Source of the DNA: a virus
Taxonomy: Duplodnaviria; Heunggongvirae; Uroviricota; Caudoviricetes
DNA length: 4,692 bases
Strand: one strand, 5' to 3'
IMG/VR virus record: IMGVR_UViG_2778261344_000007
Coordinates: 1 to 4,692 of that record
Shown: in pieces, positions 1 through 4,692 of the stretch
How positions within the stretch are numbered: the first letter of the stretch is position 1
Layout of the letters: each line of letters opens with the position of its first letter
Notes under the pieces: generated by a model
What the model saw: the letters and a program-made list of their open reading frames with translations, nothing else
Database searches by the model: none
What the model was told of the DNA's origin: nothing
Position numbers and translations under genes: made by a program

Positions 1-53
1 CTTGCCCACTCGTTATATTTTTCCGCATTAATGGCTTTCTGTGTATTTAACAT
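1..53 (-). CDS. hypothetical protein, 5' end only (17 codons; gene runs off the window start)
   Basis: Minus-strand ATG at 51-53 preceded by GGAGG (plus 61-65, read as CCTCC) with a 7-nt spacer. Frame stays open to position 1 (MLNTQKAINAEKYNEWA...). Too short to name. Confidence 0.4.
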   Translation of the reverse strand, partial: MLNTQKAINAEKYNEWA

Positions 54-158
54 AAATATACCTCCAGTTAAGGATTAAATTTTATTTACAGTGCTGAACT
101 TAATTATTCAGATTTGGATTATGCTTTCTCTTCACGAAGTTCCGATTGTTAATTTGGC

Positions 159-581
159 TCACAACAGCACCTTCTGAAAATTACCCTGATAGAAAGCCAG
201 TACACGCTGCATAGCTTCGCTCTTCCGGCACTCGCTACAGATTATGTTCAGACGCCTGTCGTAGCGGCGTATTTCTCCGTCTGGTAATGACCAGATAAGA
301 TCCGGATCAACCACAACCGGTTTCTTCACCTTTGCCCTTGATAGTTTTTTGCGGGCGTTTTGCCAGTCTTTACGCGCCTGCTCAGACGGGAATAATCCGT
401 AGCCTGAATTGTAAACATCACCACTGGCGACCAGTTCTCTGGCGAGAGTGCTTATGTAATACCTTGATGCACCGGTTTTAGCCTCCAGAGCCCGTAACGT
501 CTCGCGACCGCTCAGACGTACAAGTTCAACAACCTGCCCTTTAATTTTTTCCCGCTCTTCTGGTGTAAATACTTTTGCCAT
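159..581 (-). CDS. Ren-like protein, 140 aa (N-terminal winged-helix-like region, C-terminal ECRKSEAMQRVLAFY motif)
   Basis: ORF-track frame 159..596; start placed at ATG 579-581 because GGAGG lies 5 nt upstream (plus 587-591). The C-terminus ...CSECRKSEAMQRVLAFYQG resembles my recollection of the phage lambda Ren C-terminus (...KECRQSAAMKRVLAVYG). Position distal to the replication genes matches lambda ren. Recollection not verified by search. Confidence 0.7.
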   Translation of the reverse strand: MAKVFTPEEREKIKGQVVELVRLSGRETLRALEAKTGASRYYISTLARELVASGDVYNSGYGLFPSEQARKDWQNARKKLSRAKVKKPVVVDPDLIWSLPDGEIRRYDRRLNIICSECRKSEAMQRVLAFYQGNFQKVLL

Positions 582-596
582 AGGTGCCTCCGGCAA

Positions 597-1358
597 TCAC
601 TTTTCCGACACAATACGACTGGAGGAATCGAAAATCTGTCGAACAATATCCCGGTGCTTGTTCAGCTCCCGCAGCGCGGCGCAGACTCGCTCCCACTTCT
701 GGACATGATTTTTCGCCCGACGCAGTTCGCGGTTTGCCATATGCAGCGATGGTAAAACCAGGTCATCCGCTCGCGTTTCAGTAAACGATGGCAGCGACTG
801 CACAATGTCCGCCACCGTTTCTGTTTTAATATCTTCCTGTGTTGCAGCCTCCTGTACTGGTAACGCAACACCTGTGGGCTGAGGAAAGGCCTTACCATCA
901 GTTTCCGCTACCGATGCTGCTTTCGGCTCTGCTGGTAAATTATCGCCCGGTATGCAGTAACGAAATTTACCGTTCTGGTTTACGCGAATCAGGCGTCCTT
1001 TGCTGATAGCCATTGCCAGCGTTGAAGCTACTTTGCGTGATGTGGTACCGAACAATGTAGCCAACTCATCCGCCGTTTGTGGGCCACGTTGTTCAATCGT
1101 CGCGGTTAAATCGCACTCTGAGATTTTCGCTACTGTTGCCATGGTGGTTTCTTCCGGCAGCTCTGCCGGCGCTGGCTGTTCCTGCTGAACGTTGTTATCA
1201 GCCACGCGCCAGGTGTATACGCTTTTATCAACGAAGCCAGCCTTTTTCAGTTCCCACAGCTCGTTCAGCACTTCTTCTCGACTGATATCAAGTCGCGTAG
1301 CCAGTTCTACCGACGTGGCTTTTCCCATCGCTTTCAGTGCGTCAAAAACGGTCTCCAT
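597..1358 (-). CDS. prophage protein with two winged-helix-like domains, an acidic/Pro-rich linker and a basic helical C-terminus (DUF1627-like), 253 aa
   Basis: ORF-track frame 597..1409; start placed at ATG 1356-1358 (METVFDALK...) because GGGAGG lies 8 nt upstream (plus 1367-1372), whereas the longer start at 1409 has no RBS and would overlap ydaV by 29 nt. Two HTH-like segments are readable ([30 protein letters not shown] and [32 protein letters not shown]). Family assignment is from memory. Confidence 0.75.
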
Positions 1359-1380
1359 TAAAATTTCCTCCCGGTAAAAA

Positions 1381-2127
1381 TTACTTCTCAATACCTGGCT
1401 GACCAACATTCGGGCGCCAGCTCTCCCAGTTAAAATTCACCCAGCGCCCGCCGTTCATGGTCATGCGATCCATAATCCGCTCGCCGAGCAATGTTTTCAT
1501 GGCCTCATAGTTCAGGTTTGTCAGCATCCCCACGCTGCGCATTGACGCTGTCCGGCGATCAACAATCTGGTGCAGTACCACCTGCTCGTTTTTCGTCTCG
1601 CGCTGAATACCAATTTCATCAAGAACCAGCAGATCAACTTCGCACAGTTCCCGCAAAAATTTTTCGCCTGACTGCCCGTCGTCATAGCTGGCGTGCAGGG
1701 CGCTCATAACATCAGCCACGGTAACCACAATCACTGTCTGGCCATCTTTCAGCAGGCGATTCCCGATAGCCGCCGCCAGATGGTTTTTTCCGGTACCAGG
1801 TTTTCCGCTGAACGCGAAATTTGTGCATCCGGTAACCAGTTCGTCAGCGATAGATTTCGCCTGACTCAACGCGTATCGCTGGCCGTCGTTCTGCACCTGG
1901 TAATTCGCAAACGAGCATTTGCGGTGCAACGGCTGTATGCCGGAGCGATTCAGGATTTTTTCCACCCGCAACTGACGATTCTGACGGTTGATCTCCTCAC
2001 AACGTTTCTGGCCTTCTGCAAGTTGCCACTCGCGCCACTCCGCCACCGTCCTGAATGGCGCGGTTACATGTGGCGGGGCCAGTCTGCGGATACGTTCCAG
2101 AACGCCGCCTGTCGCAATATTTTTCAT
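1381..2127 (-). CDS. ydaV: DnaC/IstB-like AAA+ ATPase, putative replicative helicase loader (lambda P analogue by position)
   Basis: 248-aa ORF with Walker [12 protein letters not shown] and Walker [10 protein letters not shown] readable in translation. ATG 2125-2127 with AGGGGG upstream; starts 6 nt after the ydaU stop. Length and context match Rac prophage YdaV as I recall it. Confidence 0.88.
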
Positions 2128-2133
2128 GGTCTG

Positions 2134-2922
2134 TTACCCCCTGAAGCCTGGCGGGATCGCACTGTCCGGAAACGAGACGGTGTTAATCTGTCGGAGCAAC
2201 GTCTCTGGCCGAACACCTTTCGGCGCGAACAAGCCCTGGTATTCATTGGCGATGCTGTGTCGAATCACCTGCTCAGGTGAAAAACCCTGCTGGCGGAATT
2301 TTTCCAGCTCCCGTATCGCCCCGTTAGCGCCCTGCTCCGTTCGAATCGGTTTTCGCAATGCCTGCCTGAACTGAACCCACTCATGCCAGAGTGTTTCCGG
2401 CAACCAGTCAGGCAGCTCGATAGCCTCCGGTTCGAATTTTTTAGACGCTCGTTTTTGGCGAGGGGGATTTAGGGGGAGATAAGTATTTATATCTTCCTCT
2501 TTCTCTTCCTCTGGTAACGCTTTTTGATCCGTTTTTGTAACGCTGGCAGCGTTACCTTTTCGTTTCAGTTCTCGTATTTTTGTTACTCTCTCGTTTGTAA
2601 CCGCCCGTTTTTTAGAGCTTTTCCCGTTATGGCGCTCAAAGTTAGGAAGCGACAACACACCATTAGTTTCGACCAGCCATCCAACCTGAATTAACGCATC
2701 AGCAAAACCAGCCATAAAAGTGATGCGATCTATTGCACTTTTTGTAACGCCGCGAGCGTTACACTCTGCGTTACCGTCTATCATTTGTTGATCCGCCCAT
2801 GCCCAGAAGCGAATGACTTTCCCTAATGCGGCATCTGGATCAATATTCAGAATCTCAGCAAGCCTGAATATTTCCGGCTTATCCGGCGTAATAACTTCGA
2901 GCTTTATCCAGTTTGAAGCCAT
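2134..2922 (-). CDS. ydaU: putative replication initiation protein, YdaU family (lambda O analogue by position)
   Basis: 262-aa ORF, ATG 2920-2922 with AGGTGA about 7 nt upstream. Two-domain layout with a charged low-complexity linker (KSSKKRAVTNERVTKIRELKRKG...EEEKEED) whose coding DNA carries the palindrome/T-tract cluster. Lies directly upstream of the DnaC-like gene. Symbol assigned by synteny and length class, not by search. Confidence 0.8.
   Translation of the reverse strand: MASNWIKLEVITPDKPEIFRLAEILNIDPDAALGKVIRFWAWADQQMIDGNAECNARGVTKSAIDRITFMAGFADALIQVGWLVETNGVLSLPNFERHNGKSSKKRAVTNERVTKIRELKRKGNAASVTKTDQKALPEEEKEEDINTYLPLNPPRQKRASKKFEPEAIELPDWLPETLWHEWVQFRQALRKPIRTEQGANGAIRELEKFRQQGFSPEQVIRHSIANEYQGLFAPKGVRPETLLRQINTVSFPDSAIPPGFRG
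2514..2622. other. candidate replication origin: cluster of GTAAC/GTTAC half-sites with T-tracts inside the ydaU linker-coding DNA
   Basis: GTAAC at 2514, 2537 and 2597, GTTAC at 2551 and 2582; T4-T6 runs at 2521, 2532, 2557, 2577, 2608 and 2619. Just upstream lie GGGGGATTTAGGGGGAG (2462-2478) and an AT-rich/polypyrimidine stretch (2479-2510). Confidence 0.35.
2536..2556. repeat. palindrome copy 1: TGTAACGC-TGGCA-GCGTTAC (inside ydaU, codons 123-130 GNAASVTK)
   Basis: Arms of 8 bp read directly; the reverse complement matches. Confidence 0.85.
2743..2763. repeat. palindrome copy 2: TGTAACGC-CGCGA-GCGTTACA (inside ydaU, codons 54-61 CNARGVTK)
   Basis: Perfect 8-bp arms, 5-bp centre, read directly. 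Confidence 0.85.
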
Positions 2923-2934
2923 TTGTTTTCACCT

Positions 2935-2955
2935 TGTAACGCTCGCAGCGTTACA
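2935..2955. repeat. palindrome copy 3: TGTAACGC-TCGCA-GCGTTACA (non-coding, ends 2 nt before the ydaU Shine-Dalgarno)
   Basis: Perfect 8-bp arms read directly; located in the 77-bp ydaT-ydaU spacer. Confidence 0.85.
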
Positions 2956-2964
2956 TTTAACTGA

Positions 2965-2986
2965 TACCGAACAAAACAGTTCGGTA
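2965..2986 (-). other. hairpin TACCGAAC-AAAACA-GTTCGGTA in the ydaT-ydaU spacer (8-bp stem, 6-nt loop, no U-tract)
   Basis: Perfect 8-bp inverted repeat read directly; lies between the ydaT stop (3000) and palindrome copy 3. Confidence 0.4.
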
Positions 2987-2999
2987 CGATTAATTTCAA

Positions 3000-3422
3000 T
3001 CAATGCACTACGACAGAATCGCTAGGAGAACCGCCGCCGCTGAAATGTGCTTTACGGTAAACGGCCTGGACTGCATCATCATGCGCATCAATTGCCGTAC
3101 TCAGTGCATCCTGTGCCGCCAGTAATGCACGGCGTTCCAGGGTATCGAAGATGCAGAGTCGGTGACGCAGCTCGCGAGGAAGAATTGCCAGAACCGCAGG
3201 GATCAGTTTCTGAATTTTTTCCCTTTGCGCATTCGTTTCACCTTTCAACCAACGATGATAGATATTCTGCTGATTGTTCCAGTCCTTGCCTGGTACCAGG
3301 GGCAATTCGCCGCCCCCCTGGCGCAGATATTCTTCAGTAATTGCGTTAGCGACCCACGCCTGCCCTTTTTCGGCTGCCAGGGCTAACAACACTGATTCGA
3401 TGTGCTCATGCTTGATTTTCAT
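3000..3422 (-). CDS. ydaT: YdaT-family protein (CII-like regulator of Rac-type prophages; historically annotated as a toxin)
   Basis: 140-aa ORF beginning MKIKHEHIESV..., which I recognise from memory as YdaT of the E. coli Rac prophage (unverified). ATG 3420-3422 overlaps the ydaS TGA 3419-3421 (ATGA coupling); GGGAG lies 7-8 nt upstream. Confidence 0.88.
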   Translation of the reverse strand: MKIKHEHIESVLLALAAEKGQAWVANAITEEYLRQGGGELPLVPGKDWNNQQNIYHRWLKGETNAQREKIQKLIPAVLAILPRELRHRLCIFDTLERRALLAAQDALSTAIDAHDDAVQAVYRKAHFSGGGSPSDSVVVH

Positions 3423-3429
3423 GAATCAA
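3412..3429. promoter_or_regulatory. perfect inverted repeat TTGATT-N6-AATCAA centred on the ydaS stop / ydaT start overlap
   Basis: TTGATT 3412-3417, ttcatg 3418-3423, AATCAA 3424-3429, read directly. A weaker relative (ACGATT-N6-AATCAA, 2986-3003) overlaps the ydaT stop. Confidence 0.4.
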
Positions 3430-3673
3430 CTCCCATCAGCTTTTTCGTAGTAGTTTTATTTCTGCCAATAGTTAAAATTGCATCGGCAGAAAATAATCCG
3501 TTTGATGCATGAGCGATTTTTTCAGCGTAATTTGTTTCGCCGGTATATTCTGTGCGAGGCAATTTACCGTTATCCATCCATTTGTAGATTGCTCTTTGGC
3601 TGACACCACAAACGTCGGCCACAACAGAAACGCGAACAGTTTTGATTACATCTTCAAGTGTTTTCTGGTTCAT
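3419..3673 (-). CDS. ydaS: Cro-like small HTH regulator (YdaS-like), 84 aa
   Basis: ORF-track frame 3419..3745; start placed at ATG 3671-3673 (MNQKTLEDV...) because GAGGGTGA lies 5 nt upstream, whereas the ATG at 3745 has no RBS and sits inside the repressor promoter. HTH-like segment VADVCGVSQRAIYKWMDNGKLP. First gene of the operon, divergent from the repressor. Symbol by synteny. Confidence 0.75.
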   Translation of the reverse strand: MNQKTLEDVIKTVRVSVVADVCGVSQRAIYKWMDNGKLPRTEYTGETNYAEKIAHASNGLFSADAILTIGRNKTTTKKLMGVDS

Positions 3674-3697
3674 ATCACCCTCACAATGTGAACTTTG

Positions 3698-3732
3698 AGT
3701 ACATGCTATAACAGAACTGACAGTACATTCAA
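3698..3732 (-). promoter_or_regulatory. candidate early-right promoter (PR-like) for the ydaS operon: -35 TTGAAT (plus 3727-3732), 16-bp spacer, extended -10 TGtTATAGC (plus 3705-3713)
   Basis: Read on the minus strand; would give a leader of about 25 nt containing the ydaS RBS. The -10 is imperfect (ends in C). Confidence 0.4.
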
Positions 3733-3753
3733 GAGCGAATATCATTGAACTTA
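3717..3753 (+). promoter_or_regulatory. candidate repressor-maintenance promoter (PRM-like): -35 CTGACA 3717-3722, 17-bp spacer, -10 TATCAT 3740-3745; predicted start at or beside the racR ATG (leaderless mRNA)
   Basis: Hexamers and spacing read directly; the -10 ends 7 nt before the ATG at 3753 and no RBS is present. Lambda cI mRNA from PRM is leaderless (established), which gives a precedent. Confidence 0.45.
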
Positions 3754-4172
3754 TGGTTCATGAAGATAAAGCGCGTAAAGAGTTCGCCAGTAGGCTTGCG
3801 CTAGCCTGTGAAAACGCTGGTTATGAACAACATGGAAGGCAGGCAGAAATTGCCCGTCGAATGAAATTAACACCAAAAGCGGTTAGCAAATGGTTTAATG
3901 GTGAAACAATTCCTCGCCGAGAGAAATTAAGGGAATTAGCAACACTCATTGGAACAACACCAACCTATCTTTTGGGAGAGGATACAGAAGAAAGTGGACA
4001 GATACGTTTCTATCAGGAGTTAAATCCAAGACAAAAAATCATCATTGACCTTCTGGACGAGCTCCCTGACAGTGAGACAGATGAACTTTTAAAAACTCTT
4101 GAGGAGAAAAAACAGAAGTACAATGCAATTTACGAAGAGTTAGCACGAAAGAAAAAACAAAAAGCCTCTTAA
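3753..4172 (+). CDS. racR: CI-like prophage repressor, XRE-family HTH with a charged helical C-terminus (RacR-like), 139 aa
   Basis: ORF with HTH segment QAEIARRMKLTPKAVSKWFNGETIPRREKLRELATLIG, divergent from the cro-like gene. No Shine-Dalgarno precedes the ATG at 3753, but a good -10 ends 7 nt upstream. Symbol is positional (racR-ydaS-ydaT-ydaU-ydaV order). My memory of K-12 RacR length differs, so this may be a variant repressor. Confidence 0.8.
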   Translation: MVHEDKARKEFASRLALACENAGYEQHGRQAEIARRMKLTPKAVSKWFNGETIPRREKLRELATLIGTTPTYLLGEDTEESGQIRFYQELNPRQKIIIDLLDELPDSETDELLKTLEEKKQKYNAIYEELARKKKQKAS

Positions 4173-4182
4173 ACCAGCATAA

Positions 4183-4220
4183 ATCCGGTAGCGTCCCCCT
4201 CCGGGTTTGTGCTTCACTTT
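4183..4220 (+). terminator. weak candidate terminator after racR: stem ATCCGG / CCGGGT (4183-4188 and 4201-4206, one G-U pair), 12-nt loop, then T-rich TTGTGCTTCACTTT
   Basis: Hairpin begins 11 nt after the racR stop. The stem is short, the loop long and the T-run interrupted, so this is weak. Confidence 0.25.
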
Positions 4221-4247
4221 ATCCCGTCTCATTTTTTTATACATAAA

Positions 4248-4291
4248 ATGTACTTAAAGTACTTTACAATGATGAACACAAAGTACATTAT
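4248..4291 (+). promoter_or_regulatory. operator/promoter cluster downstream of the repressor (OL/PL-like): inverted site 4248-4262 containing palindrome GTACTTAAAGTAC, direct site GAACACAAAGTACAT 4274-4288, candidate -35 TTTACA 4263-4268 and -10 CATTAT 4286-4291
   Basis: Motif copies read directly. Hexamers are moderate matches with a 17-bp spacer, oriented toward the small ORFs at 4464 onward. Confidence 0.4.
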
Positions 4292-4463
4292 ATACCTACC
4301 AACCCACCCCGCCCCACAGAACGCCGGGCAATACTTCGAGTTACCAGGCAGTGGTCAGGGGTTAAGTAGCCAGCCCGAGGCGTATGAACATGACGGCGGG
4401 ATTCAAATTTTGCAGTGCAGCAGTTAGTTCCGCCACCCGGCGTTAAGGGGAAATGAGGTCAAC

Positions 4464-4616
4464 ATGGATACTATCGATCTTGGCAACAACGAATCTCTGG
4501 TATGTGGCGTGTTTCCCAATCAGGACGGCACATTCACCGCCATGACGTATACCAAAAGCAAATCGTTTAAAACCGAAGCTGGCGCGCATCGCTGGTTAGC
4601 AAGAAACTCCGACTAA
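4464..4616 (+). CDS. small early-left protein, 50 aa (MDTIDLGNNESLVCGVFPNQDGTFTAMTYTKSKSFKTEAGAHRWLARNSD)
   Basis: ATG 4464-4466 with GAGG (4455-4458) 5 nt upstream; below the ORF-track size cutoff. Position corresponds to the small ydaG/ydaF genes next to racR in Rac, but I cannot say which. Confidence 0.6.
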   Translation: MDTIDLGNNESLVCGVFPNQDGTFTAMTYTKSKSFKTEAGAHRWLARNSD

Positions 4617-4627
4617 TGAGGTTGACG

Positions 4628-4692
4628 ATGGAATTTAAAGATTTACCTCCTTCAATCCAGGAGATTGCAGCACACACACTTCGTCATCGTCT
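4628..4692 (+). CDS. small protein, N-terminal 21 codons (MEFKDLPPSIQEIAAHTLRHR...), continues past the window end
   Basis: ATG 4628-4630 with GAGG (4618-4621) 6 nt upstream, starting 11 nt after the previous stop; frame open to the window end. Confidence 0.5.
   Translation, partial: MEFKDLPPSIQEIAAHTLRHR

Follow-up and report, generated by a model that had tools for sequence, protein, structure and literature searches.

A DUF977-family protein related to lambda Ren, encoded next to the replication genes of an Escherichia coli prophage

The window analysed here, a stretch of 4,692 nucleotides from a Caudoviricetes record (IMG/VR IMGVR_UViG_2778261344_000007, positions 1 to 4,692), contains beside its replication genes a small open reading frame that an earlier note, made from the sequence alone, had taken for a relative of Ren, the factor that lets phage lambda escape Rex exclusion. 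The question is whether the protein is related to Ren as a whole or in one segment only, and what it may do for the prophage. The window is 100% identical to E. coli chromosomes, e.g., that of STEC strain 2013C-3277; the prophage is lambdoid, occupies the Rac site beside ttcA in Shiga-toxin E. coli, and carries frameshifted recE and intR and other pseudogenes (RefSeq annotation). The following features were identified, the last one being referred to below as the target.

3753-4172, plus strand: DicA/RacR-like repressor gene, divergent from the early rightward operon
3419-3673, minus strand: Cro-like gene of the early rightward operon, 84 aa by RefSeq
3000-3422, minus strand: YdaT/CII-like gene of the early rightward operon
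2134-2922, minus strand: O-like replication initiator gene (PHROG 2509 “replication initiation protein”, E 3.2e-88)
1381-2127, minus strand: DnaC-like helicase loader gene of the YdaV type (NCBIfam NF009043, E 2.7e-153; PHROG 50)
597-1358, minus strand: gene for a DUF1627 protein, 253 aa by RefSeq (Pfam PF07789, E 4e-101, and weak HTH matches)
587-591, minus strand: Shine-Dalgarno sequence GGAGG, 5 nt upstream of the target ATG, read from the sequence
159-581, minus strand: target coding sequence, 140 aa, DUF977 family, Ren-like (PHROG 142), placed by the ORF list, the sequence, and RefSeq

The target is a real open reading frame. It starts with an ATG at 579-581 and ends with a stop codon at 159-161, and the stop codon of the upstream DUF1627 gene is at 597-599, so that both genes are tightly packed in one operon. 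The ATG is favoured over a TTG at 596 because M1 is invariant among the 12 diverse homologues of the DUF977 alignment, and RefSeq calls exactly this coding sequence (WP_001141110.1, “DUF977 family protein”), with an identical product. On the minus strand, the gene order is Cro-like, YdaT/CII-like, O-like, DnaC-like, DUF1627, and then the target. Longest-ORF starts would extend the DUF1627 gene by 1359-1409, giving a product of 270 aa and an overlap with the end of the loader gene, and the Cro-like gene by 3674-3745, giving 108 aa. The O-like initiator had no match in the Pfam scan; its last 19 residues are weakly similar to the C-terminus of the primosomal protein DnaT (NCBIfam NF002770, E 0.0038). 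In the same prophage, outside the window, the equivalent of the nin region (L002, 6899-10398) contains a cluster of genes for an ATP-binding protein, an O-methyltransferase, and a DNA cytosine methyltransferase, which could be a defence or anti-restriction moron. A lambda tR2-like terminator was sought downstream of the target and not found, and the RNA downstream of the target folds no better than shuffled sequence.

Three copies of the palindrome TGTAACGC-N5-GCGTTACA (2535-2559, 2742-2766, and 2934-2958; chance expectation 0.01 copies) are spaced by ~200 bp and occupy the 5’ part of the O-like initiator gene and the DNA immediately upstream of it. Only loci that share this O-like initiator allele (L002, L010, and L011) have them, and other DUF977 loci lack them; their interpretation as binding sites for the winged helix of the target was therefore rejected, and they are assigned to the initiator or the origin, being probably origin or initiator binding sites, or an operator.

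With respect to its family, the target is an ordinary, typical, and very common E. coli prophage gene that belongs to an already catalogued group. Pfam PF06163 (DUF977, called LygF in phage records) matched it with 98.2 bits against a gathering cut-off of 22.1 (E 5.3e-28), over target residues 1-136 and profile positions 1-134 of 134, i.e., as a full-length match of a typical member showing no difference from the family. Lambda Ren, in contrast, matched no Pfam family. PHROG 142 “Ren-like exclusion protein” is common to both proteins, matching the target over residues 1-138 (E 1.5e-45) and lambda Ren over residues 1-95 (E 1.6e-41). No NCBIfam model matched the target, nor did any of the PADLOC defence-system models at E up to 0.01, and a sequence search of the PDB gave nothing meaningful. 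Copies with 68-97% identity are found in 25 phage records, labelled LygF, DUF977 or Ren-like exclusion protein; the last of these labels is already applied to the family both in RefSeq and in Pharokka-annotated phage records, and a gene in the Salmonella Sdf I region also goes by the name LygF. The family and its link to Ren are already known from PHROGs, RefSeq phage labels, and public databases, and the anti-exclusion reading offered in the earlier note is not new, since RefSeq phage records already say “Ren-like exclusion protein”. A literature search for DUF977, LygF, and “Ren-like exclusion protein” yielded no study of function; apart from the LygF label, the sole DUF977 literature found was a 2009 note that ascribes a winged-helix fold to the family.

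Lambda Ren (J02459, 40280-40570; 96 aa) and the target are about 25-28% identical overall. BLASTP aligned only residues 112-131 of the target with Ren residues 73-92, 12/20 being identical and 16/20 similar (E 9e-7). The likeness to the C-terminus of Ren described in the earlier note is therefore genuine, but target residues 115-133 (CSECRKSEAMQRVLAFYQG) are followed by 7 further residues, so the segment lies near the C-terminus and not at it. When a profile of 12 diverse DUF977 sequences (down to 31% identity) was compared by hhalign with a profile of 13 Ren sequences, the match reached 97.7% probability and E 2.5e-12 over 85 columns (residues 17-135 vs Ren 7-96), so that significant profile matches were obtained with Ren as well as with Pfam. 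Split hhalign runs gave E 4.2e-13 for the C-terminal motif alone and E 1.3e-3 for the N-halves alone (43 columns, with the winged helices in register). The C-terminal segment accounts for nearly the whole profile score, and the N-terminal homology is weak when tested alone. The pairwise likeness seen by BLASTP is confined to the C-terminus. Judged by these alignments, the target is a true distant homologue of lambda Ren.

The protein is divided into the following segments.

390-563, minus strand: winged helix-turn-helix, residues 7-64 (helices 7-24, 29-36, and 40-53; strands 57-59 and 62-64; AlphaFold)
264-383, minus strand: post-wing helix (67-85) followed by a basic disordered linker, residues 67-106 (AlphaFold)
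183-263, minus strand: conserved C-terminal motif YDRxxNxICxECRxSxxMxRVLAFYxG, residues 107-133, common to lambda Ren

Conservation in DUF977 is concentrated in residues 107-131 (Y107, N112, C115, E117, C118, R119, S121, M124, R126, and F130), and N112, E117, C118, S121, M124, and R126 are invariant across the DUF977 and Ren sequences. The earlier note had allowed that the motif could be a common low-information helix of unrelated proteins. This is not the case, because an exhaustive phmmer search of 1.84 billion representative proteins gave only 102 matches, all of them DUF977 relatives, fragments, or chimeras with the motif segment. In several chimeric ORFs (P0276, P0303, P0320, and P0341) the DUF977 motif is fused in frame to YdaT-, initiator-, DnaC-like loader- or DUF1627-like N-termini; these look like internal deletions of the operon in decaying prophages. 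Some lambda-type Ren proteins that adjoin lambda O/P genes (P0138, P0152, P0171, P0177, and the one encoded at L017, 2254-2547) end in RVLAFYRGNFQ, not RVLAVYGVKR, and the DNA 3’ of their genes is unrelated to that of the window; Ren variants with such a DUF977-type tail (AFYRGNFQ) bridge the DUF977 and Ren groups. The DUF977 motif also includes an invariant CxxC (C115, 237-239; C118, 228-230), the first Cys of which is replaced by F in lambda Ren. As there are two cysteines per chain, a metal site at the CxxC would be possible only in a dimer.

The architecture was compared on AlphaFold models, Ren being represented by a homologue 92% identical to lambda Ren (P0127). The target model has a mean pLDDT of 79, with values of 93-97 over residues 11-80 and across the winged helix. 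The linker spans about residues 86-112 (pLDDT <50 for residues 90-99), residues 67-110 have a pI of 10.35, and the C-terminal helices (116-119, 122-131, and 135-139) are predicted with moderate pLDDT (61-77 over residues 111-140). The Ren model consists of helices 3-13, 19-26, and 30-42, a wing (46-60), a short linker, and helices 74-80 and 83-92. A winged helix is common to both proteins, since both models have it, and the “extra N-terminal winged helix” reading of the earlier note is wrong, the N-halves being also alignable as described above. According to the models, the target and lambda Ren are built on the same plan, namely an N-terminal winged helix, a flexible linker, and a C-terminal helix pair. 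The difference in length, which had been put at about 45 residues, is 44 (140 vs 96 aa) and consists of ~10 residues at the N-terminus, where the first helix is longer, the helix 67-85, and the linker; lambda Ren lacks the N-terminal helix extension, the post-wing helix, and the long basic linker, and the stretch of the latter two, gapped in the Ren rows of the alignment, holds most of the absent residues. In Foldseek searches of the PDB the top matches of the target were all winged-helix domains (GntR, MntR, MarR, and AraR), the nearest folds for both models were winged-helix DNA-binding domains (GntR, MarR, ArsR, and MntR), and none had E <1e-3; BFVD and PDB together gave only generic winged-helix matches, all with E >1e-3. 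The target resembles MarR and GntR only over the winged-helix core, about 60-70 residues.

The DUF1627 neighbour, like the target, is a winged-helix protein of the same operon. Two segments of it are winged-helix-like (residues about 21-63 and 101-150), and the second weakly matches PHROG 142 (E 2.7e-4). The DUF1627 protein gives no BLASTP alignment with the target and lacks the C-terminal Ren motif. YdaW of E. coli K-12 is a truncated DUF1627 protein, 95% identical over the first 151 aa (window 597-1358, minus strand; L019, 4753-5313). YdaW of the K-12 Rac prophage was considered as a DUF977 gene and rejected, as it aligns to the DUF1627 neighbour and not to the target; K-12 Rac has lost its DUF977 gene.

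In all loci examined, the gene of the target family immediately follows the replication module, whatever the type of the module: after DnaC-like and DUF1627 genes (the window and Shigella phage 75/02 Stx), after O-like and DnaC-like genes only (L010-L013), or straight after a lambda-O-like initiator gene without a loader (phage HannyBb, L007, L008, and L015). In the early rightward operon of lambda, ren likewise closes the replication block, and the placement distal to O/P-like genes noted earlier was upheld, with the DUF1627 gene in between; lambda ren follows and overlaps a lambda-P-type loader gene, whereas the target follows the DnaC-like and DUF1627 genes. In lambda, O, P, and ren are overlapping and co-translated. 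Growth of lambda ren mutants is poor on Rex+ lysogens, and mutations that suppress this defect are located in O and P. Two-hybrid assays detected an interaction of Ren with RexB in yeast and with both RexA and RexB in bacteria, and the role of Ren, as suspected by the authors, probably concerns replication. Contigs binned as Collinsella and Veillonella MAGs (L006, L007, and L009) contain copies 83-88% identical to the target; the copy on L007 is accompanied by prophage genes of the E. coli type, no other gene was recognised on the short contigs L006 and L009, and all three are very probably mis-binned Enterobacteriaceae contigs.

DUF977-like DNA was found by blastn in 4439 of 5426 complete E. 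coli genomes (82%), in a median of 2 and up to 7 places per positive genome, and lambda-type ren in 2926 of the same 5426. Lambda-type rexAB was present in 99 of the 5426 genomes (2%), always with at least 99% identity, a blastn count that diverged Rex-like systems would escape. With DUF977 in 82% and rexAB in 2% of the genomes, countering Rex is unlikely to be the main selected role of DUF977. No evident rexAB was found in the prophage of the target, so a Rex-related role could act only against other prophages.

These observations have to be weighed against three other readings of the target. It could be a sequence-specific winged-helix transcription regulator, e.g., of nin-like genes or of its own operon, with no link to replication or exclusion. 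Its winged helix is modelled confidently, with DNA-binding domains of GntR, MarR, and MntR as the nearest folds, the protein is basic (pI 9.8), and NCBI gives truncated Ren variants the name “MarR family transcriptional regulator”. However, every match to the Pfam HTH families is below threshold, the curated HTH families giving only Trp_repressor (14.1 bits vs a cut-off of 27) and no MarR or GntR membership; the helix that would serve for recognition is not notably basic, no dimerisation domain like those of MarR and GntR regulators is present, and conservation peaks in the C-terminal motif instead of the winged helix. Moreover, the only strong palindromes of the window, present in three copies, are distributed according to the initiator allele, not according to where DUF977 occurs. 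On balance, we regard a dedicated regulator as unlikely. The pseudogenes of the host prophage would fit a gene that has lost its function and is decaying in a cryptic prophage, but this is hardly credible: the ORF is intact, its ribosome site is strong, and the family is conserved in a patterned way, with invariant residues; furthermore, 4020 genomes have a copy covering at least 80% of the target gene, with a median of 2 per positive genome, and DUF977 is also present in viable phages.

The remaining reading bears on the homology itself: only a C-terminal cassette would be shared with Ren, by mosaic recombination at a module boundary or by joining to unrelated winged helices, and the whole proteins would be neither homologous nor functionally equivalent. 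A pairwise likeness limited to 20 residues, a profile score derived almost entirely from the C-terminal segment, and the many database chimeras in which this segment is fused to YdaT-, O-, DnaC- or DUF1627-like N-termini are in line with such an origin. Yet the N-halves align in register (P about 1e-3), both AlphaFold models have the same order of elements, and the motif is kept in DUF977 members that are only 31-36% identical overall. Recent recombination as the source of the common C-terminus was rejected, since the motif-region DNA is only about 65-70% identical to lambda ren or to ren of the AFYRGNFQ type, with scattered differences and no shared downstream DNA, which speaks for protein-level conservation and not recent exchange. 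A mere exchange of the C-terminus thus seems quite improbable.

The best explanation, with a probability of about 0.6, is that the target is a small basic two-part protein of the Ren/DUF977 family, co-expressed with the replication proteins, which through a putative partner-binding motif would keep replication going under exclusion. It builds on the homology to Ren, the shared architecture, the conserved position, and the prevalence, and is weakened by the restriction of the BLASTP likeness to 20 residues, the weakness of the N-terminal homology alone, and the moderate C-terminal pLDDT. In this scheme, the protein would be made together with the prophage replication proteins from the early rightward operon, its N-terminal winged helix being tethered by the flexible basic linker to a C-terminal helical motif of ~25 residues. 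The motif would be the working part and probably binds a partner, which would be a conserved one at the replication complex; the winged helix may hold the protein on DNA or on another protein. The most likely role of the target is that of a small adaptor whose expression accompanies that of the replication genes. By analogy with lambda Ren, it may protect phage replication from exclusion, sustaining it against a resident system such as RexAB. The ubiquity of the family suggests a more general accessory role of DUF977 in replication, of which Rex resistance would be one visible consequence.

A bolder proposal is that the ~25-residue motif is a portable docking peptide through which, in most E. 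coli strains, the replication modules of prophages would engage one conserved partner (e.g., the initiator, DnaB or a RexB-type membrane protein), replication thereby being shielded from abortive infection. We consider it a long shot; if it were true, DUF977 would amount to an unrecognised factor of very wide distribution, acting in counter-defence or in replication licensing, and its invariant CxxC might form a metal-bridged dimer, a feature without counterpart in Ren. Apart from that, the comparison shows Ren to be the short form of a much larger DUF977 family, which some four-fifths of complete E. coli genomes contain, and makes the C-terminal motif a clear target for mutagenesis. The prevalence and position of the family argue that its main job is tied to replication generally, and not to the rare RexAB.

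Follow-up and report, generated by a model that had tools for sequence, protein, structure and literature searches.

Intact YdaW, a modular winged-helix DUF1627 protein encoded between the helicase-loader and Ren-like genes of a Rac-type lambdoid early region

The phenotype associated with the ren gene of phage lambda is protection from Rex exclusion. Lambda Ren and the DUF977 proteins are encoded by accessory genes of the early operon, which sit directly behind the helicase-loader gene where the nin region begins; the proteins are built from a winged-helix (wHTH) domain followed by a C-terminal helix. A two-hybrid assay reportedly detected an interaction between the lambda Ren and Rex proteins, and the same study describes Ren as "likely involved in DNA replication" (bioRxiv 10.1101/2021.04.19.439022).

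The Rac prophage carries, after ydaV, the gene ydaW, whose product is listed in Escherichia coli surveys as an uncharacterised transcription factor of the MarR type (PMC4797297; PMC9308461). An overexpression screen also placed ydaW of E. coli K-12 among the prophage genes that block RcaT, the toxin of retron-Sen2, together with racC of the same prophage; RacC and YdaW have no sequence relationship, and RacC, unlike YdaW, was taken on to mechanism (bioRxiv 10.1101/2020.06.22.160242). The ydaW allele used in that screen was the truncated, chimeric K-12 ORF comprising two winged helices (wH1 and wH2), not the full-length gene. Our search of the literature on DUF1627, YdaW, LygF/DUF977 and Ren retrieved no work on the function of full-length YdaW, and the three papers in which DUF1627 appears are not functional ones.

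Here, we analysed a window of 4,692 nucleotides, meaning the whole stretch of DNA under study (IMG/VR record IMGVR_UViG_2778261344_000007). The window is an early region of the Rac-type lambdoid kind and shares 97% identity with phage vB_EcoS-666R9. Its relevant features, in gene order from the repressor to the DUF977 gene, are as follows.

3753-4172, plus strand: cI/RacR-like repressor, first in the gene order of the window and followed by cro-like, YdaT/cII-like and YdaU/O-like genes
1381..2127, minus strand: YdaV, DnaC-like helicase loader of 248 aa, the upstream neighbour (PRK12377 of NCBIfam, E 3e-153; phrog_50; IstB_IS21)
1367..1372, minus strand: Shine-Dalgarno GGGAGG of the DUF1627 gene, read directly within the 22-nt spacer
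597..1358, minus strand: coding sequence of the DUF1627 protein (intact YdaW), 253 aa plus the stop codon at 597-599, based on ORF, translation, Pfam, PHROG and dN/dS
587..591, minus strand: Shine-Dalgarno GGAGG of the downstream Ren-like gene, read directly within the 15-nt spacer
159..581, minus strand: DUF977/"LygF"/Ren-like protein of 140 aa, the downstream neighbour (PF06163, E 5e-28; phrog_142, E 1.5e-45)

The DUF1627 gene, correctly described from the window, was already catalogued and is very common, and at present it stands as an ordinary, previously annotated domain-of-unknown-function gene. What our analysis adds is the modular anatomy of the protein, its independence from the type of helicase loader, the tie between wH2 and Ren, and the link between a truncated K-12 gene and an anti-retron screen.

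Gene model, operon setting and family identity

The DUF1627 gene is a minus-strand ORF spanning 597-1358, from an ATG at 1358-1356 to a TGA at 599-597, with 253 codons, and its translation agrees with the basic helical tail quoted in the original prediction, which had been made from the sequence of the window. A longer ORF of 270 aa, beginning at an in-frame ATG at 1409, is annotated in some phage records; this start was ruled out and the 253-aa gene call retained as correct, because the METV methionine starts every diverged homologue. Written as the coding strand, the junctions are TAA(1383-1381)-tttttaccGGGAGGaaatttta-ATG upstream, with a spacer of 22 nt past the stop of the DnaC-like gene, and TGA-ttgccGGAGGcacct-ATG(581-579) downstream, with a spacer of 15 nt. 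Both spacers had been predicted to hold strong ribosome-binding sites, and both do (GGGAGG and GGAGG, respectively).

Between the O-like, DnaC-like, DUF1627 and downstream genes, a consensus scan detected neither terminators nor promoters on the minus strand, and the number of promoter or terminator sites that it counted in the window was not above that of shuffled sequence; an Rfam scan of the entire window returned no RNA family. The tight junctions, the ribosome-binding sites and the absence of terminators suggest that the DUF1627 gene is transcribed and translated within the early rightward operon, whose order would be cro-like, YdaT/cII-like, YdaU/O-like, YdaV/DnaC-like, YdaW and Ren-like. 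The expectation that the gene is expressed with the early replication genes agrees with this uninterrupted arrangement.

Assignment of the protein to DUF1627, initially a belief drawn from its appearance, is now firmly grounded. The Pfam model (PF07789) scores 335.6 bits against a gathering cut-off of 28.1 (E 4.4e-101), with positions 1-155 of 155 aligned on residues 88-242, and phrog_630 of PHROGs matches over the full length (E 4e-130, 1-249 of 253). The 47 homologues, at 20-96% identity, are collinear with the protein from end to end (wH1, wH2, linker, IPxFT and basic helix), and the family belongs to mobile elements of Enterobacterales. The Pfam model covers wH2, the linker and the tail, whereas the most conserved module, wH1, falls outside it, and the N-terminal 50 residues gave only sub-threshold winged-helix matches in Pfam. 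Every NCBIfam match to the protein was far below the cut-off, and PADLOC returned nothing significant and no match to a defence system. The protein is claimed by no well-characterised family.

Annotations of vB_EcoS-666R9 and of phage Rac name the gene "ydaW" and the next one "LygF". A copy 100% identical to our gene (WP_000450712.1 in NZ_AP018802, annotated as "DUF1627 domain-containing protein") is carried by the bovine STEC strain E2863 in a Rac-type prophage beside ttcA/intR, the Rac site. In E. coli K-12, the first 450 nt of ydaW (codons 1-150) survive, fused by a deletion to the lysis region. Because of this deletion after codon 150, K-12 ydaW is a truncated remnant with wH1 and wH2 only; its product consists of the initial 150 residues followed by unrelated sequence. 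Comparison of these alleles shows that the DUF1627 gene is the intact form of ydaW of the Rac prophage.

Modular anatomy and relationship to Ren

A single-chain AlphaFold2 (AF2) model was built on a 48-sequence alignment (20-96% identity). It displays winged helices at residues 4-52 and 81-135 (pLDDT about 90), disorder at residues 56-75 and 142-180 (pLDDT <50) and C-terminal helices at 205-234 and 236-252 (pLDDT >90), and its pTM of 0.29 means that the domains adopt no fixed arrangement relative to each other. We accordingly divide the protein into five modules.

1194..1358, minus strand: wH1, residues 1-55, acidic N-terminal winged helix (H-H-H-E-E fold in the AF2 model), the most conserved module
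1125..1193, minus strand: linker 1, residues 56-78, variable and disordered (pLDDT <50), 11 to 42 aa across the family
948..1124, minus strand: wH2, residues 79-137, basic winged helix related to Ren/DUF977 (AF2 pLDDT about 88-90)
765..947, minus strand: linker 2, residues 138-198, acidic, disordered and rich in Pro/Glu/Ala/Thr (pLDDT <50 at 142-180)
600..764, minus strand: tail, residues 199-253, an "IPxFT...P" motif and then a basic heptad-repeat helix, the family signature (pLDDT >90)

The length of wH1 is a constant 55 residues in the 48-sequence alignment, with a family mean net charge of -2.2 (-1.4 for the recognition helix alone) and two invariant residues, L34 and W50; its profile matches HTH_20, TrmB and ArsR, all below threshold. 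The mean net charge of the family is +3.8 in wH2 and +5.7 in the tail, and linker 2, which ranges from 34 to 82 aa, carries -6.0 and is composed of 14% A, 12% P, 11% E and 9% T. Hydrophobic residues of the tail recur with a periodicity of 3.5 residues (power 35; the power at a period of 3.6 is 4.3, and shuffled sequences average 8; p about 0.01), and the near-invariant hydrophobic positions (208, 212, 219, 222, 225, 229, 232, 239 and 242) follow an a/d-like spacing. Such a spacing fits a coiled-coil oligomerisation helix, so the protein is probably a dimer or oligomer. The AF2 model, the family composition and this periodicity together bear out the anatomy first proposed, namely two wHTH domains, a Pro/Glu/Ala-rich linker and a basic helical tail.

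The modules are combined in different ways across the family, in which we found members with wH1 and tail (117-167 aa), one member with wH2 and tail, and members with three wHTH domains and tail (308-311 aa). Constant across the short and long variants are the tail, with its IPxFT motif and basic heptad helix, and the acidic linker that precedes it.

The relationship to Ren concerns wH2. An hhalign comparison matched residues 82-141 to the Ren/DUF977 profile with a probability of 91.5% (E 8.4e-7), over the wHTH only, and phrog_142, the "Ren-like exclusion protein" family that lambda Ren itself matches at 1.6e-41, aligned with residues 85-133 only (49 residues, E 5.5e-4). At the level of these profiles, wH2 is shown to be homologous to the winged helix of Ren/DUF977, while the tails are unrelated; YdaW thus has a domain in common with Ren and is not a Ren orthologue. 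We found no full-length match to a Ren-family profile, and the E-C-R...(M)xRVLAxY motif is absent from the DUF1627 tail; that the tail could itself be the C-terminal motif of Ren was ruled out by hhalign. Although both proteins place a C-terminal helix after a wHTH, YdaW differs from Ren/DUF977 in three respects: its additional wH1, a long linker that is acidic and disordered, and a basic tail of another kind, built of heptad repeats and devoid of the Ren-family signature (E-C-R...RVLA.Y).

The downstream neighbour, in turn, had been called Ren-like. Pfam assigns it to DUF977, and BLASTP aligned it with lambda Ren over the C-terminal 20 aa only (60% identity, E 9e-7), but its match to phrog_142 and an invariant C-terminal E-C-R motif, which an alignment reveals in both this protein and lambda Ren, make the name defensible.

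Comparisons of the predicted structure were less specific. A Foldseek search of the PDB returned winged helices of ScpB, ESCRT-II, SelB, TFIIIC and the MarR type, with TM about 0.2; the ScpB match reached E 3e-4 with TM 0.20-0.31 and an rmsd of 10-15 A, the domains of YdaW being unpacked in the model. Against BFVD, the matches, likewise with TM about 0.2, were uncharacterised tandem-wHTH phage proteins, with a weak match to a RepA-like protein and some Zalpha proteins. These generic tandem winged helices assigned no function to YdaW, nor did any sequence match. The top PDB matches, ScpB, ESCRT-II and SelB, resemble YdaW in having tandem winged helices, which in these proteins serve largely to bind proteins or RNA and less to recognise operators, but the similarity is limited to TM 0.2-0.3 and 12-20% identity, and their domains pack together whereas those of YdaW are split by a disordered linker.

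Distribution, neighbourhood and selection

The DUF1627 family combines a narrow taxonomic range with a very high abundance of the gene in E. coli. HMMER, run exhaustively against 1.84 billion representative proteins, yielded only 177 clusters, defined at 50% identity, at E <= 1e-3, many of them fragments, and the recovered genome loci all belong to Enterobacterales (Escherichia, Citrobacter, Serratia, Salmonella, Enterobacter and Raoultella). About half of the complete E. coli genomes have a match (2,781 of 5,426). The matches number 6,121 places altogether; STEC strains hold up to nine copies per genome, and near full-length copies occur in 1,326 genomes. The phage collection contributed 24 records with a DUF1627 gene, and the carriers of full-length copies include inducible phages. 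All of the 13 genome loci, the 80 viral loci and the six distant look-ups lie in phage or conjugative-element DNA, so the homologues remain linked to phages or other mobile elements throughout.

The gene immediately upstream was recorded at 93 loci. A DnaC-like loader occupies this position at 71 of them and a lambda-P-like loader at 12; the remainder have a short Ren-like wHTH (3), a DnaB-type helicase (2), an Lpa-like gene (2), an HTH_36 initiator (1) or no called ORF (2). Behind DnaC-like, lambda-P-like and DnaB-type modules we found alleles whose domains are all 95-98% identical, hence the gene does not co-vary with the replication module across three types of helicase delivery. A pairing of wH1 with a cognate helicase loader was excluded by the occurrence of the same allele beside all three. 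As proposed, the gene occupies the accessory slot after the helicase-loader gene, corresponding to the ren/nin position. Distant members occupy the post-replication slot of other lambdoid prophages, follow a RecE-like gene in a P2-like element, or, within a conjugative T4SS element, adjoin a Dam-type methyltransferase; the methyltransferase neighbour was counted toward the counter-defence lead discussed below. Many lambdoid phages, lambda included, have no DUF1627 gene.

Whether YdaW and the Ren-like gene form a two-gene cassette, as suggested in the original prediction, depends on the divergence considered. A DUF977 gene lies downstream at 74 of about 86 loci, most of which belong to close relatives, whereas only about 5 of roughly 14 divergent lineages have an adjacent Ren-family gene, which is sometimes upstream instead. 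The cassette is thus not a fixed one, and an obligatory association was rejected for the divergent lineages, about a third of which have such a neighbour. A search for homologues of the DUF977 protein returned only close relatives.

Pairwise comparison of 49 distinct alleles gave an overall dN/dS of 0.15; the value is lowest in wH1 (0.06), followed by wH2 (0.10), and rises to 0.23 in the tail and 0.2-0.3 in the linkers. The comparison therefore identifies a real protein-coding gene under purifying selection, with wH1 as its most constrained module. The architecture is kept down to 20-25% identity.

Candidate functions of YdaW

We tentatively favour, as a possibility short of an even chance, a reading of YdaW as a non-essential, dimeric, early accessory adaptor of the Ren class, acting in counter-defence or host interference. 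In such a "beads on a string" adaptor, the basic C-terminal helix, judged by its heptad statistics, would dimerise or oligomerise as a coiled coil, and the long acidic disordered linker, which recurs across the family, would tie one to three winged-helix modules to it. The basic, Ren-type wH2 and the basic tail would provide the likeliest contact with nucleic acid. The charge and conservation of wH1 make it more likely to be a protein-binding module than a nucleic-acid binder, and this acidic, most constrained module may grip a conserved host or defence protein. YdaW would then protect replication, or the early development of the phage, through interference with some function of the host or of a resident prophage, for example an abortive-infection toxin. 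We counted toward accessory status the loader-independent alleles, the absence of the gene from lambda and the K-12 deletion after codon 150, and toward the link with Ren the common slot, the homology of wH2, the frequent adjacency of Ren-family genes on either side and the Ren-Rex two-hybrid interaction. The RcaT screen also scored mhpR and dicC, which encode unrelated DNA-binding regulators (bioRxiv 10.1101/2020.06.22.160242), so the block exerted by K-12 ydaW may be indirect. Also counted against the adaptor reading were the empty PADLOC result, the generic nature of the winged helices returned by fold and sequence searches, and the possible replication function of Ren itself.

A core role in transcription or replication is less likely than that of an accessory adaptor. 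As a sequence-specific DNA-binding regulator (a "MarR-family Y-TF"), YdaW would dimerise through its tail, seat its winged helices on a phage or host operator and tune early/late phage gene expression or host genes. Two winged helices, the basic character of wH2 and the tail, and the weak matches of wH2 to the DNA-binding wHTH proteins AspA and ArsR would suit such a protein, as would a dimerising helix on palindromic operators, and the surveys cited above class YdaW with MarR-type factors. The likeness to MarR/ArsR-type factors consists of a compact wHTH fold and weak HMM and Foldseek matches (MarR, ArsR, TrmB, FeoC). However, all HTH families score below the Pfam/NCBIfam cut-offs, the best in Pfam being HTH_20 with 25.1 bits for a cut-off of 27, MarR is not among the matches (neither MarR nor MarR_2 reaches threshold), and the protein lacks the MarR dimerisation scaffold, its tandem domains being borne on flexible linkers. 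The most conserved module, wH1, carries an acidic "recognition" helix, and one to three winged helices connected to a dimer helix by disordered linkers of 34-82 aa are unlike known operator-binding repressors. The gene is also devoid of a promoter or operator of its own, and no repeated site was found adjoining it. All in all, we hold a regulator to be rather unlikely. An accessory factor of the phage O/P-type replication module, acting in origin firing, helicase loading or coupling to host factors, is in our view unlikely as well. It would account for co-translation with the helicase loader, right behind which the gene is tightly coupled to replication genes in nearly all lambdoid contexts, and would echo both the role in replication ascribed to the same-slot ren of lambda (bioRxiv 10.1101/2021.04.19.439022) and the tandem winged helices of replication initiators, including the weak RepA-like match in BFVD. 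Yet near-identical alleles accompany the mutually unrelated DnaC-like, lambda-P-like and phage DnaB modules as well as different initiators, with no co-evolution with a partner; the distant members in the P2-like element, after the RecE-like gene, and in the conjugative element fit such a role poorly; and lambda, with many other lambdoid phages, replicates without a DUF1627 gene.

Two further readings carry far less weight. That the gene is a functionless, decaying prophage remnant could be suspected from the K-12 truncation and from the numerous fragments among database clusters, but it is very improbable given the purifying selection (dN/dS 0.15 overall and 0.06 in wH1), the architecture retained at 20-25% identity and the full-length copies in 1,326 complete genomes and in inducible phages. 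Even more improbable, to the point of being almost discounted, is that wH2, along with the wHTH of Ren, is a Zalpha-type domain binding Z-DNA or Z-RNA. A sequence-profile search of the PDB matched wH2 to the Zalpha/Zbeta domains of ADAR1, ZBP1 and PKZ, alongside AspA and ArsR; the best solved-structure matches of the DUF1627 and Ren/DUF977 profiles include ADAR1 Zalpha/Zbeta, ZBP1, PKZ and ORF112, and the fold search of BFVD likewise turned up Zalpha proteins. These E-values are nevertheless marginal (6e-4 to 2e-2), and the best-scoring structure, 2l54, itself has Ala at both contact positions. In the alignment, ADAR1 N173 and Y177 are replaced by A111 and A115, and P192/P193 have no equivalent; among the counterparts of N173/Y177/P192/P193/W195, only the core aromatic is kept (Y134, or W in relatives). 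Since these contact residues are missing, wH2 is, as far as its alignment goes, a compact Zalpha-like fold without Z-DNA contacts.

The accessory-adaptor reading would gain in reach from the abundance described above and from the setting of the gene, whose predicted expression accompanies that of the replication genes in Stx-type and Rac-type prophages: if a counter-defence role were confirmed, it would account for a prophage gene found very commonly and perhaps for the ren phenotype, now 45 years old. A broader generalisation, which we put forward as a speculation and consider unlikely, is that DUF1627 proteins belong with Ren and DUF977 to one superfamily of counter-defence adaptors, modular in build and based on winged helices, whose genes lambdoid phages keep directly behind those for replication. 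A coiled-coil tail would dimerise them, the basic Ren-type wHTH would keep them on nucleic acid (for example replicating phage DNA or retron msDNA), and the acidic wH1 would sequester abortive-infection effectors, RcaT or Rex proteins for instance. On this reading, variation in how many wHTH beads a member carries would be the mark of an arms race against the defences of the host.

Ren-like genes adjoining the DUF1627 gene

A winged-helix-turn-helix (wHTH) domain followed by an invariant C-terminal E-C-R motif is common to lambda Ren, to the DUF977 protein (also annotated 'LygF') and to the short Ren-like genes of Citrobacter and Raoultella prophages. The closest solved structure to the Ren/DUF977 profile is the Zbeta/Zalpha region of ADAR1 (E 4e-6).

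Genes compared for the E-C-R motif
Window 159-581 (-), DUF977/'LygF' gene
L001 2281-2571, lambda ren

Divergent prophages carry a short Ren-like wHTH gene, assigned either to phrog_142, the PHROG shared by lambda Ren and the DUF977 neighbour, or to phrog_1687, directly 5' of the DUF1627 gene and not 3' of it. The two families adjoin each other, in either order.

Short Ren-like wHTH genes upstream of the DUF1627 gene in prophage loci
L010 5662-5991
L011 5663-5992
L017 5506-5799

Extent of the DUF1627 gene and its K-12 remnant

Annotations differ on the start codon of the DUF1627 gene (window 1359-1409; comparison locus L002 3545-4357): some phage records carry an 813-nt ORF (270 aa) that overlaps the ydaV stop, while both RefSeq and the family alignment favour a 762-nt ORF with a METV start. 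Codons 1-150, encoding the two winged-helix modules wH1 and wH2, correspond to the whole of ydaW in E. coli K-12 GM4792 (NZ_CP011343; L004 4001-4453), where the Rac deletion truncates the gene and fuses the remnant to a lysis gene. Since K-12 ydaW comprises these codons only, published data on K-12 'YdaW' refer to a fragment devoid of the C-terminal tail.

Homologues in other settings

P0262 (L104 3377-4165), a distant full-length DUF1627 homologue of approximately 25% identity, sits in a conjugative type IV secretion element whose genes include TraF, DotD, TraI and T2SSE, with a D12-class (Dam-type) methyltransferase gene upstream of P0262; its setting is a mobile element other than a phage. 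At L102 2843-5768, a second distant homologue, P0241 (~20% identity), overlaps the 3' end of a gene for a 722-aa RecE-like exonuclease VIII in a P2-like (Cox/Ash) element, and is not located there behind replication genes.

In two further database proteins, P0127 and P0137, a YdaU-like N-terminus is joined directly to the C-terminal part of DUF1627; these look like in-frame deletion chimeras of decaying prophages rather than a true architecture.

The record PP818812.1, 'Actinobacillus phage vB_Apl-pPE4', contains an 89%-identical copy of the E. coli Rac-type early region (window 643-3430), including a DUF1627 protein with 70% identity. An Actinobacillus host is unexpected for this record; contamination or a wrongly attributed host might be the explanation.

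Initiator and cII-position genes

A 20-21-bp palindrome, TGTAACGC-N5-GCGTTACA, occurs in three copies about 200 bp apart, two within the YdaU/O-like initiator gene and the third slightly upstream of its start.

Palindrome copies
Window 2536-2555
Window 2743-2763
Window 2935-2955

By analogy with ori-lambda, which lies within gene O, the three copies could be iterons, origin sites, or sites of initiator or operator binding.

The gene in the cII position (window 3000-3422, -) matches 'YdaT_toxin' in Pfam and, at the same time, 'CII-like transcriptional activator' among the PHROGs, which shows that the 'toxin' label of YdaT-family proteins falls on a regulator in the cII position.

Follow-up and report, generated by a model that had tools for sequence, protein, structure and literature searches.

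Where a Rac-like prophage begins to replicate, and which protein recognizes the place, are questions raised by a stretch of viral DNA of 4,692 nucleotides (IMGVR_UViG_2778261344_000007:1-4692; the whole stretch is referred to below as the window), which matches, at 100% identity, a Rac-like lambdoid prophage found in Shiga-toxin-producing E. coli (NZ_CP027331 and many others). An origin-like array of short repeats had been predicted at 2514-2622, inside the linker-coding part of a gene for a lambda O-like protein. On the comparative evidence described here, we put at roughly 70% the probability that positions 2478-2954 are the replication origin of this prophage, partly inside its own initiator gene and partly just upstream of it, and we hold it just as likely that this is a lambda-style embedded origin in a widespread initiator family not covered by Pfam. 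All of the comparative tests that were run agree with a lambda-like site in this part of the gene, and it is from such comparison that we infer its activity, in which the initiator would bind at 2478-2954, the DNA would melt and replication would begin.

The features discussed are collected in Table 1. The initiator consists of an N-terminal domain (approximately residues 1-113, encoded by 2584-2922), a charged linker and a C-terminal domain (residues 139-262), and the predicted span of 2514-2622 codes for residues ~101-137. Pfam and NCBIfam scans assigned this protein to no family, and PF17948, the Pfam DnaT DNA-binding domain that is found in the epsilon15 homologue, was not matched by the window initiator. 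The only match was a sub-threshold one to the C-terminus of DnaT, confined to the last 19 residues (NCBIfam NF002770, 16.9 bits versus a cut-off of 201). The likeness to DnaT extends to gene order, as a DnaC-like gene comes next, just as dnaC follows dnaT, but DnaT lacks a sequence-specific origin-binding N-terminal domain. The ydaV gene lies directly downstream of the initiator gene, and its product is presumed to be the partner of the initiator C-terminal domain. The same module, with an identical N-terminal domain, is carried by phage vB_EcoS-673R7, in which the gene is annotated as "DNA replication protein O". Genes for the winged-helix proteins DUF1627 and DUF977 are also found downstream on the minus strand.

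Table 1. Positions of genes and sequence elements, counted from the first nucleotide of the window
Feature	Coordinates	Strand	Description
Repressor gene	3753-4172	+	Opposite strand to the early-right genes
cro-like gene	3419-3673	-	Early-right gene
ydaT	3000-3422	-	CII-like; early-right gene
Mosaic cassette absent from K-12 Rac	2508-3001		Intergenic region, N-terminal domain and every palindrome and half-site
Palindrome 1	2936-2954		GTAACGC-N5-GCGTTAC, exact match; ydaT-initiator intergenic region
Initiator gene	2134-2922	-	262 aa; WP_001304174, annotated "hypothetical protein"; PHROG 2509 "replication initiation protein", E 3e-88
Palindrome 2 and exact half-site	2744-2774		Palindrome 2744-2762, half-site GCGTTAC 2768-2774; N-terminal-domain-coding, gene nt 149-179
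Two further pentamers	2582-2601		GTTAC at 2582, GTAAC at 2597; at best weak auxiliary sites
Palindrome 3	2537-2555		GTAACGCTGGCAGCGTTAC; linker-coding, gene nt 368-386
Downstream half-site	2513-2520		GGTAACGC; gene strand GCGTTACC, codes A-L-P; purine tract comes directly next
Candidate DNA-unwinding element	2478-2512	-	Gene strand: 21-nt purine run AGAGGAAGAGAAAGAGGAAGA (2492-2512), then AT-rich ATATAAATACTTATC
GGGGGA repeat	2462-2477	-	Twice, 2462-2467 and 2472-2477; gene strand CCCCCTAAATCCCCC, codes P-L-N-P-P
ydaV	1381-2127	-	DnaC-like helicase loader; Pfam IstB_IS21 E 2e-20; NCBIfam PRK12377 508.7 bits; DnaC E 7e-91

The five GTAAC/GTTAC pentamers that had been reported for 2514-2622, including one full palindrome, are indeed present (2514, 2537, 2551, 2582 and 2597), and such density is exceptional: GTWAC occurs 18 times in the whole window against 6.3 expected, and none of 2000 dinucleotide-preserving shuffles reached five in a 109-bp span, the maximum being four. 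The T4-T6 tracts are likewise real (2521-2525, 2532-2536, 2557-2560, 2577-2581, 2608-2613 and 2619-2622), with two pairs spaced 11 bp apart, and represent the complement of A-runs that flank the half-sites on the gene strand. Repeat finding revealed, however, that the true unit is not a pentamer interleaved with T-tracts, but a 19-bp palindrome, GTAACGC-N5-GCGTTAC, accompanied by 7-bp half-sites. Three exact copies of this dyad are present, one linker-coding, one N-terminal-domain-coding and one intergenic, although only 0.2 palindromes with up to three mismatches would be expected and three were reached in 0 of 200 shuffles. Eight exact 7-mer half-sites lie between 2514 and 2954, of which those at 2514-2520 and 2768-2774 are additional to the dyads. 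Only three of the five pentamers (2514, 2537 and 2551) belong to conserved half-sites. The other two are lineage-specific Val-Thr codons, which are missing from distant relatives and whose orientation flips, by way of synonymous Val codons, in close ones.

The predicted extent was correct in placing sites within 2514-2622, but too short, as the element continues to 2954, some 330 bp further. The linker itself holds one full dyad and one to three half-sites, with the dyad and the half-site at 2513-2520 encoding residues 123-137, where the N-terminal module meets the shared C-terminal one, in accordance with the linker-coding location originally proposed. The other two dyads lie 188 and then 173 bp beyond it. 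Palindrome 2 and its half-site are translated as G-N-A-E-C-N-A-R-G-V-T. In an AF2 model of residues 1-119 (pLDDT 78), which predicts helices followed by a beta hairpin, the sole internal low-confidence loop (residues 51-57, pLDDT <50) is exactly the peptide encoded by palindrome 2, which fits a location where the modelled fold would tolerate a DNA element; a profile search of PDB sequences gave no match. Palindrome 1 adjoins the initiator Shine-Dalgarno sequence (AAGGTG, 2930-2935, minus strand), with the ATG (2920-2922) located 14 bp downstream. The repressor operators of the window use a different motif, AGTACAT, which is found at 3697, 3721, 4248, 4257 and 4281.

Whether selection acts on these sites as DNA was examined among relatives of the N-terminal domain, a family of 6,370 clusters at 50% identity that is represented in phages of Escherichia, Klebsiella, Xanthomonas, Pseudomonas, Ralstonia, Vibrio and Salmonella. 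The comparative set, drawn from 80 viral contigs together with several phage records, consisted of 72 distinct regions, each covering -150 to +450 relative to the start codon. Exact copies of palindrome 2 were present in 70 of these relatives and of palindrome 3 in 68, and an upstream copy with at most one mismatch was found in 42, at -32 to -76. The arms had zero entropy, the spacers were of 13-20 different kinds and the flanks were variable. The linker palindrome is found at gene nt 358, 367-369, 380, 413 or 425, and thus occupies all three reading frames; it is read as G-N-A-x-S-V-T in one frame and as V-T-x-x-A-L in another, and survives in frameshifted genes. Because this dyad occurs in every frame while its arms stay invariant, it was concluded that selection acts on the DNA. 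The arms are also retained, synonymous positions included, in the GC-rich phages of Xanthomonas and Pseudomonas. In a codon alignment, the only near-invariant third positions were those of Met and Trp codons, position 312 and position 150 in a palindrome arm, but this entropy test was confounded by a four-codon indel and by the linker dyad occurring in different frames, and motif-anchored counts were used in its place. An alignment in which homologues kept the linker peptide and lost the motifs had been named as the outcome that would speak against an origin; the opposite was observed, with the DNA motifs kept and the linker peptide and frame changing.

The second component is the tract that adjoins the linker sites. 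Viewed on the top strand, it is composed of an AT-rich core (2478-2492) and a 21-nt polypyrimidine run (2492-2512), and it ranks among the least stable 0.1% of 40-mers at the window locus and among the least stable 1-2% across loci. In 123 of 127 distinct loci, the purine run next to the linker dyad exceeds in length every other purine or pyrimidine run within 2.5 kb. A GA repeat follows the linker dyad in 59 of 66 loci with the GTAACGC dyad (type A) and in all 64 of those with the epsilon15-type dyad described below (type B). On the gene strand this tract reads CC(A/T)AGAGAAGAGAAG..., also given as CC(A/T)AGAGAAGAGAAGAGAAGA, or (GAGGAA)n, and then gives way to AT-rich DNA, resulting in a layout common to both subfamilies: an optional half-site, the dyad, 5-17 nt, a half-site, the GA repeat and AT-rich DNA. 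A half-site lies no more than 25 nt downstream of the linker palindrome in 60 of the type-A and 54 of the type-B loci, and is kept as GCGTTACC in Xanthomonas, Pseudomonas and Planctomycetota. In the latter, the next 70 nt have a GC fraction of 0.31-0.36, compared with 0.56-0.58 for the locus. Because the peptide is poly-Glu where the repeat is (GAGGAA)n and R-E-E-K-R-R-E where it is (GAGAA)n, it is the DNA of the GA repeat that is conserved, not the peptide. Both of the neighbouring features that the original prediction had reported, a GGGGGA direct repeat and an AT-rich/polypyrimidine stretch, are present, but the former is not a core part of the element. This C-run accompanies 39 of the 66 type-A loci but is rare among those of type B (4 of 64), and it sits within a segment common to the window and K-12 Rac, so that it travels with the C-terminal module rather than with the site cassette.

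An approach that started from DNA was used to determine what accompanies the sites. A scan of 185,579 species, with one genome for each, for two palindromes 170-200 nt apart returned 27 loci, all of which overlap a tblastn homologue of the initiator N-terminal domain (34-96% identity). These loci belong to Enterobacterales, Comamonas, Polaromonas, Thiodiazotropha, several Planctomycetota and one Oscillospiraceae MAG. Across three complete phage genomes, no dyads occur away from the initiator gene. The single plasmid match (CP088505.1) was set aside; this circular contig is made up of phage genes, carries a Mu-like insert and gives no clear indication of replicon function.

Divergent relatives carry divergent sites. 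Initiators of the type of Salmonella phage epsilon15 gp42 (Uetakevirus, Pseudomonas phiPSA1, Ralstonia RPZH3 and Klebsiella BUCT711) have a homologous N-terminal domain of 32% identity and the dyad (T)GTCCGC-N7-GCGGAC(A), at gene nt 66 and ~345, each copy flanked by extra half-sites. Their layout matches that of the window, with a half-site, dyad, half-site, CCAGAGAAGAGAAG... and AT-rich tract, and with another dyad cluster where the N-domain is encoded. They differ from it in the sequence of the dyad, in the position of the first cluster (gene nt 66 versus 149-161) and in usually lacking the C-run. Neither these sites nor any origin is annotated in the epsilon15 record, although it is richly annotated. 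Sites of the form GTAGACG/CGTCTAC are found in Ralstonia phage Raharianne and TGTCAC/GTGACA in a Vibrio phage. Because each subfamily has its own dyad, the site sequence tracks the N-terminal-domain subfamily and not the host. The sites exist, are under selection at the nucleotide level, co-vary and are co-inherited with the N-terminal domain, and always lie beside a purine/AT tract; judged by these sequence comparisons, N-terminal domain and sites are shown to be inherited and exchanged together as one specificity module.

Such exchange is apparent in the comparison with K-12 Rac, which resembles the window in prophage type and gene order and, at 92% DNA identity, in ydaT, the C-terminal half of the initiator gene and ydaV. 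By blastn, the window aligns with K-12 Rac at 92% over 909-2507 and 3002-3428, with no alignment for 2508-3001, a cassette that is found in 687 of 5426 complete E. coli genomes. Because homology resumes at 2507, the AT tract and C-runs are common to the two, together with the C-terminal domain and ydaV, and because the cassette has no K-12 homologue, the GTAACGC dyads are missing from K-12. At the protein level, BLASTP aligned only residues 139-262 with K-12 YdaU (79% identity), hhalign detected no homology for the N-terminal half, and the N-terminal domain of K-12 YdaU is DUF1376 (PF07120, E 3e-26), in contrast to the window protein, which has no Pfam match. The gene had been identified as ydaU, and this holds for its C-terminal half only. 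Rac is known to carry an origin, oriJ, but since the site-bearing cassette is absent from K-12 Rac, the window element is not oriJ itself. K-12 ydaU contains repeats of its own (TGTTCAAACA, 4-5 copies) in the equivalent place, followed by an AT-rich purine tract and C-runs. In the literature searched for oriJ and ydaU, no map of oriJ at nucleotide level came to light; the sole positional clue is a published "oriJ" PCR primer pair that lies inside ydaV (PMC3945230 supplement).

The closest parallel in layout is lambda, whose origin, like the candidate in the window, is situated midway along the initiator gene, where the N- and C-terminal domains join, is composed of ~19-bp dyad-symmetric sites that give way on the sense strand to a purine-rich AT tract in the same order and polarity, is succeeded immediately downstream by the helicase-loader gene, and forms an exchangeable module with the N-terminal domain (PMC7466680). 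The annotated lambda iterons (L200 535-619) are followed by this tract on the sense strand of O. The two systems differ in several respects. Lambda has four iterons within 85 bp, and lambdoid and Stx phage origins have 4-6 in tandem, whereas the window linker has one dyad with half-sites, and an array of at least four closely spaced tandem 18-19 bp iterons is not found in the window. The window also has extra dyad clusters ~190-210 bp upstream, one of them outside the gene, a GA-repeat tract conserved across phyla and a loader that is DnaC-like instead of lambda P-like. The N-terminal domain showed no homology to lambda O by hhalign (probability 0.3%), the initiator had no match to Pfam Phage_rep_O, and no DnaA box was found in the whole window. 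Dispersed sites have another precedent in iteron plasmids with a winged-helix Rep protein (P1 RepA with incC/incA, pPS10 and R6K), in which initiator sites are found beside the rep gene or partly within it. Autoregulation there makes use of inverted repeats close to where rep translation starts, other sites serve to open the origin, and looping can bridge distant sites.

In the mechanism that is proposed for the window, transcription of the rightward early operon, which comprises the cro-like gene, ydaT, the initiator gene and ydaV on the minus strand, would pass through the region. Dimers of the N-terminal domain, which is probably a winged helix, would bind the 19-bp dyads, and single domains would bind the extra 7-bp half-sites. 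The linker cluster (dyad 2537-2555, half-site 2513-2520) adjoins the GA-/AT-rich purine tract (2478-2512) that would melt, and the C-terminal DnaT-like domain would recruit a complex of DnaB with the DnaC-like YdaV onto the melted DNA. The two other dyad clusters, ~190-210 bp upstream, would either be drawn into a looped or wrapped nucleoprotein complex or allow the initiator to limit its own expression, a role for which the location of dyad 1 against the ribosome-binding site may be cited. Helical phasing, considered in view of the ~190-210 bp between dyads, was rejected because protein domain length fixes this spacing, which is not a constant number of helical turns; that of the two upstream clusters may simply follow the length of the domain.

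A more ambitious reading is offered only tentatively, as it is more doubtful than probable. It proposes a two-part origin, common to a large and unannotated initiator family that ranges from Enterobacteria to Planctomycetota, in which a variable dyad evolving together with the N-terminal domain is combined with a near-invariant CCAGAGAAGAGAAG-type GA repeat that would be a specific functional element and more than AT-rich DNA, and in which dyad clusters spaced ~200 bp apart would draw the N-domain coding DNA as a loop into the initiation complex and couple firing to initiator expression. The GA repeat would then act, for example, as a single-strand landing site of the DnaT-like domain or as a triplex-prone mirror repeat that triggers melting.

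Several alternatives to an origin at 2478-2954 were weighed. It is unlikely that the dyads are operators only, through which the initiator or another phage protein would throttle transcription or translation of the replication genes, with the origin at some other place such as ydaV. Dyad 1 sits against the Shine-Dalgarno sequence, dispersed dyads ~200 bp apart look like looping operators, and Rep proteins of iteron plasmids repress their own synthesis through inverted repeats, all of which suit such a role, as does the location of the published oriJ primers in ydaV (PMC3945230 supplement). However, the upstream dyad is absent in 30 of 72 relatives, in contrast to the nearly universal linker dyad by the purine/AT tract. 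Furthermore, no sigma-70-like promoter was found in a scan of 2300-3100, in which terminator-like matches were on the antisense strand or were the palindromes themselves, and the invariant GA/AT tract would be left without explanation beside an operator. Operator and origin roles may nevertheless coexist.

Recognition of the dyads by some factor other than the initiator, such as a partition, packaging, recombination or host protein, is decidedly improbable. The downstream genes do encode further winged-helix proteins (DUF1627 and DUF977), and binding by the N-terminal domain is itself only predicted. Nevertheless, the neighbouring genes vary with the locus (DnaC-like, DnaB-like or DUF1064), leaving the N-terminal domain as the only constant partner (27/27), and a host factor would not be expected to account for two types of dyad in phages of the same enterobacterial hosts.

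There is very little to recommend the idea that the palindromes function as RNA hairpins in the early mRNA, affecting its stability, its processing or translational control of the initiator, although each can fold into an 8-9 bp stem (-11 to -15 kcal/mol) and the first borders the Shine-Dalgarno sequence. The arms are invariant, with zero compensatory stem changes in 72 distinct sequences, and the loops vary freely, which indicates sequence-specific recognition rather than structure alone. In addition, extra half-sites that have no pairing partner are conserved too, the folding z-scores are modest (-1.9 to -3.5), and an Rfam scan of the whole window gave no match. Finally, that the repeats are chance or a by-product of coding G-N-A/V-T peptides in a low-complexity linker has a negligible probability, for although the N-domain dyad overlaps a conserved D-G-N-A motif and two of the five pentamers are plain Val-Thr codons, chance is contradicted by the shuffle tests (0/2000 for pentamer density, 0/200 for palindromes) and a coding by-product is excluded by the frame and synonymous-site data, as the linker dyad occurs in all three frames, one copy is intergenic and synonymous arm positions are invariant even in GC-rich hosts.

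An origin embedded in the initiator gene would supply a precise, testable site for the replication module that ~13% of complete E. coli genomes carry, among them those of O157:H7 Sakai and other Shiga-toxin-producing strains, and would account for the exchange, as a block, of the N-terminal half of "YdaU" between Rac-like prophages. It would also provide a case in which a DNA element dictates the peptide inside a folded domain, since the dyad encodes a G-N-A...V-T loop. The rule that intragenic dyads are followed by a GA/AT tract would allow origins and specificity classes to be read from sequence throughout a family that lacks a Pfam domain and comprises more than 6,000 clusters at 50% identity.

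The GTAACGC palindrome is a DNA element that persists after the reading frame of the initiator gene has been lost. In three viral contigs that carry initiator homologues (L038, L041 and L042), the initiator gene is frameshifted in a poly-A run upstream of the linker-coding region (palindrome at gene nucleotide 369), and all three palindromes are still exact in these frameshifted genes. Two further elements lie near the dyads. The GATC (Dam) site is found at the same place in most, though not all, enterobacterial relatives and is not found there in other phyla. The hairpin received a terminator-like score only on the plus (antisense) strand.

Features of the window and of the K-12 MG1655 Rac locus (L002)
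Feature	Position	Details
GATC (Dam) site	within 2521-2531	gene strand GGATCAAAAAGCGTTACC; between linker palindrome and downstream half-site
Hairpin TACCGAACAAAACAGTTCGGTA	2965-2986	8-bp stem; ydaT-initiator intergenic region, between ydaT stop codon and palindrome 1 (2936-2954)
cro-like gene, longest ORF	3419-3745	start 3745, 108 aa
(A/G)AGTACAT operator-like repeats	3689-3728 and 4243-4294	
TGTTCAAACA-type repeats	L002 5505-5660	four or five copies, both orientations; inside ydaU

The ydaU gene of K-12 also contains a repeat cluster, in which some of the TGTTCAAACA-type copies are spaced 11 bp apart; an AT-rich purine tract and CCCCCCCTAAATCCCCCCCGGGGG come after it. By the same logic as was applied to the window's candidate origin, this cluster is a candidate for oriJ, the origin of the K-12 Rac prophage. 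Published "oriJ" PCR primers are placed not at the ydaU repeats but in ydaV, at L002 6241-6395 (PMC3945230 supplement).

Within the plasmid collection, the sole match to the origin region was CP088505.1, a circular 52-kb E. coli "plasmid" (8330-9100, 69% identity). Its gene content comprises epsilon15/TL-2011b-like phage genes, a Mu-like transposable phage and one IS1, and it is without plasmid replicon typing. CP088505.1 could be a replicating form of a phage that uses a module of the window's type.

The (A/G)AGTACAT operator-like repeats are unrelated to the GTAACGC dyads. Some are arranged as dyads, e.g., ATGTACTTAAAGTACTTTA; one set occupies the gap that separates the repressor gene from the divergent cro-like gene, and the second is downstream of the repressor gene, before the DUF1391 gene. 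In this immunity type, the two sets probably represent the OR and OL operators. The RefSeq start of the cro-like gene is 3673 (84 aa), as opposed to that of the longest ORF; the 108-aa form would overlap the operator-like repeats of the first set. By blastn, the immunity region at 3429-4296 (cro-like gene, repressor and operators) shows no homology to K-12 Rac, although both of its flanks, ydaT and the ydaG/ydaF side, align with K-12 Rac at 83-99% identity. The segment 3429-4296 is a second mosaic cassette within the window.

The initiator ends in 19 residues (244-262; window 2134-2193) that match the C-terminal end of primosomal protein DnaT (NF002770, E 0.004), at a score far below the cut-off, and the Pfam DnaT DNA-binding domain is present in the epsilon15 homologue of the initiator. 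With this sub-cut-off match and the domain of the homologue, the initiator-ydaV pair mirrors the dnaT-dnaC pair of the host.

Follow-up and report, generated by a model that had tools for sequence, protein, structure and literature searches.

Gene content of the window

The window, that is, the whole stretch of DNA that was analysed (4,692 nt), carries a replication initiator gene on its minus strand (2134-2922), at the position of ydaU. The product is a lambda-O-like replication initiator, composed of an N-terminal domain with a predicted winged-helix fold (approximately aa 1-120), a linker, and a YdaU/lambda-O-like C-terminal domain (approximately aa 139-262). In RefSeq it is labelled "hypothetical protein". 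Immediately downstream on the same strand is ydaV (1381-2127), which codes for a DnaC/IstB-like AAA+ helicase loader (Pfam IstB_IS21, 2e-20; Bac_DnaA, 2e-8) and is annotated in RefSeq as "ydaV: ATP-binding protein". We infer that the C-terminal domain of the initiator has YdaV as its partner. Genes for three DNA-binding regulators lie within 1.2 kb. Of 5,426 complete E. coli genomes, 679 contain at least 80% of a 901-bp query (window positions 2100-3000).

The initiator gene appears to be read through from upstream, and no sigma-70-like sites were found on either strand between positions 2400 and 3100. An earlier note on this DNA had considered a plus-strand antisense promoter with the hexamer TATCAT to be conceivable. 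The hexamer is present (2779-2784), but a promoter is unsupported, and even the closest relatives have not retained the hexamer.

The same note had named the gene ydaU. This is appropriate for its position and for the C-terminal third of YdaU (79% identity to K-12-type YdaU over the C-terminal 124 aa), but K-12 YdaU has DUF1376 as its N-terminal domain and the window protein has a different one. A Pfam search returned no family at E ≤ 0.01 for the window initiator and none at E ≤ 1 for 14 homologues. When the N-terminal domain was used as query, neither Pfam and NCBIfam searches nor a profile search of PDB sequences gave a match, and the match to the PHROG "O-like" family phrog_678 is limited to the C-terminal part of the protein. 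Phage_rep_O, the Pfam family of lambda O, was rejected as the identity of the N-terminal domain (no detectable sequence relation), as was a DUF1376 N-terminus (no Pfam hit; hhalign against the N-terminal domain of K-12 YdaU, probability 0.2%). The viral structural neighbours found by Foldseek include "replisome organizer" and DUF1376 proteins, the latter with weak matches (E 0.05-0.3). As the hhalign comparison was negative, homology to DUF1376 comes down to these weak Foldseek hits.

Palindrome copies and half-sites

The palindrome GTAACGC-N5-GCGTTAC occurs three times in the window, at 2536-2556 (site B), 2743-2763 (site A), and 2935-2955 (site C). A motif scan with TGTAACGC-N5-GCGTTACA, allowing up to two mismatches, returned exactly these three matches and none in 200 dinucleotide-preserving shuffles, which confirms the three copies reported in the earlier note, with centres 207 and 192 bp apart. 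The accompanying claim that all three have perfect 8-bp arms does not hold for site B, which ends in ...GTTACC with the outermost base mismatched; this copy has perfect 9-bp arms (GTAACGCTG/CAGCGTTAC).

Site C is a perfect palindrome (TGTAACGC-TCGCA-GCGTTACA) in the intergenic region between ydaT and the initiator gene. It starts at -32 from the ATG and is an iteron inverted repeat 11 nt upstream of the initiator ATG. As had been noted, this copy is intergenic and beside the ribosome-binding site: it directly adjoins the AGGTGA Shine-Dalgarno sequence (2929-2934). Site A is a perfect palindrome in the DNA for a loop of the N-terminal domain (aa 50-60, a low-confidence prediction). At 12 bp from its left arm, an extra half-site in the same orientation, GCGTTACC (GGTAACGC on the gene strand), is present at 2768-2775, located within a 4-codon insertion (NAEC). 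Among 60 close relatives (at least 88% identity), changes in the arms are mostly singletons, and partly alignment artefacts, while the half-site at 2768-2775 is polymorphic. Because of this variability, it is probably accessory.

Site B is flanked on one side by the half-site GGTAACGC (2513-2520), which reads GCG TTA CC on the gene strand (Ala-Leu-Pro) and is the last iteron before the purine tract described below. On its upstream side there are two GTAAC/GTTAC pentamers (2582-2586 and 2597-2601), which are weak, accessory half-sites. This cluster B (2513-2601) is located in linker-coding DNA, between the predicted domain at aa 1-120 and the C-terminal domain at aa 139-262. Its repeats are thus candidate initiator-binding sites situated within the coding sequence of the initiator itself, where its two domains meet.

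Over the whole window there are 18 GTAAC/GTTAC pentamers, 10 of which fall within 2514-2954, where approximately 0.9 are expected. Dyad symmetry is combined with multiple copies, as three full palindromes and at least four half-sites are found within 2513-2955. The half-sites beyond the palindromes (2513-2520, 2768-2775, and the pentamers at 2582-2586 and 2597-2601) had escaped the earlier note.

Conservation across homologues and linkage to the N-terminal domain

Homologues were collected by searches that included an IMG/VR protein scan started from a distant sequence. The resulting set has 61 non-redundant representatives with 36-67% GC and identities down to approximately 47%, and includes Planctomycetota. 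The vB_EcoS-673R7 phages encode a protein 99% identical to the initiator, and TL-2011b is a further functional relative. The representatives share ancestry, with many of them from a single Pseudomonas-like clade, and the within-alignment entropy control used below corrects for this only partly. All 61 have a match to site A (+148 to +172) and 58 of them a match to site B (+337 to +393); sites were detected at up to two mismatches, by which the apparent invariance of the arms is inflated. The flanks (1.5-3 kb on each side) contain one other match within two mismatches.

Site C is found, at -32 to -44, in only eight representatives, all from the enterobacterial clade and with upstream sequences that are otherwise unrelated. 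Since its position is fixed amid unrelated upstream DNA, but in these eight only, site C is part of the 5' end of the initiator module and not universal. Being clade-specific, it may have a role that differs from that of sites A and B.

When IMG/VR was scanned for the motif first, 104 of 117 exact palindromes, among the matches listed, fell between positions -60 and +450 relative to a gene encoding this N-terminal domain. Loci that have only the C-terminal domain in common (L005-L009 and L018) have no copy of the palindrome. The motif is thus linked exclusively to the N-terminal domain of the initiator, whatever the upstream genes or the C-terminal domain.

This linkage bears on the question of which protein would bind the sites. 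With three DNA-binding regulators encoded so close by, one could think of YdaT, a Cro-like or RacR-like repressor, or else a host factor. However, the upstream genes and regulators are completely different among loci that keep the motif, so that the N-terminal domain is its sole constant partner, and a host range that extends from Enterobacterales to Planctomycetota speaks against a host factor. For YdaT, the known operator is TTGATT-N6-AATCAA (PMC9986795), to which the palindrome is unrelated; a perfect copy of this operator consensus sits at 3412-3429 and a weaker one at 2986-3003. We thus consider a binder other than the initiator very unlikely. Among the candidates named in the earlier note, the gene's own product fits best, as the motif travels with its N-terminal domain only, and YdaT is unsupported.

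The palindromes could also be recombination joints for module exchange that mark the boundaries of the N-terminal-domain module. Sites C and B do bracket this domain, mosaic joints fall there, and of the two domains only the C-terminal one is shared with K-12 YdaU. Yet site A is positioned centrally in the module, and helical phasing, tandem amplification, and iterons specific for sub-families (see below) are unexpected of linkers. Moreover, non-homologous partners such as K-12 ydaU lack the motif, which therefore cannot mediate exchange with them. Such a role is extremely unlikely in our view.

Selection on the DNA rather than on the peptide

Both in-gene copies encode x-N-A-x-x-V-T-K in one frame, as had been noted (C-N-A-R-G-V-T-K and G-N-A-A-S-V-T-K in the minus-strand ORF 2134-2922). 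The palindrome could accordingly be a by-product of encoding a repeated peptide motif that is under selection at the protein level, and N, A, V, and T are indeed nearly invariant at site A. The codons of the representatives contradict this. At site A, the Val codon is GTT in 61 of 61 (approximately 17 expected), AAC is used in 61 of 61 (42 expected), and GCT in 52 of 58 (13 expected). The entropy at third codon positions is near 0 in the arms of site A, compared to 1.5-1.9 bits at other invariant residues on the same tree. At codons 1 and 5 of site A, the amino acid varies (G/C/S and S/G/R/T, respectively) while the nucleotides xGT and xGC are kept. Thus, synonymous positions are frozen in the arms and variable at other invariant residues, a comparison of the kind that the earlier note had suggested.

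The reading frame is equally informative. Site B gives N-A-x-x-V-T in most homologues, whereas six representatives (L021, L015, L019, L016, L163, and L154) read it as V-T-x-x-A-L. In L212 and L205, there are five tandem GTTAC repeats, 11-12 bp apart, which are read in three frames. At the position of the half-site 2513-2520, CGTTACC encodes an x-L-P motif in 59 of 61 representatives, with TTA as the Leu codon even in genomes with 60-67% GC. In addition, one copy in the window is non-coding, and the peptides fall in a low-confidence loop and in the linker. A peptide-level explanation is already contradicted by these frame and codon data, and we assign it a practically negligible probability. 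Selection acts on the DNA; the corresponding proposal of the earlier note, selection on the nucleic acid and not on the protein, is strongly upheld by synonymous-site, frame, and codon data.

Selection on the nucleic acid might in principle concern RNA hairpins in the operon mRNA, acting on translation of the initiator, on mRNA stability, or on processing. Any transcribed palindrome can form a hairpin, and for the 5' leader that contains site C a stable fold (-30 kcal/mol, z = -4.2) is predicted, with a hairpin beside the Shine-Dalgarno sequence. This predicted hairpin, however, leaves the Shine-Dalgarno sequence unpaired, and the homologues do not preserve pairing. The outermost pair is G.G in 33 of 62 copies of site A and in 25 of 58 copies of site B, and pair 7-13 is C.A, C.C, or C.T in 22 of 58 copies of site B. 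No double compensatory change was found in pairs 1-7, where all variation breaks pairing one-sidedly. Across phyla it is sequence identity that is kept, not pairing, and in many homologues the extra copies are direct tandem half-sites, which are unable to pair. Rfam gave no match at E ≤ 1. The hairpins suggested in the earlier note are thus highly improbable as the selected feature: changes in the arms are never compensated, and direct tandem half-sites cannot pair.

Iteron geometry and the adjacent purine tract

The working unit of the repeats is a 7-8 bp iteron, GCGTTAC(C), arranged in convergent clusters with a spacing of 11-12 bp. Among half-sites, spacings of 14, 11-12, and 23 bp predominate. 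Related loci have one to three GTAAC followed by one to three GTTAC, spaced by 11-12 or 23 bp. The distance between sites A and B (189-243 bp) shows no clear helical phasing.

Next to the last iteron, a candidate DNA-unwinding element was located on the minus strand (2479-2512), consisting of a 21-nt homopurine run, AGAGGAAGAGAAAGAGGAAGA (2492-2512), followed by the A+T-rich sequence TATAAATACTTAT (2479-2491). In the 40 bp after the last iteron (mean of 59 loci), A+T is 16-23 points above that of the locus and the purine content reaches up to 92%. The purine tract of most relatives is of the type (GAGAA)n, in which the Arg codon is AGA in 67 of 67 cases, compared to 4% in the remainder of these genes. 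At approximately 35 bp, the tract proposed to unwind is short, and its bias is towards purines more than towards A+T alone.

In sister sub-families, the two convergent clusters are arranged alike but consist of GTCCGC, CGTCTAC, or GTCAC/GTGAC, and the purine tract is retained in sub-families with other iterons. The repeat co-varies with the DNA-binding domain: five iteron types occur among the N-terminal-domain sub-families, with one layout. In K-12 Rac, ydaU has AGATGTTCAA repeats at equivalent positions in the gene, and its N-terminal domain is without detectable similarity. A replication origin, the half-site (iteron) nature of the repeat, and the adjacent homopurine/A+T-rich tract do not figure in the earlier note.

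A probable replication origin within the initiator gene

We consider it likely that the palindromes are convergent iteron pairs bound by the N-terminal domain of the initiator and that the replication origin of this prophage is embedded in the initiator gene. The initiator would be made from the transcript of a ydaS-ydaT-initiator-ydaV operon. Its N-terminal domains would bind the iterons in clusters B (2513-2601) and A (2743-2775) and, in the enterobacterial clade, also site C (2935-2955). With the 11-12 bp spacing, the bound proteins would be placed on one face of the helix. The assembled complex might then distort the DNA and open the adjacent homopurine, A+T-rich tract (2479-2512), while the C-terminal domain would recruit the DnaC-like loader YdaV and the host DnaB helicase. 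As site C is a full inverted repeat at the ribosome-binding site, the initiator may also act there to restrain its own production, in the way Rep dimers work at plasmid operators. Initiator binding, unwinding, origin activity, and autoregulation are inferred.

The sites could instead serve as operators only, through which the initiator or another regulator controls the replication operon by autorepression or as a roadblock, with the origin being elsewhere. Dimeric repressors typically bind perfect inverted repeats, site C is placed right against the ribosome-binding site, and plasmid Rep proteins autorepress at inverted half-iterons (PMC5043065). Against this, no sigma-70-like promoter is found near any site, and the two universal sites are deep in the coding region while the 5' copy is dispensable and clade-specific. 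Helically phased tandem half-sites together with a conserved A+T/purine tract are features of origins, not of operators. The same layout is present in ydaU of K-12 Rac, and Rac is reported to have an active origin, oriJ, which could lie there. Overall, a purely regulatory function is rather unlikely.

The literature searched (on the motif, the purine tract, oriJ, and the replication regions of Stx phages) contains no description of these sites, and neither an experiment nor a published origin mapping was found there for this initiator family. An origin within the initiator gene is known from lambda, while in this protein family such an arrangement has apparently not been described before. A search of plasmids returned only two phage-like records, a number that gives no basis for claiming autonomous replication; a 41-kb circular phage-like "plasmid" with the module is the sole hint in that direction.

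If the embedded origin is real, it locates the replication origin for a widespread class of Rac-like prophages found in pathogenic E. coli and for hundreds of phages of Salmonella, Klebsiella, Pseudomonas, Xanthomonas, Ralstonia, and Planctomycetota, for which no mapped origin was found in the literature searched. It would also provide a rule for predicting origins and initiator specificities (convergent half-sites in loop and linker DNA, then a GAGAA tract), and would account for the resistance of this part of the gene to synonymous change. The sites would be a natural example of double constraint, coding sequence and putative protein-binding DNA at once, with the same element in three frames, and are candidate tools for origin titration or incompatibility.

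More tentatively, and with somewhat less than even confidence, we propose a large, cross-phylum superfamily of phage initiators that has one undescribed origin design: two convergent iteron clusters in the DNA for a surface loop and the linker, the structurally permissive parts of the DNA-binding module. After the linker cluster would come (GAGAA)4-5 (REEKRRE), a homopurine mirror repeat present almost universally, as an opening or strand-capture element. The tract would act, for example, via H-DNA or via single-strand recognition by the initiator, similar to DnaA-trios. GCGTTAC would be fixed from Enterobacterales to Planctomycetota because it is binding site and coding sequence at once.

Comparison with known systems

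In ori-lambda, which lies within gene O, four inverted 19-bp iterons are bound by O dimers and are accompanied by a 40-bp A+T-rich region (PMC5043065). As in lambda and its lambdoid relatives, the proposed origin is located in the initiator gene, in DNA for the junction between an N-terminal DNA-binding and a C-terminal loader-recruiting part, and relatives with different N-terminal domains have different iteron sequences (PMC5043065). Further likenesses are the dyad-symmetric repeats and the operon order (cro-like, cII-like, initiator, loader); an adjoining tract that is easily opened may be another. The systems differ in that the N-terminal domain is not detectably related to Pfam Phage_rep_O, and the repeats are 7-8 bp half-sites in convergent clusters, compared to four adjacent 19-bp iterons in lambda. 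There are two clusters, approximately 200 bp apart, one of them in the DNA for the binding domain, and this clade has the upstream copy in addition. A homopurine repeat of the (GAGAA)n type forms the adjacent tract, and the loader is DnaC/IstB-like, not lambda P.

Iteron plasmids (pPS10 RepA, F RepE, R6K pi, RK2 TrfA) have direct repeats of 17-22 bp outside the rep gene, whereas the repeats described here are shorter, mostly convergent, and embedded in coding sequence. Site C resembles the targets of Rep autoregulation in being an inverted repeat, but is not accompanied by a sigma-70-like promoter. Membership in the Rep_3/RepA family is unsupported by the initiator sequence.

Phage "replisome organizer" and DUF1376/YdaU proteins are related to this system by the Foldseek neighbourhood and by the repeat family of its own that K-12 Rac ydaU carries at equivalent positions. 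K-12 YdaU differs in that neither sequence nor profile similarity connects the N-terminal domains, the structural matches to DUF1376 being weak. In Bacillus phage SPP1, the replisome organizer G38P has an origin, oriL, within its own gene 38, as is proposed for the present gene.

A replication initiator gene carries the palindromes

The window comes from a Rac-like lambdoid prophage of E. coli and corresponds to its immunity and replication region. O157:H7-type chromosomes match positions 2100–3000 (901 bp) with 100% identity, and 679 of 5,426 complete genomes contain 80% or more of this segment. Encoded in the window are a RacR/DicA-like repressor (3753–4172, + strand) and, on the − strand, the Cro-like YdaS (3419–3673), the CII-like YdaT (3000–3422), the protein whose gene holds the palindromes (2134–2922), and the DnaC/IstB-like YdaV (1381–2127). 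Over its full length, the palindrome-bearing gene matches PHROG 2509 (“replication initiation protein”, E = 3e-88), with further matches to “replication initiation O-like” and primosomal families in the C-terminal half; a Pfam search returned no family. Only the last ~290 bp are shared with K-12 ydaU, and the initiator is thus a mosaic of a different N-terminal domain and a YdaU-type C-terminal domain.

Three palindromes had been reported in the earlier note, and all are present (GTAACGC-N5-GCGTTAC; linker site 2536–2556, in-domain site 2743–2763, intergenic site 2935–2955), the chance expectation being zero. The perfection ascribed to the arms holds in part: perfect 9-bp arms occur at 2536–2556, and what did not stand is the outermost base, which is mismatched there. 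Extra half-sites are located at 2513–2520 and 2768–2775 and bare pentamers at 2582–2586 and 2597–2601. GTAAC/GTTAC pentamers number 18 in the window, and 10 of these are within 2514–2954. The unit is the half-site GCGTTAC(C) with its complement; a series comprises one to three copies of GTAAC and then one to five of GTTAC. From start to start, half-sites are mostly 14, 11–12, or 23 bp apart, a pattern that, judged from the sequence, is iteron-like helical phasing.

Distribution among homologous loci

Homologous loci were drawn from GTDB genomes, IMG/VR, and GenBank phages, and 61 representatives were retained, with less than 93% identity to each other in the gene's first 140 nt. Their G+C content ranges from 36% to 67%, and Enterobacterales, Pseudomonas-like, Xanthomonadales, and Planctomycetota members are among them. 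With sites called at up to two mismatches from GTAACGC-N5-GCGTTAC, the in-domain site is found in all 61 (+148 to +172, counted from the ATG) and the linker site in 58 (+337 to +393). The flanks (1.5–3 kb on each side) contain a single further match within two mismatches, and the palindrome is absent from loci having only the C-terminal domain in common. An upstream copy (−32 to −44) is restricted to eight representatives, all from the enterobacterial clade; because the surrounding upstream sequences are otherwise unrelated, this copy is part of the initiator module, at its 5′ edge. When IMG/VR was scanned with the motif first, 104 of the 117 exact palindromes among the matches listed were positioned at −60 to +450 of a gene with this N-terminal domain.

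In a Xanthomonas phage CP2-like contig (L223), an extra exact palindrome precedes the initiator gene by 8 kb (offset −8036); it could be a chance occurrence or a second binding locus. Locus L346 (NC_015459.1, Pusillimonas sp. T7-7; 41,205 bp, circular) was deposited as a plasmid and is assigned to rep_cluster_1580 in PLSDB. It is a phage-like genome coding for CII, NinB, Rha, an initiator with the palindrome, and an ATP-binding loader, and may be an extrachromosomal phage replicating from the initiator module.

Selection acts on the DNA

Codon usage in the arms indicates that selection acts on the DNA at the palindromes, as the earlier note had argued: codons are frozen and the site is read in more than one frame. 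In the in-domain site, all 61 Val codons are GTT (17 expected from usage in the same genes), all 61 Asn codons are AAC (42 expected), and 52 of 58 Ala codons are GCT (13 expected). Flanking residues vary (G/C/S; S/G/R/T) with the nucleotides xGT and xGC being kept. The synonymous conservation anticipated within the palindromes was confirmed by aligning codons on the same tree: entropy at third positions is 0–0.1 bits in the arms, compared to 1.5–1.9 bits at other invariant residues (e.g., P16, G100, V113). The linker site reads N-A-x-x-V-T in most homologues and V-T-x-x-A-L in six loci (L021, L015, L019, L016, L163, L154). The “ALP” which follows is encoded by GCG TTA CC in 59/61, Leu being TTA even at 60–67% G+C. 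Two loci (L212 and L205) each carry five tandem GTTAC repeats, 11–12 bp apart, using three reading frames. An AlphaFold2 model (pLDDT 72.6) places the residues encoded by the in-domain site (50–56) in a low-confidence loop and those of the linker-site palindrome in the interdomain linker, which according to the model are where the peptide is least constrained.

An antisense ORF (2524–2694, + strand; 56 aa) also reads C-N-A-G-S-V-T across the motif because the latter is palindromic. There is no sign that this ORF is real, since the synonymous freeze is limited to the arms.

An RNA hairpin had also been proposed, but the arms vary without compensation, which speaks against it. At the outermost pair, G.G was found in 33 of 62 in-domain and 25 of 58 linker sites, pair 7–13 is C.A, C.C, or C.T in 22 of 58 linker sites, and no double compensatory change was seen at pairs 1–7 in the arm comparison. 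Such one-sided changes argue against a hairpin of RNA or DNA and for a protein recognizing each half-site. The window has no match in Rfam.

Iterons co-vary with the N-terminal domain

Distant relatives of the N-terminal domain (23–48% identity) keep the layout and the purine tract and have different iterons. The epsilon15/SPN9TCW type has the iteron GTCCGC, as do Pseudomonas phiPSA1 and Ralstonia RPZH6, with one cluster typically at +54 and +65 (forward) and +78 and +100 (reverse). The second cluster in this sub-family is typically at +333 and +344 (forward) and +357 and +368 (reverse). The forward-forward, reverse-reverse pattern is strict in L337, L341, L344, and L347–L426 and is kept in phages ranging from those of Salmonella to those of Pseudomonas and Ralstonia. 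CGTCTAC is used by Ralstonia phage Raharianne and GTCAC/GTGAC by a Vibrio phage.

No N-terminal domain similarity was detected between K-12 Rac YdaU and the window initiator. The K-12 gene has AGATGTTCAA-type repeats at +142, +229, and +352 to +460. At the K-12-type locus L005 (DUF1376-type ydaU, 2518–3375), four AGATGTTCAA copies within one mismatch lie at 2659–2978, all in-gene, besides inverted TGTTCAAACA/TGTTTGAACA, with repeats in both domain-coding and linker-coding DNA. These repeats could form the core of oriJ, the Rac origin. Sister sub-families and K-12 ydaU thus agree in that repeat position is conserved and repeat sequence tracks the DNA-binding domain, the classical signature of lambdoid initiator-origin pairs.

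A purine-rich tract adjoins the linker cluster

Directly after the last linker-cluster half-site, 59 loci have a tract of ~40 bp with A+T 16–23 points above the locus and a purine content reaching 92% on the coding strand. Most relatives have (GAGAA)4-5 here, which is translated REEKRRE, with Arg encoded by AGA in 67/67 cases (4% elsewhere in the same genes). Almost all sub-families have this repeat after the linker iterons, regardless of iteron type (e.g., ~+375 to +430 in L013, L019, L139, L212, and L337–L344). The window tract is degenerate, with a 21-nt homopurine run (2492–2512) and then TATAAATACTTAT (2479–2491). As (GAGAA)4-5 is a mirror repeat, triplex (H-DNA) formation is conceivable.

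A putative origin inside the initiator gene

That an origin may reside within its initiator gene is textbook knowledge. The closest known arrangement is ori-lambda, situated in gene O of the cro-cII-O-P operon, comprising a 40-bp A+T-rich region and four inverted 19-bp iterons to which O dimers bind (PMC5043065). By this likeness, we consider it probable that the palindromes are the initiator's own putative binding sites and form an origin embedded in its gene, where binding would lead to unwinding. Cluster B (2513–2601) and the purine/AT tract (2479–2512) would be the origin core, and cluster A (2743–2775), ~200 bp away, a second binding locus. The intergenic site would be a clade-specific third site, for which autoregulation is also possible. 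The main rival, that all palindromes serve solely as operators, appears improbable to us. For the embedded origin, the literature searched gave no description of the initiator family, its iteron, the two clusters split within binding-domain DNA, or the near-universal (GAGAA)n tract. The shared design and the homopurine element might, tentatively, constitute a distinct variant worth experimental study.

Other elements near the palindromes

An antisense promoter at TATCAT had been envisaged; this was not borne out, as no sigma-70-like site was found on either strand of 2400–3100 and the hexamer is not kept in the closest clade.

YdaT is an unlikely binder of the palindromes because its published operator, TTGATT-N6-AATCAA (PMC9986795), occurs elsewhere in the window. 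A perfect match at 3412–3429 extends across the stop of ydaS and the start of ydaT, corresponding in relative position to OM of CP-933P (PMC9986795). A weaker copy with two mismatches (2986–3003) overlaps the ydaT stop codon, ~30 nt upstream of the intergenic site.

The ydaT/initiator intergenic region contains a second perfect palindrome, TACCGAAC-N6-GTTCGGTA (2965–2986). None of the other upstream contexts examined has it. A stable hairpin is predicted for this palindrome in the leader, and no T-run follows on the transcribed strand.

Follow-up and report, generated by a model that had tools for sequence, protein, structure and literature searches.

Gene Content of the Window and Anatomy of the ydaT–ydaU Spacer

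The window, by which we mean the whole 4,692-nucleotide stretch of DNA that was analyzed, was assigned by sequence comparison to a Rac-like lambdoid prophage, of which it forms the immunity and replication region. It is 100% identical in E. coli O157:H7 (EDL933 and others) and in strain E2863, and the phage records vB_EcoS-666R9, -673R7, and -613R10 carry it at 99.4% identity. The original prediction for this locus had placed a CII-like gene, ydaT, ahead of the replication genes ydaU and ydaV, and this order is correct (Table 1). The cro-like gene is 72 to 75% identical at the DNA level to cro of HK022/HK75. We rejected a small open reading frame at 2904–2999 (31 aa, minus strand) as a gene because the variants described below carry 1-nt indels near its end.

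Table 1 Features of the window referred to in the text; offsets such as +160 are counted from the ydaU ATG
Feature	Position	Strand	Remarks
ydaV, DnaC-like	1381–2127	minus	
ydaU-like replication initiator gene	2134–2922	minus	262 aa
Intragenic cluster, +367 to +403	2514–2556 in total		palindrome 2536–2556 plus half-site 2514–2520; AT-rich linker-coding part of ydaU
Intragenic site, +148/+160	2743–2774 in total		palindrome 2743–2763 plus direct half-site GCGTTAC 2768–2774, 12 bp away
ydaU Shine-Dalgarno, AGGTGA	2929–2934	minus	6 nt before ATG (2922–2920); read from the sequence
Upstream palindrome (copy 3), putative initiator operator	2935–2955		TGTAACGC-N5-GCGTTACA; ends 1 nt before the ydaU Shine-Dalgarno
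Hairpin	2965–2986	minus (sense mRNA)	5'-UACCGAAC UGUUUU GUUCGGUA-3'; no U-tract
YdaT-box-like inverted repeat, weak candidate	2986–3003		sense TTGATT-gaaatt-AATCGT; 2 mismatches to consensus
ydaT, CII-like activator, PF06254	3000–3422	minus	
ydaS, cro-like	equivalent of 3419–3673	minus	annotation in matching genome
Repressor gene	3753–4172	plus	

The spacer between ydaT and ydaU (2923–2999) is 77 bp long and contains two stems. The first is the hairpin that the original prediction had described, and we confirmed its perfect 8-bp stem and 6-nt loop (plus-strand letters TACCGAAC-AAAACA-GTTCGGTA). It begins 14 nt past the ydaT stop codon and, folded as sense RNA, has an energy of –12.3 kcal/mol (z = –6.0), with none of 200 shuffles equally stable. 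The second is a palindrome, TGTAACGCTCGCAGCGTTACA, which follows the hairpin and precedes the ydaU ribosome-binding site in the order that had been described, although it lies just outside the 2956–2999 range to which that description was assigned. Each stem has 8 to 9 bp, and 9 unpaired nt separate them. Folding of the minus-strand transcript, the check that had been proposed, gave –27.4 kcal/mol for 96 nt (z = –3.27), and 0 of 200 shuffles did as well. The two spacer stems are thus real and non-random.

Neither stem is an intrinsic terminator of the sense transcript, as had been stated: the RNA continues with AUCAGUUAAAU after the hairpin and with AGGUGAAAAC after the palindrome, so that neither is followed by a U-tract, and a terminator scan of the minus strand flagged nothing. 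On the plus strand, CGATTAATTT directly follows the hairpin and a lenient terminator rule is passed; terminator-like hits in the region occur at the number expected by chance (2 versus 1.1). A second plus-strand terminator-like hairpin at 2895–2918 (CTTCGAGC..GTTTGAAG and then CCATTTGTTT) is antisense to the first ydaU codons. We found no sigma-70-like promoter on either strand of the spacer, and no match to Rfam appeared when the entire window was scanned with an E-value limit of 1 (Rfam may contain no put model).

YdaT is the functional equivalent of CII, and its footprinted box is TTGATT-N6-AATCAA (PMC9986795; PMC11879457); the papers on YdaT mention neither ydaU nor a hairpin or terminator. 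One perfect YdaT box lies at 3412–3429, over the ydaT start codon. The weaker repeat at 2986–3003 overlaps the ydaT stop codon, abuts the hairpin, and is about 410 bp from the perfect box. It is the same in most spacer variants, with A changed to G in one group, and its occurrence is at chance level (about 0.4 such hits expected per window; two or more in 12 of 200 shuffles). Given where it lies, it may be a second YdaT site, or a loop anchor, that brackets ydaT. In a viral contig discussed below (L279), a homologous TTGATTggggAATCA stands ahead of the hairpin core.

Elsewhere in the immunity region, AAGTACAT and its reverse complement cluster at 3697–3728 and 4248–4288, on both sides of the repressor gene (9 hits at one mismatch or fewer versus 3 expected), and these clusters are probably the OR and OL operators. 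HK022 carries ATGTACTTTTAGTAC directly after cro (L200, 2646–2660), which we take to be the extra HK022 operator O_FR. A long G+C-rich untranslated leader extends on the plus strand over 4285–4470, between the presumed PL region and the first small open reading frame at 4464; its folding did not exceed that of shuffles (z = –1.04).

The Palindrome Recurs Within the Initiator Gene

The sequence GTAACGC-N5-GCGTTAC occurs three times in the window, where 0.01 occurrences are expected. Relative to the ydaU ATG, the copies lie at –32, +160, and +367, with extra half-sites at +148 and +403, so that the three site clusters are spaced about 200 bp apart (about 190–260 bp). Around the +367 cluster (2480–2620) the GC content is 35 to 45%, compared with 50 to 65% over most of 2140–2440 in the 3' half of the gene. 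As a consequence of the palindromes that lie within ydaU, the protein contains the peptide motif GNA..(S/G)VTK at two places. In phage TL-2011b the copy at +367 is read in a different frame from that in the window, and therefore the constraint is on the DNA and not on the protein.

We compared 23 loci, consisting of the window, TL-2011b, BUCT554, ST11-OXA245phi3.2, and 19 loci from contigs sampled at one genome per species (mostly E. coli/Shigella, Rouxiella, Erwinia, Mixta, Serratia, Yersinia, Pantoea, and Pectobacterium). Nearly all of them carry the motif inside the initiator gene, at +148/160 and at +357 to +412. The upstream palindrome is present at –32 to –44 of the ATG in 13 of the 23, namely, the window and 12 others, two of which are near-identical E. 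coli/Shigella loci. Because it is absent from the remaining 10, the upstream copy is dispensable for replication. Intragenic copies also occur in phages that lack ydaT, and thus YdaT is not the binder.

The association holds in the reverse direction. Scanning viral contigs with the DNA pattern alone recovered 100 new loci, 82 of which encode a homologue of the YdaU N-terminal domain with the palindrome inside that coding stretch (identity 31–100%, median 57%). More than 100 prophages share the motif at matching gene positions, with initiator N-domains that are only 31 to 75% identical. One viral contig, L279 (IMGVR_UViG_2731957942_000002), carries within positions 1–700 three tandem repeats of the leader plus the opening 193 bp of the initiator gene, joined at palindrome copies; the arrangement would reflect recombination of the –32 palindrome with the one at +160 or else be an assembly artefact. 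Extra open reading frames are also inserted in this contig between ydaT and the block of hairpin and operator.

What is conserved in the palindrome is its sequence. The arms are the same everywhere, while the central 5 nt vary freely. Among 34 sites, the few departures are single-arm mismatches; compensatory changes number zero (in none of the seven arm pairs had both sides changed), and pairing equals that of the shuffled control. A search for the covariation expected of a structured RNA thus found none over these 34 sites. The extended consensus, GGTAACGCAAAnnGTAACGC-N5-GCGTTACA, contains three half-sites at 12-bp phasing, the extra direct half-sites being unpaired, a pattern that a protein-binding array accounts for and an RNA stem does not. 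Because its sequence is conserved without covariation, recurs inside the initiator gene, and tracks one N-domain family across genera, we conclude that the palindrome behaves as a protein-binding DNA site. As at phage initiator sites of the lambda O/ori type, multiple copies lie in and near the initiator gene, the site type tracks the N-domain, and an AT-rich region adjoins. A literature search combining the motif with origin terms returned unrelated primer sequences only.

The Site Type Follows the N-Terminal Domain of YdaU

YdaU of the window is a mosaic in which an N-domain family of its own kind is joined to the C-terminal domain of K-12 YdaU. Residues 1–125 share about 67% identity with the initiators carried by TL-2011b, Enterobacter phage BUCT554, and Klebsiella phage ST11-OXA245phi3.2, and in TL-2011b the same N-domain family is fused to a DnaT-like C-domain. 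Members of the family are labelled "hypothetical protein" in RefSeq, and the N-domain has no match in Pfam. An AlphaFold model of the domain, with a mean pLDDT of 73, arranges its elements in a winged-helix-like order, four helices and then a beta-hairpin. Searching the PDB for its fold returned nothing significant (best E-value 0.5); winged-helix proteins are numerous among the non-significant matches, no more than a hint. No paper on a replication function of YdaU was found in the literature.

The K-12 Rac prophage provides a natural domain swap. It shares ydaT, the C-domain of YdaU, and ydaV with the window; its N-domain is of the DUF1376 type and its spacer has 12 bp. K-12 Rac lacks the palindrome and carries repeats of its own, five of TTGAACATCTGC together with inverted repeats of ATGTTCAAACA.

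The Hairpin Is a Lineage-Specific Feature, Probably of the Sense Transcript

The distribution of the hairpin differs from that of the palindrome. It is limited to the ydaT-linked lineage of E. coli/Shigella and absent from distant relatives, and a scan anchored on its 15-mers recovered it in the ydaT–ydaU context only, the other hits being unrelated chance matches. A locus with 84% N-domain identity (L252) lacks it, its spacer consisting of the stop codon, CAGAAGGC, and the palindrome, and the type represented by L279 and L301 has only a 5-bp core (CCGGA/UUCGG, –4.7 kcal/mol). A hairpin upstream of the operator is not a general trait of the relatives, among which structures at this place occur only in the Serratia and Yersinia lineages. 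Two Yersinia loci (L057, L061) carry a short hairpin and U-run, GGAGAGCAUUUCACGCUCUUUUUAAUAUU, about 25 to 50 nt upstream of the operator palindrome, at the place of the E. coli hairpin. This element looks like a real intrinsic terminator; if it is, those initiator genes need a promoter of their own near the operator.

Within the E. coli/Shigella lineage, we recovered at least 18 distinct spacer sequences, which define five stem haplotypes with the sense 5' arm UACCGAAC, UGCCGGAC, UGCCGGAU, UGCUGGAU, or UGCCGGAG. Variation within the spacer is greatest in the 5' arm. The spacer is carried by 687 E. coli genomes. The 3' arm is invariant, also in a scan anchored on the palindrome and thus unbiased as to the hairpin. 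The arms UGCCGGAC, UGCCGGAU, and UGCUGGAU retain G·U pairs, and all four transitions observed (A2G, C4U, A6G, and C8U) retain a wobble pair (G·U or U·G) on the sense RNA, where the energies among haplotypes are –12.3, –11.8, –9.8, and –7.6 kcal/mol. The same changes place A·C mismatches in the plus-strand version, whose energy drops from –10.9 to –3.9 and –1.6 kcal/mol. Since 8 of 16 possible positions retain a wobble, four of four transitions correspond to a hypergeometric P of about 0.04, in a small sample in which two of the changes always co-occur. Because this wobble pattern is strand-specific, it favors a structure in the sense RNA; a terminator on the plus strand and a symmetric site in the DNA are both less favored.

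Combining the two stems into one RNA device, as the original prediction had done, is not supported. Evidence for RNA structure, in the form of wobble-preserving changes, exists for the hairpin alone, and the palindrome is conserved by sequence. The hairpin would be a lineage-specific structure of the sense ydaS–ydaT–ydaU mRNA, located just past the footprint of a ribosome terminating ydaT. Any function that we infer for it is most likely modest, such as a barrier that shields the upstream message from 3' exonucleases, or a pause; it is not a terminator.

A serious rival to a functional hairpin is that it is a neutral leftover beside the operator, for example, an eroded terminator or the remnant of a module junction, and we give this possibility substantial weight without favoring it. 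It would explain why the hairpin is found in one lineage only, is missing from L252, and is reduced to 5 bp in L279 and L301, and it agrees with the high variability of the 5' arm; the hairpin and U-run at the equivalent place in Yersinia also suggest an ancestral terminator. The constancy of the 3' arm fits as well, since this arm overlaps a degenerate upstream direct half-site (cGGTAtCaG versus GGTAACGC), and such an overlap could produce the asymmetry between the arms without any selection on RNA. Against neutrality are the retention of a wobble pair by each of the four transitions and a sense-strand stability that remains within –7.6 to –12.3 kcal/mol.

The Spacer as a Putative Initiator Operator

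Taken as a whole, the data are probably best explained by two unrelated elements that share the spacer, a palindrome that acts at the level of DNA and a separate hairpin. The palindrome always accompanies this initiator type, and by analogy it is most likely the binding site of that protein, serving as an upstream operator, an outlying origin site, or both. We name YdaU as the putative binder on account of this co-occurrence and of the analogy with lambda O. The upstream palindrome would then be a double-stranded DNA recognition site for the YdaU-like initiator, contacted through its N-terminal domain, and would form the upstream member of a set of three clusters, the other two of which (+160 and +367) lie inside ydaU. 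The +367 cluster, which is AT-rich and codes for the linker, is the probable origin core, like lambda ori within gene O. Pairing of the palindrome as RNA would be a by-product.

The proposal that the spacer is a control point is plausible on this basis. Initiator bound to the upstream copy would most likely damp read-through from PR into ydaU and ydaV, a roadblock type of autoregulation; any repression would need to be of this type because ydaU is read from the upstream PR operon and the spacer has no promoter-like site. The upstream copy may also anchor the origin complex from outside. Both the initiator as the binder and the division of labor between roadblock and origin are roles that we infer from these patterns. 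A more elaborate version, which we regard as unlikely in its entirety, is that an uncharacterized initiator family draws the 5' half of its own gene into a loop or a wrap by means of the dispersed palindromic three-cluster set, that negative feedback on ydaU–ydaV transcription is thereby coupled to origin firing, and that among the E. coli members this switch is connected to the CII-like lysogeny decision through the adjacent hairpin and the YdaT-box-like repeat.

Should this assignment to the initiator be correct, it supplies the recognition sequence, and also the probable origin, of a lambdoid replication module that is widespread and occurs in prophages of E. coli O157:H7 and Shigella and in many phages of Enterobacterales, and GTAACGC-N5-GCGTTAC at fixed gene positions would provide a simple DNA signature for this module. 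It also illustrates that what appears to be a structured RNA spacer can arise as the by-product of a DNA operator.

Alternative Readings of the Palindrome and the Hairpin

The palindromes could instead be bound by another protein, either a host factor or a phage regulator such as a silencer of the replication module. The spacing of about 200 bp between sites is seen more typically with looping repressors than with tandem iterons, and the assignment to the initiator rests on analogy, for an N-domain whose fold lacks a confident identification. We nevertheless consider another binder rather improbable for the following reasons: No gene accompanies the motif consistently other than the N-domain coding sequence in which it lies. 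What flanks that sequence varies, both upstream (ydaT, a small open reading frame, a methyltransferase, or other genes) and downstream (a YdaU-type or a DnaT-like C-domain). Finally, the motif persists across host genera and is absent where another N-domain has been swapped in, K-12 being the example.

We regard as very unlikely the reading from which the analysis started, in which the two stems work jointly as RNA elements of the PR transcript, whether they form an RNase III site, signal Rho action or antitermination (nut- or put-like), or gate the translation of ydaU. The good folding of the 96-nt transcript is in its favor, as are the palindrome stem that stops 1 nt short of the Shine-Dalgarno sequence and the variation of the hairpin, which is compatible with a sense-RNA structure. 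The neighboring cro-like gene moreover resembles cro of HK022, a phage that uses a two-stem put RNA (PMC9378689). This reading is opposed by the palindrome itself, which lacks covariation and is fixed in sequence at three positions and across genera, and by relatives, both close and distant, in which the palindrome is present without the hairpin.

Each of its specific forms also encounters a difficulty. RNase III sites need about 20 bp of double-stranded RNA (about two helical turns), and stems of 8 to 9 bp each are far short of this length. A lambda-type nut site is not supported, with no boxA nearby and no N-like gene: matches to boxA (YGCUCUUUA) occur at chance and none is near the spacer, and the PL-side genes of the matching prophage include no N-like open reading frame. 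Resemblance to put is likewise lacking, as the stems of the spacer are short, perfect, and separated by 9 nt, and one is a sequence-conserved DNA motif, whereas put RNA is about 70 to 74 nt long with two irregular adjoining stem-loops (PMC9378689). The putL and putR sequences are similar to each other. Compared with the cro–cII gap of HK022, which contains the putR region, the spacer shares a single 9-mer, GTACCGAAC. Lastly, occlusion of the ydaU start is not a conserved feature, because in relatives the palindrome lies 10 to 15 nt further from the Shine-Dalgarno sequence. RNase III processing, antitermination, and translational gating, mechanisms offered by the original prediction, thus found no support in the comparison.

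Least credible of all is that the hairpin terminates a plus-strand antisense RNA, similar to OOP, that begins within or close to the 5' end of ydaU and overlaps the ydaU ribosome-binding site: the CGATTAATTT run, the passed terminator scan, and the equivalent position of lambda oop speak for it, but most haplotypes have lost the plus-strand stem, with between two and four A·C mismatches in it, the regional number of terminator-like hits is at chance, no plus-strand promoter-like site was found in 2700–2965, and a –35/–10 pair picked by eye (TTGTAA-17-TTAACT) is not conserved in relatives.

Comparison With Known Systems

In its position, the spacer corresponds to known regulatory gaps. HK022 put and lambda nut lie, as structured RNAs, where the PR operon has its first non-coding gap, and the immunity region here is HK022-like; nut requires boxA and the N protein and put requires its irregular stems, neither of which is present here. 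The lambda cII–O gap, in which the oop antisense RNA sits, occupies the same place in the early-right operon, from a CII-type activator to the initiator gene. Unlike that gap, the ydaT–ydaU spacer has no conserved antisense hairpin or promoter.

For the palindrome as a putative initiator operator, the Rep operators of iteron plasmids (pSC101 RepA, F RepE, and R6K pi) offer a close parallel. Those operators overlap the rep promoter, and here the spacer has no promoter-like site; as here, a palindromic recognition sequence lies just upstream of the initiator gene, apart from the copies at the origin.

A further close likeness is to lambda O and its origin. The iterons of lambda ori lie inside gene O, and the N-terminal domain of the O protein binds them. 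The mechanism class, with sites inside the initiator gene, has been known since lambda, whereas the dispersed layout is undescribed and the N-domain uncharacterized. In lambda, four tandem iterons are about 23 bp apart; here, three clusters are about 190 to 260 bp apart, unlike known lambdoid origins, and each contains direct half-sites at 12-bp phasing, with one cluster placed upstream of the start codon. The YdaU N-domain has no Pfam match and is not PF04492-like, in contrast to lambda O. The two systems share the following features: several sites of about 19 to 21 bp with an internal dyad lie inside the initiator gene, in the part that codes for the linker and beside an AT-rich stretch, and in both the type of site changes when the N-terminal domain is swapped while the C-terminal domain that faces the helicase loader stays the same.

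Follow-up and report, generated by a model that had tools for sequence, protein, structure and literature searches.

The closest described counterparts of the locus analysed here are the YdaT sites of the prophages CP-933P and K-12 Rac. In CP-933P, YdaT recognizes the sequence 5'-TTGATTN6AATCAA-3', the operator OM, located at the end of ydaS and the start of ydaT; work by DNase I footprinting, ITC, and SAXS described a protected 25-bp region holding OM and sub-micromolar binding (Prolic-Kalinsek et al., 2023, PMC9986795). A YdaT-dependent promoter, PRE933P, has been placed at the same junction (Jurenas et al., 2021, PMC8630535). In K-12 Rac, YdaT was footprinted on 5'-ATGATTCATGAAAATCAA-3', a sequence across the ydaT ATG termed the YdaT-box, and racR-directed transcription was activated 29-fold in a box-dependent manner (Wons et al., 2025, PMC11879457). 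The same study found that the CP-933P box is bound by K-12 YdaT both in vitro and in vivo, and that a Rac box-dependent reporter is activated by CP-933P YdaT. Both groups looked at the ydaS/ydaT junction by analogy with lambda CII (PMC9986795; PMC11879457).

The window considered here, the whole 4,692-nucleotide stretch of a viral record (IMGVR_UViG_2778261344_000007, positions 1 to 4,692), is the immunity and replication region of a Rac-like lambdoid prophage (Table 1). A motif scan for TTGATT-N6-AATCAA returned a single perfect match in the window, reading TTGATTCATGAAAATCAA on the minus (coding) strand. On that strand the ydaS-like ORF ends GTT GAT TCA TGA and ydaT begins ATG AAA ATC AAG, so that the dyad axis of the palindrome falls inside the ATGA overlap of the two genes. 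The original prediction had described a palindrome on this overlap and had suggested that a palindrome of this form was the site of a YdaT homologue in a related cryptic prophage. The palindrome is real, the homologue is CP-933P YdaT (PMC9986795), and the sequence is identical to the published OM and differs by one base from the K-12 YdaT-box (PMC11879457). The palindrome is the published YdaT operator; the observation is correct, and it was already known. As elsewhere in the YdaT-box family, the inverted repeat has an intact TGATT-N6-AATCA core, lies between the gene for the Cro analogue and ydaT, and stands alongside a cognate YdaT with a conserved recognition helix.

Table 1. Coordinates of genes, sites, and predicted promoter elements in the window
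Feature	Position	Strand	Remarks
ydaV	1381-2127	-	
ydaU (replication-initiator-like)	2134-2922	-	
ydaT, CII analogue	3000-3422	-	140 aa; Pfam PF06254 YdaT_toxin, E 6e-11
Conserved island / module boundary	3399-3439	none	megablast
YdaT operator (YdaT-box / OM)	3412-3429	none	TTGATT-TTCATG-AATCAA; arms 3412-3417 and 3424-3429
ydaS-like Cro analogue	3419-3673	-	84 aa, HTH; O104:H4 type; 19% identity to K-12 YdaS
ATGA overlap	3419-3422	-	ydaS-like stop TGA 3419-3421 and ydaT start ATG 3420-3422; ORF list, sequence
Putative ydaT Shine-Dalgarno, at predicted PRE -35 position	3431-3435	-	GGGAG on -, CTCCC on +
Predicted -10 hexamer TAGTTT of PRE-type promoter, via ydaS toward racR	3451-3456	+	comparative anchoring; putative function
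Predicted YdaT-dependent transcription start, ~3463	3461-3465	+	predicted from -10 position
racR-like CI analogue	3753-4172	+	139 aa, HTH_3; presumed target of PRE-type transcript

The window YdaT matches PDB entries 8bt1 and 3c4r over its full length (E about 1e-6) and is 94% identical to K-12 YdaT, so that the activator is essentially the same protein in both prophages. The recognition helix (NIYHRWLK) is identical, as are residues 44-63 overall, including H56, R57, and W58 (K-12 numbering). The K-12 box likewise lies over the ydaT start, where its role in activation toward racR has been shown (PMC11879457). However, the K-12 box matches at only 17/18 positions, with ATGATT in place of TTGATT on the ydaT-sense strand; K-12 ydaS and ydaT are separated by a 22-bp gap rather than joined by an ATGA overlap; the K-12 ydaS, racR, and intergenic operators are unrelated to those of the window; and the published K-12 model puts the activated promoter ~190 bp away (PMC11879457). 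CP-933P shares with the window the entire 18-mer, including the spacer (TTGATTTTCATGAATCAA; L002 1514-1531), as well as the ATGA overlap, a -10-like hexamer (TACAAT, offset 39), and a YdaT-dependent PRE-type promoter. Its YdaT, by contrast, is only 31% identical to that of the window, its Cro and CI analogues (YdaS and PaaR2) are unrelated, and its downstream operon holds the toxin-antitoxin pair paaA2-parE2. The same 18-mer is also present in an O104:H4 prophage (L003 1214-1231). With the O104:H4 type, the window YdaS and RacR share 98-99% identity, whereas they show 19-21% identity and no DNA match to their K-12 counterparts and are likewise unrelated to those of CP-933P.

Comparison with the K-12 (L001, NZ_CP064679), CP-933P (L002), and O104:H4 (L003) loci places the change between these relationships at the palindrome. 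In megablast searches, K-12 matches end at window position 3428 and O104-type matches start at 3399, and prophages with otherwise unrelated ydaS and ydaT DNA share only the island at 3399-3439 (hits H35-H40, query 500-540). The junction sequence is common to the window, K-12, CP-933P, and O104:H4, and every match class among 2199/5426 complete E. coli genomes contains the island; Cro-side cassettes diverge straight after the palindrome. A 1351-bp region around the palindrome is 100% identical to prophages of E. coli O111-type and other strains; E. coli E2863 (NZ_AP018802.1), which carries this prophage type, is a 100% match. By these matches, the window is a mosaic of a K-12-type ydaT and an O104:H4-type ydaS/racR, joined at the palindrome. 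Because the matches of the different genome classes start and stop there, the operator is the recombination joint between immunity cassettes and the ydaT-replication module. Because its arms also sit inside coding sequence, otherwise unrelated Cro-like proteins end GVDS*, and the 31%-identical YdaTs of the window and CP-933P both start MKIKHEHI. The locus illustrates how a regulatory site anchored where two modules meet dictates coding sequence on both sides, namely the terminal VDS* of Cro-like proteins that are otherwise unrelated and the initial MKIK of YdaT. Rac-like ydaT loci also occur in records of a Candidatus Nanosynbacter MAG, a Collinsella MAG, and Actinobacillus phage vB_Apl-pPE4 (L009, L010, and H46). 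L009 and H46 show 93-94% identity to E. coli sequences, and L010 is of the CP-933P type; all three probably reflect E. coli prophage DNA that was mis-binned or came in as contamination.

The palindrome is retained well beyond these loci. A total of 258 junctions of Escherichia, Klebsiella, Pectobacterium, and Stenotrophomonas phages was gathered from three sources: genome contigs, which gave 9 loci, and viral contigs and phage records, which supplied most of the diversity. The TGATT-N6-AATCA core has no mismatch in 250/258 junctions and one mismatch in the other 8/258, in agreement with the conservation across homologous prophages that the original prediction had proposed to look for. The outermost arm positions vary, with the fully perfect T...A form found in 82/258 junctions, and 21 spacer variants occur. 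Among distant sites, arms are kept and spacers changed in Pectobacterium phage ZF40 (CTGATTATCAAGAATCAA), Stenotrophomonas phage BUCT708 (CTGATTACGCTTAATCAA), and Klebsiella Kp4882-1 (CTGATTGATGGAAATCAA). Coincidence of the box with an ATGA overlap is not essential, given the 22-bp gap in K-12 and the intergenic box of ZF40-like phages, which lies 35-59 bp upstream of the cII-like start. On the Cro side, 36 mutually unrelated cassettes adjoin the palindrome.

A further group of CII-like proteins of ~179 aa, with an N-terminal extension, is encoded by phages Klebsiella 5 LV-2017, PhiR47_2, mEp237, 4A7, CobraSix, HK639, and PHB10 (L094, L095, L098, L101-L104). No clean TTGATT-N6-AATCAA was found for the ~179-aa proteins of mEp237, 4A7, HK639, CobraSix, PHB10, and Klebsiella phage 5; a degenerate TTGA(T/G)..N..T(T/A)ATCA lies ~48 nt into the gene across the group, with TAnnnT at offset 38. 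These loci, which are mutually homologous, were left out of the cassette counts. Their arrangement suggests a diverged operator within the same architecture.

These data bear on whether the palindrome is a protein-binding site at all. As the original prediction granted, an inverted repeat with 6-bp arms is not rare in itself: perfect 6-N6-6 repeats of any sequence number 3 in the window, against 1.24 expected. This excess, together with the exact position of the palindrome on the mosaic joint, could be read as the mark of a chance repeat, or of a mere homology patch for module exchange that does not bind YdaT in the window. However, chance would give only 0.001 perfect matches per window to the motif as specified beforehand, the identical 18-mer has direct binding data with CP-933P YdaT (PMC9986795), and arms that stay invariant across genera around a free spacer are characteristic of a dimer-binding site, not of a recombination patch. 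We give this explanation next to no weight.

Alternatively, the palindrome might act mainly in RNA, as a hairpin in the ydaS-ydaT mRNA that holds the ydaT AUG in its loop and tunes translational coupling. The predicted MFE structure does contain a 6-bp stem around the AUG, and the palindrome coincides with the ATGA overlap; however, the fold is no better than that of shuffled sequences (z = -1.06; 31/200 shuffles fold as well). The arms are also kept where the box misses the start codon, as in K-12 and the ZF40-like phages, and it is the arm sequence itself that is conserved, not mere complementarity, with no compensatory changes seen. Protein footprints on the palindrome have, moreover, been published (PMC9986795; PMC11879457). 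Arms that stay fixed around a variable spacer, wherever the start codon lies, point to a dimer-binding operator and against an RNA hairpin, which we regard as very improbable.

A position over the ydaT ATG and putative Shine-Dalgarno sequence would also suit negative autoregulation, in addition to or instead of activation, with YdaT on its own start codon blocking readthrough or translation of ydaT. With more protein, the CP-933P YdaT footprint lengthens to about 95 nt (PMC9986795), which would be compatible with such a block. In K-12, however, a ydaT reporter with the wild-type box behaved as one with a mutated box across the whole YdaT gradient (PMC11879457), and the intergenic box of ZF40-like phages is unfit for obstructing a start codon. 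Autoregulation from this site therefore seems quite unlikely.

The original prediction also pointed to a degenerate relative of the palindrome on the ydaT stop. Such a sequence does exist, at 2986-3003 (ACGATTAATTTCAATCAA), with 2 mismatches and overlapping the stop codon at 3000-3002, but it is unsupported as a site. By chance alone, the window would contain 0.34 matches with at most 2 mismatches (P about 0.29). One of its mismatches falls in the core, which is whole in 250/258 family sites, at a position that was never the mismatched one in the family examples inspected. Just 41/89 loci that share this ydaT type carry the copy, the corresponding K-12 sequence departs from the motif at 7 positions, and neither YdaT paper reports binding at the ydaT-stop sequence (PMC9986795; PMC11879457). 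A second YdaT site at 2986-3003 was accordingly rejected as chance-level and lineage-specific. Between ydaU and ydaT, the plus strand, antisense to the operon, carries a terminator-like hairpin (2965-2986, TACCGAACAAAACAGTTCGGTA) with a T-rich tail, and this element overlaps the palindrome-like sequence at 2986-3003.

The original prediction had proposed a search for a plus-strand promoter toward racR, with a -10 within about 25 bp. A consensus scan found no sigma-70-like promoter on the plus strand between 3430 and 3716, as would be expected of an activator-dependent promoter with a poor -35. Independent Cro-side cassettes were aligned on the palindrome and read on the strand toward the repressor gene. 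Counted from the start of the palindrome, TAnnnT lies at 38 or 39 bp in 10/10 of the first cassettes and in 31/36 of all cluster representatives; the other five retain A in second and T in sixth position, such that nAnnnT is found at this offset in 36/36. Against a background per position of 1.4% for TAnnnT and 5.9% for nAnnnT, the binomial P values are 4e-43 and 1e-34; the offset rule was picked post hoc on the same data, though P values of this size withstand any reasonable correction. No enrichment was observed at other offsets or on the opposite-strand control. The hexamer at the conserved offset is TACAAT in CP-933P, TATGAT in K-12 (L001 1649-1654), and TAGTTT in the window, where it begins 21 bp past the palindrome, within the range first proposed. 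TAGTTT agrees with the consensus at 3/6 positions, and it was detected solely through comparative anchoring, having been missed by the consensus scan. Immediately after the palindrome, a CTCC-like tract recurs in most E. coli and Klebsiella cassettes. The family-wide -10 spacing of 38/39 bp is new here, and would imply a proximal PRE-type promoter with YdaT near -42.

Published reporters bear on this geometry. Reconstructed from the published primers, the YdaT-responsive CP-933P reporter is a 120-bp fragment (L002 1496-1615) in which the palindrome is flanked by only 18 bp upstream and 84 bp downstream, with TACAAT at the same offset. A proximal-promoter model fits this reporter. No mapped YdaT-dependent transcription start was found in the YdaT studies consulted.

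In K-12, a different model has been proposed, in which YdaT at the box would stimulate a far promoter inside ydaS; applied to the window, YdaT at the palindrome would act on a PracR4-like promoter ~190 bp away, with no proximal promoter involved. The K-12 authors credit PracR4, and their reporter with the box at its natural distance of ~190 bp gave the 29-fold activation. A YdaT tetramer can hold two duplexes, and further weak operators were footprinted in the K-12 intergenic region (PMC11879457), so looping to weaker operators between racR and ydaS might be the route. However, the same K-12 reporter also held the conserved proximal TATGAT, PracR4 was left unmutated in the YdaT-activation assay as described in the text consulted (PMC11879457), and the PracR4 hexamers TTGACG and TACGCT stand 21 bp apart (L001 1818-1850), outside the usual 15-19 bp. 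The CP-933P reporter, moreover, functions with its 84 bp of downstream sequence. In the window, ydaS and the intergenic region bear no relation to the K-12 sequences, which leaves PracR4 without a counterpart: the consensus scan gives only a racR-proximal promoter at 3717-3745, and transfer of the K-12 intergenic operators is ruled out by the unrelated cassette. No YdaT site with at most 3 mismatches occurs in 3430-3760, including the racR-ydaS intergenic region. The K-12 TATGAT begins 38 bp from the YdaT-box start and is better placed than PracR4. A proximal PRE is thus favored for the window, since the K-12 construct held TATGAT, PracR4 went unmutated in the assay as described there, its hexamers are unusually widely spaced, and the K-12 ydaS type is absent; activation from a distance appears unlikely here.

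Our preferred reading is that the palindrome is the YdaT operator, equivalent to CP-933P OM and the K-12 YdaT-box, and that YdaT bound to it would activate a proximal plus-strand promoter toward racR; we would put its probability at roughly 85%. YdaT binding and box-dependent activation have been shown by others with near-identical components, and are predicted for the window allele. YdaT would accumulate as the ydaS-ydaT operon (rightward-type, on the minus strand here) is transcribed, and its tetramer would bind the high-affinity operator that adjoins its own gene, switching on an otherwise silent plus-strand promoter. From the conserved spacing we infer the exact promoter and start in the window: a -10 at TAGTTT, a start near 3463, and a poor -35 (AACTCC) that, read on the minus strand, would double as the ydaT Shine-Dalgarno sequence. 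This would center the YdaT dyad at -41.5/-42.5, with the promoter-proximal arm abutting the -35 in a class-II-like arrangement. The transcript would run antisense across ydaS and on into racR, increasing repressor synthesis and opposing expression of the Cro analogue, much as CII does at lambda PRE. The downstream consequence may differ between prophages.

More broadly, all YdaT-family CII analogues could share one module, consisting of TGATT-N6-AATCA with a -10 at 38/39 bp and the activator at -41.5/-42.5, a generalization to which we would give slightly better than even odds. If it is true, the activation from a distance of ~190 bp ascribed to PracR4 in K-12 would reflect initiation at an unnoticed proximal promoter, namely TATGAT at the ydaS stop and ydaS-ydaT spacer, and the module would mark the swap point of immunity cassettes among Rac-like prophages.

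Other sequence elements in the window may also be regulatory. The promoter-like sequence CTGACA-17-TATCAT (3717-3745, plus strand) ends 7 nt ahead of the racR ATG at 3753, so that the racR mRNA is predicted to have little or no leader; leaderless mRNA has been reported for lambda cI and CP-933P paaR2 (PMC8630535). The heptamer AGTACAT/AGTACTT is present in 6 copies, compared with 0.65 expected in the window, at 3698-3704 and 3722-3728 in the racR-ydaS intergenic region (24 bp apart) and in a cluster at 4248-4288 just past racR. These sets look like OR- and OL-type operators of the RacR-like repressor and the Cro analogue. Additionally, a 19-21-bp palindrome, TGTAACGC-N5-GCGTTACA, occurs in three copies with ~200 bp spacing (2535-2559, 2742-2766, and 2934-2958), within and just upstream of ydaU, and these copies are candidate origin or initiator binding sites.

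The palindrome itself adds nothing new, being the operator already described for lysogeny establishment in Rac-like prophages, here shown in its perfect form in a widespread non-K-12 immunity type. The residual interest is in the family-wide fixed -10 spacing and in the operator as mosaic joint. The comparative data define, for a CII analogue, a promoter geometry that is precise enough to test and that calls the published distance-activation model into question.

Among better-known regulatory systems, the locus does not follow the pattern of a type II toxin-antitoxin operator, which sits in the promoter ahead of its two-gene operon and mediates autorepression by the antitoxin or the toxin-antitoxin complex: the palindrome lies between two genes, and the YdaT-bound site acts positively on the opposite strand (PMC11879457). 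The historic annotation of YdaS as an antitoxin and YdaT as a toxin has itself been rejected (PMC8630535).

At class II sigma-70 activator promoters, the activator is centered close to the -35, as for CRP at -41.5. The arrangement predicted here is similar, in that a palindromic, dimer-type site would be centered at -41.5/-42.5 of the putative start and its proximal arm would border a weak -35, although CRP belongs to a protein family unrelated to YdaT.

The original prediction had considered the junction an unusual place for a CII-like activator site; lambda indicates the opposite. The lambda CII site, TTGC-GTTTGT-TTGC, occupies 38369-38382, codons 4-8 of cII (ATG at 38360; checked in NC_001416), within the 5' end of the activator's own gene, and PRE is directed back through cro, making this the canonical location. 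YdaT and CII are nonetheless unrelated at the level of protein family: the sole Pfam match of the window YdaT is PF06254 YdaT_toxin, family-level sequence homology to CII is undetectable, and YdaT has a POU-like domain and a 222-symmetric tetramer with a fold unrelated to CII (PMC9986795). The sites differ as well, since the lambda direct repeat TTGC-N6-TTGC straddles the -35, whereas the window has an inverted repeat with other half-sites, centered at about -42 by our estimate rather than at ~-32.5 (counted on the lambda sequence), or about one helical turn further upstream. In organization, however, the two correspond: both activators are tetramers encoded after the Cro-type gene, both sites lie at the junction of those two genes over the 5' end of the activator's gene, and in the window, as at lambda PRE, a promoter with a poor -35 would point back through the Cro gene to the gene for the repressor.

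Follow-up and report, generated by a model that had tools for sequence, protein, structure and literature searches.

The first two genes of the early gene string in the window, meaning the whole 4,692-nt stretch of DNA analysed here, very probably encode a Cro-like and a CII-like regulator of the genetic switch in a Rac-type lambdoid prophage of E. coli, and not a toxin–antitoxin (TA) pair. This reading is built on the gene order, the overlap of the two cistrons, a conserved binding box, repeated operator-like sites, the family memberships of the two products and the modular co-variation of the genes among related loci. The initial annotation had favoured a lysis–lysogeny role over an addiction module, and that preference is now strengthened by the YdaT family membership with its box, by profile matches to Cro proteins and by partner swapping in 92 loci.

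The Cro/CII interpretation is already known from close relatives. It was argued from context by Casjens 2003, as cited in PMC5917428, and the same argument was put forward by Jobling 2018 (PMC5917428). The paaR2/ydaS/ydaT region of CP-933P from E. coli O157:H7 has been characterized in two studies (PMC8630535, PMC9986795; PDB 8BT1, 8C7K). Jurenas 2021 reported that CP-933P YdaS and PaaR2 footprint the same OR/OL operators and that YdaT activates the repressor-directed promoter PRE933P, with the conclusion that the two genes do not form a TA module (PMC8630535), while the YdaT structure was solved and its box mapped by Prolic-Kalinsek 2023 (PMC9986795). The racR-ydaS-ydaT region of K-12 Rac was described by Wons 2025 (PMC11879457), and also by Krishnamurthi 2017 and Bindal 2017. 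The experiments proposed in the initial annotation have thus already been done on homologs (PMC8630535, PMC9986795, PMC11879457), one of which is 94% identical and has a near-identical box. What is new here is the co-variation together with the module map, in which the YdaT box marks the exact point of exchange between immunity cassettes.

The chromosome of E. coli 2013C-3277 contains a sequence 100% identical to the window, as do many other isolates, mostly human or bovine; at least 80% of the window is present in 510 of 5426 complete E. coli genomes. In 2013C-3277 it belongs, by annotation, to a Rac-like lambdoid prophage adjoining ttcA, with xisR/intR, recE/recT and kil on one side and lysis genes on the other, and the frameshifts in recE and intR mark it as a decaying prophage. 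As a lambdoid immunity region of the Rac/CP-933P type the locus is ordinary and common in E. coli, and its immunity type is uncharacterised. Its features are collected in Table 1.

Table 1. Genes, sites and promoter candidates in the window (., no strand assigned; N, any base; promoters given as -35, spacer length and -10, with consensus matches where scored).
Feature	Position	Strand	Basis or remark
ydaV, DnaC/IstB-like helicase loader, P-position gene	1381..2127	-	PF01695 2e-20
O-like replication initiator	2134..2922	-	third cistron; phrog_2509 3e-88
second YdaT-box-like site ACGATTAATTTCAATCAA, uncertain	2986..3003	.	on ydaT stop codon
ydaT, CII-like transcriptional activator (POU-type HTH + tetramerisation helix), 140 aa	3000..3422	-	PF06254, phrog_163
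predicted YdaT box, exact palindrome TTGATT-N6-AATCAA	3412..3429	.	spans ydaS stop and ydaT start
Cro-position gene ('ydaS' by position), 84-aa all-helical HTH protein	3419..3673	-	phrog_35, Cro/YdaS profiles, AF2
exchangeable immunity cassette (Cro-like gene, OR, repressor gene, OL, pL)	3429..4296	.	blastn
OR1-like putative operator GTGAACT-TTG-AGTACAT, 17-bp pseudo-palindrome	3688..3704	.	overlaps pR-like -10
pR-like promoter candidate TTGAAT-18-TAGCAT, 8/12	3703..3732	-	inferred by manual reading; weak, below scan threshold
OR2-like putative operator CAGAACT-GAC-AGTACAT	3712..3728	.	24 bp centre-to-centre from OR1
pRM-like promoter CTGACA-17-TATCAT, 10/12	3717..3745	+	consensus scan; predicted start ~3752-3753
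possible third operator TTGAACT-TAT-GGTTCAT	3745..3761	.	by eye; weaker; spans repressor start and pRM-like transcription start
prophage repressor, 139 aa, HTH_3 N-terminus	3753..4172	+	PF01381 1.8e-9; phrog_5736 1.7e-19
OL-like putative operator ATGTACT-TAA-AGTACTT	4248..4264	.	motif scan
pL-like promoter TTTACA-17-CATTAT	4263..4291	+	consensus scan; overlapped by both OL operators
OL-like putative operator ATGAACA-CAA-AGTACAT	4272..4288	.	24 bp from the OL-like site at 4248..4264

The lambda-like order of divergent repressor, small HTH gene, YdaT and replication genes had been pointed out in the initial annotation, and all of its elements are present. The overlap of the two cistrons can be read directly in the sequence as ATGA at 3419-3422(-), where the stop codon TGA of the small HTH gene (3421-3419) meets the start codon ATG of ydaT (3422-3420). 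The ribosome-binding sequence GAGGGTGAT precedes the ATG of the small HTH gene, and a second one, GGGAG, lies 7 nt 5' of the ydaT ATG. That the pair forms the first two cistrons of a long early operon is borne out by the 2013C-3277 annotation, in which 11 genes, the pair at their head, follow one another on one strand and are nowhere more than 105 nt apart. No terminator-like site belongs to the pair itself, as the sole such site on the minus strand 3' of it, at 435-423, is at chance level and lies within the DUF977 gene. Besides the O-like and P-position genes, DUF1627 and DUF977 genes recognized by profile matches follow ydaT on its strand. An Rfam scan of the entire window at E<=1 gave zero matches, with no oop-like or nut-like RNA family. 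A plus-strand hairpin at 2965-2986 was considered as an oop-type terminator and set aside as weak; its variants in other loci pair better in the minus-strand RNA via G-U.

The product of the second cistron falls firmly within the YdaT family on sequence grounds. PF06254 is its sole Pfam family (43.1 bits against a cut-off of 21, 6e-11), with no Pfam match to Phage_CII, and phrog_163, named 'CII-like transcriptional activator', matches at 5.4e-36. The protein is 94% identical to K-12 Rac YdaT, and the solved YdaT structures 3c4r (1.5e-6) and 8bt1 (1.7e-6; phmmer) align over residues 1-140. In K-12 YdaT, H56 and R57 (with W58) are needed for DNA contact and L107 and A110 for oligomerisation (PMC11879457). 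All five residues are present in the window protein when aligned to K-12 YdaT, and R57 and W58 are invariant across the alignment A1 of YdaT relatives. YdaT is a functional analogue of CII that has no detectable sequence homology to it. By its homologs in K-12 and CP-933P, the window protein would be expected to bind the box and to activate a repressor-directed promoter.

The name 'ydaS' fits the 84-aa protein by position and remote homology, as far as sequence comparison goes, and not by close family membership. It matches the phrog_35 transcriptional repressor at 1.5e-14, and in Pfam neither PF15943 (YdaS) nor P22_Cro (PF14549) matches at E<=0.01; BLASTP against K-12 YdaS gave E=0.028 across 18 residues only. 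A PDB search with the single sequence returned noise only, and the Cro matches required a profile, A4, built from 18 homologs of the protein, which found 5w8y at 3e-5, 3bd1 at 2e-4 and N15 Cro at 0.016. Aligned by hhalign to the YdaS-family profile A5, A4 scored 97.3% with E=2.5e-11. PF15943 is carried by some distant homologs (P0171, P0191, P0193), and some are named Cro. The AF2 model (pLDDT 78) is all-alpha, with five helices and no beta wing, and its top Foldseek match is Xfaso 1 Cro with a target-normalised TM of 0.69, though at weak E-values (best 0.086); CP-933P YdaS (8c7k) and other XRE/Cro domains are also among the matches. Comparison at the profile level clearly groups the protein with YdaS and Cro, and like CP-933P YdaS it would bind OR and OL and repress pRM. 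The Foldseek matches also illustrate that the XRE/Cro fold is common to HTH antitoxins such as HigA.

The divergently encoded 139-aa repressor has no S24 peptidase domain. P22 C2 is its top PDB match, a match to the DicA subfamily (56 bits) stays under the cut-off of that subfamily, and outside the HTH it is unrelated to RacR. The GAAC-N4-AGTACAT operators pointed out in the initial annotation were recovered as three exact copies and one with a single mismatch, at 3690-3704, 3714-3728, 4274-4288 and 4248-4262, where 0.02 would be expected in the window. They can be read as 17-bp pseudo-palindromes of the form aTGaACT-N3-AGTACAT arranged in two pairs, each 24 bp centre to centre, one putative pair between the divergent genes and the other downstream of the repressor gene. 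The predicted transcription start of the pRM-like promoter practically coincides with the repressor ATG at 3753, and no ribosome-binding sequence was found upstream of this ATG, so that the repressor mRNA is probably leaderless; leaderless translation has been shown for lambda cI and PaaR2 (PMC8630535). The folding of the conserved pL leader at 4292-4463 was not significant (z=-1.29).

The predicted YdaT box lies across the junction of the two cistrons. The sequence TTGATTTTCATGAATCAA at 3412-3429 (coding strand TTGATTCATGAAAATCAA) is the sole exact TTGATT-N6-AATCAA in the window, only one base apart from the footprinted K-12 box ATGATTCATGAAAATCAA (17/18 the same; PMC11879457) and equal to the CP-933P consensus (PMC11879457, PMC9986795). 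The form NTGATT-N6-AATCA[AG] was found at the ydaS/ydaT junction in 92/92 related loci from five genera. Across immunity types the left half of the box falls in unrelated upstream sequence, yet the box is kept. In K-12 Rac, where the box covers the ydaT ATG, YdaT binds to it and switches on PracR4, a reverse promoter within ydaS, which raises racR expression (PMC11879457). A strict consensus promoter scan found no reverse promoter within the Cro-like gene of the window, and a relaxed scan of its plus strand gave three weak 8/12 candidates at 3469-3497, 3521-3549 and 3563-3590; since the relaxed scan also misses the experimentally known PracR4 of K-12, promoter prediction cannot settle the matter. 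A further box-like match at the start of the repressor gene (3754-3772) is complementary to the box region at 16/19 positions, but 4/12 half-site mismatches make it a probable coincidence.

The relationship of the two cistrons to their neighbours was followed in 92 loci bearing YdaT relatives, of which a scan of genome contigs gave 10 and most came from close relatives in IMG/VR; for each locus three neighbouring ORFs were extracted, one upstream on the strand of ydaT, one divergent and one downstream. YdaT proteins at least 96% identical occur with three mutually dissimilar families in the Cro position, namely the window type (33 loci), an XRE type (31 loci) and K-12 YdaS (14 loci). The window type is accompanied by one repressor family in 33/33 loci and K-12 YdaS by RacR in 14/14, and the XRE type is found only with two repressor families that merge at a looser threshold. 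The gene in the Cro position follows the repressor and the operators and not YdaT, as a Cro does. Joint inheritance would be expected of a cognate toxin and antitoxin, and the swapping of partners therefore contradicts a cognate TA pair, an argument against the TA reading that is drawn from computation alone.

The borders of the exchanged DNA are sharp. In blastn comparisons with K-12 Rac and two other immunity types, homology ends at 3428-3430 and returns at 4297-4299, and the edges of the cassette are the edge of the YdaT box and a point just beyond the -10 of the pL-like promoter. All the putative operators and pL are inside the swapped 3429-4296, and the cassette contains nothing else beyond both genes. 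In Salmonella, Klebsiella, Raoultella and Lelliottia as well, YdaT is located between a small HTH gene with its divergent repressor and an O-like initiator.

These elements can be assembled into a model of the switch, in which binding and regulation in the window, as well as the position of the reverse promoter, are drawn from the homologous systems. The pair would form the first two cistrons of a rightward early (pR-type) operon. In a lysogen, the 139-aa repressor would be expressed from the pRM-like promoter, probably from a leaderless mRNA, and would occupy the 17-bp operators at OR and OL, silencing both pR and pL. Without repression, transcription from pR would extend through the genes for the Cro-like protein, YdaT, the O-like initiator and the DnaC-like loader and through others, and the Cro-like protein, acting on the same operators, would turn down repressor synthesis. 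Translation of YdaT may be coupled to that of the Cro-like gene through the ATGA overlap, in addition to the use of its own ribosome-binding sequence. A YdaT tetramer would then bind the TTGATT-N6-AATCAA box at the junction and activate a reverse (pRE-type) promoter within the Cro-like gene, giving a repressor mRNA antisense to cro that would favour the establishment or maintenance of lysogeny. Toxicity upon overexpression would be incidental to strong DNA binding by the regulator, and in the case of K-12 YdaT it acts via rcsA activation.

Among the known systems, the window is closest to K-12 Rac, with which it has in common the chromosomal site (ttcA), the prophage type, the near-identical YdaT and box, ydaV, the C-terminal half of the O-like protein and a DUF1391 gene on the pL side. 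The two differ in repressor, Cro-position protein and operators, corresponding to the swapped 868-bp cassette. PracR4 lies within the swapped DNA and is therefore not conserved in the window. Additionally, ydaS and ydaT are separated by a 22-bp gap in K-12 instead of overlapping, the box is a perfect palindrome in the window and not in K-12, and the N-terminal half of the O-like protein differs together with the iterons.

CP-933P resembles the window in its architecture with OR and OL operator sets, in the YdaT fold, in the identical TTGATT-N6-AATCAA box consensus at the ydaS/ydaT junction and in the repressor mRNA, which is likely leaderless in the window too. Its solved YdaT (8bt1) is matched only at the 1.7e-6 given above, and YdaT identity between Rac and CP-933P is ~30% (PMC11879457). 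The window is without the paaA2-parE2 TA genes that follow the repressor in CP-933P, and its operators differ from the GTTTAGTAA-type operators of that prophage.

The parallel with lambda extends from the order and orientation of cI-cro-cII-O-P to the 17-bp operators with a 24-bp spacing of OR1 and OR2, the divergent pR/pRM promoters and the location of pL/OL beyond the repressor gene. In both cases an activator site at the cro/cII junction drives repressor transcription antisense to cro (for the window this would hold by homology), and overexpression of the activator is toxic. YdaT, without detectable sequence homology to CII as noted above, binds an inverted repeat in place of the direct repeat TTGC-N6-TTGC recognized by CII, the window lacks the tR1 gap between the cro and cII positions, its repressor is devoid of the S24 autocleavage domain, and no N gene is evident.

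The pair could alternatively be taken for an autonomous type II TA module, in which YdaT is the toxin and the HTH protein the antitoxin, neutralising YdaT through direct contact and controlling its own bicistronic operon. The layout of two small overlapping genes with the HTH protein first is indeed TA-like, the XRE fold is shared with HTH antitoxins, and PF06254 is still named 'YdaT_toxin' in Pfam and the protein 'toxin YdaT family protein' in RefSeq. The toxicity of overexpressed YdaT mentioned in the initial annotation is confirmed in the literature, where both YdaS and YdaT of K-12 are genuinely toxic when overexpressed (PMC5700377, PMC11879457). However, YdaT is a DNA-binding HTH tetramer with no known toxin fold (PMC9986795), and the window protein matches only the DNA-binding YdaT structures. 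Nearly identical YdaT proteins are combined with three dissimilar upstream proteins that track the repressor and not YdaT, and no self-contained bicistron is present, as ydaT is followed by replication genes with no terminator-like site in between. Christensen-Dalsgaard 2010, as cited in PMC5917428, gave no evidence of TA behaviour, and the conclusion of Jurenas 2021 quoted above was likewise against a TA module (PMC8630535). The TA reading has already been largely refuted, and for the window it is highly improbable. A somewhat better chance, yet still a low one, is given to the view that YdaT is retained chiefly to regulate the host or arrest growth, its cII-like position being a leftover in a decaying prophage. 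K-12 YdaT binds upstream of rcsA and activates it, causing filamentation and a strong host phenotype (PMC11879457), YdaT is very highly conserved among heteroimmune prophages, and the frameshifts in recE and intR speak for decay. Against this view, the junction box is kept in all 92 loci and YdaT activates repressor-directed transcription in both tested systems (PMC8630535, PMC11879457); moreover, the two roles are compatible, so that a host function would add to the switch model and not replace it.

The remaining alternative concerns the first cistron, whose product might be an AlpA/excisionase-type (HTH_17, MerR-like) regulator and no analogue of Cro. It is suggested by a weak Pfam HTH_17 match (22.9 bits, under the cut-off of 27), by a match to the MerR-like phrog_2474 at 9e-5 and by one JGI homolog named 'Prophage CP4-57 regulatory protein (AlpA)'. 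The predicted fold of five helices without a beta wing, the Cro proteins and YdaS as the best profile and fold matches, the place of the gene beside the operator region and its 1:1 co-variation with the repressor all speak for a Cro analogue instead, and an xisR gene is already present beside intR in the prophage. An AlpA-type identity is accordingly given hardly any weight.

With the pair read as Cro-like and CII-like regulators, the toxin label that YdaT carries in databases has a practical consequence, in that automated annotation presents a lysis–lysogeny regulator as a TA toxin; the window is one more clear case for correcting it. A more speculative reading of the module map, held only tentatively, is that the YdaT box serves as a fixed module joint, with one CII-type activator and its site serving at least three dissimilar Cro/repressor/operator cassettes that change places precisely at the edge of the box and at the pL start (4296-4297). 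If so, every cassette must bring its own YdaT-responsive reverse promoter, and the YdaT made by one Rac-like prophage could turn on the repressor gene of another, heteroimmune Rac-like prophage or of a superinfecting phage in the same cell, resulting in cross-talk in lysogeny decisions among heteroimmune phages. As the YdaT proteins of Rac and CP-933P have already been seen to cross-activate (PMC11879457), only the modular or ecological side of this reading would be new.

The replication genes display a second, separate exchange. The match of the O-like initiator to K-12 YdaU is confined to residues 139-262, at 79%, and its N-terminal half forms with the iterons a swapped module of its own, exchanged independently. 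For the uncertain YdaT-box-like site on the ydaT stop codon, 3 core matches were counted against 0.25 expected. This site accompanies the O-gene type of the window and is absent from the K-12 type and from other genera; it was dropped as a part of the core system, as it tracks the O-gene type and is not conserved with ydaT.

The core of the YdaT box, a TTGATT-N6-AATCAA palindrome at the ydaS/ydaT junction recurs in the window more often than chance would predict, with three matches observed against 0.25 expected. The second box-like sequence, at the end of ydaT (see the table), is linked to the type of O gene that the window carries, being absent from the K-12 O-gene type and from the other genera among the loci compared. 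Additionally, the repressor gene opens with seven codons (3754-3772) that are complementary to the YdaT box region (3410-3428) at 16 of 19 positions, and the TTCATG spacer is identical between the two; either YdaT binds weakly here as at a secondary site, or the resemblance is coincidental.

Coordinates and sequences of additional features in the window
Feature	Position (nt)	Sequence	Location or source
Palindromic iteron, three copies	2535-2559, 2742-2766, 2934-2958	TTGTAACGC-N4/5-GCGTTAC	repeat search
Hairpin	2965-2986	TACCGAAC...GTTCGGTA	ydaT/O-like intergenic region
Second YdaT-box-like sequence	2986-3003	ACGATTAATTTCAATCAA	overlaps ydaT stop codon; 426 bp from main box
Repressor C-terminus, containing the motif	4020-4172	~LL-x-LF-x2-LP-x2-E	also in loci L009-L012, L049 and L050
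Non-coding leader	4297-4451		directly downstream of pL-like promoter

The iterons lie within the gene for the O-like replication initiator and just upstream of it, and the region bearing them is probably the replication origin. Relative to K-12 ydaU, the segment 2508-3001, comprising the coding sequence for the N-terminal half of the O-like protein together with the iterons, constitutes a module that has been swapped separately. In two IMG/VR loci, L052 and L062, the O-like initiator encoded downstream of ydaT is lengthened to 378 aa by ~115 extra residues inserted in its central part. The hairpin between ydaT and the O-like gene was scored as terminator-like on the plus strand by a terminator scan, and its variants elsewhere (GCCGGAT...GTTCGGT) retain pairing only through G-U pairs, in the minus-strand RNA.

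The C-terminal motif of the repressor is common to repressors of otherwise dissimilar immunity types. An S24 peptidase domain was found by Pfam in none of the repressors sharing it, which suggests a mode of induction that does not rely on RecA-stimulated self-cleavage.

The leader beyond the pL-like promoter had no match in Rfam, and structure prediction gave it a fold short of significant stability (z=-1.29). Sequence comparison revealed 98.7% identity to the K-12 Rac counterpart between racR and ydaG, while the coding genes flanking the leader fall below that value, at 83-92% identity to K-12 Rac.

Among the loci encoding YdaT relatives, L008 is a 5.2-kb contig in a MAG binned as 'Candidatus Nanosynbacter', whose YdaT shares 94% identity with that of E. 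coli; the contig's presence in that MAG is almost certainly a binning contamination.

Follow-up and report, generated by a model that had tools for sequence, protein, structure and literature searches.

Operator region of a probable HK022/933W-type immunity switch in a Rac-like prophage of Escherichia coli

In phage lambda, three OR sites are common to CI and Cro, and the OL operators are bound by the same repressor. The lambda operators are 17 bp long and unrelated in sequence to those described here, OR1 and OR2 are spaced by 24 bp, and the promoters PR and PRM do not overlap, their starts being about 82 bp apart, with OR2 at about -42 of PRM in an activating position; the cI mRNA from PRM is leaderless. 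The HK022/933W-type arrangement is also textbook knowledge, having been described since 1989 and dissected biochemically for 933W.

In the GenBank annotation of HK022 (X16093), three 15-bp oR sites (TGAACTTATGGTTCA, GGAACTGATAGTACA and TGAACTTATGGTTCA, all of the type TGAAC-N5-GTWCA) are arranged with their centres 24 and 33 bp apart and with the third centred on the ATG of the repressor gene, the cro-cI intergenic region is 79 bp long, and two oL sites (TGTACTATTGGTACT and TGAACTTTAAGTACA), 24 bp apart, flank the -35 of pL. HK022 CI, 235 residues long as translated in this analysis, carries an S24 (LexA-like) C-terminal domain, the seat of RecA-stimulated self-cleavage and of oligomerisation, and, as stated in PMC8053113 with reference to Carlson & Little 1993, occupies neighbouring sites cooperatively and forms OL-OR loops. 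The 933W system likewise has three sites at OR and two at OL, and its OR3 has the ATG of cI at its centre (PMC3317979, PMC5977221). Its repressor recognizes a rotationally symmetric operator of 15 bp in which positions 2-5 are critical, position 3 is A or T, position 6 is T or C and position 1 is unimportant, and it protects two symmetric 6-bp blocks; the mutation K46A abolishes specific binding, and K42 and K46 are modelled as base contacts (PMC3317979). In the record of phi24B, annotated as similar to 933W, the site centres are 24 and 32 bp apart and OR3 is on the cI ATG. Furthermore, PaaR2 of prophage CP-933P (PMC8630535) and DicA of Qin (PMC3441716, PMC10448788) are short HTH repressors with a helical tail and no self-cleavage domain. 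DicA-type repressors are without a cleavage site and respond to antirepressor (PMC10448788).

The window, that is, the whole stretch of 4,692 nucleotides analysed here (positions 1 to 4,692 of IMG/VR record IMGVR_UViG_2778261344_000007), belongs to a Rac-like, ttcA-integrated prophage of E. coli, and its positions 3674-3760 are judged from homology and conservation, with a probability of roughly 85%, to be the OR region of a lambdoid immunity switch of the HK022/933W type. A literature search found no study of this particular prophage switch. The features on which the assignment is based are a symmetric 15-bp operator with G-W-A-C at positions 2-5, a repressor with a homologous DNA-binding domain, a homologous Cro, and the geometry, namely OR centres 24 and 32-33 bp apart (3696, 3720 and 3753 in the window, hence 24 and 33 as in HK022), a third site on the repressor ATG and a pair of OL sites, spaced by 24 bp, on either side of the -35 of a PL-like promoter (Table 1). 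The intergenic region of 79 bp given by the first-pass annotation holds (3674-3752, the Cro-like gene starting at 3673 and the repressor gene at 3753) and has the same length as that of HK022, whose pR -10 and -35 are also in the same relative places. The window differs from HK022 in the C-terminal part of the repressor, which lacks S24, and in its surroundings, because this prophage, built on a Rac backbone, possesses a CII analogue of YdaT type, in contrast to HK022 with its Nun and its CII of lambda type. Moreover, HK022 is reported to possess an OL3 and a site located downstream of OR at 300 bp (PMC8053113), and no such additional site with arms of at least 9/10 was found in the window. 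It shares the critical operator positions (G, A/T, A, C at 2-5 and T/C at 6) with 933W, which differs in a preference for C as the first base and for GTAC arms in OR1, in an OR2-OR3 spacing of 32 instead of 33 bp and in having a CI that is S24-type, SOS-inducible and reportedly non-cooperative (PMC3317979).

Table 1. Features of the switch region, in window coordinates; operator and promoter assignments are predictions
Feature	Position	Strand	Remarks
Cro-like protein, 84 aa	3419-3673	-	RefSeq start identical; 62% identity to HK022 Cro over 73 aa
Shine-Dalgarno of Cro-like gene	3676-3682	-	GAGGGTG; anti-SD duplex -6.1 kcal/mol
O1 (OR1 equivalent)	3689-3703		TGAACTTTGAGTACA; 15-bp imperfect palindrome; arms 10/10
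Cro-side promoter (PR-like) -10	3703-3710	-	TAGCAT (3708-3703, 18-bp spacer) or TATAGC (3710-3705, 16-bp spacer)
O2 (OR2 equivalent)	3713-3727		AGAACTGACAGTACA; arms 9/10
Repressor promoter (PRM-like) -35	3717-3722	+	CTGACA; promoter scan, 10/12, 17-bp spacer; CTGA(C/T/A)A in relatives
Cro-side promoter (PR-like) -35	3727-3732	-	TTGAAT; TTGnnT conserved; HK022 pR -35 equivalent is TTGACT
Repressor promoter -10	3740-3745	+	TATCAT; ends 7 nt before ATG
O3 (OR3 equivalent)	3746-3760		TGAACTTATGGTTCA; centre is the A of the repressor ATG (3753)
Repressor, 139 aa	3753-4172	+	HK022/933W-CI-like HTH_3 N-terminal domain, linker, DicA-like helical C-terminal tail
Hairpin, possible weak terminator between repressor gene and OL/PL	4176-4213	+	-19.4 kcal/mol, z = -4.8
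OL-a	4249-4263		TGTACTTAAAGTACT; adjoins the -35 of the leftward early promoter, 1-bp overlap
PL-like promoter	4263-4291	+	TTTACA / 17 bp / CATTAT; found by promoter scan
OL-b	4273-4287		TGAACACAAAGTACA; in the spacer of the PL-like promoter, 2-bp overlap with the -10

The gene order of CP-933P, in which the repressor gene is divergent from a Cro-like gene followed by the gene of the CII-like YdaT, is the same in the window, the YdaT box TTGATT-N6-AATCAA is common to both, and the CP-933P repressor also controls a PL-like promoter, as the repressor of the window may do through putative operators at its own. However, the operator sequences are unrelated, those of CP-933P being GTTTAGTAA-type repeats (PMC8630535) and the DicA operator Oc being TTGTTAGTCATAACTAACAA (PMC3441716), the Cro-like protein is unrelated to DicC and barely related to YdaS, the intergenic region of CP-933P is 97 bp, and in the window no toxin-antitoxin genes follow the repressor gene. 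RacR and YdaS of the K-12 Rac prophage and DicC were considered and rejected as homologues of these regulators; the window has a different immunity type on a Rac backbone.

A scan of viral contigs gave at first 99-100% identical loci alone, and a scan of genome contigs with a single protein gave at least one Shigella locus, near-identical, and a diverse comparison set was obtained by a re-query with an S24-type relative as the first sequence. The profile comparison comprised 86 related loci; column conservation was taken from 24 non-redundant relatives, and that of the PL-like promoter from 36.

The first-pass annotation had noticed the motif GAAC-N4-AGTACAT (GAACNNNNAGTACAT) twice, with an offset of 24 bp, and a degenerate third copy over the repressor start codon. 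These copies are exact at 3690-3704 and 3714-3728 and have two mismatches at 3747-3761, spanning the ATG at 3753, and two more were found downstream of the repressor gene, an exact one at 4274-4288 and one with a single mismatch on the minus strand at 4248-4262. At up to two mismatches the motif occurs 8 times against 0.84 expected (0 of 200 shuffles gave as many as 8), and AGTACAT by itself occurs 4 times against 0.30 expected. The view of the operator as a direct repeat rather than a classic symmetric site, unusual for a CI/Cro switch, had to be given up, since each copy is a 15-bp imperfect palindrome TGWAC-N5-GTWCA, the same type of operator as that annotated for HK022 in GenBank and demonstrated biochemically for the 933W repressor (PMC3317979). 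The look of a direct repeat came from the GTAC core, because GTAC is its own reverse complement. Palindromes with arms of at least 9/10 number five in the window against 0.38 expected, and three have perfect arms (10/10) against 0.022 expected. It is true that the three best copies of the 15-mer (3690, 3714 and 4274) share one orientation and have in every case GAAC as the left and GTAC as the right arm, an asymmetry consistent inside the window, and that for the switch of CP-933P direct as well as inverted repeats have been considered (PMC8630535), so that tandem asymmetric 15-mers bound head-to-tail, a non-classical CI/Cro operator, could be imagined; such an operator is nevertheless hardly credible. 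The orientation bias is gone in the relatives, in which O1 is TGAAC..GTTCA (HK022 and the related loci L127 and L128), the right arm of O2 alternates between GTACA and GTTCA, O3 is TGAAC..GTTCA everywhere and OL-a is TGTAC..GTACT. In addition, the 116 half-sites pooled from related loci (T 81%, G 100%, A/T, A 100%, C 100%, T/C 97%) give the consensus T-G-W-A-C-Y, with G2, A4 and C5 invariant on both arms and a variable operator centre, whereas the terminal T of the earlier motif is poorly conserved after O2. This conservation agrees with the base preferences measured for the homologous 933W repressor, which binds and protects its 15-mer symmetrically (PMC3317979).

The symmetric sites keep their places at -57 (O1), -33 (O2) and 0 (O3) relative to the ATG in all of the 86 related loci, the position of O1 being that of an HK022 oR site annotated in X16093. 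O1 spans the last base of the Cro-side -10 and the predicted start of that promoter. O2 occupies the Cro-side promoter spacer and contains the -35 of the repressor promoter in its centre; its first base is never T (5 distinct variants) and its centre, CTGAnA, is much better conserved than that of O1. O3 extends between -10 and +8 of the repressor promoter and is identical in sequence to OR1 and OR3 of HK022. The right arm of O3 is coding (ATG GTT CA), and its conservation could partly reflect protein constraint. From the same fact it might be argued that O1, O2 and the OL pair are the sole real operators and that O3, whose right arm GGTTCA belongs to the codons ATG GTT CAT, is a by-product of conserved N-terminal codons (Met-Val-His/Gln) with no regulatory role; O3 also has A at position 3 in both arms, a weaker variant for the 933W repressor (PMC3317979). 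This is very improbable, because all relatives have TGAAC unchanged as the left, non-coding arm while the two bases adjoining it vary, the ATG-centred site is annotated as OR3 in both HK022 and phi24B, and OR3 occupancy is reported to repress PRM in 933W (PMC5977221, PMC4848623). Inside cro and ydaT, only 8/10 matches to a further HK022-like operator were found (e.g., 3510-3524), compatible with chance.

Both divergent promoters overlap the repeated operator, and the compact repressor/Cro control region recognized in the first-pass annotation is supported. The -35 hexamers are indeed present at the places proposed (3717-3722 and 3727-3732); however, they are not back to back in the lambda sense, since the promoters are interdigitated and each -35 lies inside the spacer of the other promoter, in the left-to-right order -10 (cro), -35 (repressor), -35 (cro) and -10 (repressor). 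The column profile of the relatives has the signatures TAnnnT and TTGnnT for both promoters with an unconstrained stretch between. For the repressor -10, the columns are T9 A9 T7 n0 a5 T9 (24 non-redundant relatives), i.e., a TAnnnT signature in which T1, A2 and T6 are invariant and whose distance to the ATG is 7 nt in all the relatives inspected, the variants including TATAAT, TATTAT, TATGAT, TATAGT and TACAGT. The Cro-side -10 is weak, its TAGCAT and TATAGC versions each fitting 8/12 promoter positions, and the Cro-side promoter was not called by the promoter scan of the window; TATAGC is at the position annotated for the HK022 pR -10, 2 bp upstream of TAGCAT, and in the TAnnnT at 3708-3703 T1, A2 and T6 are invariant among relatives. 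The Cro-side transcript is predicted to start near 3696. Unlike in lambda, the -35 of the repressor promoter lies under O2, and the promoters are interdigitated with some 57 bp between their predicted starts, so RNA polymerase can probably occupy only one promoter at a time. With its centre near -33 of the repressor promoter, where it overlaps the -35, O2 has a placement that does not fit lambda-style activation from -42.

The repressor gene was said to have no ribosome-binding site, and this is borne out, since the best upstream anti-SD duplex is -2.2 kcal/mol and misplaced, as against -4.1 to -10.7 kcal/mol for the other seven genes. No in-frame start codon exists in the repressor ORF upstream of 3753, the first possible start. 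Because the -10 ends 7 nt before the ATG and an SD is lacking, the repressor mRNA is likely to be leaderless, and for PaaR2 of CP-933P, a related O157 prophage, a leaderless cI-like mRNA was demonstrated by 5' RACE and N-terminal sequencing (PMC8630535). It could be objected that the repressor of the lysogen is made from a longer transcript with an upstream origin, such as a reverse promoter in cro activated by the CII-like YdaT, and that TATCAT/CTGACA does not serve as maintenance promoter. At 3412-3429 there is a perfect YdaT box (TTGATTTTCATGAATCAA), in Rac and CP-933P YdaT bound to such a box switches on a reverse promoter serving the repressor gene (PMC11879457), and the proposed -35 is buried in O2. 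An establishment promoter is, however, compatible with a maintenance promoter, as lambda has both, and a leadered mRNA would have neither an SD nor an upstream in-frame start codon. Moreover, the three key positions of TAnnnT are fixed 7 nt from the ATG in the 24 non-redundant relatives although the neighbouring bases drift, and the longer transcript as the source of the repressor in the lysogen is improbable.

The second group of operators is located downstream of the repressor gene, with centres at 4256 (OL-a) and 4280 (OL-b). The PL-like promoter there faces DUF1391, kil, recET, xis and int in the RefSeq context, and a comparison of 36 non-redundant relatives shows its TTTAC and CAnnnT to be conserved. 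A distal operator pair 24 bp apart is found in 82 of the 86 related loci at a distance of 494-3100 bp, always at a TTTAC...CAnnnT promoter whatever cargo genes intervene. In the window the OL-OR distance is about 530 bp, so looping is possible. The hairpin between the repressor gene and OL/PL stands just after the repressor stop codon; its U-tract is poor and it was not called by the terminator scan.

As for the proteins, the Cro-like start at 3673 is also where the HK022 Cro alignment begins, and an extended ORF of 108 aa (3419-3745) was dropped for the 84-aa form on account of the RefSeq start, the SD and that alignment. The repressor has a Pfam match to HTH_3 and none to Peptidase_S24, the domain which is present in HK022 CI and in the Raoultella and Klebsiella relatives. 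Its N-terminal domain is 46% identical to HK022 CI over 99 aa and, over 73 aa, 51% identical to the CI of phi24B, with which it has K42 and K46 in common; the recognition helix, TPKAVSKWFNG, does not vary among 12 relatives. In its short form, HTH_3 with a helical tail of about 50 aa and no S24, it resembles DicA and PaaR2; C-terminal helices are predicted at 92-103 and 106-138 by a structure model of moderate confidence, the tail is homologous to that of DicA (28% identity over residues 30-137, tail included), and phrog_5736 matches over the full length. It is not a DicA equivalog, scoring 56.4 bits against the 101-bit cutoff of NCBIfam NF007257, and the operators TGWAC-N5-GTWCA are unrelated to Oc (PMC3441716). 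Sequence and fold searches of the PDB gave only generic HTH_3 matches, with P22 C2 best by sequence, and nothing specific for the C-terminal tail. The DicA-like short tail in place of the S24 self-cleavage domain is the one unusual feature of the switch.

On the basis of the sites, their symmetry and conservation, the homologies and the promoter signatures, the following scheme of binding, affinity order, transcription starts and induction may be proposed. Dimers of the HTH repressor and of the HK022-like Cro would bind the three OR sites, O1 and O2 covering the start, -10 and spacer of the Cro-side promoter, O2 also the repressor -35, and O3 the start of the repressor promoter, while the OL pair would cover the PL-like promoter driving the kil-recET-xis-int side. 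Repressor at O1 (and O2) and at OL is supposed to silence the lytic promoters, occupancy of O2 and O3 would limit the repressor's own synthesis, and Cro would shut off the repressor promoter through the same sites. Because the repressor has a DicA-like helical tail and no S24, induction is probably caused by antirepressor or dilution and not by RecA-stimulated cleavage. HK022 CI is described as highly cooperative (PMC8053113) and 933W CI is reportedly not (PMC3317979). From such behaviour nothing can be extrapolated to a repressor whose C-terminal domain is a different one.

The general importance of the locus is small, as the lambdoid OR/OL arrangement of HK022/933W immunity type is already known, and its value is mainly in annotation, namely in exact assignments for the operators, promoters and start codons of a Rac-like prophage, a very common one, that is carried by pathogenic E. 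coli and Shigella, and in the correction of the asymmetric-operator idea. It is also of interest for modular evolution, since one and the same set of DNA-binding domain, Cro and five operators is combined in some cases with a self-cleaving S24 tail and in others with a DicA-like one. Prophages with this set but different tails are predicted to be cross-immune and yet to be induced by different routes, a point relevant to the stability of prophages in Shiga-toxin-producing strains. It is possible, though rather doubtful, that in a prophage of Rac type recombination has joined a DNA-binding domain of HK022 specificity, its Cro and the full operator set to an oligomerisation tail that is DicA-like and non-cleavable. 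If the short tail supports pairwise cooperativity at 24-bp spacing and OL-OR looping, a common prophage would confer SOS-insensitive immunity against phages of HK022 immunity, and the operator architecture would be conserved independently of the oligomerisation/induction module; the interdigitated promoters would in addition make mutual exclusion of RNA polymerase a part of the bistability, replacing the lambda-type activation from OR2. The module lies in the 1,293-bp stretch 3400-4692, of which 80% or more is found in 1,023 of 5,426 complete E. coli genomes.

The region between the Cro-like and repressor genes is the OR region of an immunity switch of the HK022/933W type, with an OL partner 530 bp off, and as such it is ordinary; we give this explanation a probability of about 0.85. 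The window comes from a lambdoid prophage of the Rac type. Many E. coli chromosomes, mostly of STEC, match the stretch 3400-4692 with 100% identity, and 1,023 of 5,426 complete genomes carry 80% or more of this stretch. The prophage of strain 2013C-3277 ends in recE, recT, ralR, xisR and intR, adjoining ttcA (the Rac attachment site), and in the phage record vB_EcoS-666R9, which holds a full morphogenesis gene set, the region is 97% identical.

Features of the window (O1-O3, sites on the OR side; OL-a and OL-b, sites at the PL-like promoter)
Feature	Position	Strand	Sequence or description
O1	3689-3703		TGAACTTTGAGTACA; TGWAC-N5-GTWCA model
O2	3713-3727		AGAACTGACAGTACA; TGWAC-N5-GTWCA model
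O3	3746-3760		TGAACTTATGGTTCA; TGWAC-N5-GTWCA model
OL-a	4249-4263		TGTACTTAAAGTACT; TGWAC-N5-GTWCA model
OL-b	4273-4287		TGAACACAAAGTACA; TGWAC-N5-GTWCA model
Repressor promoter	3717-3745	plus	CTGACA / 17 bp / TATCAT; promoter-scan call
Cro-side -35	3727-3732	minus	TTGAAT; sequence present
PL-like promoter	4263-4291	plus	TTTACA / 17 bp / CATTAT; promoter-scan call
DUF977 gene		minus	
DUF1627 gene		minus	
DnaC-like loader gene		minus	
O-like protein gene		minus	
YdaT-family (CII-like) protein	3000-3422	minus	
Cro-like HTH protein	3419-3673	minus	84 aa
HTH_3 repressor	3753-4172	plus	139 aa
DUF1391 gene	4464-4616	plus	

The first-pass annotation had described a motif, GAAC-N4-AGTACAT, occurring twice in a 79-bp Cro/repressor intergenic region, with a degenerate third copy over the repressor start codon. 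The observation holds: the length was confirmed, the motif is exact at 3690-3704 and 3714-3728, and a copy with two mismatches (3747-3761) covers the ATG at 3753. Two more copies, which had been missed, lie downstream of the repressor gene, one exact (4274-4288) and the other inverted with one mismatch (4248-4262), and they overlap the second plus-strand promoter-like site; at two or fewer mismatches the window contains 8 matches against 0.84 expected. The motif had been taken for a direct repeat unusual for a CI/Cro switch, a reading that is not supported, as every copy is itself two-fold symmetric, conforming to the 15-bp model TGWAC-N5-GTWCA, and as the operator arms of relatives alternate freely between GTAC and GTTC. 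Because GTAC is self-complementary, a run of such symmetric sites can pass for a direct repeat. With this model, five sites in the window have at least 9 of the 10 arm positions (0.38 expected) and three are perfect (0.022 expected). Among relatives the site centres drift and the T that ends the motif shows poor conservation after O2, and 116 pooled half-sites read T (81%), G (100%), A/T, A (100%), C (100%) and T/C (97%), followed by variable positions.

The same arrangement is found in known lambdoid phages. A tblastn comparison of the repressor N-terminal domain with phage records gave HK022 cI (58%) and 933W/phi24B cI (51%); over its first 99 residues the repressor shares 46% identity with HK022 CI, and the Cro-like protein shares 62% with HK022 Cro. 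The annotation of HK022 (GenBank X16093) has exactly the layout of the window, namely three oR sites of 15 bp, spaced 24 and 33 bp from centre to centre, with the cI ATG in the middle of the third, the pR -10 and -35 between and beside them, a pL -35 flanked by two oL sites 24 bp apart, and a cro-cI intergenic region of likewise 79 bp. Its OR sequences are TGAACTTATGGTTCA, GGAACTGATAGTACA and TGAACTTATGGTTCA, so that O3 is identical to HK022 OR1 and OR3, and its OL sequences are TGTACTATTGGTACT and TGAACTTTAAGTACA. The same plan is seen in phi24B, a phage marked in its record as similar to 933W: the centres are spaced by 24 and 32 bp, OR3 lies on the cI ATG, and the arms are CGTAC/TGAAC. The 933W repressor site, defined biochemically, is 15 bp long and rotationally symmetric about the central base pair; binding depends critically on positions 2-5 (G, A or T, A, C) and is tighter with T at position 3, either T or C is found at position 6, and position 1 does not matter (PMC3317979). 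Lysines K42 and K46 of that repressor are modelled as base contacts, and K46A loses all specific binding (PMC3317979); both residues are kept, with the same numbering, in the window repressor, and the recognition-helix region TPKAVSKWFNG is invariant in 12 aligned relatives.

A second scan of viral contigs yielded 80 diverse loci. Equivalents of O1, O2 and O3 lie at -57, -33 and 0 from a conserved ATGGT start in all 86 of 86 loci, and a downstream pair, 24 bp apart and 494-3100 bp from the repressor ATG, occurs in 82 of the 86, always on a TTTAC...CAnnnT promoter whatever cargo intervenes. Between the repressor gene and OL/PL, the window has no cargo (4173-4248), Salmonella has HigB/HigA toxin-antitoxin genes (L004/L005 3053-3755) and Raoultella an AAA-ATPase gene (L007 3308-4750). 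In many relatives of the S24 type (L129-L171) the OL-a equivalent is preceded, about 22 bp upstream, by a third OL-like site, TGAACTTTCCATTCA; this site has no counterpart in the window and its closest relatives, which have two OL sites only.

Both -35 boxes proposed earlier are supported by a gap-free column profile of 24 non-redundant relatives, in which they are conserved and no constraint is seen on the 7 bases that separate the Cro-side -35 from the repressor-side -10. They had been described as back to back; the promoters are instead interdigitated, in the order -10(cro), -35(rep), -35(cro), -10(rep), with predicted starts about 57 bp apart. In the profile, conservation is much stronger in the O2 centre (CTGAnA, the -35) than in the O1 centre, the repressor-side -10 (3740-3745) is invariant at positions 1, 2 and 6 and variable in the middle, and TTGnnT (3732-3727) and TAnnnT (3708-3703) are conserved on the other strand, the HK022 record placing the pR -10 two bases upstream of this TAnnnT. 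In all lineages 7 nt separate the end of the repressor-side -10 from the ATG, and variants of the hexamer include TATAAT, TATTAT, TATGAT and TATAGT. That ATG is the first possible start of the repressor ORF, and the reported lack of an RBS holds, the anti-SD energy of -2.2 kcal/mol being by far the weakest of eight genes (others -4.1 to -10.7). Because of the conserved -10 and the absent SD, the repressor mRNA is most likely leaderless, as predicted earlier. The lambda cI mRNA is a precedent. PaaR2 of prophage CP-933P is also leaderless, as determined by 5' RACE and N-terminal sequencing (PMC8630535).

Repressor dimers on O1 and O2 would occlude the Cro-side promoter and those on the OL pair the PL-like promoter, and the repressor's own promoter would be limited by O2, which covers the -35, and O3, which covers the start. 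The Cro-like protein would be expected on the same sites, as lambda Cro shares those of its repressor (PMC10448788). If the 933W base preferences apply, the two arms of O3, each with A at position 3, would make it the weakest site, and those of OL-a, each with T there, would place it among the strongest. Lambda-style activation from -42 is unlikely, since the centre of O2 lies near -33 of the repressor promoter; filling of O1 might plausibly substitute for such activation by relieving promoter competition. HK022 CI is described, in the part of PMC8053113 citing Carlson & Little 1993, as cooperative on adjacent operators and as looping OL to OR.

HK022 and 933W CI carry an S24 self-cleavage domain, whereas the window repressor does not. 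Its model has a low-confidence linker (78-86) followed by helices 92-103 and 106-138, and these two are homologous to the DicA tail (28% identity overall, tail included); the DicA subfamily model scored under its cutoff against the repressor. DicA-type repressors are not RecA-cleavable and, in Qin, respond to an antirepressor (PMC10448788). Salmonella relatives are 62-65% identical to the repressor, and in Raoultella and Klebsiella an N-terminal domain 62-72% identical is fused to an S24 peptidase domain. Thus one N-terminal domain, Cro and operator set is found with two unrelated C-terminal modules (window 3753-4172; L007, L092-L171, L172, L173), a DicA-like helical tail in the window, Shigella and Salmonella, and an S24 self-cleaving peptidase in HK022, in 933W and in the phages of Raoultella and Klebsiella. 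A domain swap has apparently taken place, which implies a common immunity specificity with differing routes of induction. The papers searched include none on this particular switch; what is new is limited to its being a hitherto unstudied member whose C-terminal domain has been exchanged for a non-cleavable one.

For the Cro-like gene, a mechanical ORF list gave 108 aa (3419-3745, minus), starting inside the operator region; it was rejected, and the 84-aa form starting at 3673 is preferred because SD, RefSeq and the HK022 Cro alignment agree. A protein of the YdaT family takes the CII position. The ydaT start codon (3422-3420, minus) lies within a perfect YdaT box, TTGATTTTCATGAATCAA (3412-3429), which adjoins the stop codon of the Cro-like gene (3421-3419); CP-933P YdaT is described as binding this site, the site of Rac YdaT is nearly identical, and at such a box these proteins activate a reverse, PRE-like promoter of the repressor gene (PMC11879457). 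Directly 3' of the repressor stop, a stable hairpin (4176-4213; -19.4 kcal/mol, z = -4.8) followed by a poor U-tract may be a weak terminator shielding PL from repressor-transcript read-through. About 170 bp separate the PL-like promoter from DUF1391, including a C-rich, then GC-rich untranslated stretch (4300-4440; ccaacccaccccgccccacagaacgccgggc...), part of which is found again in the related loci L003 and L008; a putative nutL lies in the equivalent region of HK022.

Follow-up and report, generated by a model that had tools for sequence, protein, structure and literature searches.

The immunity region and its repressor gene

The viral DNA analysed here, a stretch of 4,692 nucleotides referred to below as the window, contains an immunity region whose genes, predicted operators and promoters are collected in Table 1. 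The ATG-initiated open reading frame for a protein of 139 residues is the CI-type lysogeny repressor gene of a lambdoid prophage that occupies the Rac site (ttcA) and is common in E. coli. The gene is real; its annotation in RefSeq is identical, and in the LF82 lysogen of phage Tritos its transcripts stand 24-fold over the local background (PMC9928086). The repressor is 100% identical to ECs_1941 of prophage Sp10 in E. coli O157:H7 Sakai, bases 1-4451 of the window share 100% DNA identity with Sakai Sp10, and the two depart from each other only beyond base 4451, in the region of the DUF1391 gene. The EDL933 counterpart of Sp10 is CP-933R. The repressor's 90% cluster comprises 411 members, and about a fifth of the complete E. 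coli genomes (~1047/5426) carry the module. The repressor of the live phage Tritos is 99.3% identical to that of the window, and an identical protein also occurs in the "phages" vB_EcoS-673R7, 613R10 and 666R9, which we take, from what their preprint says of phages located in the genomes of clinical isolates, to be computational predictions.

Table 1. Genes, protein modules, predicted operators and promoter-like sequences of the immunity region (window coordinates)
Feature	Position	Strand	Remarks
YdaT / CII-like regulator gene	3000..3422	-	92.5% DNA identity to K-12 Rac ydaT
Cro-type gene	3419..3673	-	84 aa; full-length homology to HK022 Cro
Operator OR, cro-proximal	3689..3703		TGAACTTTGAGTACA; predicted; at or just downstream of PR -10
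PR-like promoter for cro	3705..3732	-	TTGAAT-16-TATAGC; position homologous to annotated HK022 pR -35/-10
Operator OR, middle	3713..3727		AGAACTGACAGTACA; predicted; 24 bp from cro-proximal site
PRM-like promoter	3717..3745	+	CTGACA-17-TATCAT; 10/12 matches
Operator OR, cI-proximal	3746..3760		TGAACTTATGGTTCA; predicted; 15/15 identical to annotated HK022 oR site
Repressor gene	3753..4172	+	139 aa plus stop; identical to ECs_1941, Sakai Sp10 "phage repressor protein"
DNA-binding domain, five-helix XRE/Cro-CI type, HK022-CI type	3753..3977	+	residues 1-75
Linker	3978..4016	+	residues 76-88; acidic, low-confidence
DicA-type C-terminal module	4017..4169	+	residues 89-139; basic tail
Operator OL	4249..4263		TGTACTTAAAGTACT; perfect 13-bp palindromic core; predicted; abuts PL-like -35
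PL-like promoter	4263..4291	+	TTTACA-17-CATTAT; leftward early operon
Operator OL	4273..4287		TGAACACAAAGTACA; predicted; 24 bp from other OL; in PL spacer and -10

The leftward early operon begins with the DUF1391 gene and continues with kil, recET, xis and int beyond the window. In some records the Cro-type gene is annotated as YdaS-like or as 108 aa long. An Rfam search of the whole window returned zero matches, and the conserved PL leader (4292-4463) folds no better than shuffled sequences (z -1.29).

The prophage shares its ttcA site with the Rac prophage of K-12, whose repressor RacR (158 aa) is likewise short and without an S24 domain, and both have the same flanking genes, ydaT/ydaU/ydaV at one end and the ydaG/ydaF region at the opposite end. 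Orthology with RacR, which this Rac-like context might suggest, was rejected: only 33 HTH residues align (36%, BLASTP), the hhalign probability is 42% and the C-terminal domains (CTDs) are unrelated. DNA homology between the window and Rac breaks at 3428 and 4297, and the whole racR-ydaS cassette has therefore been exchanged.

Predicted operators and promoters

Five sites of the form GWAC-N5-GTWC are present in the window, where 0.17 would be expected by chance, and they lie exclusively in the two regulatory regions; the number was reached in 0/200 shuffles. The operators annotated for HK022 in X16093 agree with these sites in motif, spacing and promoter layout; the consensus (TGAAC-N5-GTTCA), the number (three OR, two OL) and the distances (24 and 33 bp at OR, 24 bp at OL) are all the same. 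On this homology and these statistics, the five 15-mers are the putative operators of the repressor. The middle OR site falls within the PR spacer and shares bases with the PRM-like -35, and the cI-proximal site covers the start codon of the repressor, which suggests that the repressor is negatively autoregulated, as with OR3. Only 7 nt separate the end of the PRM-like -10 from the ATG, so that a leaderless repressor mRNA is probable, for which there is a precedent in PaaR2 (PMC8630535). The PR-like promoter was read by eye, the promoter scanner having made no call there.

An HK022-type DNA-binding domain without S24 autopeptidase

The DNA-binding domain of the repressor is 46% identical to that of HK022 CI (235 aa), with a near-identical recognition helix (TPKAVSKWFNGE in the repressor), and 62-72% identical to those of S24-bearing CI proteins (235-240 aa, PF00717) of Raoultella, Klebsiella and others. 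Pfam recognizes two overlapping models, HTH_3 (residues 29-73, E 1.8e-9) and HTH_31 (residues 10-70). In an AlphaFold2 model of the monomer, built from a shallow 5-sequence alignment (mean pLDDT 81.6), the protein is all-helical with zero beta strands; helices span residues 2-74 and are followed, after a low-confidence linker (78-88), by a hairpin formed by helices 92-103 and 106-138. Residues 76-88 probably connect the two modules of the protein. The sequence-only reading of this locus, which had described a 139-aa protein with an HTH in the first ~75 residues and a highly charged, helical C-terminus, is borne out on all of these points by the open reading frame, whose C-terminus is exactly as that reading gave it, the Pfam matches and the model.

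The same reading had held that the protein leaves no room for a LexA/CI-type self-cleavage domain, and here the evidence from sequence, fold and remnant searches is concordant. Peptidase_S24 (PF00717) is absent from the Pfam search of the repressor even at E<=1, whereas it is present in the relatives P0021 and P0033-P0038. The AlphaFold2 model, made up of helices only, lacks the beta-rich C-terminal fold of LexA/CI-type proteins, and when it was compared with the PDB by Foldseek, only HTH domains were matched, with no S24 or LexA C-terminal domain among them. Searches of the whole window by tblastn with HK022 CI, P0021 and P0034 as queries recovered N-terminal domains only and no S24 remnant in any frame. 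The claim that the protein shows no Ala-Gly/Ser...Lys signature has to be amended in its first half, since an Ala-Gly does exist at residues 22-23, the only one in the protein. This pair is not a cleavage site, because it is located inside the DNA-binding domain and is present there in S24-bearing relatives too, whose true cleavage site, SAGPG, sits in the linker. The second half stands: no GDSM, G.S or Ser...Lys motif is found in the repressor, whereas the relatives show SAGPG and GDSM. With domain, cleavage site and catalytic dyad, and fold all missing, the repressor does not belong to the LexA/CI-type (S24) family, and as it holds neither room for nor trace of this domain, RecA-stimulated self-cleavage is not expected. 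The immunity region thus resembles that of HK022 in its DNA-binding domain, its Cro and its predicted operators but not in the C-terminal domain of the repressor, where HK022 CI has the SAGPG region and the GDSM...K S24 domain and the Sp10 repressor a DicA-type hairpin.

The DicA-type C-terminal module

The CTD of the repressor is characterized by the motif LxPRxxxLLxLFxxLPxSExDxLxxxLEEKKQxYxxLxEEL. Used alone as a query, it retrieved 38 representative clusters at 50% identity; in the clusters inspected it is attached to unrelated HTH domains and lies at or very near the C-terminal end, and the proteins that bear it are all short (mostly 120-216 aa, plus some shorter fragments). K119 is invariant, and L100, L104, P105, L116 and K120 are conserved in at least 90%. 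When the repressor sequence was compared with the PDB, the matches were to HTH domains only and none to the CTD.

A described counterpart of the same architecture and size is DicA, the 135-aa repressor of the Qin cryptic prophage of K-12. The two proteins align over their full length (pairwise E 2e-16, identity about 26-28%), with the CTD falling on DicA residues 83-131 and the motif LSPxxxxLLELFxxLPESE...FEEL in common, and a 28-sequence profile of the repressor family finds DicA over its full length with 99.7% probability (hhalign, E 1.3e-25). Both genes are divergent from a Cro-like gene, are followed by a DUF1391 gene and encode no S24 domain. The Sp10 repressor is nevertheless a relative of DicA and not its orthologue, because it reaches 56.4 bits with the NCBIfam DicA subfamily model NF007257, below the cut-off of 101. 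The DNA-binding domains also differ, being of HK022 type in the Sp10 repressor and of P22-C2 type in DicA, and so do the operators, with zero GWAC-N5-GTAC sites at the dicA locus.

A more distant likeness links the repressor to GfoR, GtgR and GfhR of the Salmonella Gifsy phages, which are short (136 aa), non-cleavable HTH repressors and remain uncleaved after mitomycin C (PMC3121763). The family profile matches the Gifsy repressor with 98.5% probability (hhalign, E 3e-15) from the HTH through the first CTD helix, LLSLFNQLPEAE, the last CTD helix being unaligned. Lemire et al. (2011) placed both DicA and RacR in the Gifsy repressor class (PMC3121763). The Sp10 repressor shows several features of the DicA/Gifsy class, namely a length of ~130-160 aa, an N-terminal XRE HTH, no S24 domain, a gene in the cI position that is transcribed away from a cro-like gene, and the DicA-type module itself (LLxLFxxLPxSE ... 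EEL).

As judged from the model, the hairpin may act as a surface for dimerisation and cooperativity, and it is possibly also the docking surface of an antirepressor. An architectural analogue, and no more than that, is SinR of Bacillus subtilis in complex with SinI (PDB 1b0n), an XRE HTH protein with a short two-helix C-terminal oligomerisation domain that is captured by a small antagonist protein. SinR is among the Foldseek matches of the repressor model (114 columns, with a full-length rmsd of 10 A); its CTD has no sequence relationship to that of the Sp10 repressor and its biology is different, and it may serve purely as a model of how a hairpin CTD could take part in both oligomerisation and antirepression.

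Inducibility of the prophage and the proposed switch

The missing peptidase domain and the DNA-damage insensitivity of the Sp10 repressor have already been published. Asadulghani et al. (2009) stated that ECs_1941 has no peptidase domain, which SOS induction would require, and that Sp10, scored "D" (defective) in their Table 1, is not inducible by mitomycin C but is spontaneously excised, packaged and transferred to K-12, which it lysogenises (PMC2669165). Treatment with SMX-TM led to no up-regulation of Sp10 genes (PMC5931665). Tritos is likewise produced spontaneously and forms plaques, and it is unlisted among the ciprofloxacin- or trimethoprim-induced prophages of LF82, which is an omission and not an explicitly stated negative (PMC9928086).

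These properties also bear on the idea that the repressor is a decayed, truncated CI in a defective prophage, with a C-terminus that by itself does nothing. In favour of this idea, the DNA-binding domain has full-length S24 repressors as its closest relatives, many O157 prophages are defective (PMC2669165), and some members of the repressor's cluster are frameshifted or truncated (P0007, P0008, P0009). However, the tblastn searches leave no S24-coding remnant or frameshifted CI in any frame of the window, the last 50 residues are a conserved module that recurs on unrelated HTH domains and is homologous to the CTD of the functional DicA, a near-identical repressor keeps up lysogeny in the plaque-forming phage Tritos and is well expressed there, and Sp10 itself is able to excise, be packaged and lysogenise. 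Such decay is therefore highly improbable.

We consider it probable that the gene encodes a two-module CI-type repressor, composed of an HK022-type HTH and a DicA-type hairpin, which is non-cleavable and blind to the SOS signal and whose prophage switches spontaneously. The HK022-type HTH would bind the predicted 15-bp operators TG(A/T)AC-N5-GT(A/T)CA, three of them between cro and the repressor gene and two downstream at the leftward early promoter, and binding would silence both PR and PL and put the probably leaderless PRM transcript under autoregulation. The S24 autopeptidase of the closest relatives of the DNA-binding domain is replaced by the ~50-residue DicA-type helical hairpin, for which we infer a role in dimerisation and pairwise cooperativity. 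As the protein has no cleavage site or catalytic dyad, it would not cleave itself on RecA filaments, and the prophage would in consequence be blind to the SOS signal. The lytic switch would occur only at a low spontaneous rate; as to its trigger, we infer as the most likely route that repression lapses stochastically and that the HK022-like Cro then locks in this state, much like the bistable switches DicA/DicC (PMC10448788) and PaaR2/YdaS (PMC8630535). Possible non-SOS modulators of such a switch would include an antirepressor, proteolysis and temperature. By analogy with DicA, a purely stochastic switch may be incomplete, since DicA, with this type of CTD, has an antirepressor.

Proteolysis could be more than a modulator if the basic tail KKKQKAS were a ClpXP or Lon degron that sets the repressor level, so that induction would occur under conditions raising degradation or diluting the repressor. 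Tails in the CTD family are consistently basic with small-residue ends ([KRN][AVI]S in 11/39 and RRA, RKA or KKA in many others). They resemble the MuA-type ClpX C-motif 2 (RRKKAI), but such a basic tail might just as well touch DNA or simply end the helix. An "inherent instability of DicA" has been suggested by Ragunathan et al., who also reported induction by heat and urea. On balance we find regulated proteolysis of this kind quite unlikely.

Is there an antirepressor?

The sequence-only reading had expected induction, if it occurs, to depend probably on an antirepressor or another trigger. A dedicated factor of the Rem or GftA/GfoA kind, or one like P22 Ant, might strip the repressor off its operators, probably via the conserved CTD, with SOS (via LexA) or some other signal as its trigger and possibly acting in trans from another prophage; we regard this as possible, if on the unlikely side. 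There are precedents among proteins that share the CTD: DicA, whose CTD is homologous, is derepressed 165-fold by Rem (PMC10448788), and the Gifsy repressors, whose CTDs are homologous in part, are inactivated by the LexA-controlled GftA and GfoA (PMC3121763). That GfoA and GfhA are active on heteroimmune repressors points to a common docking surface that does not bind DNA, and polar CTD residues (LPxSE, EEKKQ) that stay strongly conserved while the attached HTH domains vary widely likewise suggest a partner-binding surface. Rem homologues are widespread in E. coli, so that action in trans is conceivable.

In cis, the searches point the other way. Homologues of Rem, GftA and DinI were sought by phmmer and with Rem and GftA family HMMs (that for Rem comprising 70 sequences), and none was found in the prophages scanned; across the 2013C-3277 prophage, Sakai Sp10 (scanned to base 1,964,000 of a prophage that ends at 1,972,663), the predicted prophage 673R7 and Tritos, the HMMs reached an E-value of 0.27 at best, compared with 6.6e-54 for Rem and 2.6e-47 for GftA as positive controls. 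Sp10-type prophages and Tritos, as scanned, thus differ from Qin, where Rem accompanies DicA. The rem-equivalent position of Tritos is occupied by TRITO_42, which was rejected as a Rem and is homologous instead to an unannotated Qin ORF and a Gifsy-1 gene. The LexA box CTGT-N8-ACAG occurs 0 times in the 41-kb stretch L001, which contains the 2013C-3277 prophage from terminase to int and where boxes with one mismatch are at chance level, and a looser scan for CTG-N10-CAG with an AT-rich centre, which recovered the Gifsy-1 LexA box as a control, gave nothing convincing in L001, the tail-side stretch L009, 673R7 or Tritos. The Gifsy prophages, in contrast, are mitomycin-inducible and have a dinI-gftA unit behind a LexA box, and neither unit nor box was found in the Sp10-type sequences scanned. 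Moreover, Sp10 and Tritos are unresponsive to SOS inducers in hosts with many other prophages, and this non-inducibility argues against an antirepressor wired to LexA.

The sole candidate left by this screen, which the sequence-only reading had proposed and which yielded neither Rem nor GftA, belongs to the late lysis cassette and is P22-Ant-like. When the small hypothetical proteins of Sp10 were compared with PHROGs, all were of unknown function except the Ant-like ECs_1965; Sp10-type prophages encode this P22_AR_N/ORF11CD3 protein, which matches phrog_524, "anti-repressor Ant". However, the gene belongs to the late operon, where it is flanked by endolysin and Rz, and would therefore be expressed after derepression, and it is absent from Tritos. 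The expectation of a probable antirepressor accordingly draws on precedent, and in cis it meets neither a Rem or GftA homologue nor a LexA box in searches whose controls were positive.

Implications for lambdoid immunity

Short, non-cleavable repressors are already a well-described class, with DicA, the Gifsy repressors and PaaR2 as examples. What the present analysis adds is that the HK022-like type of DNA-binding domain and operator is combined with an S24 domain in some repressors and with a DicA-type hairpin in others. A more speculative view, which we hold to be rather unlikely as it stands, is that the hairpin is a portable "SOS-blinding" module, by which the operator recognition of HK022 type is kept and inactivation by RecA is lost, its polar face docking a non-SOS antirepressor or protease. 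If this were true, Sp10 and Tritos lysogens would possess a repressor that is dominant and cannot be induced. It would provide an induction-proof immunity against superinfecting phages of HK022 immunity, and when DNA is damaged it could keep S24-type prophages in the same cell silent if they share its operator specificity.

In practice the consequences are limited. Roughly one in five complete E. coli genomes, including O157:H7, carries a prophage repressor that is blind to DNA damage, so that antibiotic treatments by which Stx phages are induced should not mobilise the prophage or its effector cargo, such as the nleG genes of Sp10, whose low-level spread rests on spontaneous switching. The S24 and hairpin versions on an HK022-like domain offer a clean natural pair for probing the function of the hairpin, and the same pair could show whether non-cleavable repressors disturb the SOS induction of related phages.

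The Repressor and the Absence of a Self-Cleavage Domain

The repressor gene is placed in a textbook lambdoid early region, with YdaT/CII-like, O-like and DnaC-like replication, DUF1627 and DUF977 genes on the minus strand beyond the cro-type gene and a DUF1391 (ydaF-like) gene downstream of the repressor gene on the plus strand. For the DUF1627 protein, the mechanical ORF (597-1409) gives 270 aa, against 253 aa (762 bp) in the RefSeq annotation, and the first 17 codons of this ORF, which overlap the end of the DnaC-like gene, are probably not translated. In complete genomes, the region is found within a prophage integrated beside ttcA, the Rac site, where kil, recE, recT, xis and int continue the leftward operon. 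Over positions 1-4451 the window matches prophage Sp10 of E. coli O157:H7 Sakai with 100% identity; its repressor is identical to Sakai ECs_1941, annotated as "phage repressor protein". Of 5426 complete E. coli genomes, 1047 contain at least 80% of bases 3400-4460, and the repressor's 90% cluster has 411 members.

Coordinates of the repressor gene, its control elements and the P22-Ant-like gene (window positions unless a locus is named)
Feature	Position	Strand	Remarks
cro-type gene	3419-3673		divergent from repressor gene
Candidate operators, cro-repressor interval	starts 3690, 3714, 3747		pattern match
PRM-like promoter CTGACA-17-TATCAT	-10 ends 3745	+	7 nt before repressor ATG
Third OR operator TGAACTTATGGTTCA	3746-3760		perfect palindrome; 15/15 identical to HK022 oR site; covers repressor ATG (3753)
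Repressor ORF	3753-4172	+	ATG start, 139 codons; C-terminus rich in lysine/glutamate
Candidate operators downstream of repressor gene	starts 4250, 4274		pattern match
PL-like promoter TTTACA-17-CATTAT			bracketed by the two downstream operator sites
P22-Ant-like gene	30556-31125 in the Sakai Sp10 stretch, L012 (ECs_1965); 3720-4289 in the 2013C-3277 locus, L001		189 aa; profile match 7-210 of 317-position phrog_524

The ORF is as the sequence-only reading had described it, including its length and charged C-terminus, and Pfam, an AlphaFold2 model, Foldseek and tblastn agree that it encodes no Peptidase_S24 domain (S24, PF00717). Pfam assigns HTH_3 to residues 29-73 and HTH_31 to residues 10-70, and Peptidase_S24 was not found in the repressor even at E<=1. 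The AlphaFold2 monomer, modelled from a shallow alignment of five sequences (mean pLDDT 81.6), is all helical, with five helices in residues 2-74, low confidence at 78-88 and a helical hairpin formed by 92-103 and 106-138; Foldseek against the PDB returned HTH domains only, the LexA/CI C-terminal domain not being among the matches. In tblastn searches of the window with three S24-bearing relatives, only the N-terminal domains were matched, and the short length is thus not a frameshift artefact. The earlier statement that an Ala-Gly cleavage signature is missing holds for the cleavage site, but not for the dipeptide, which occurs at residues 22-23, within the DNA-binding domain, where the S24-bearing relatives have it as well; their true cleavage site (SAGPG) is in the linker. 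Lacking both a cleavage site and a catalytic dyad, the repressor would be unable to respond to RecA filaments.

A Chimeric Repressor

The closest relatives of the N-terminal 75 residues are genuine self-cleaving repressors. This part is 62-72% identical to 235-240-aa proteins with PF00717 and 46% identical to HK022 CI (235 aa; SAGPG, GDSM), and the short and long forms share 40 invariant positions, among them those of the recognition helix TPKAVSKWFNGE. Past residue ~75 the resemblance stops, and residues 88-136 align with residues 83-131 of DicA, the Qin prophage repressor (full-length pairwise E 2e-16). When searched alone against 1.84 billion representatives, the C-terminal 60 residues recovered 38 clusters; in the clusters inspected, the match to this C-terminal module (CTD) is at or very near the C-terminal end, and the proteins are all short (mostly 120-216 aa, plus some shorter fragments). 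The family alignment contains a sharp motif, LxPRxxxLLxLFxxLPxSExDxLxxxLEEKKQxYDxLxEEL, with a basic tail after it, and this motif is joined to very different HTH domains across the family. By hhalign, the CTD-family profile matched DicA over its full length (99.7%, E 1.3e-25), the Gifsy-1/2 repressor of LT2 up to and including the first CTD helix (98.5%) and RacR over the HTH only (42%). The repressor scored 56 bits with the NCBIfam DicA subfamily model, under the cut-off of 101, and is a DicA relative, not an orthologue. As judged from these alignments, it is an evolutionary chimera of an HK022-type DNA-binding domain and a DicA-type C-terminal module.

No Pfam match was obtained for residues 88-139. 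The hairpin, in which direct reading of the sequence reveals a heptad-like hydrophobic stripe (L113, L116, Y123, Y127, L130), would most plausibly mediate dimerisation and pairwise cooperativity, a role that falls to the S24 domain in CI. The repressor ends in KKKQKAS (residues 133-139, window 4149-4169). Tails in the CTD family are basic with small final residues ([KRN][AVI]S in 11 of 39; RRA, RKA or KKA in others), and could take part in protease recognition or DNA contact.

Operators, Promoters and Mosaic Joints

Repeat finding and a pattern search located five sites of the form G(A/T)AC-N5-GT(A/T)C around the repressor gene and none elsewhere in the window (0.17 expected by chance; five reached in 0 of 200 shuffles), and the narrower GWAC-N5-GTAC has only two other sites in ~80 kb of prophage and flanks. 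The annotated 15-bp repressor sites of the HK022 immunity record are of the same kind, are identically spaced (24 and 33 bp at OR, 24 bp at OL) and relate in the same way to pR and pL; HK022 Cro also aligns along its length with the window's cro product. Since the PRM-like -10 ends so close to the repressor ATG, the repressor mRNA is probably leaderless, like that of lambda cI. A leaderless message is also documented for PaaR2 (PMC8630535). If bound as the site matches suggest, the repressor would shut PR and PL from the paired sites, and the third OR site, over the repressor's own start, would give negative autoregulation.

DNA homology to K-12 Rac (92-99%) stops at 3428/3429 and resumes at 4296/4297, and the whole racR-ydaS immunity cassette has thus given way to an HK022-like cro/cI one, with ydaT and the leftward leader kept. 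Downstream of the PL-like promoter, the GC-rich stretch 4297-4451 shares 98.7% identity with the Rac sequence that precedes ydaG; no Rfam family matches it, it folds no better than shuffles (z -1.29), and it may be a leader or nut-like region. After base 4451 the window diverges from Sakai Sp10, the DUF1391 gene being only 83% identical, and this is another mosaic joint; bases 3400-4460 are 100% identical in strain 2013C-3277 and others. Many genes of the 2013C-3277 prophage (loci L001 and L009), including recE, intR, the tape measure and tail genes, are annotated as frameshifted, and its far end adjoins pphA/yebW in place of the genes normally found on the Rac side, suggesting that the chromosome was rearranged between prophages.

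Prophage Induction

The lack of S24 was already published for this very protein in 2009. Asadulghani et al. reported that the Sp4, Sp6, Sp9 and Sp10 repressors have no peptidase domain and that Sp6, Sp9 and Sp10 are not mitomycin C-inducible, which fits peptidase-less repressors; Sp10 was nevertheless spontaneously excised and packaged and lysogenised K-12 (PMC2669165). Under high SMX-TM, 87-88 Sp5 genes vs 1-2 Sp10 genes were upregulated in O157 strain PA20 (PMC5931665). The repressor of phage Tritos (LF82) differs from the window's by one residue; in the LF82 lysogen it is expressed 24-fold over background, and Tritos is spontaneously released (~3e6 genomes/mL), plaques on K-12 and is absent from the listed ciprofloxacin- or trimethoprim-induced prophages, an explicit ciprofloxacin negative not being given (PMC9928086). 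These data on an identical or near-identical protein agree with the absence of a RecA response.

The sequence-only reading had proposed an antirepressor or another trigger. Precedent for this exists in the class, as Gifsy repressors are not cleaved and are removed by small LexA-controlled antirepressors (PMC3121763), and Rem derepresses DicA (PMC10448788); a screen gave no support for a dedicated antirepressor of known family encoded in cis. The screen covered prophages only, namely that of 2013C-3277, whose immunity region is 100% identical to the window's, Sakai Sp10 up to its last ~8.7 kb, the predicted prophage 673R7 and Tritos. HMMs of the Rem family (70 homologues) and of GftA and its homologues, which matched their controls at 6.6e-54 and 2.6e-47, gave a best E-value of 0.27 across these prophages. 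The 41-kb 2013C-3277 locus contains no exact LexA box and one-mismatch matches at chance level, and a looser scan of the 2013C-3277 loci, 673R7 and Tritos, which recovered the Gifsy-1 control box, found nothing convincing. The sole antirepressor-like gene, located in the late lysis cassette of Sp10-type prophages between the genes for endolysin and Rz, encodes the P22_AR_N/ORF11CD3 protein ECs_1965 (phrog_524, "anti-repressor Ant"); Tritos has no gene of this type. Because of its position in the late operon, ECs_1965 cannot trigger induction of the prophage that encodes it. With the Sp10 late genes switched on, the protein could target repressors of other prophages in trans. Induction by an antirepressor of an unfamiliar family, or by a trans-acting one, is a possibility in view of the strong conservation of the polar CTD surface and the action of Gifsy antirepressors on heteroimmune repressors.

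At the position of rem in Qin, Tritos carries TRITO_40/41 (36334-38090 of the Tritos locus, L011), an HTH-Peptidase_M78 (ImmA/IrrE-type) gene and its upstream partner, a pair absent from Sp10. In other systems, XRE repressors are substrates of ImmA-type proteases, and by analogy a link of this pair to the Tritos repressor is conceivable. Both genes are expressed in the LF82 lysogen (PMC9928086).

The most economical reading is a bistable CI/Cro-type switch that flips spontaneously at a low rate, behavior demonstrated for DicA/DicC (PMC10448788) and PaaR2/YdaS (PMC8630535). Short non-cleavable repressors were described as a class in 2011, DicA and RacR being named among its members, and the class was further extended in 2021-2023. 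Two points were not found stated in the cited literature: that Sp10/Tritos immunity corresponds to an HK022-type region (DNA-binding domain, five operators and cro) in which S24 is replaced by a DicA-type module, and that this module is a discrete conserved domain outside Pfam coverage. Both represent refinements within a known kind of repressor.

Follow-up and report, generated by a model that had tools for sequence, protein, structure and literature searches.

Does the DNA that follows the repressor gene of this prophage carry a second set of operators around a promoter of its own, so that one repressor controls two regions as OR and OL are controlled in lambda? The original prediction had proposed this arrangement. 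The window, that is, the whole stretch of 4,692 bases analysed here, was 100% identical to a Rac-like prophage located beside ttcA in E. coli 2013C-3277 and in many other strains, and comparison of its sequence with characterised phages indicates that positions 4248–4298 are very probably the OL–PL region of a Rac/Qin-like lambdoid prophage that has the same operator specificity as phage HK022. The window carries, on the plus strand, a gene for a 139-aa repressor (3753–4172; HTH_3, E 1.8e-9) followed by a ydfA-like gene (DUF1391, 4464–4616), while the minus strand carries, leftwards from 3673, the cro-like gene, a YdaT/CII-like gene, an O-like gene, a DnaC-like gene and genes with DUF1627 and DUF977. 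At least 80% of the stretch 3400–4692 was present in 1023 of 5426 complete E. coli genomes (about 19%), Shiga-toxin-producing strains included, and the immunity region, in which the repressor and cro genes are intact, was 100% identical across many genomes. The immunity module was also found, with 94.9–99.9% identity, in deposited E. coli phage genomes (Tritos and the vB_EcoS-666R9 group) so that it is not restricted to this prophage. The module is also contained in a 4.83-Mb record labelled E. coli DH5alpha (NZ_CM135829.1, 826781–827834, hit H39, 99.9% identity); K-12 MG1655 matches the ydfA part only, and the record may represent an extra prophage or a mislabelled strain.

The motif on which the proposal was based could be defined more precisely. 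The 15-mer GAACACAAAGTACAT is present at 4274–4288, and it is shared with 3690–3704 and 3714–3728, but as the gapped pattern GAAC-N5-GTACAT and not over all 15 bases as had been supposed, since the five central bases differ between the copies. GAAC-N5-GTACAT occurs exactly at 3690, 3714 and 4274, and 11 matches were found in the window against 3.3 expected when two mismatches were allowed. Of the symmetric core GWAC-N5-GTWC the window contains five copies (starts 3690, 3714, 3747, 4250 and 4274) against 0.17 expected, a count reached by none of 200 shuffled sequences, and all five sites lie in the two intergenic regions flanking the repressor gene: three between the divergent cro-like and repressor genes and two 76–116 bp past the repressor stop codon (4170–4172). 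Two copies had been noted at the divergent promoters and both are there; the third, at 3747, had been missed. The 13-bp palindrome GTACTTAAAGTAC at 4250–4262 proved to be perfect (6+1+6), exactly where it had been placed, and within 19.3 kb of the identical prophage the same five sites are the only matches to the symmetric core. The full operator is a 17-bp near-palindrome with the consensus ATGWAC-N5-GTWCAT, and OR1–OR2 and OL2–OL1 share a centre-to-centre distance of 24 bp.

The three sites between the divergent genes form an OR-like region. OR1 (GTGAACTTTGAGTACAT, 3688–3704), the operator closest to cro, is an exact motif match that aligns with the HK022 OR operator beside cro; OR2 (CAGAACTGACAGTACAT, 3712–3728), also an exact match, is centred 24 bp from it; and OR3 (TTGAACTTATGGTTCAT, 3745–3761), a match to GWAC-N5-GTWC that shares 16 identical nt with OR3 of HK022, is centred on the ATG of the repressor gene. 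A PRM-like promoter for the repressor (CTGACA-17-TATCAT, 3717–3745, plus strand) scored 10/12 in the promoter scan, and its −10 hexamer is homologous in position to the PM −10 of HK022 marked in the supplement of PMC8053113. The repressor ATG follows the TATCAT hexamer by 8 nt, which makes it probable that the repressor mRNA, like that of HK022 and of lambda, is leaderless. The probable PR-like promoter of cro (minus strand, 3703–3732; TTGAAT at 3732–3727, an 18-nt spacer and TAGCAT at 3708–3703) was recognised by inspection of the sequence and of its alignment with HK022 OR; at 8/12 it falls below the threshold of the scan, and the assignment is therefore of low confidence. The divergent gene itself (3419–3673, minus strand, 84 aa) encodes a protein 62% identical to HK022 Cro over 73 aa (E 5e-34), with a weak match to HTH_17 and a match to PHROG 35 (transcriptional repressor).

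Downstream of the repressor gene, OL2 (ATGTACTTAAAGTACTT, 4248–4264) begins 76 bp after the stop codon; it matches GWAC-N5-GTWC and is homologous to ATGTACTATTGGTACTT of HK022. OL1 (ATGAACACAAAGTACAT, 4272–4288) is an exact motif match, homologous to ATGAACTTTAAGTACAT of HK022. The promoter scan called a PL-like promoter on the plus strand at 4263–4291, directed away from the repressor gene, with a −35 hexamer TTTACA (4263–4268), a 17-nt spacer and a −10 hexamer CATTAT (4286–4291) that together match the consensus at 9 of 12 positions. A rightward promoter bracketed by the two motif copies had been predicted; a promoter-like site is there, but the operators overlap its hexamers and do not merely flank them: the last two bases of OL2 overlap the −35, and OL1 overlaps the first three bases of the −10. 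By analogy with HK022, transcription would start at about A4298, 7 nt after the −10, a position equivalent to the +1 of HK022 PL, which is the seventh base after the −10 as deduced from the numbering of putL (PMC9378689).

When the region was compared with the DNA between cI and nun of HK022, 49 of 61 nt of the OL/PL segment were identical (E 6e-8; HK022 ATAAAATGTACTATTGGTACTTTACATTAATGAACTTTAAGTACATCAT, window ATAAAATGTACTTAAAGTACTTTACAATGATGAACACAAAGTACATTAT). The OR regions of the two were 75% identical over 253 nt (E 5e-24), with the three operators in the same places. In HK022, OL and OR control divergent lytic operons, and CI binds to neighbouring operators with cooperativity and joins OL and OR in a loop (PMC8053113). 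The HK022 PL promoter (TTTACA-17-CATCAT) is transcribed in vitro by E. coli sigma-70 holoenzyme from a fragment that starts within OL2 (PMC9378689 and scaffold table). In both systems the half-sites are ATGWAC/GTWCAT, the operator centres lie 24 bp apart, and a −35 TTTACA is separated by 17 nt from a −10 at the corresponding position; OR3 covers the repressor start codon, the CI DNA-binding domains and the Cro proteins are homologous, and the immunity DNA stops at the transcription start, which in the window is a predicted one. They differ in that HK022 CI has a self-cleaving S24 domain where the window repressor has a DicA-type two-helix tail, and in that the HK022 transcript opens with the antiterminator RNA putL, whereas that of the window would open with a different conserved leader of ~155 nt; the genes downstream are nun, cIII, kil and erf in HK022 but Rac/Qin-like in the prophage of the window (ydfA, kil, recET). 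HK022 also possesses an OL3 and an operator downstream of cro, for which no counterpart was detected in the window: no third OL site was found within two mismatches in 4143–4247 and no far-right operator within two mismatches in 3000–3680, the same pattern recovering the HK022 operator downstream of cro but not locating OL3 in HK022 itself, which makes the OL3 half of this comparison weak.

The conservation of the region among relatives follows the operators and the promoter. Sixteen distinct relatives were selected by the hairpin described below and a leader 15-mer, with no operator criterion, and this gave the same result as an earlier regex selection that had forced the half-sites. Invariant among them were AATGTAC, G.ACTTTACA, TGAAC, AAGTAC and T.ATAT, while variation was seen at all five centre bases of OL2, at three of the five of OL1, between the −35 and OL1 and over most of the upstream flank. 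The left half-site of OL2 was invariant and the right one varied in one of six columns, and the invariant TGAAC and AAGTAC belong to OL1; the −35 TTTACA was invariant, and conservation of the promoter hexamers equalled that of the half-sites. A second lineage, that of the phages with putL, has this layout too, in 14 variants whose spacers have diverged further. In OR, 23 distinct sequences from the HK022 and window lineages showed the same pattern, with invariant OR1 half-sites and GAACTGA.AGTACA invariant in OR2. Conserved half-sites around free centres are as expected for operators of a dimeric helix-turn-helix protein, and, as read from these alignments, invariant half-sites with variable spacers indicate continuing constraint.

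The right-hand end of the immunity-specific DNA coincides with the predicted transcription start. Megablast matches from heteroimmune prophages begin at query positions 884–915, which correspond to 4283–4314 of the window, and 118 viral-contig loci share the leader that follows, with at least 12 unrelated cassettes directly upstream of it, each with its own repressor. Every heteroimmune cassette consists of an operator, a −35 and an operator over the −10, and repeats the motifs of its own divergent promoter region. The mosaic junction can accordingly be placed at A4298, so that, as far as the comparison of cassettes goes, immunity-specific DNA ends at the predicted +1; this is expected if the DNA upstream of +1 is the target of the repressor and the DNA downstream is shared cargo. 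In the viral contigs with putL (L127–L198) the arrangement is likewise modular: many unrelated operator/promoter cassettes, HK022-type ones among them, adjoin putL, and the join lies a few bases before its 5′ end.

The predicted transcribed leader extends over 4298–4463 on the plus strand, and its first ~155 nt (4298–4451) constitute a module common to many immunity types, 86–100% conserved behind the at least 12 unrelated cassettes and placed before different first genes. Fifteen of its first 22 nt are C and one is G. Its fold signal is weak (z −1.4, not significantly more stable than shuffles); the predicted long-range pairing CGCCGGG/CCCGGCG is not maintained in relatives, among which no covariation was seen, and the reading frame of a short upstream ORF is not preserved. 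Neither a second copy of the leader in the prophage nor an Rfam match anywhere in the window at E ≤ 1, leader included, was found; Rfam holds no put family and gave no match for the put region of HK022. A put-like antiterminator was also considered and rejected: an nhmmer sequence profile built from 29 of 36 put variants collected from viral contigs gave no hit in the window at E ≤ 100 with the filters switched off, so that the resemblance of the leader to putR seen by eye is attributed to chance, and pairwise blastn of the leader against put (conserved core GGATGA...CAATG) returned short chance words only. The leader may act as a Rho-utilisation site or as a read-through element.

The PL-like promoter is followed by genes of an early-left type. 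The first is the ydfA-like gene (4464–4616, plus strand, 50 aa; Pfam DUF1391, E 2.9e-29), and in the identical prophage the order from the promoter is DUF1391, a hypothetical gene, a partial dicB, kil, ydaE, recE, recT, ralR, xisR and intR, all co-directional except one small gene. The predicted promoter heads an operon of lambdoid content (recombination, kil, xis, int), and the scan called no terminator-like site between the predicted +1 and the first gene. The identical prophage has a truncated dicB and frameshifts in recE and intR (L001, 11537–11620, 12490–15617 and 17437–18671); the element is therefore probably cryptic, its immunity region being intact nonetheless, and the operon under the PL-like promoter is partly decayed.

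On its other side, the OL region is separated from the repressor gene by a conserved hairpin. A weak hairpin had been noted at 4183–4206; the hairpin is real, but it extends over 4176–4213 (plus strand) and is not weak, with a dG of −19.4 kcal/mol and a z of −4.8, a stability that none of 200 shuffles equalled. In the 16 relatives the stem is kept while the loop varies, with one U.G pair replaced by U-A. Its U-tract is imperfect (UUCACUUU, with no clean U-run), and the terminator scan made no call at the site; at the equivalent position HK022 has a canonical terminator, and the hairpin of the window probably terminates the repressor transcript ahead of the PL-like promoter.

The repressor itself resembles different proteins along its length. 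BLASTP aligned it with HK022 CI at E 3e-31 (46% identity over 99 aa), its N-terminal domain matched at E 1e-31, and a 94%-identical repressor from L007 shares 59% identity with HK022 CI over 75 aa. Between the window repressor and HK022 CI the recognition helix, TPKA(V/I)SKWFNGE, has hardly changed (TPKAVSKWFNGE vs TPKAISKWFNGE). Residues 1–75 are HK022-CI-like, while the last ~50 aa resemble those of the L004 repressor and of DicA, the match to DicA (E 5e-14) including the C-terminal domain; no Pfam match to an S24 self-cleavage domain was found in the 139 aa. An AlphaFold model (pLDDT 81.5) comprised a five-helix HTH (2–74), a disordered linker (77–89) and two helices (92–138). A fold search with this model returned generic XRE-type helix-turn-helix matches and weak whole-length matches (E 0.02–0.03) to SinR-like and antirepressor-controlled phage repressors, which are suggestive only. 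Going by these alignments, the repressor is a domain chimera of an HK022-CI-type DNA-binding domain and a DicA-type two-helix tail of ~50 aa. In the database the HK022-CI-type DNA-binding domain occurs in both architectures, that is, in short forms and in S24-peptidase fusions of 235–240 aa. The DicA-type tail is, at much higher identity, common to a heteroimmune 139-aa repressor with an unrelated DNA-binding domain, and the two domains appear to have been exchanged independently in this prophage family. The lack of an S24 domain makes RecA-stimulated self-cleavage unlikely as the route of induction; induction may instead proceed, by analogy with DicA, via an antirepressor or a stochastic flip of the switch. 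Because the C-terminal domain differs from that of HK022 CI, cooperativity and looping are not simply transferable from one protein to the other. The recognition helix and the half-sites are nearly identical to those of HK022, and on that basis we predict cross-immunity with HK022.

In its function the region is closest to the dicA–dicC region of Qin. In K-12, the Qin promoter dicBp lies at the equivalent position; DicA represses it 22-fold, an effect that the antirepressor Rem relieves (PMC10448788). Like the window, Qin has a short repressor that is not cleavable and whose C-terminal domain is of the same type, a divergent cro-like gene and, between the repressor gene and ydfA, a promoter for cell-division inhibitors that is repressed in Qin and predicted to be so in the window; it differs in its DNA-binding domain and in its operators, which are of the TGTTAG type (Oc is TTGTTAGTCATAACTAACAA; PMC3441716) and unrelated to ATGWAC-N5-GTWCAT, and K-12 Qin is without most of the conserved leader. 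Lambda has in common with the window operators on both sides of the repressor gene that overlap outward early promoters, and a left promoter that drives recombination genes, kil, xis and int. Its three tandem OL operators, its unrelated operator sequence and its S24-type CI have no equivalent in the window, nor do its OL–OR distance of about 2.3 kb and its N/nutL antitermination. The lambda-like OL/PL arrangement originally predicted is supported, because HK022 homology, the conservation pattern, the junction at +1 and the early-left operon agree, but its closest model is HK022 and, functionally, dicBp, rather than lambda. Taken on homology, the cluster is the counterpart of the characterised OL/PL of HK022, in a Qin/Rac-like prophage with a short DicA-type repressor.

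Other explanations for the cluster were weighed against this reading. The OL sites could serve mainly as a distal partner for OR, with looping over ~550 bp tightening the repression of PR or tuning the repressor promoter while the hexamers contribute little transcription. The looping of OL to OR by HK022 CI (PMC8053113), an OL–OR distance here of ~500–590 bp, near the ~700 bp of HK022, and PL-like hexamers that match the consensus at only 9 of 12 positions speak for such a role. We nevertheless regard it as unlikely, as the hexamers are conserved as much as the half-sites, the homologous HK022 promoter is active in vitro (PMC9378689), every heteroimmune cassette carries a −35/−10 pair at this place, and a long co-directional operon without another obvious promoter follows; moreover, looping and promoter occlusion are not mutually exclusive.

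That the cluster is a decayed relic of a cryptic prophage, an operator/promoter look-alike that is no longer bound or used, is very unlikely. The frameshifts in recE and intR and the partial dicB of the identical prophage would fit such decay, but the repressor and cro reading frames are undamaged, many genomes carry the region at 100% identity, it is covered to at least 80% in the 1023 of 5426 complete E. coli genomes, it occurs at 99.9% identity in complete phage genomes, and the invariant half-sites with variable spacers argue for continuing constraint; in K-12, the repressor of the equivalent cryptic prophage is required to silence toxic genes downstream (PMC10448788). A chance origin of the motif copies downstream of the repressor gene, for which the AT-richness of this intergenic DNA and the background returned by the two-mismatch search (11 found, 3.3 expected) could be adduced, is so improbable that it may be set aside: it was already refuted by the statistics of the symmetric core (five against 0.17 expected, 0 of 200 shuffles) and by homology, with an HK022 OL alignment at E 6e-8 and half-sites kept in 16 plus 14 variants from two lineages.

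For the preferred reading, an OL/PL region of HK022 specificity, we infer the following mode of action. In the lysogen, dimers of the 139-aa repressor would occupy OL1 and OL2, together with OR1–OR3 some 500–590 bp away, possibly with cooperativity and OL–OR looping, and the bound repressor would exclude RNA polymerase from the PL-like promoter. The ydfA-like gene, the cell-division inhibitors, kil, recET and xis/int would be silenced as a result, and the conserved hairpin would keep the repressor transcript from running into the promoter. After derepression, the Cro-like protein would probably use the same operators. Such a switch would prevent the expression of toxic genes of the prophage (cell-division inhibitors, kil) and of its excision functions. 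The cluster is an ordinary, otherwise textbook part of a lambda-like immunity switch, and it is the domain swap of the repressor, the predicted HK022 cross-immunity and the conserved leader that merit follow-up. HK022-type operators predict cross-immunity with HK022-family phages at large, combined here with a repressor that is predicted to be SOS-insensitive, and the two repressors, alike in operators and DNA-binding domain but not in the domain for oligomerisation or induction, would form a natural domain-swap pair in which the evolution of cooperativity and of the mode of induction could be studied.

A more tentative proposal, which we put forward as a possibility, is that the whole recognition module of HK022 (DNA-binding domain, Cro and the five operators) was moved onto a DicA-type, non-self-cleaving scaffold and that the leader is a new cis-acting RNA element. 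If so, a prophage so common that about one in five complete E. coli genomes contains it would provide HK022-type immunity yet be blind to SOS. The helical tail of ~50 aa would then have to supply the pairwise cooperativity, and perhaps the OL–OR looping, for which the S24 domain is responsible in HK022, and the leader, located in the place of putL and starting exactly at the predicted transcription start, would govern read-through or Rho-dependent silencing of the early-left operon.

A further set of repeats was noticed elsewhere in the window. Three perfect 19-bp palindromes, GTAACGC-N5-GCGTTAC, are located at 2537–2555, 2744–2762 and 2936–2954 (none expected), with starts 207 and 192 bp apart; one YdaT paper that was checked offered no explanation for them. 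Two lie inside the O-like replication gene (2134–2922, minus strand) and one just upstream of its start, and they may represent origin or regulator binding sites.

Follow-up and report, generated by a model that had tools for sequence, protein, structure and literature searches.

A DUF1391 gene and a truncated modular gene at the head of a putative early-left operon in a Rac-type prophage

The DNA analysed here (the window, all 4,692 nucleotides of a stretch from the tailed-phage record IMGVR_UViG_2778261344_000007) ends in two closely packed genes that lie downstream of a prophage repressor gene, on the same strand (Table 1). ORF1 comprises 50 codons and starts with ATG, 5 nt behind a GAGG motif; ORF2 begins 11 nt after ORF1, with an ATG that follows a GAGG of its own at a distance of 6 nt, and is cut by the window end. 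A preliminary description of the sequence had pointed out this pair, close together and each with a good ribosome-binding site, the first of 50 residues and the second truncated. That description had also taken the second gene to be small, which it is not, since ORF2 encodes 212 residues in the parent genome, to which it is 100% identical (L001 9929-10567). Its statement that the two genes follow the repressor holds for their position and strand; a gap of 291 nt (4173-4463) with a control region of its own, namely a promoter-like site, two operator-like sites and the leader, lies between the repressor and ORF1.

Table 1. Features of the locus. Coordinates are those of the window unless preceded by L001, the parent-genome locus.
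Feature	Coordinates	Strand	Basis or remark
OR-type operator-like pair, TGWACW-N3-AGTAC	3689-3702 and 3713-3726		cro/repressor gap; 24 bp start to start
Prophage repressor, 139 aa, DicA-like architecture	3753-4172	+	HTH_3, 1.8e-9
OL-type operator-like pair	4249-4262 and 4273-4286		24 bp start to start; brackets/overlaps the putative early-left promoter
Sigma-70-type promoter-like site, TTTACA-17 nt-CATTAT	4263-4291	+	consensus match only
Leader, ~170 nt	4292-4463	+	near-identical to the K-12 Rac racR-ydaG leader
26-nt box, AGTTCCGCCACCCGGCGTTAAGGGGA	4426-4451	+	shared, ahead of the first cistron, by Rac-, Qin- and mEp460-type leaders of otherwise differing sequence
ORF1, 50-aa DUF1391 protein (YdfA/YdaF family)	4464-4616	+	SD GAGG 4455-4458; PF07151, phrog_751, dN/dS, RefSeq WP_000379546.1
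ORF2, first 21 codons, MEFKDLPPSIQEIAAHTLRHR	4628-4692	+	SD GAGG 4618-4621; phrog_2151; dN/dS
Cassette setting 1, the window's prophage	69-aa gene, L001 10568-10777		convergent to ORF2
Cassette setting 2, Qin-type prophage (L030)			after ydfA and ydfB
Cassette setting 3, Salmonella integrative element (L027, L028)			without DUF1391
Cassette setting 4, int/repressor/Cox-type (P2/Cox-type) elements (L034-L037)			distant relatives

Positions 3700-4692 are 100% identical to many chromosomes of Shiga-toxin-producing E. coli (for example NZ_CP027331.1), and the element is a Rac-type prophage at ttcA. In the parent-genome locus (L001, 19 kb; a window coordinate equals the L001 coordinate minus 5301), one flank carries DUF1627, ydaV, a ydaU-like gene, ydaT and a cro-like gene, and the 139-aa HTH repressor is situated between the cro-like side and the DUF1391 side. 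The other flank holds DUF1391 (ORF1), the 212-aa gene (ORF2), a convergent 69-aa gene, a dicB fragment, kil, ydaE and a racC-like gene, followed further on by recE (frameshifted), recT, ralR, xisR and intR (frameshifted). The ttcA site and this downstream array from kil to intR confirm the Rac-type setting that had been proposed, and the position of the pair agrees with the early-left one assigned to it, at the start of an early-left operon. The order of repressor and DUF1391 is akin to that of Qin and mEp460, as opposed to the K-12 Rac order of racR, ydaG and ydaF. Across positions 61-4451 the window shows 97% identity to the induced phages vB_EcoS-666R9, 673R7 and 613R10. An Rfam search of the window gave no match; beyond it, DicF is encoded downstream in the same orientation (RF00039, 75 bits versus a cut-off of 48, L001 11116-11167) and is closed by a terminator-like hairpin (L001 11150-11165). 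Intact dicB is absent from the parent genome, which has only a partial dicB pseudogene (L001 11237-11320), and a Rac-type kil comes next. A sub-threshold match to STnc100 (38 bits versus 47) follows DicF and extends over the dicB remnant into the start of kil (L001 11116-11354 region); the K-12 Rac annotation has an sRNA, KilS, upstream of kilR.

ORF1 is a genuine protein-coding gene of a known family and is already annotated, with an exact copy in RefSeq. Its product matches Pfam PF07151 (DUF1391) with E=2.9e-29 and 100.9 bits (gathering cut-off 27.3), residues 2-49 covering the entire profile (1-48/48), and phrog_751 with E=7.5e-36; it is 89.8% identical to K-12 YdfA of Qin (49 aa) and 81.6% identical to YdaF of Rac. 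Eleven residues (N8, G15, P18, F24, T25, S32, F35, K36, A41, R43 and W44) are invariant in a DUF1391 alignment of 30 sequences including ORF1. Compared with seven distinct homologous DNA sequences, at a synonymous divergence of up to 1.26, ORF1 gives dN/dS values of 0.06-0.21, and its variable sites are distributed over codon positions 1, 2 and 3 as 7, 7 and 24. Of 5426 complete E. coli genomes, 2623 contain DNA that matches ORF1 over at least 80% of its length, with as many as 6 copies; each of 40 sampled matches is annotated as an intact CDS. Decayed copies that have lost the start or acquired a frameshift or an internal stop were seen in Shigella flexneri and some E. coli (L017, L019, L020, L021), in genomes that also carry intact copies elsewhere; a few such copies are expected for cryptic prophages.

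Whether the two ORFs have arisen by chance in a leader that encodes no protein, a possibility for which frameshifted homologues were to be looked for, can be judged on these data. No fewer than 22 ORFs of at least 20 aa overlap positions 3600-4692, and degraded copies do exist in Shigella and some E. coli. The Pfam match and the dN/dS of ORF1 and ORF2 (0.27-0.32 for the latter), both far below 1, nevertheless exclude a non-coding reading, and the third-position variation and the hundreds of intact annotated DUF1391 copies speak against it too, so that we consider it vanishingly improbable. Other frames nearby were set aside. A 72-aa GTG ORF (4209-4427) overlaps the promoter-like site and the leader, has no family match and was treated as spurious. 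Some databases fuse the equivalent of a 20-aa ATG ORF at 4384-4446 to DUF1391, which yields annotations of 77-86 aa; here the two are split by the stop at 4444-4446 and a change of frame, and the extension is not conserved as coding. We rejected the N-terminal extension for this locus because that stop closes the upstream frame.

ORF2, too, is a real gene, of hypothetical-protein status and already annotated (exact RefSeq copy). Its frame contains an earlier ATG at 4616 that overlaps the ORF1 stop (TAATG), and relatives have ACG or other codons there; the ATG at 4628 and the 17 bases after it (ATGGAATTTAAAGATTTACC, 4628-4647) are invariant in seven loci, and we place the true start at 4628 because of this difference in conservation. 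One base, in codon 2 of a Stx-phage copy, is the exception in the first 20 nt of ORF2-type genes (loci: the window, L004, L008, L023, L026, L027 and L030), and these nucleotides are kept even where the proteins are only ~40% identical. Such invariance at the DNA level suggests that more than the protein sequence is under constraint here, for example the initiation of translation or a joint for recombination. The cistron junctions at 4452-4469 (AATGAGGTCAACATGGA) and 4615-4632 (AATGAGGTTGACGATGGA) are near-repeats of each other, as if gene cassettes had been joined via a common ribosome-binding-site linker.

The full-length protein matches phrog_2151 (E=1.8e-147), and its first 50-75 residues match four further PHROGs of differing lengths. 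An exhaustive HMMER search recovered 30 representatives among 1.84 billion cluster representatives, one of which (P0253) was rejected as a low-complexity repeat artefact. Most representatives share only an N-module of ~55 aa (MEFKDLP...NVRDAFxGLY) and have unrelated C-termini; a few (P0254 and P0263) resemble ORF2 in the C-terminal domain alone, residues ~98-212. The gene that follows DUF1391 in mEp460 and E. albertii couples the same N-module to another C-terminus, and in Stx phages the N-module lies elsewhere in the early region. Escherichia and Salmonella have 153 close relatives, 200-221 aa in length; the full-length gene was not found in 50,697 deposited phage genomes. Pfam contains no domain matching ORF2, a sequence search of the PDB gave nothing better than E>0.05, and the structure model is poor (pLDDT 61), with non-specific fold matches. 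We infer an N-terminal helical-hairpin module followed by a C-terminal alpha/beta domain. The earlier likening of both genes to ydaG/ydaF-type peptides thus fits ORF1, which is of the YdaF/YdfA type, and fails for ORF2, which is unlike YdaG, YdfB, YdfC and SieB (no match to YdaG or YdfB at E<=10; YdfC only at E=7.6).

The region ahead of ORF1 has the hallmarks of an early-left control region. The repressor is 28% identical to DicA over 112 aa (E=8e-15) and resembles RacR in the HTH alone. Four sites of the form TGWACW-N3-AGTAC are present in the window versus 0.11 expected, and AGTACAT occurs four times versus 0.30 expected. The sole promoter-like site in the gap before ORF1 begins right after the operator-like site at 4249-4262, and its -10 element overlaps the one at 4273-4286. 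The two pairs of 14-nt sites together would form a complete OR/OL-type layout, of an immunity type apparently unlike that of K-12 RacR. These repeats and their geometry point to repressor binding at both pairs and to promoter activity at 4263-4291. An early-left operon of PL or dicBF type, controlled by the repressor, would then open with ORF1 and ORF2 as its first cistrons. Such an operon is expected to be silent in the lysogen because the promoter-like site lies within operator-like sites that match the cro/repressor pair in consensus and in 24-bp spacing; it would be transcribed at once upon repressor loss, and transcription would run on past the window to DicF, the dicB remnant, kil, recET, ralR, xis and int. 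By analogy, the counterpart of this promoter-like site would be dicBp of Qin, which lies upstream of ydfA and at which a polycistronic transcript starts, and which DicA represses via operators in both intergenic regions; deletion of dicA raises dicBp activity 22-fold (bioRxiv 10.1101/2023.04.14.536235). In K-12 Rac, ydaF and ydaG go up ~40-fold upon antagonism of RacR (PMC6765115, PMC11014345).

This arrangement bears on whether one or both of the proteins act in superinfection exclusion or defence, being made in the lysogen and blocking incoming phages like SieB, Rex or DicB. In K-12 Rac, sieB converges on ydaF; DicB of the Qin operon guards against phages that use ManYZ (PMC6832061); stationary-phase cells contain ydfA mRNA (bioRxiv 10.1101/2023.04.14.536235), and the convergent 69-aa gene by ORF2 could be expressed independently of the repressor. 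A role of this kind for lysogen-made proteins is nonetheless disfavoured because the promoter, flanked and overlapped by operator-like sites, appears to be repressor-controlled, and the K-12 homologues are derepressed only on repressor loss, by the 22- to 40-fold cited above. A Pantoea myophage of 75 kb, moreover, carries DUF1391 within a set of small early genes, and the stretch of that genome that was examined has no repressor. Searches of PADLOC-DB v2 gave no match for ORF2 or the 69-aa protein and no credible one for ORF1 (AbiEi only, E=0.016 over 30 residues). The exclusion or anti-restriction role that the preliminary description had read from the gene position is linked to neither ORF by any test, and we consider exclusion by lysogen-made proteins unlikely.

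Within the leader, positions 4292-4451 are almost the same as the K-12 racR-ydaG leader and then diverge, K-12 continuing into ydaG and ydaF and the window into DUF1391. Homology to vB_EcoS-666R9, 673R7 and 613R10 stops exactly at the end of the 26-nt box, at 4451, and the box is therefore also a mosaic joint. The leader folds no better than shuffled sequences (z -1.24), and the box, present once in the 19-kb locus, can form a hairpin of just 4 bp whose covariation is weak, on which grounds a nut-site reading was dropped. We tentatively favour a translation-initiation element or recombination 'joint' over a nut-like site for the box.

The position of the box just upstream of the first cistron, across leaders of the Rac, Qin and mEp460 types, raises the possibility that ORF1, at the position of lambda N, is an operon-internal regulator that mediates antitermination or processing past the DicF terminator to kil, recET and int. 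The terminator-like hairpin at the DicF end and the lack of an N-like gene in the locus annotation are compatible with such a regulator. The single-copy box, however, leaves no nutR counterpart and coincides with the mosaic joint, and the ORF1 product is slightly acidic and, as opposed to lambda N, devoid of an arginine-rich motif. K-12 Rac has ydaG between the box and DUF1391, and DUF1391 is also encountered far from immunity regions, in phages Bas97, LIET2 and CGphi29. We hold a regulatory role of ORF1 within the operon to be very unlikely.

The 11-nt gap between ORF1 and ORF2, and the recurrence of the same junction in E. albertii, E. ruysiae, mEp460 and loci from metagenome-assembled genomes, might alternatively reflect an obligate pair, for instance a toxin and its antidote or a two-subunit complex. 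Each gene, however, does without the other: DUF1391 lacks a MEFKDLP-type neighbour in K-12 Rac and Qin, OS31, Bas97, LIET2 and CGphi29, and ORF2-type genes occur without DUF1391 in the Salmonella element and in Stx phages. It is instead the convergent gene that constantly accompanies ORF2, and we regard an obligate ORF1-ORF2 pair as extremely unlikely. The ORF2 C-terminal domain is always paired with a convergent gene of 64-69 aa that abuts or overlaps its 3' end, in the four settings of Table 1, so that ORF2 makes up one half of a mobile cassette of two genes. The convergent small proteins are homologous at 44-86% identity across loci, the pairing is kept down to 27% identity of the ORF2 relative and 44% of the small protein, and the 69-aa gene gives dN/dS values of 0.19-0.26. 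In the window's prophage, ORF2 and the 69-aa gene would thus represent a separate two-gene cassette inserted behind ORF1.

As to what ORF1 does, homology searches and structure prediction, proposed earlier as a check, were run for both proteins and yielded a function for neither. Scans of Pfam, NCBIfam, PADLOC and PHROGs assigned ORF1 to DUF1391/phrog_751 without attaching a function to it, and put no functional label on ORF2 or the 69-aa protein. In the AlphaFold model of ORF1 (pLDDT 71, moderate), three strands are accompanied by a fourth, short one and by a helix at the C-terminus. We infer a mini-protein that is soluble and cytoplasmic, built from three beta strands and one helix, and that bears no DNA-binding or catalytic signature. 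The literature on DUF1391, ydfA, ydaF and Ybl81 provided expression data and no function; ydfA, ydfB and ydfC are termed small proteins of unknown function (PMC5069750) and the ydaF/ydaG genes are described as lacking determined functions (PMC11014345), the latter in agreement with the preliminary description. A sequence search of the PDB retrieved only a 19-residue motif of lambda gpD and the phage 21 SHP (E=0.014; chain of ~114 aa). We rejected a head-decoration protein of the gpD/SHP kind, as the match is to this motif and not to the gpD domain. In six phage records (ON470580, ON470583, ON470595, ON470614, ON470616 and PV340562) DUF1391 is labelled 'head-DNA stabilization protein D', which is probably an annotation error brought about by the shared motif.

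DUF1391 genes are found directly after the repressor, as first gene, in mEp460 and Serratia phage OS31, and among small early genes away from any repressor in Bas97, Pantoea phage LIET2 (75 kb) and Salicola phage CGphi29; the copies in the latter three phages are 53-69% identical. The genes downstream of DUF1391 differ from locus to locus. DUF1391 contigs were also present in bins named Veillonella parvula, Collinsella, Candidatus Nanosynbacter and Bacillota (L005, L007, L013, L018); their DUF1391 genes and surroundings are identical or nearly so to Escherichia prophages and phage mEp460, and the contigs are probably mis-binned.

Because DUF1391 is strongly conserved amid reshuffled neighbours and stands alone in unrelated phages, and because it would be among the first proteins made on derepression and bears no DNA-binding or enzymatic signature, we tentatively propose that ORF1 binds a conserved host component, for host takeover or counter-defence. 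This mechanism, taken alone, is a possibility to which we give less than even weight. ORF1 would act early in lytic development on a conserved host protein, rather than as an exclusion factor made by the lysogen. As a whole, the explanation that we find best, and slightly favour, is that the window shows the head of an early-left operon of the dicBF type, with ORF1 as a host-factor binder and ORF2 as half of a cassette. A bolder combination, which we think rather unlikely, has DUF1391 as a very widespread phage 'mini-binder', neutralising a conserved host factor or defence at the very onset of lytic development, and the ORF2/69-aa gene pair forming an undescribed conflict cassette. The cassette could then serve in defence, as a toxin and antidote or in counter-defence, with an effector and a swappable N-terminal adaptor, and the adaptor could be common to many early-left proteins of lambdoid, Stx and P2/Cox-type elements.

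No new kind of gene comes from the window, which is of value for its clean regulatory picture of operators, promoter and leader and as a pointer to the conserved ORF2/69-aa cassette. Roughly every second complete E. coli genome has DUF1391, frequently in multiple copies, and its genes head operons for the cell-division regulators DicF, DicB and Kil; finding its function would fill a gap in the E. coli 'y-ome'.

In light of known systems, ORF2 belongs by its full-length match with the hypothetical proteins of PHROG 2151 ('Ybl81'). The lambdoid PL genes (lambda N, Ral, SieB, CIII, Kil) resemble the pair in position only, as small genes that head a repressor-controlled leftward operon ending in recombination, excision and integration genes; they differ in that no sequence or fold similarity to ORF1 or ORF2 was found and in that the locus has no nut-like pair. 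YdaF of K-12 Rac (b4527) shares with ORF1, besides the 81.6% identity, the prophage type, the ttcA site and the leader. In K-12, however, ydaG precedes ydaF and sieB converges on it, whereas here ydaG is absent, the ORF2 cassette with its 69-aa gene takes the sieB position, and the repressor is not RacR. YdfA (b1571), the first gene of the Qin dicBF operon, differs in its company: its downstream neighbours are ydfB (42 aa) and ydfC (72 aa) instead of the 212-aa gene, under a repressor only 28% identical to the one here and with different operators, and where Qin has an intact dicB the window's prophage has a remnant and then Rac-type kil, recET and ralR. Akin to ORF1, YdfA is a member of the same Pfam family, 89.8% identical over 49 aa, encoded by the first cistron after a DicA-type repressor; the two loci have in common operator-like pairs in both gaps, with binding here predicted from sequence, a promoter that in Qin is, and here would be, repressor-controlled, and DicF downstream.
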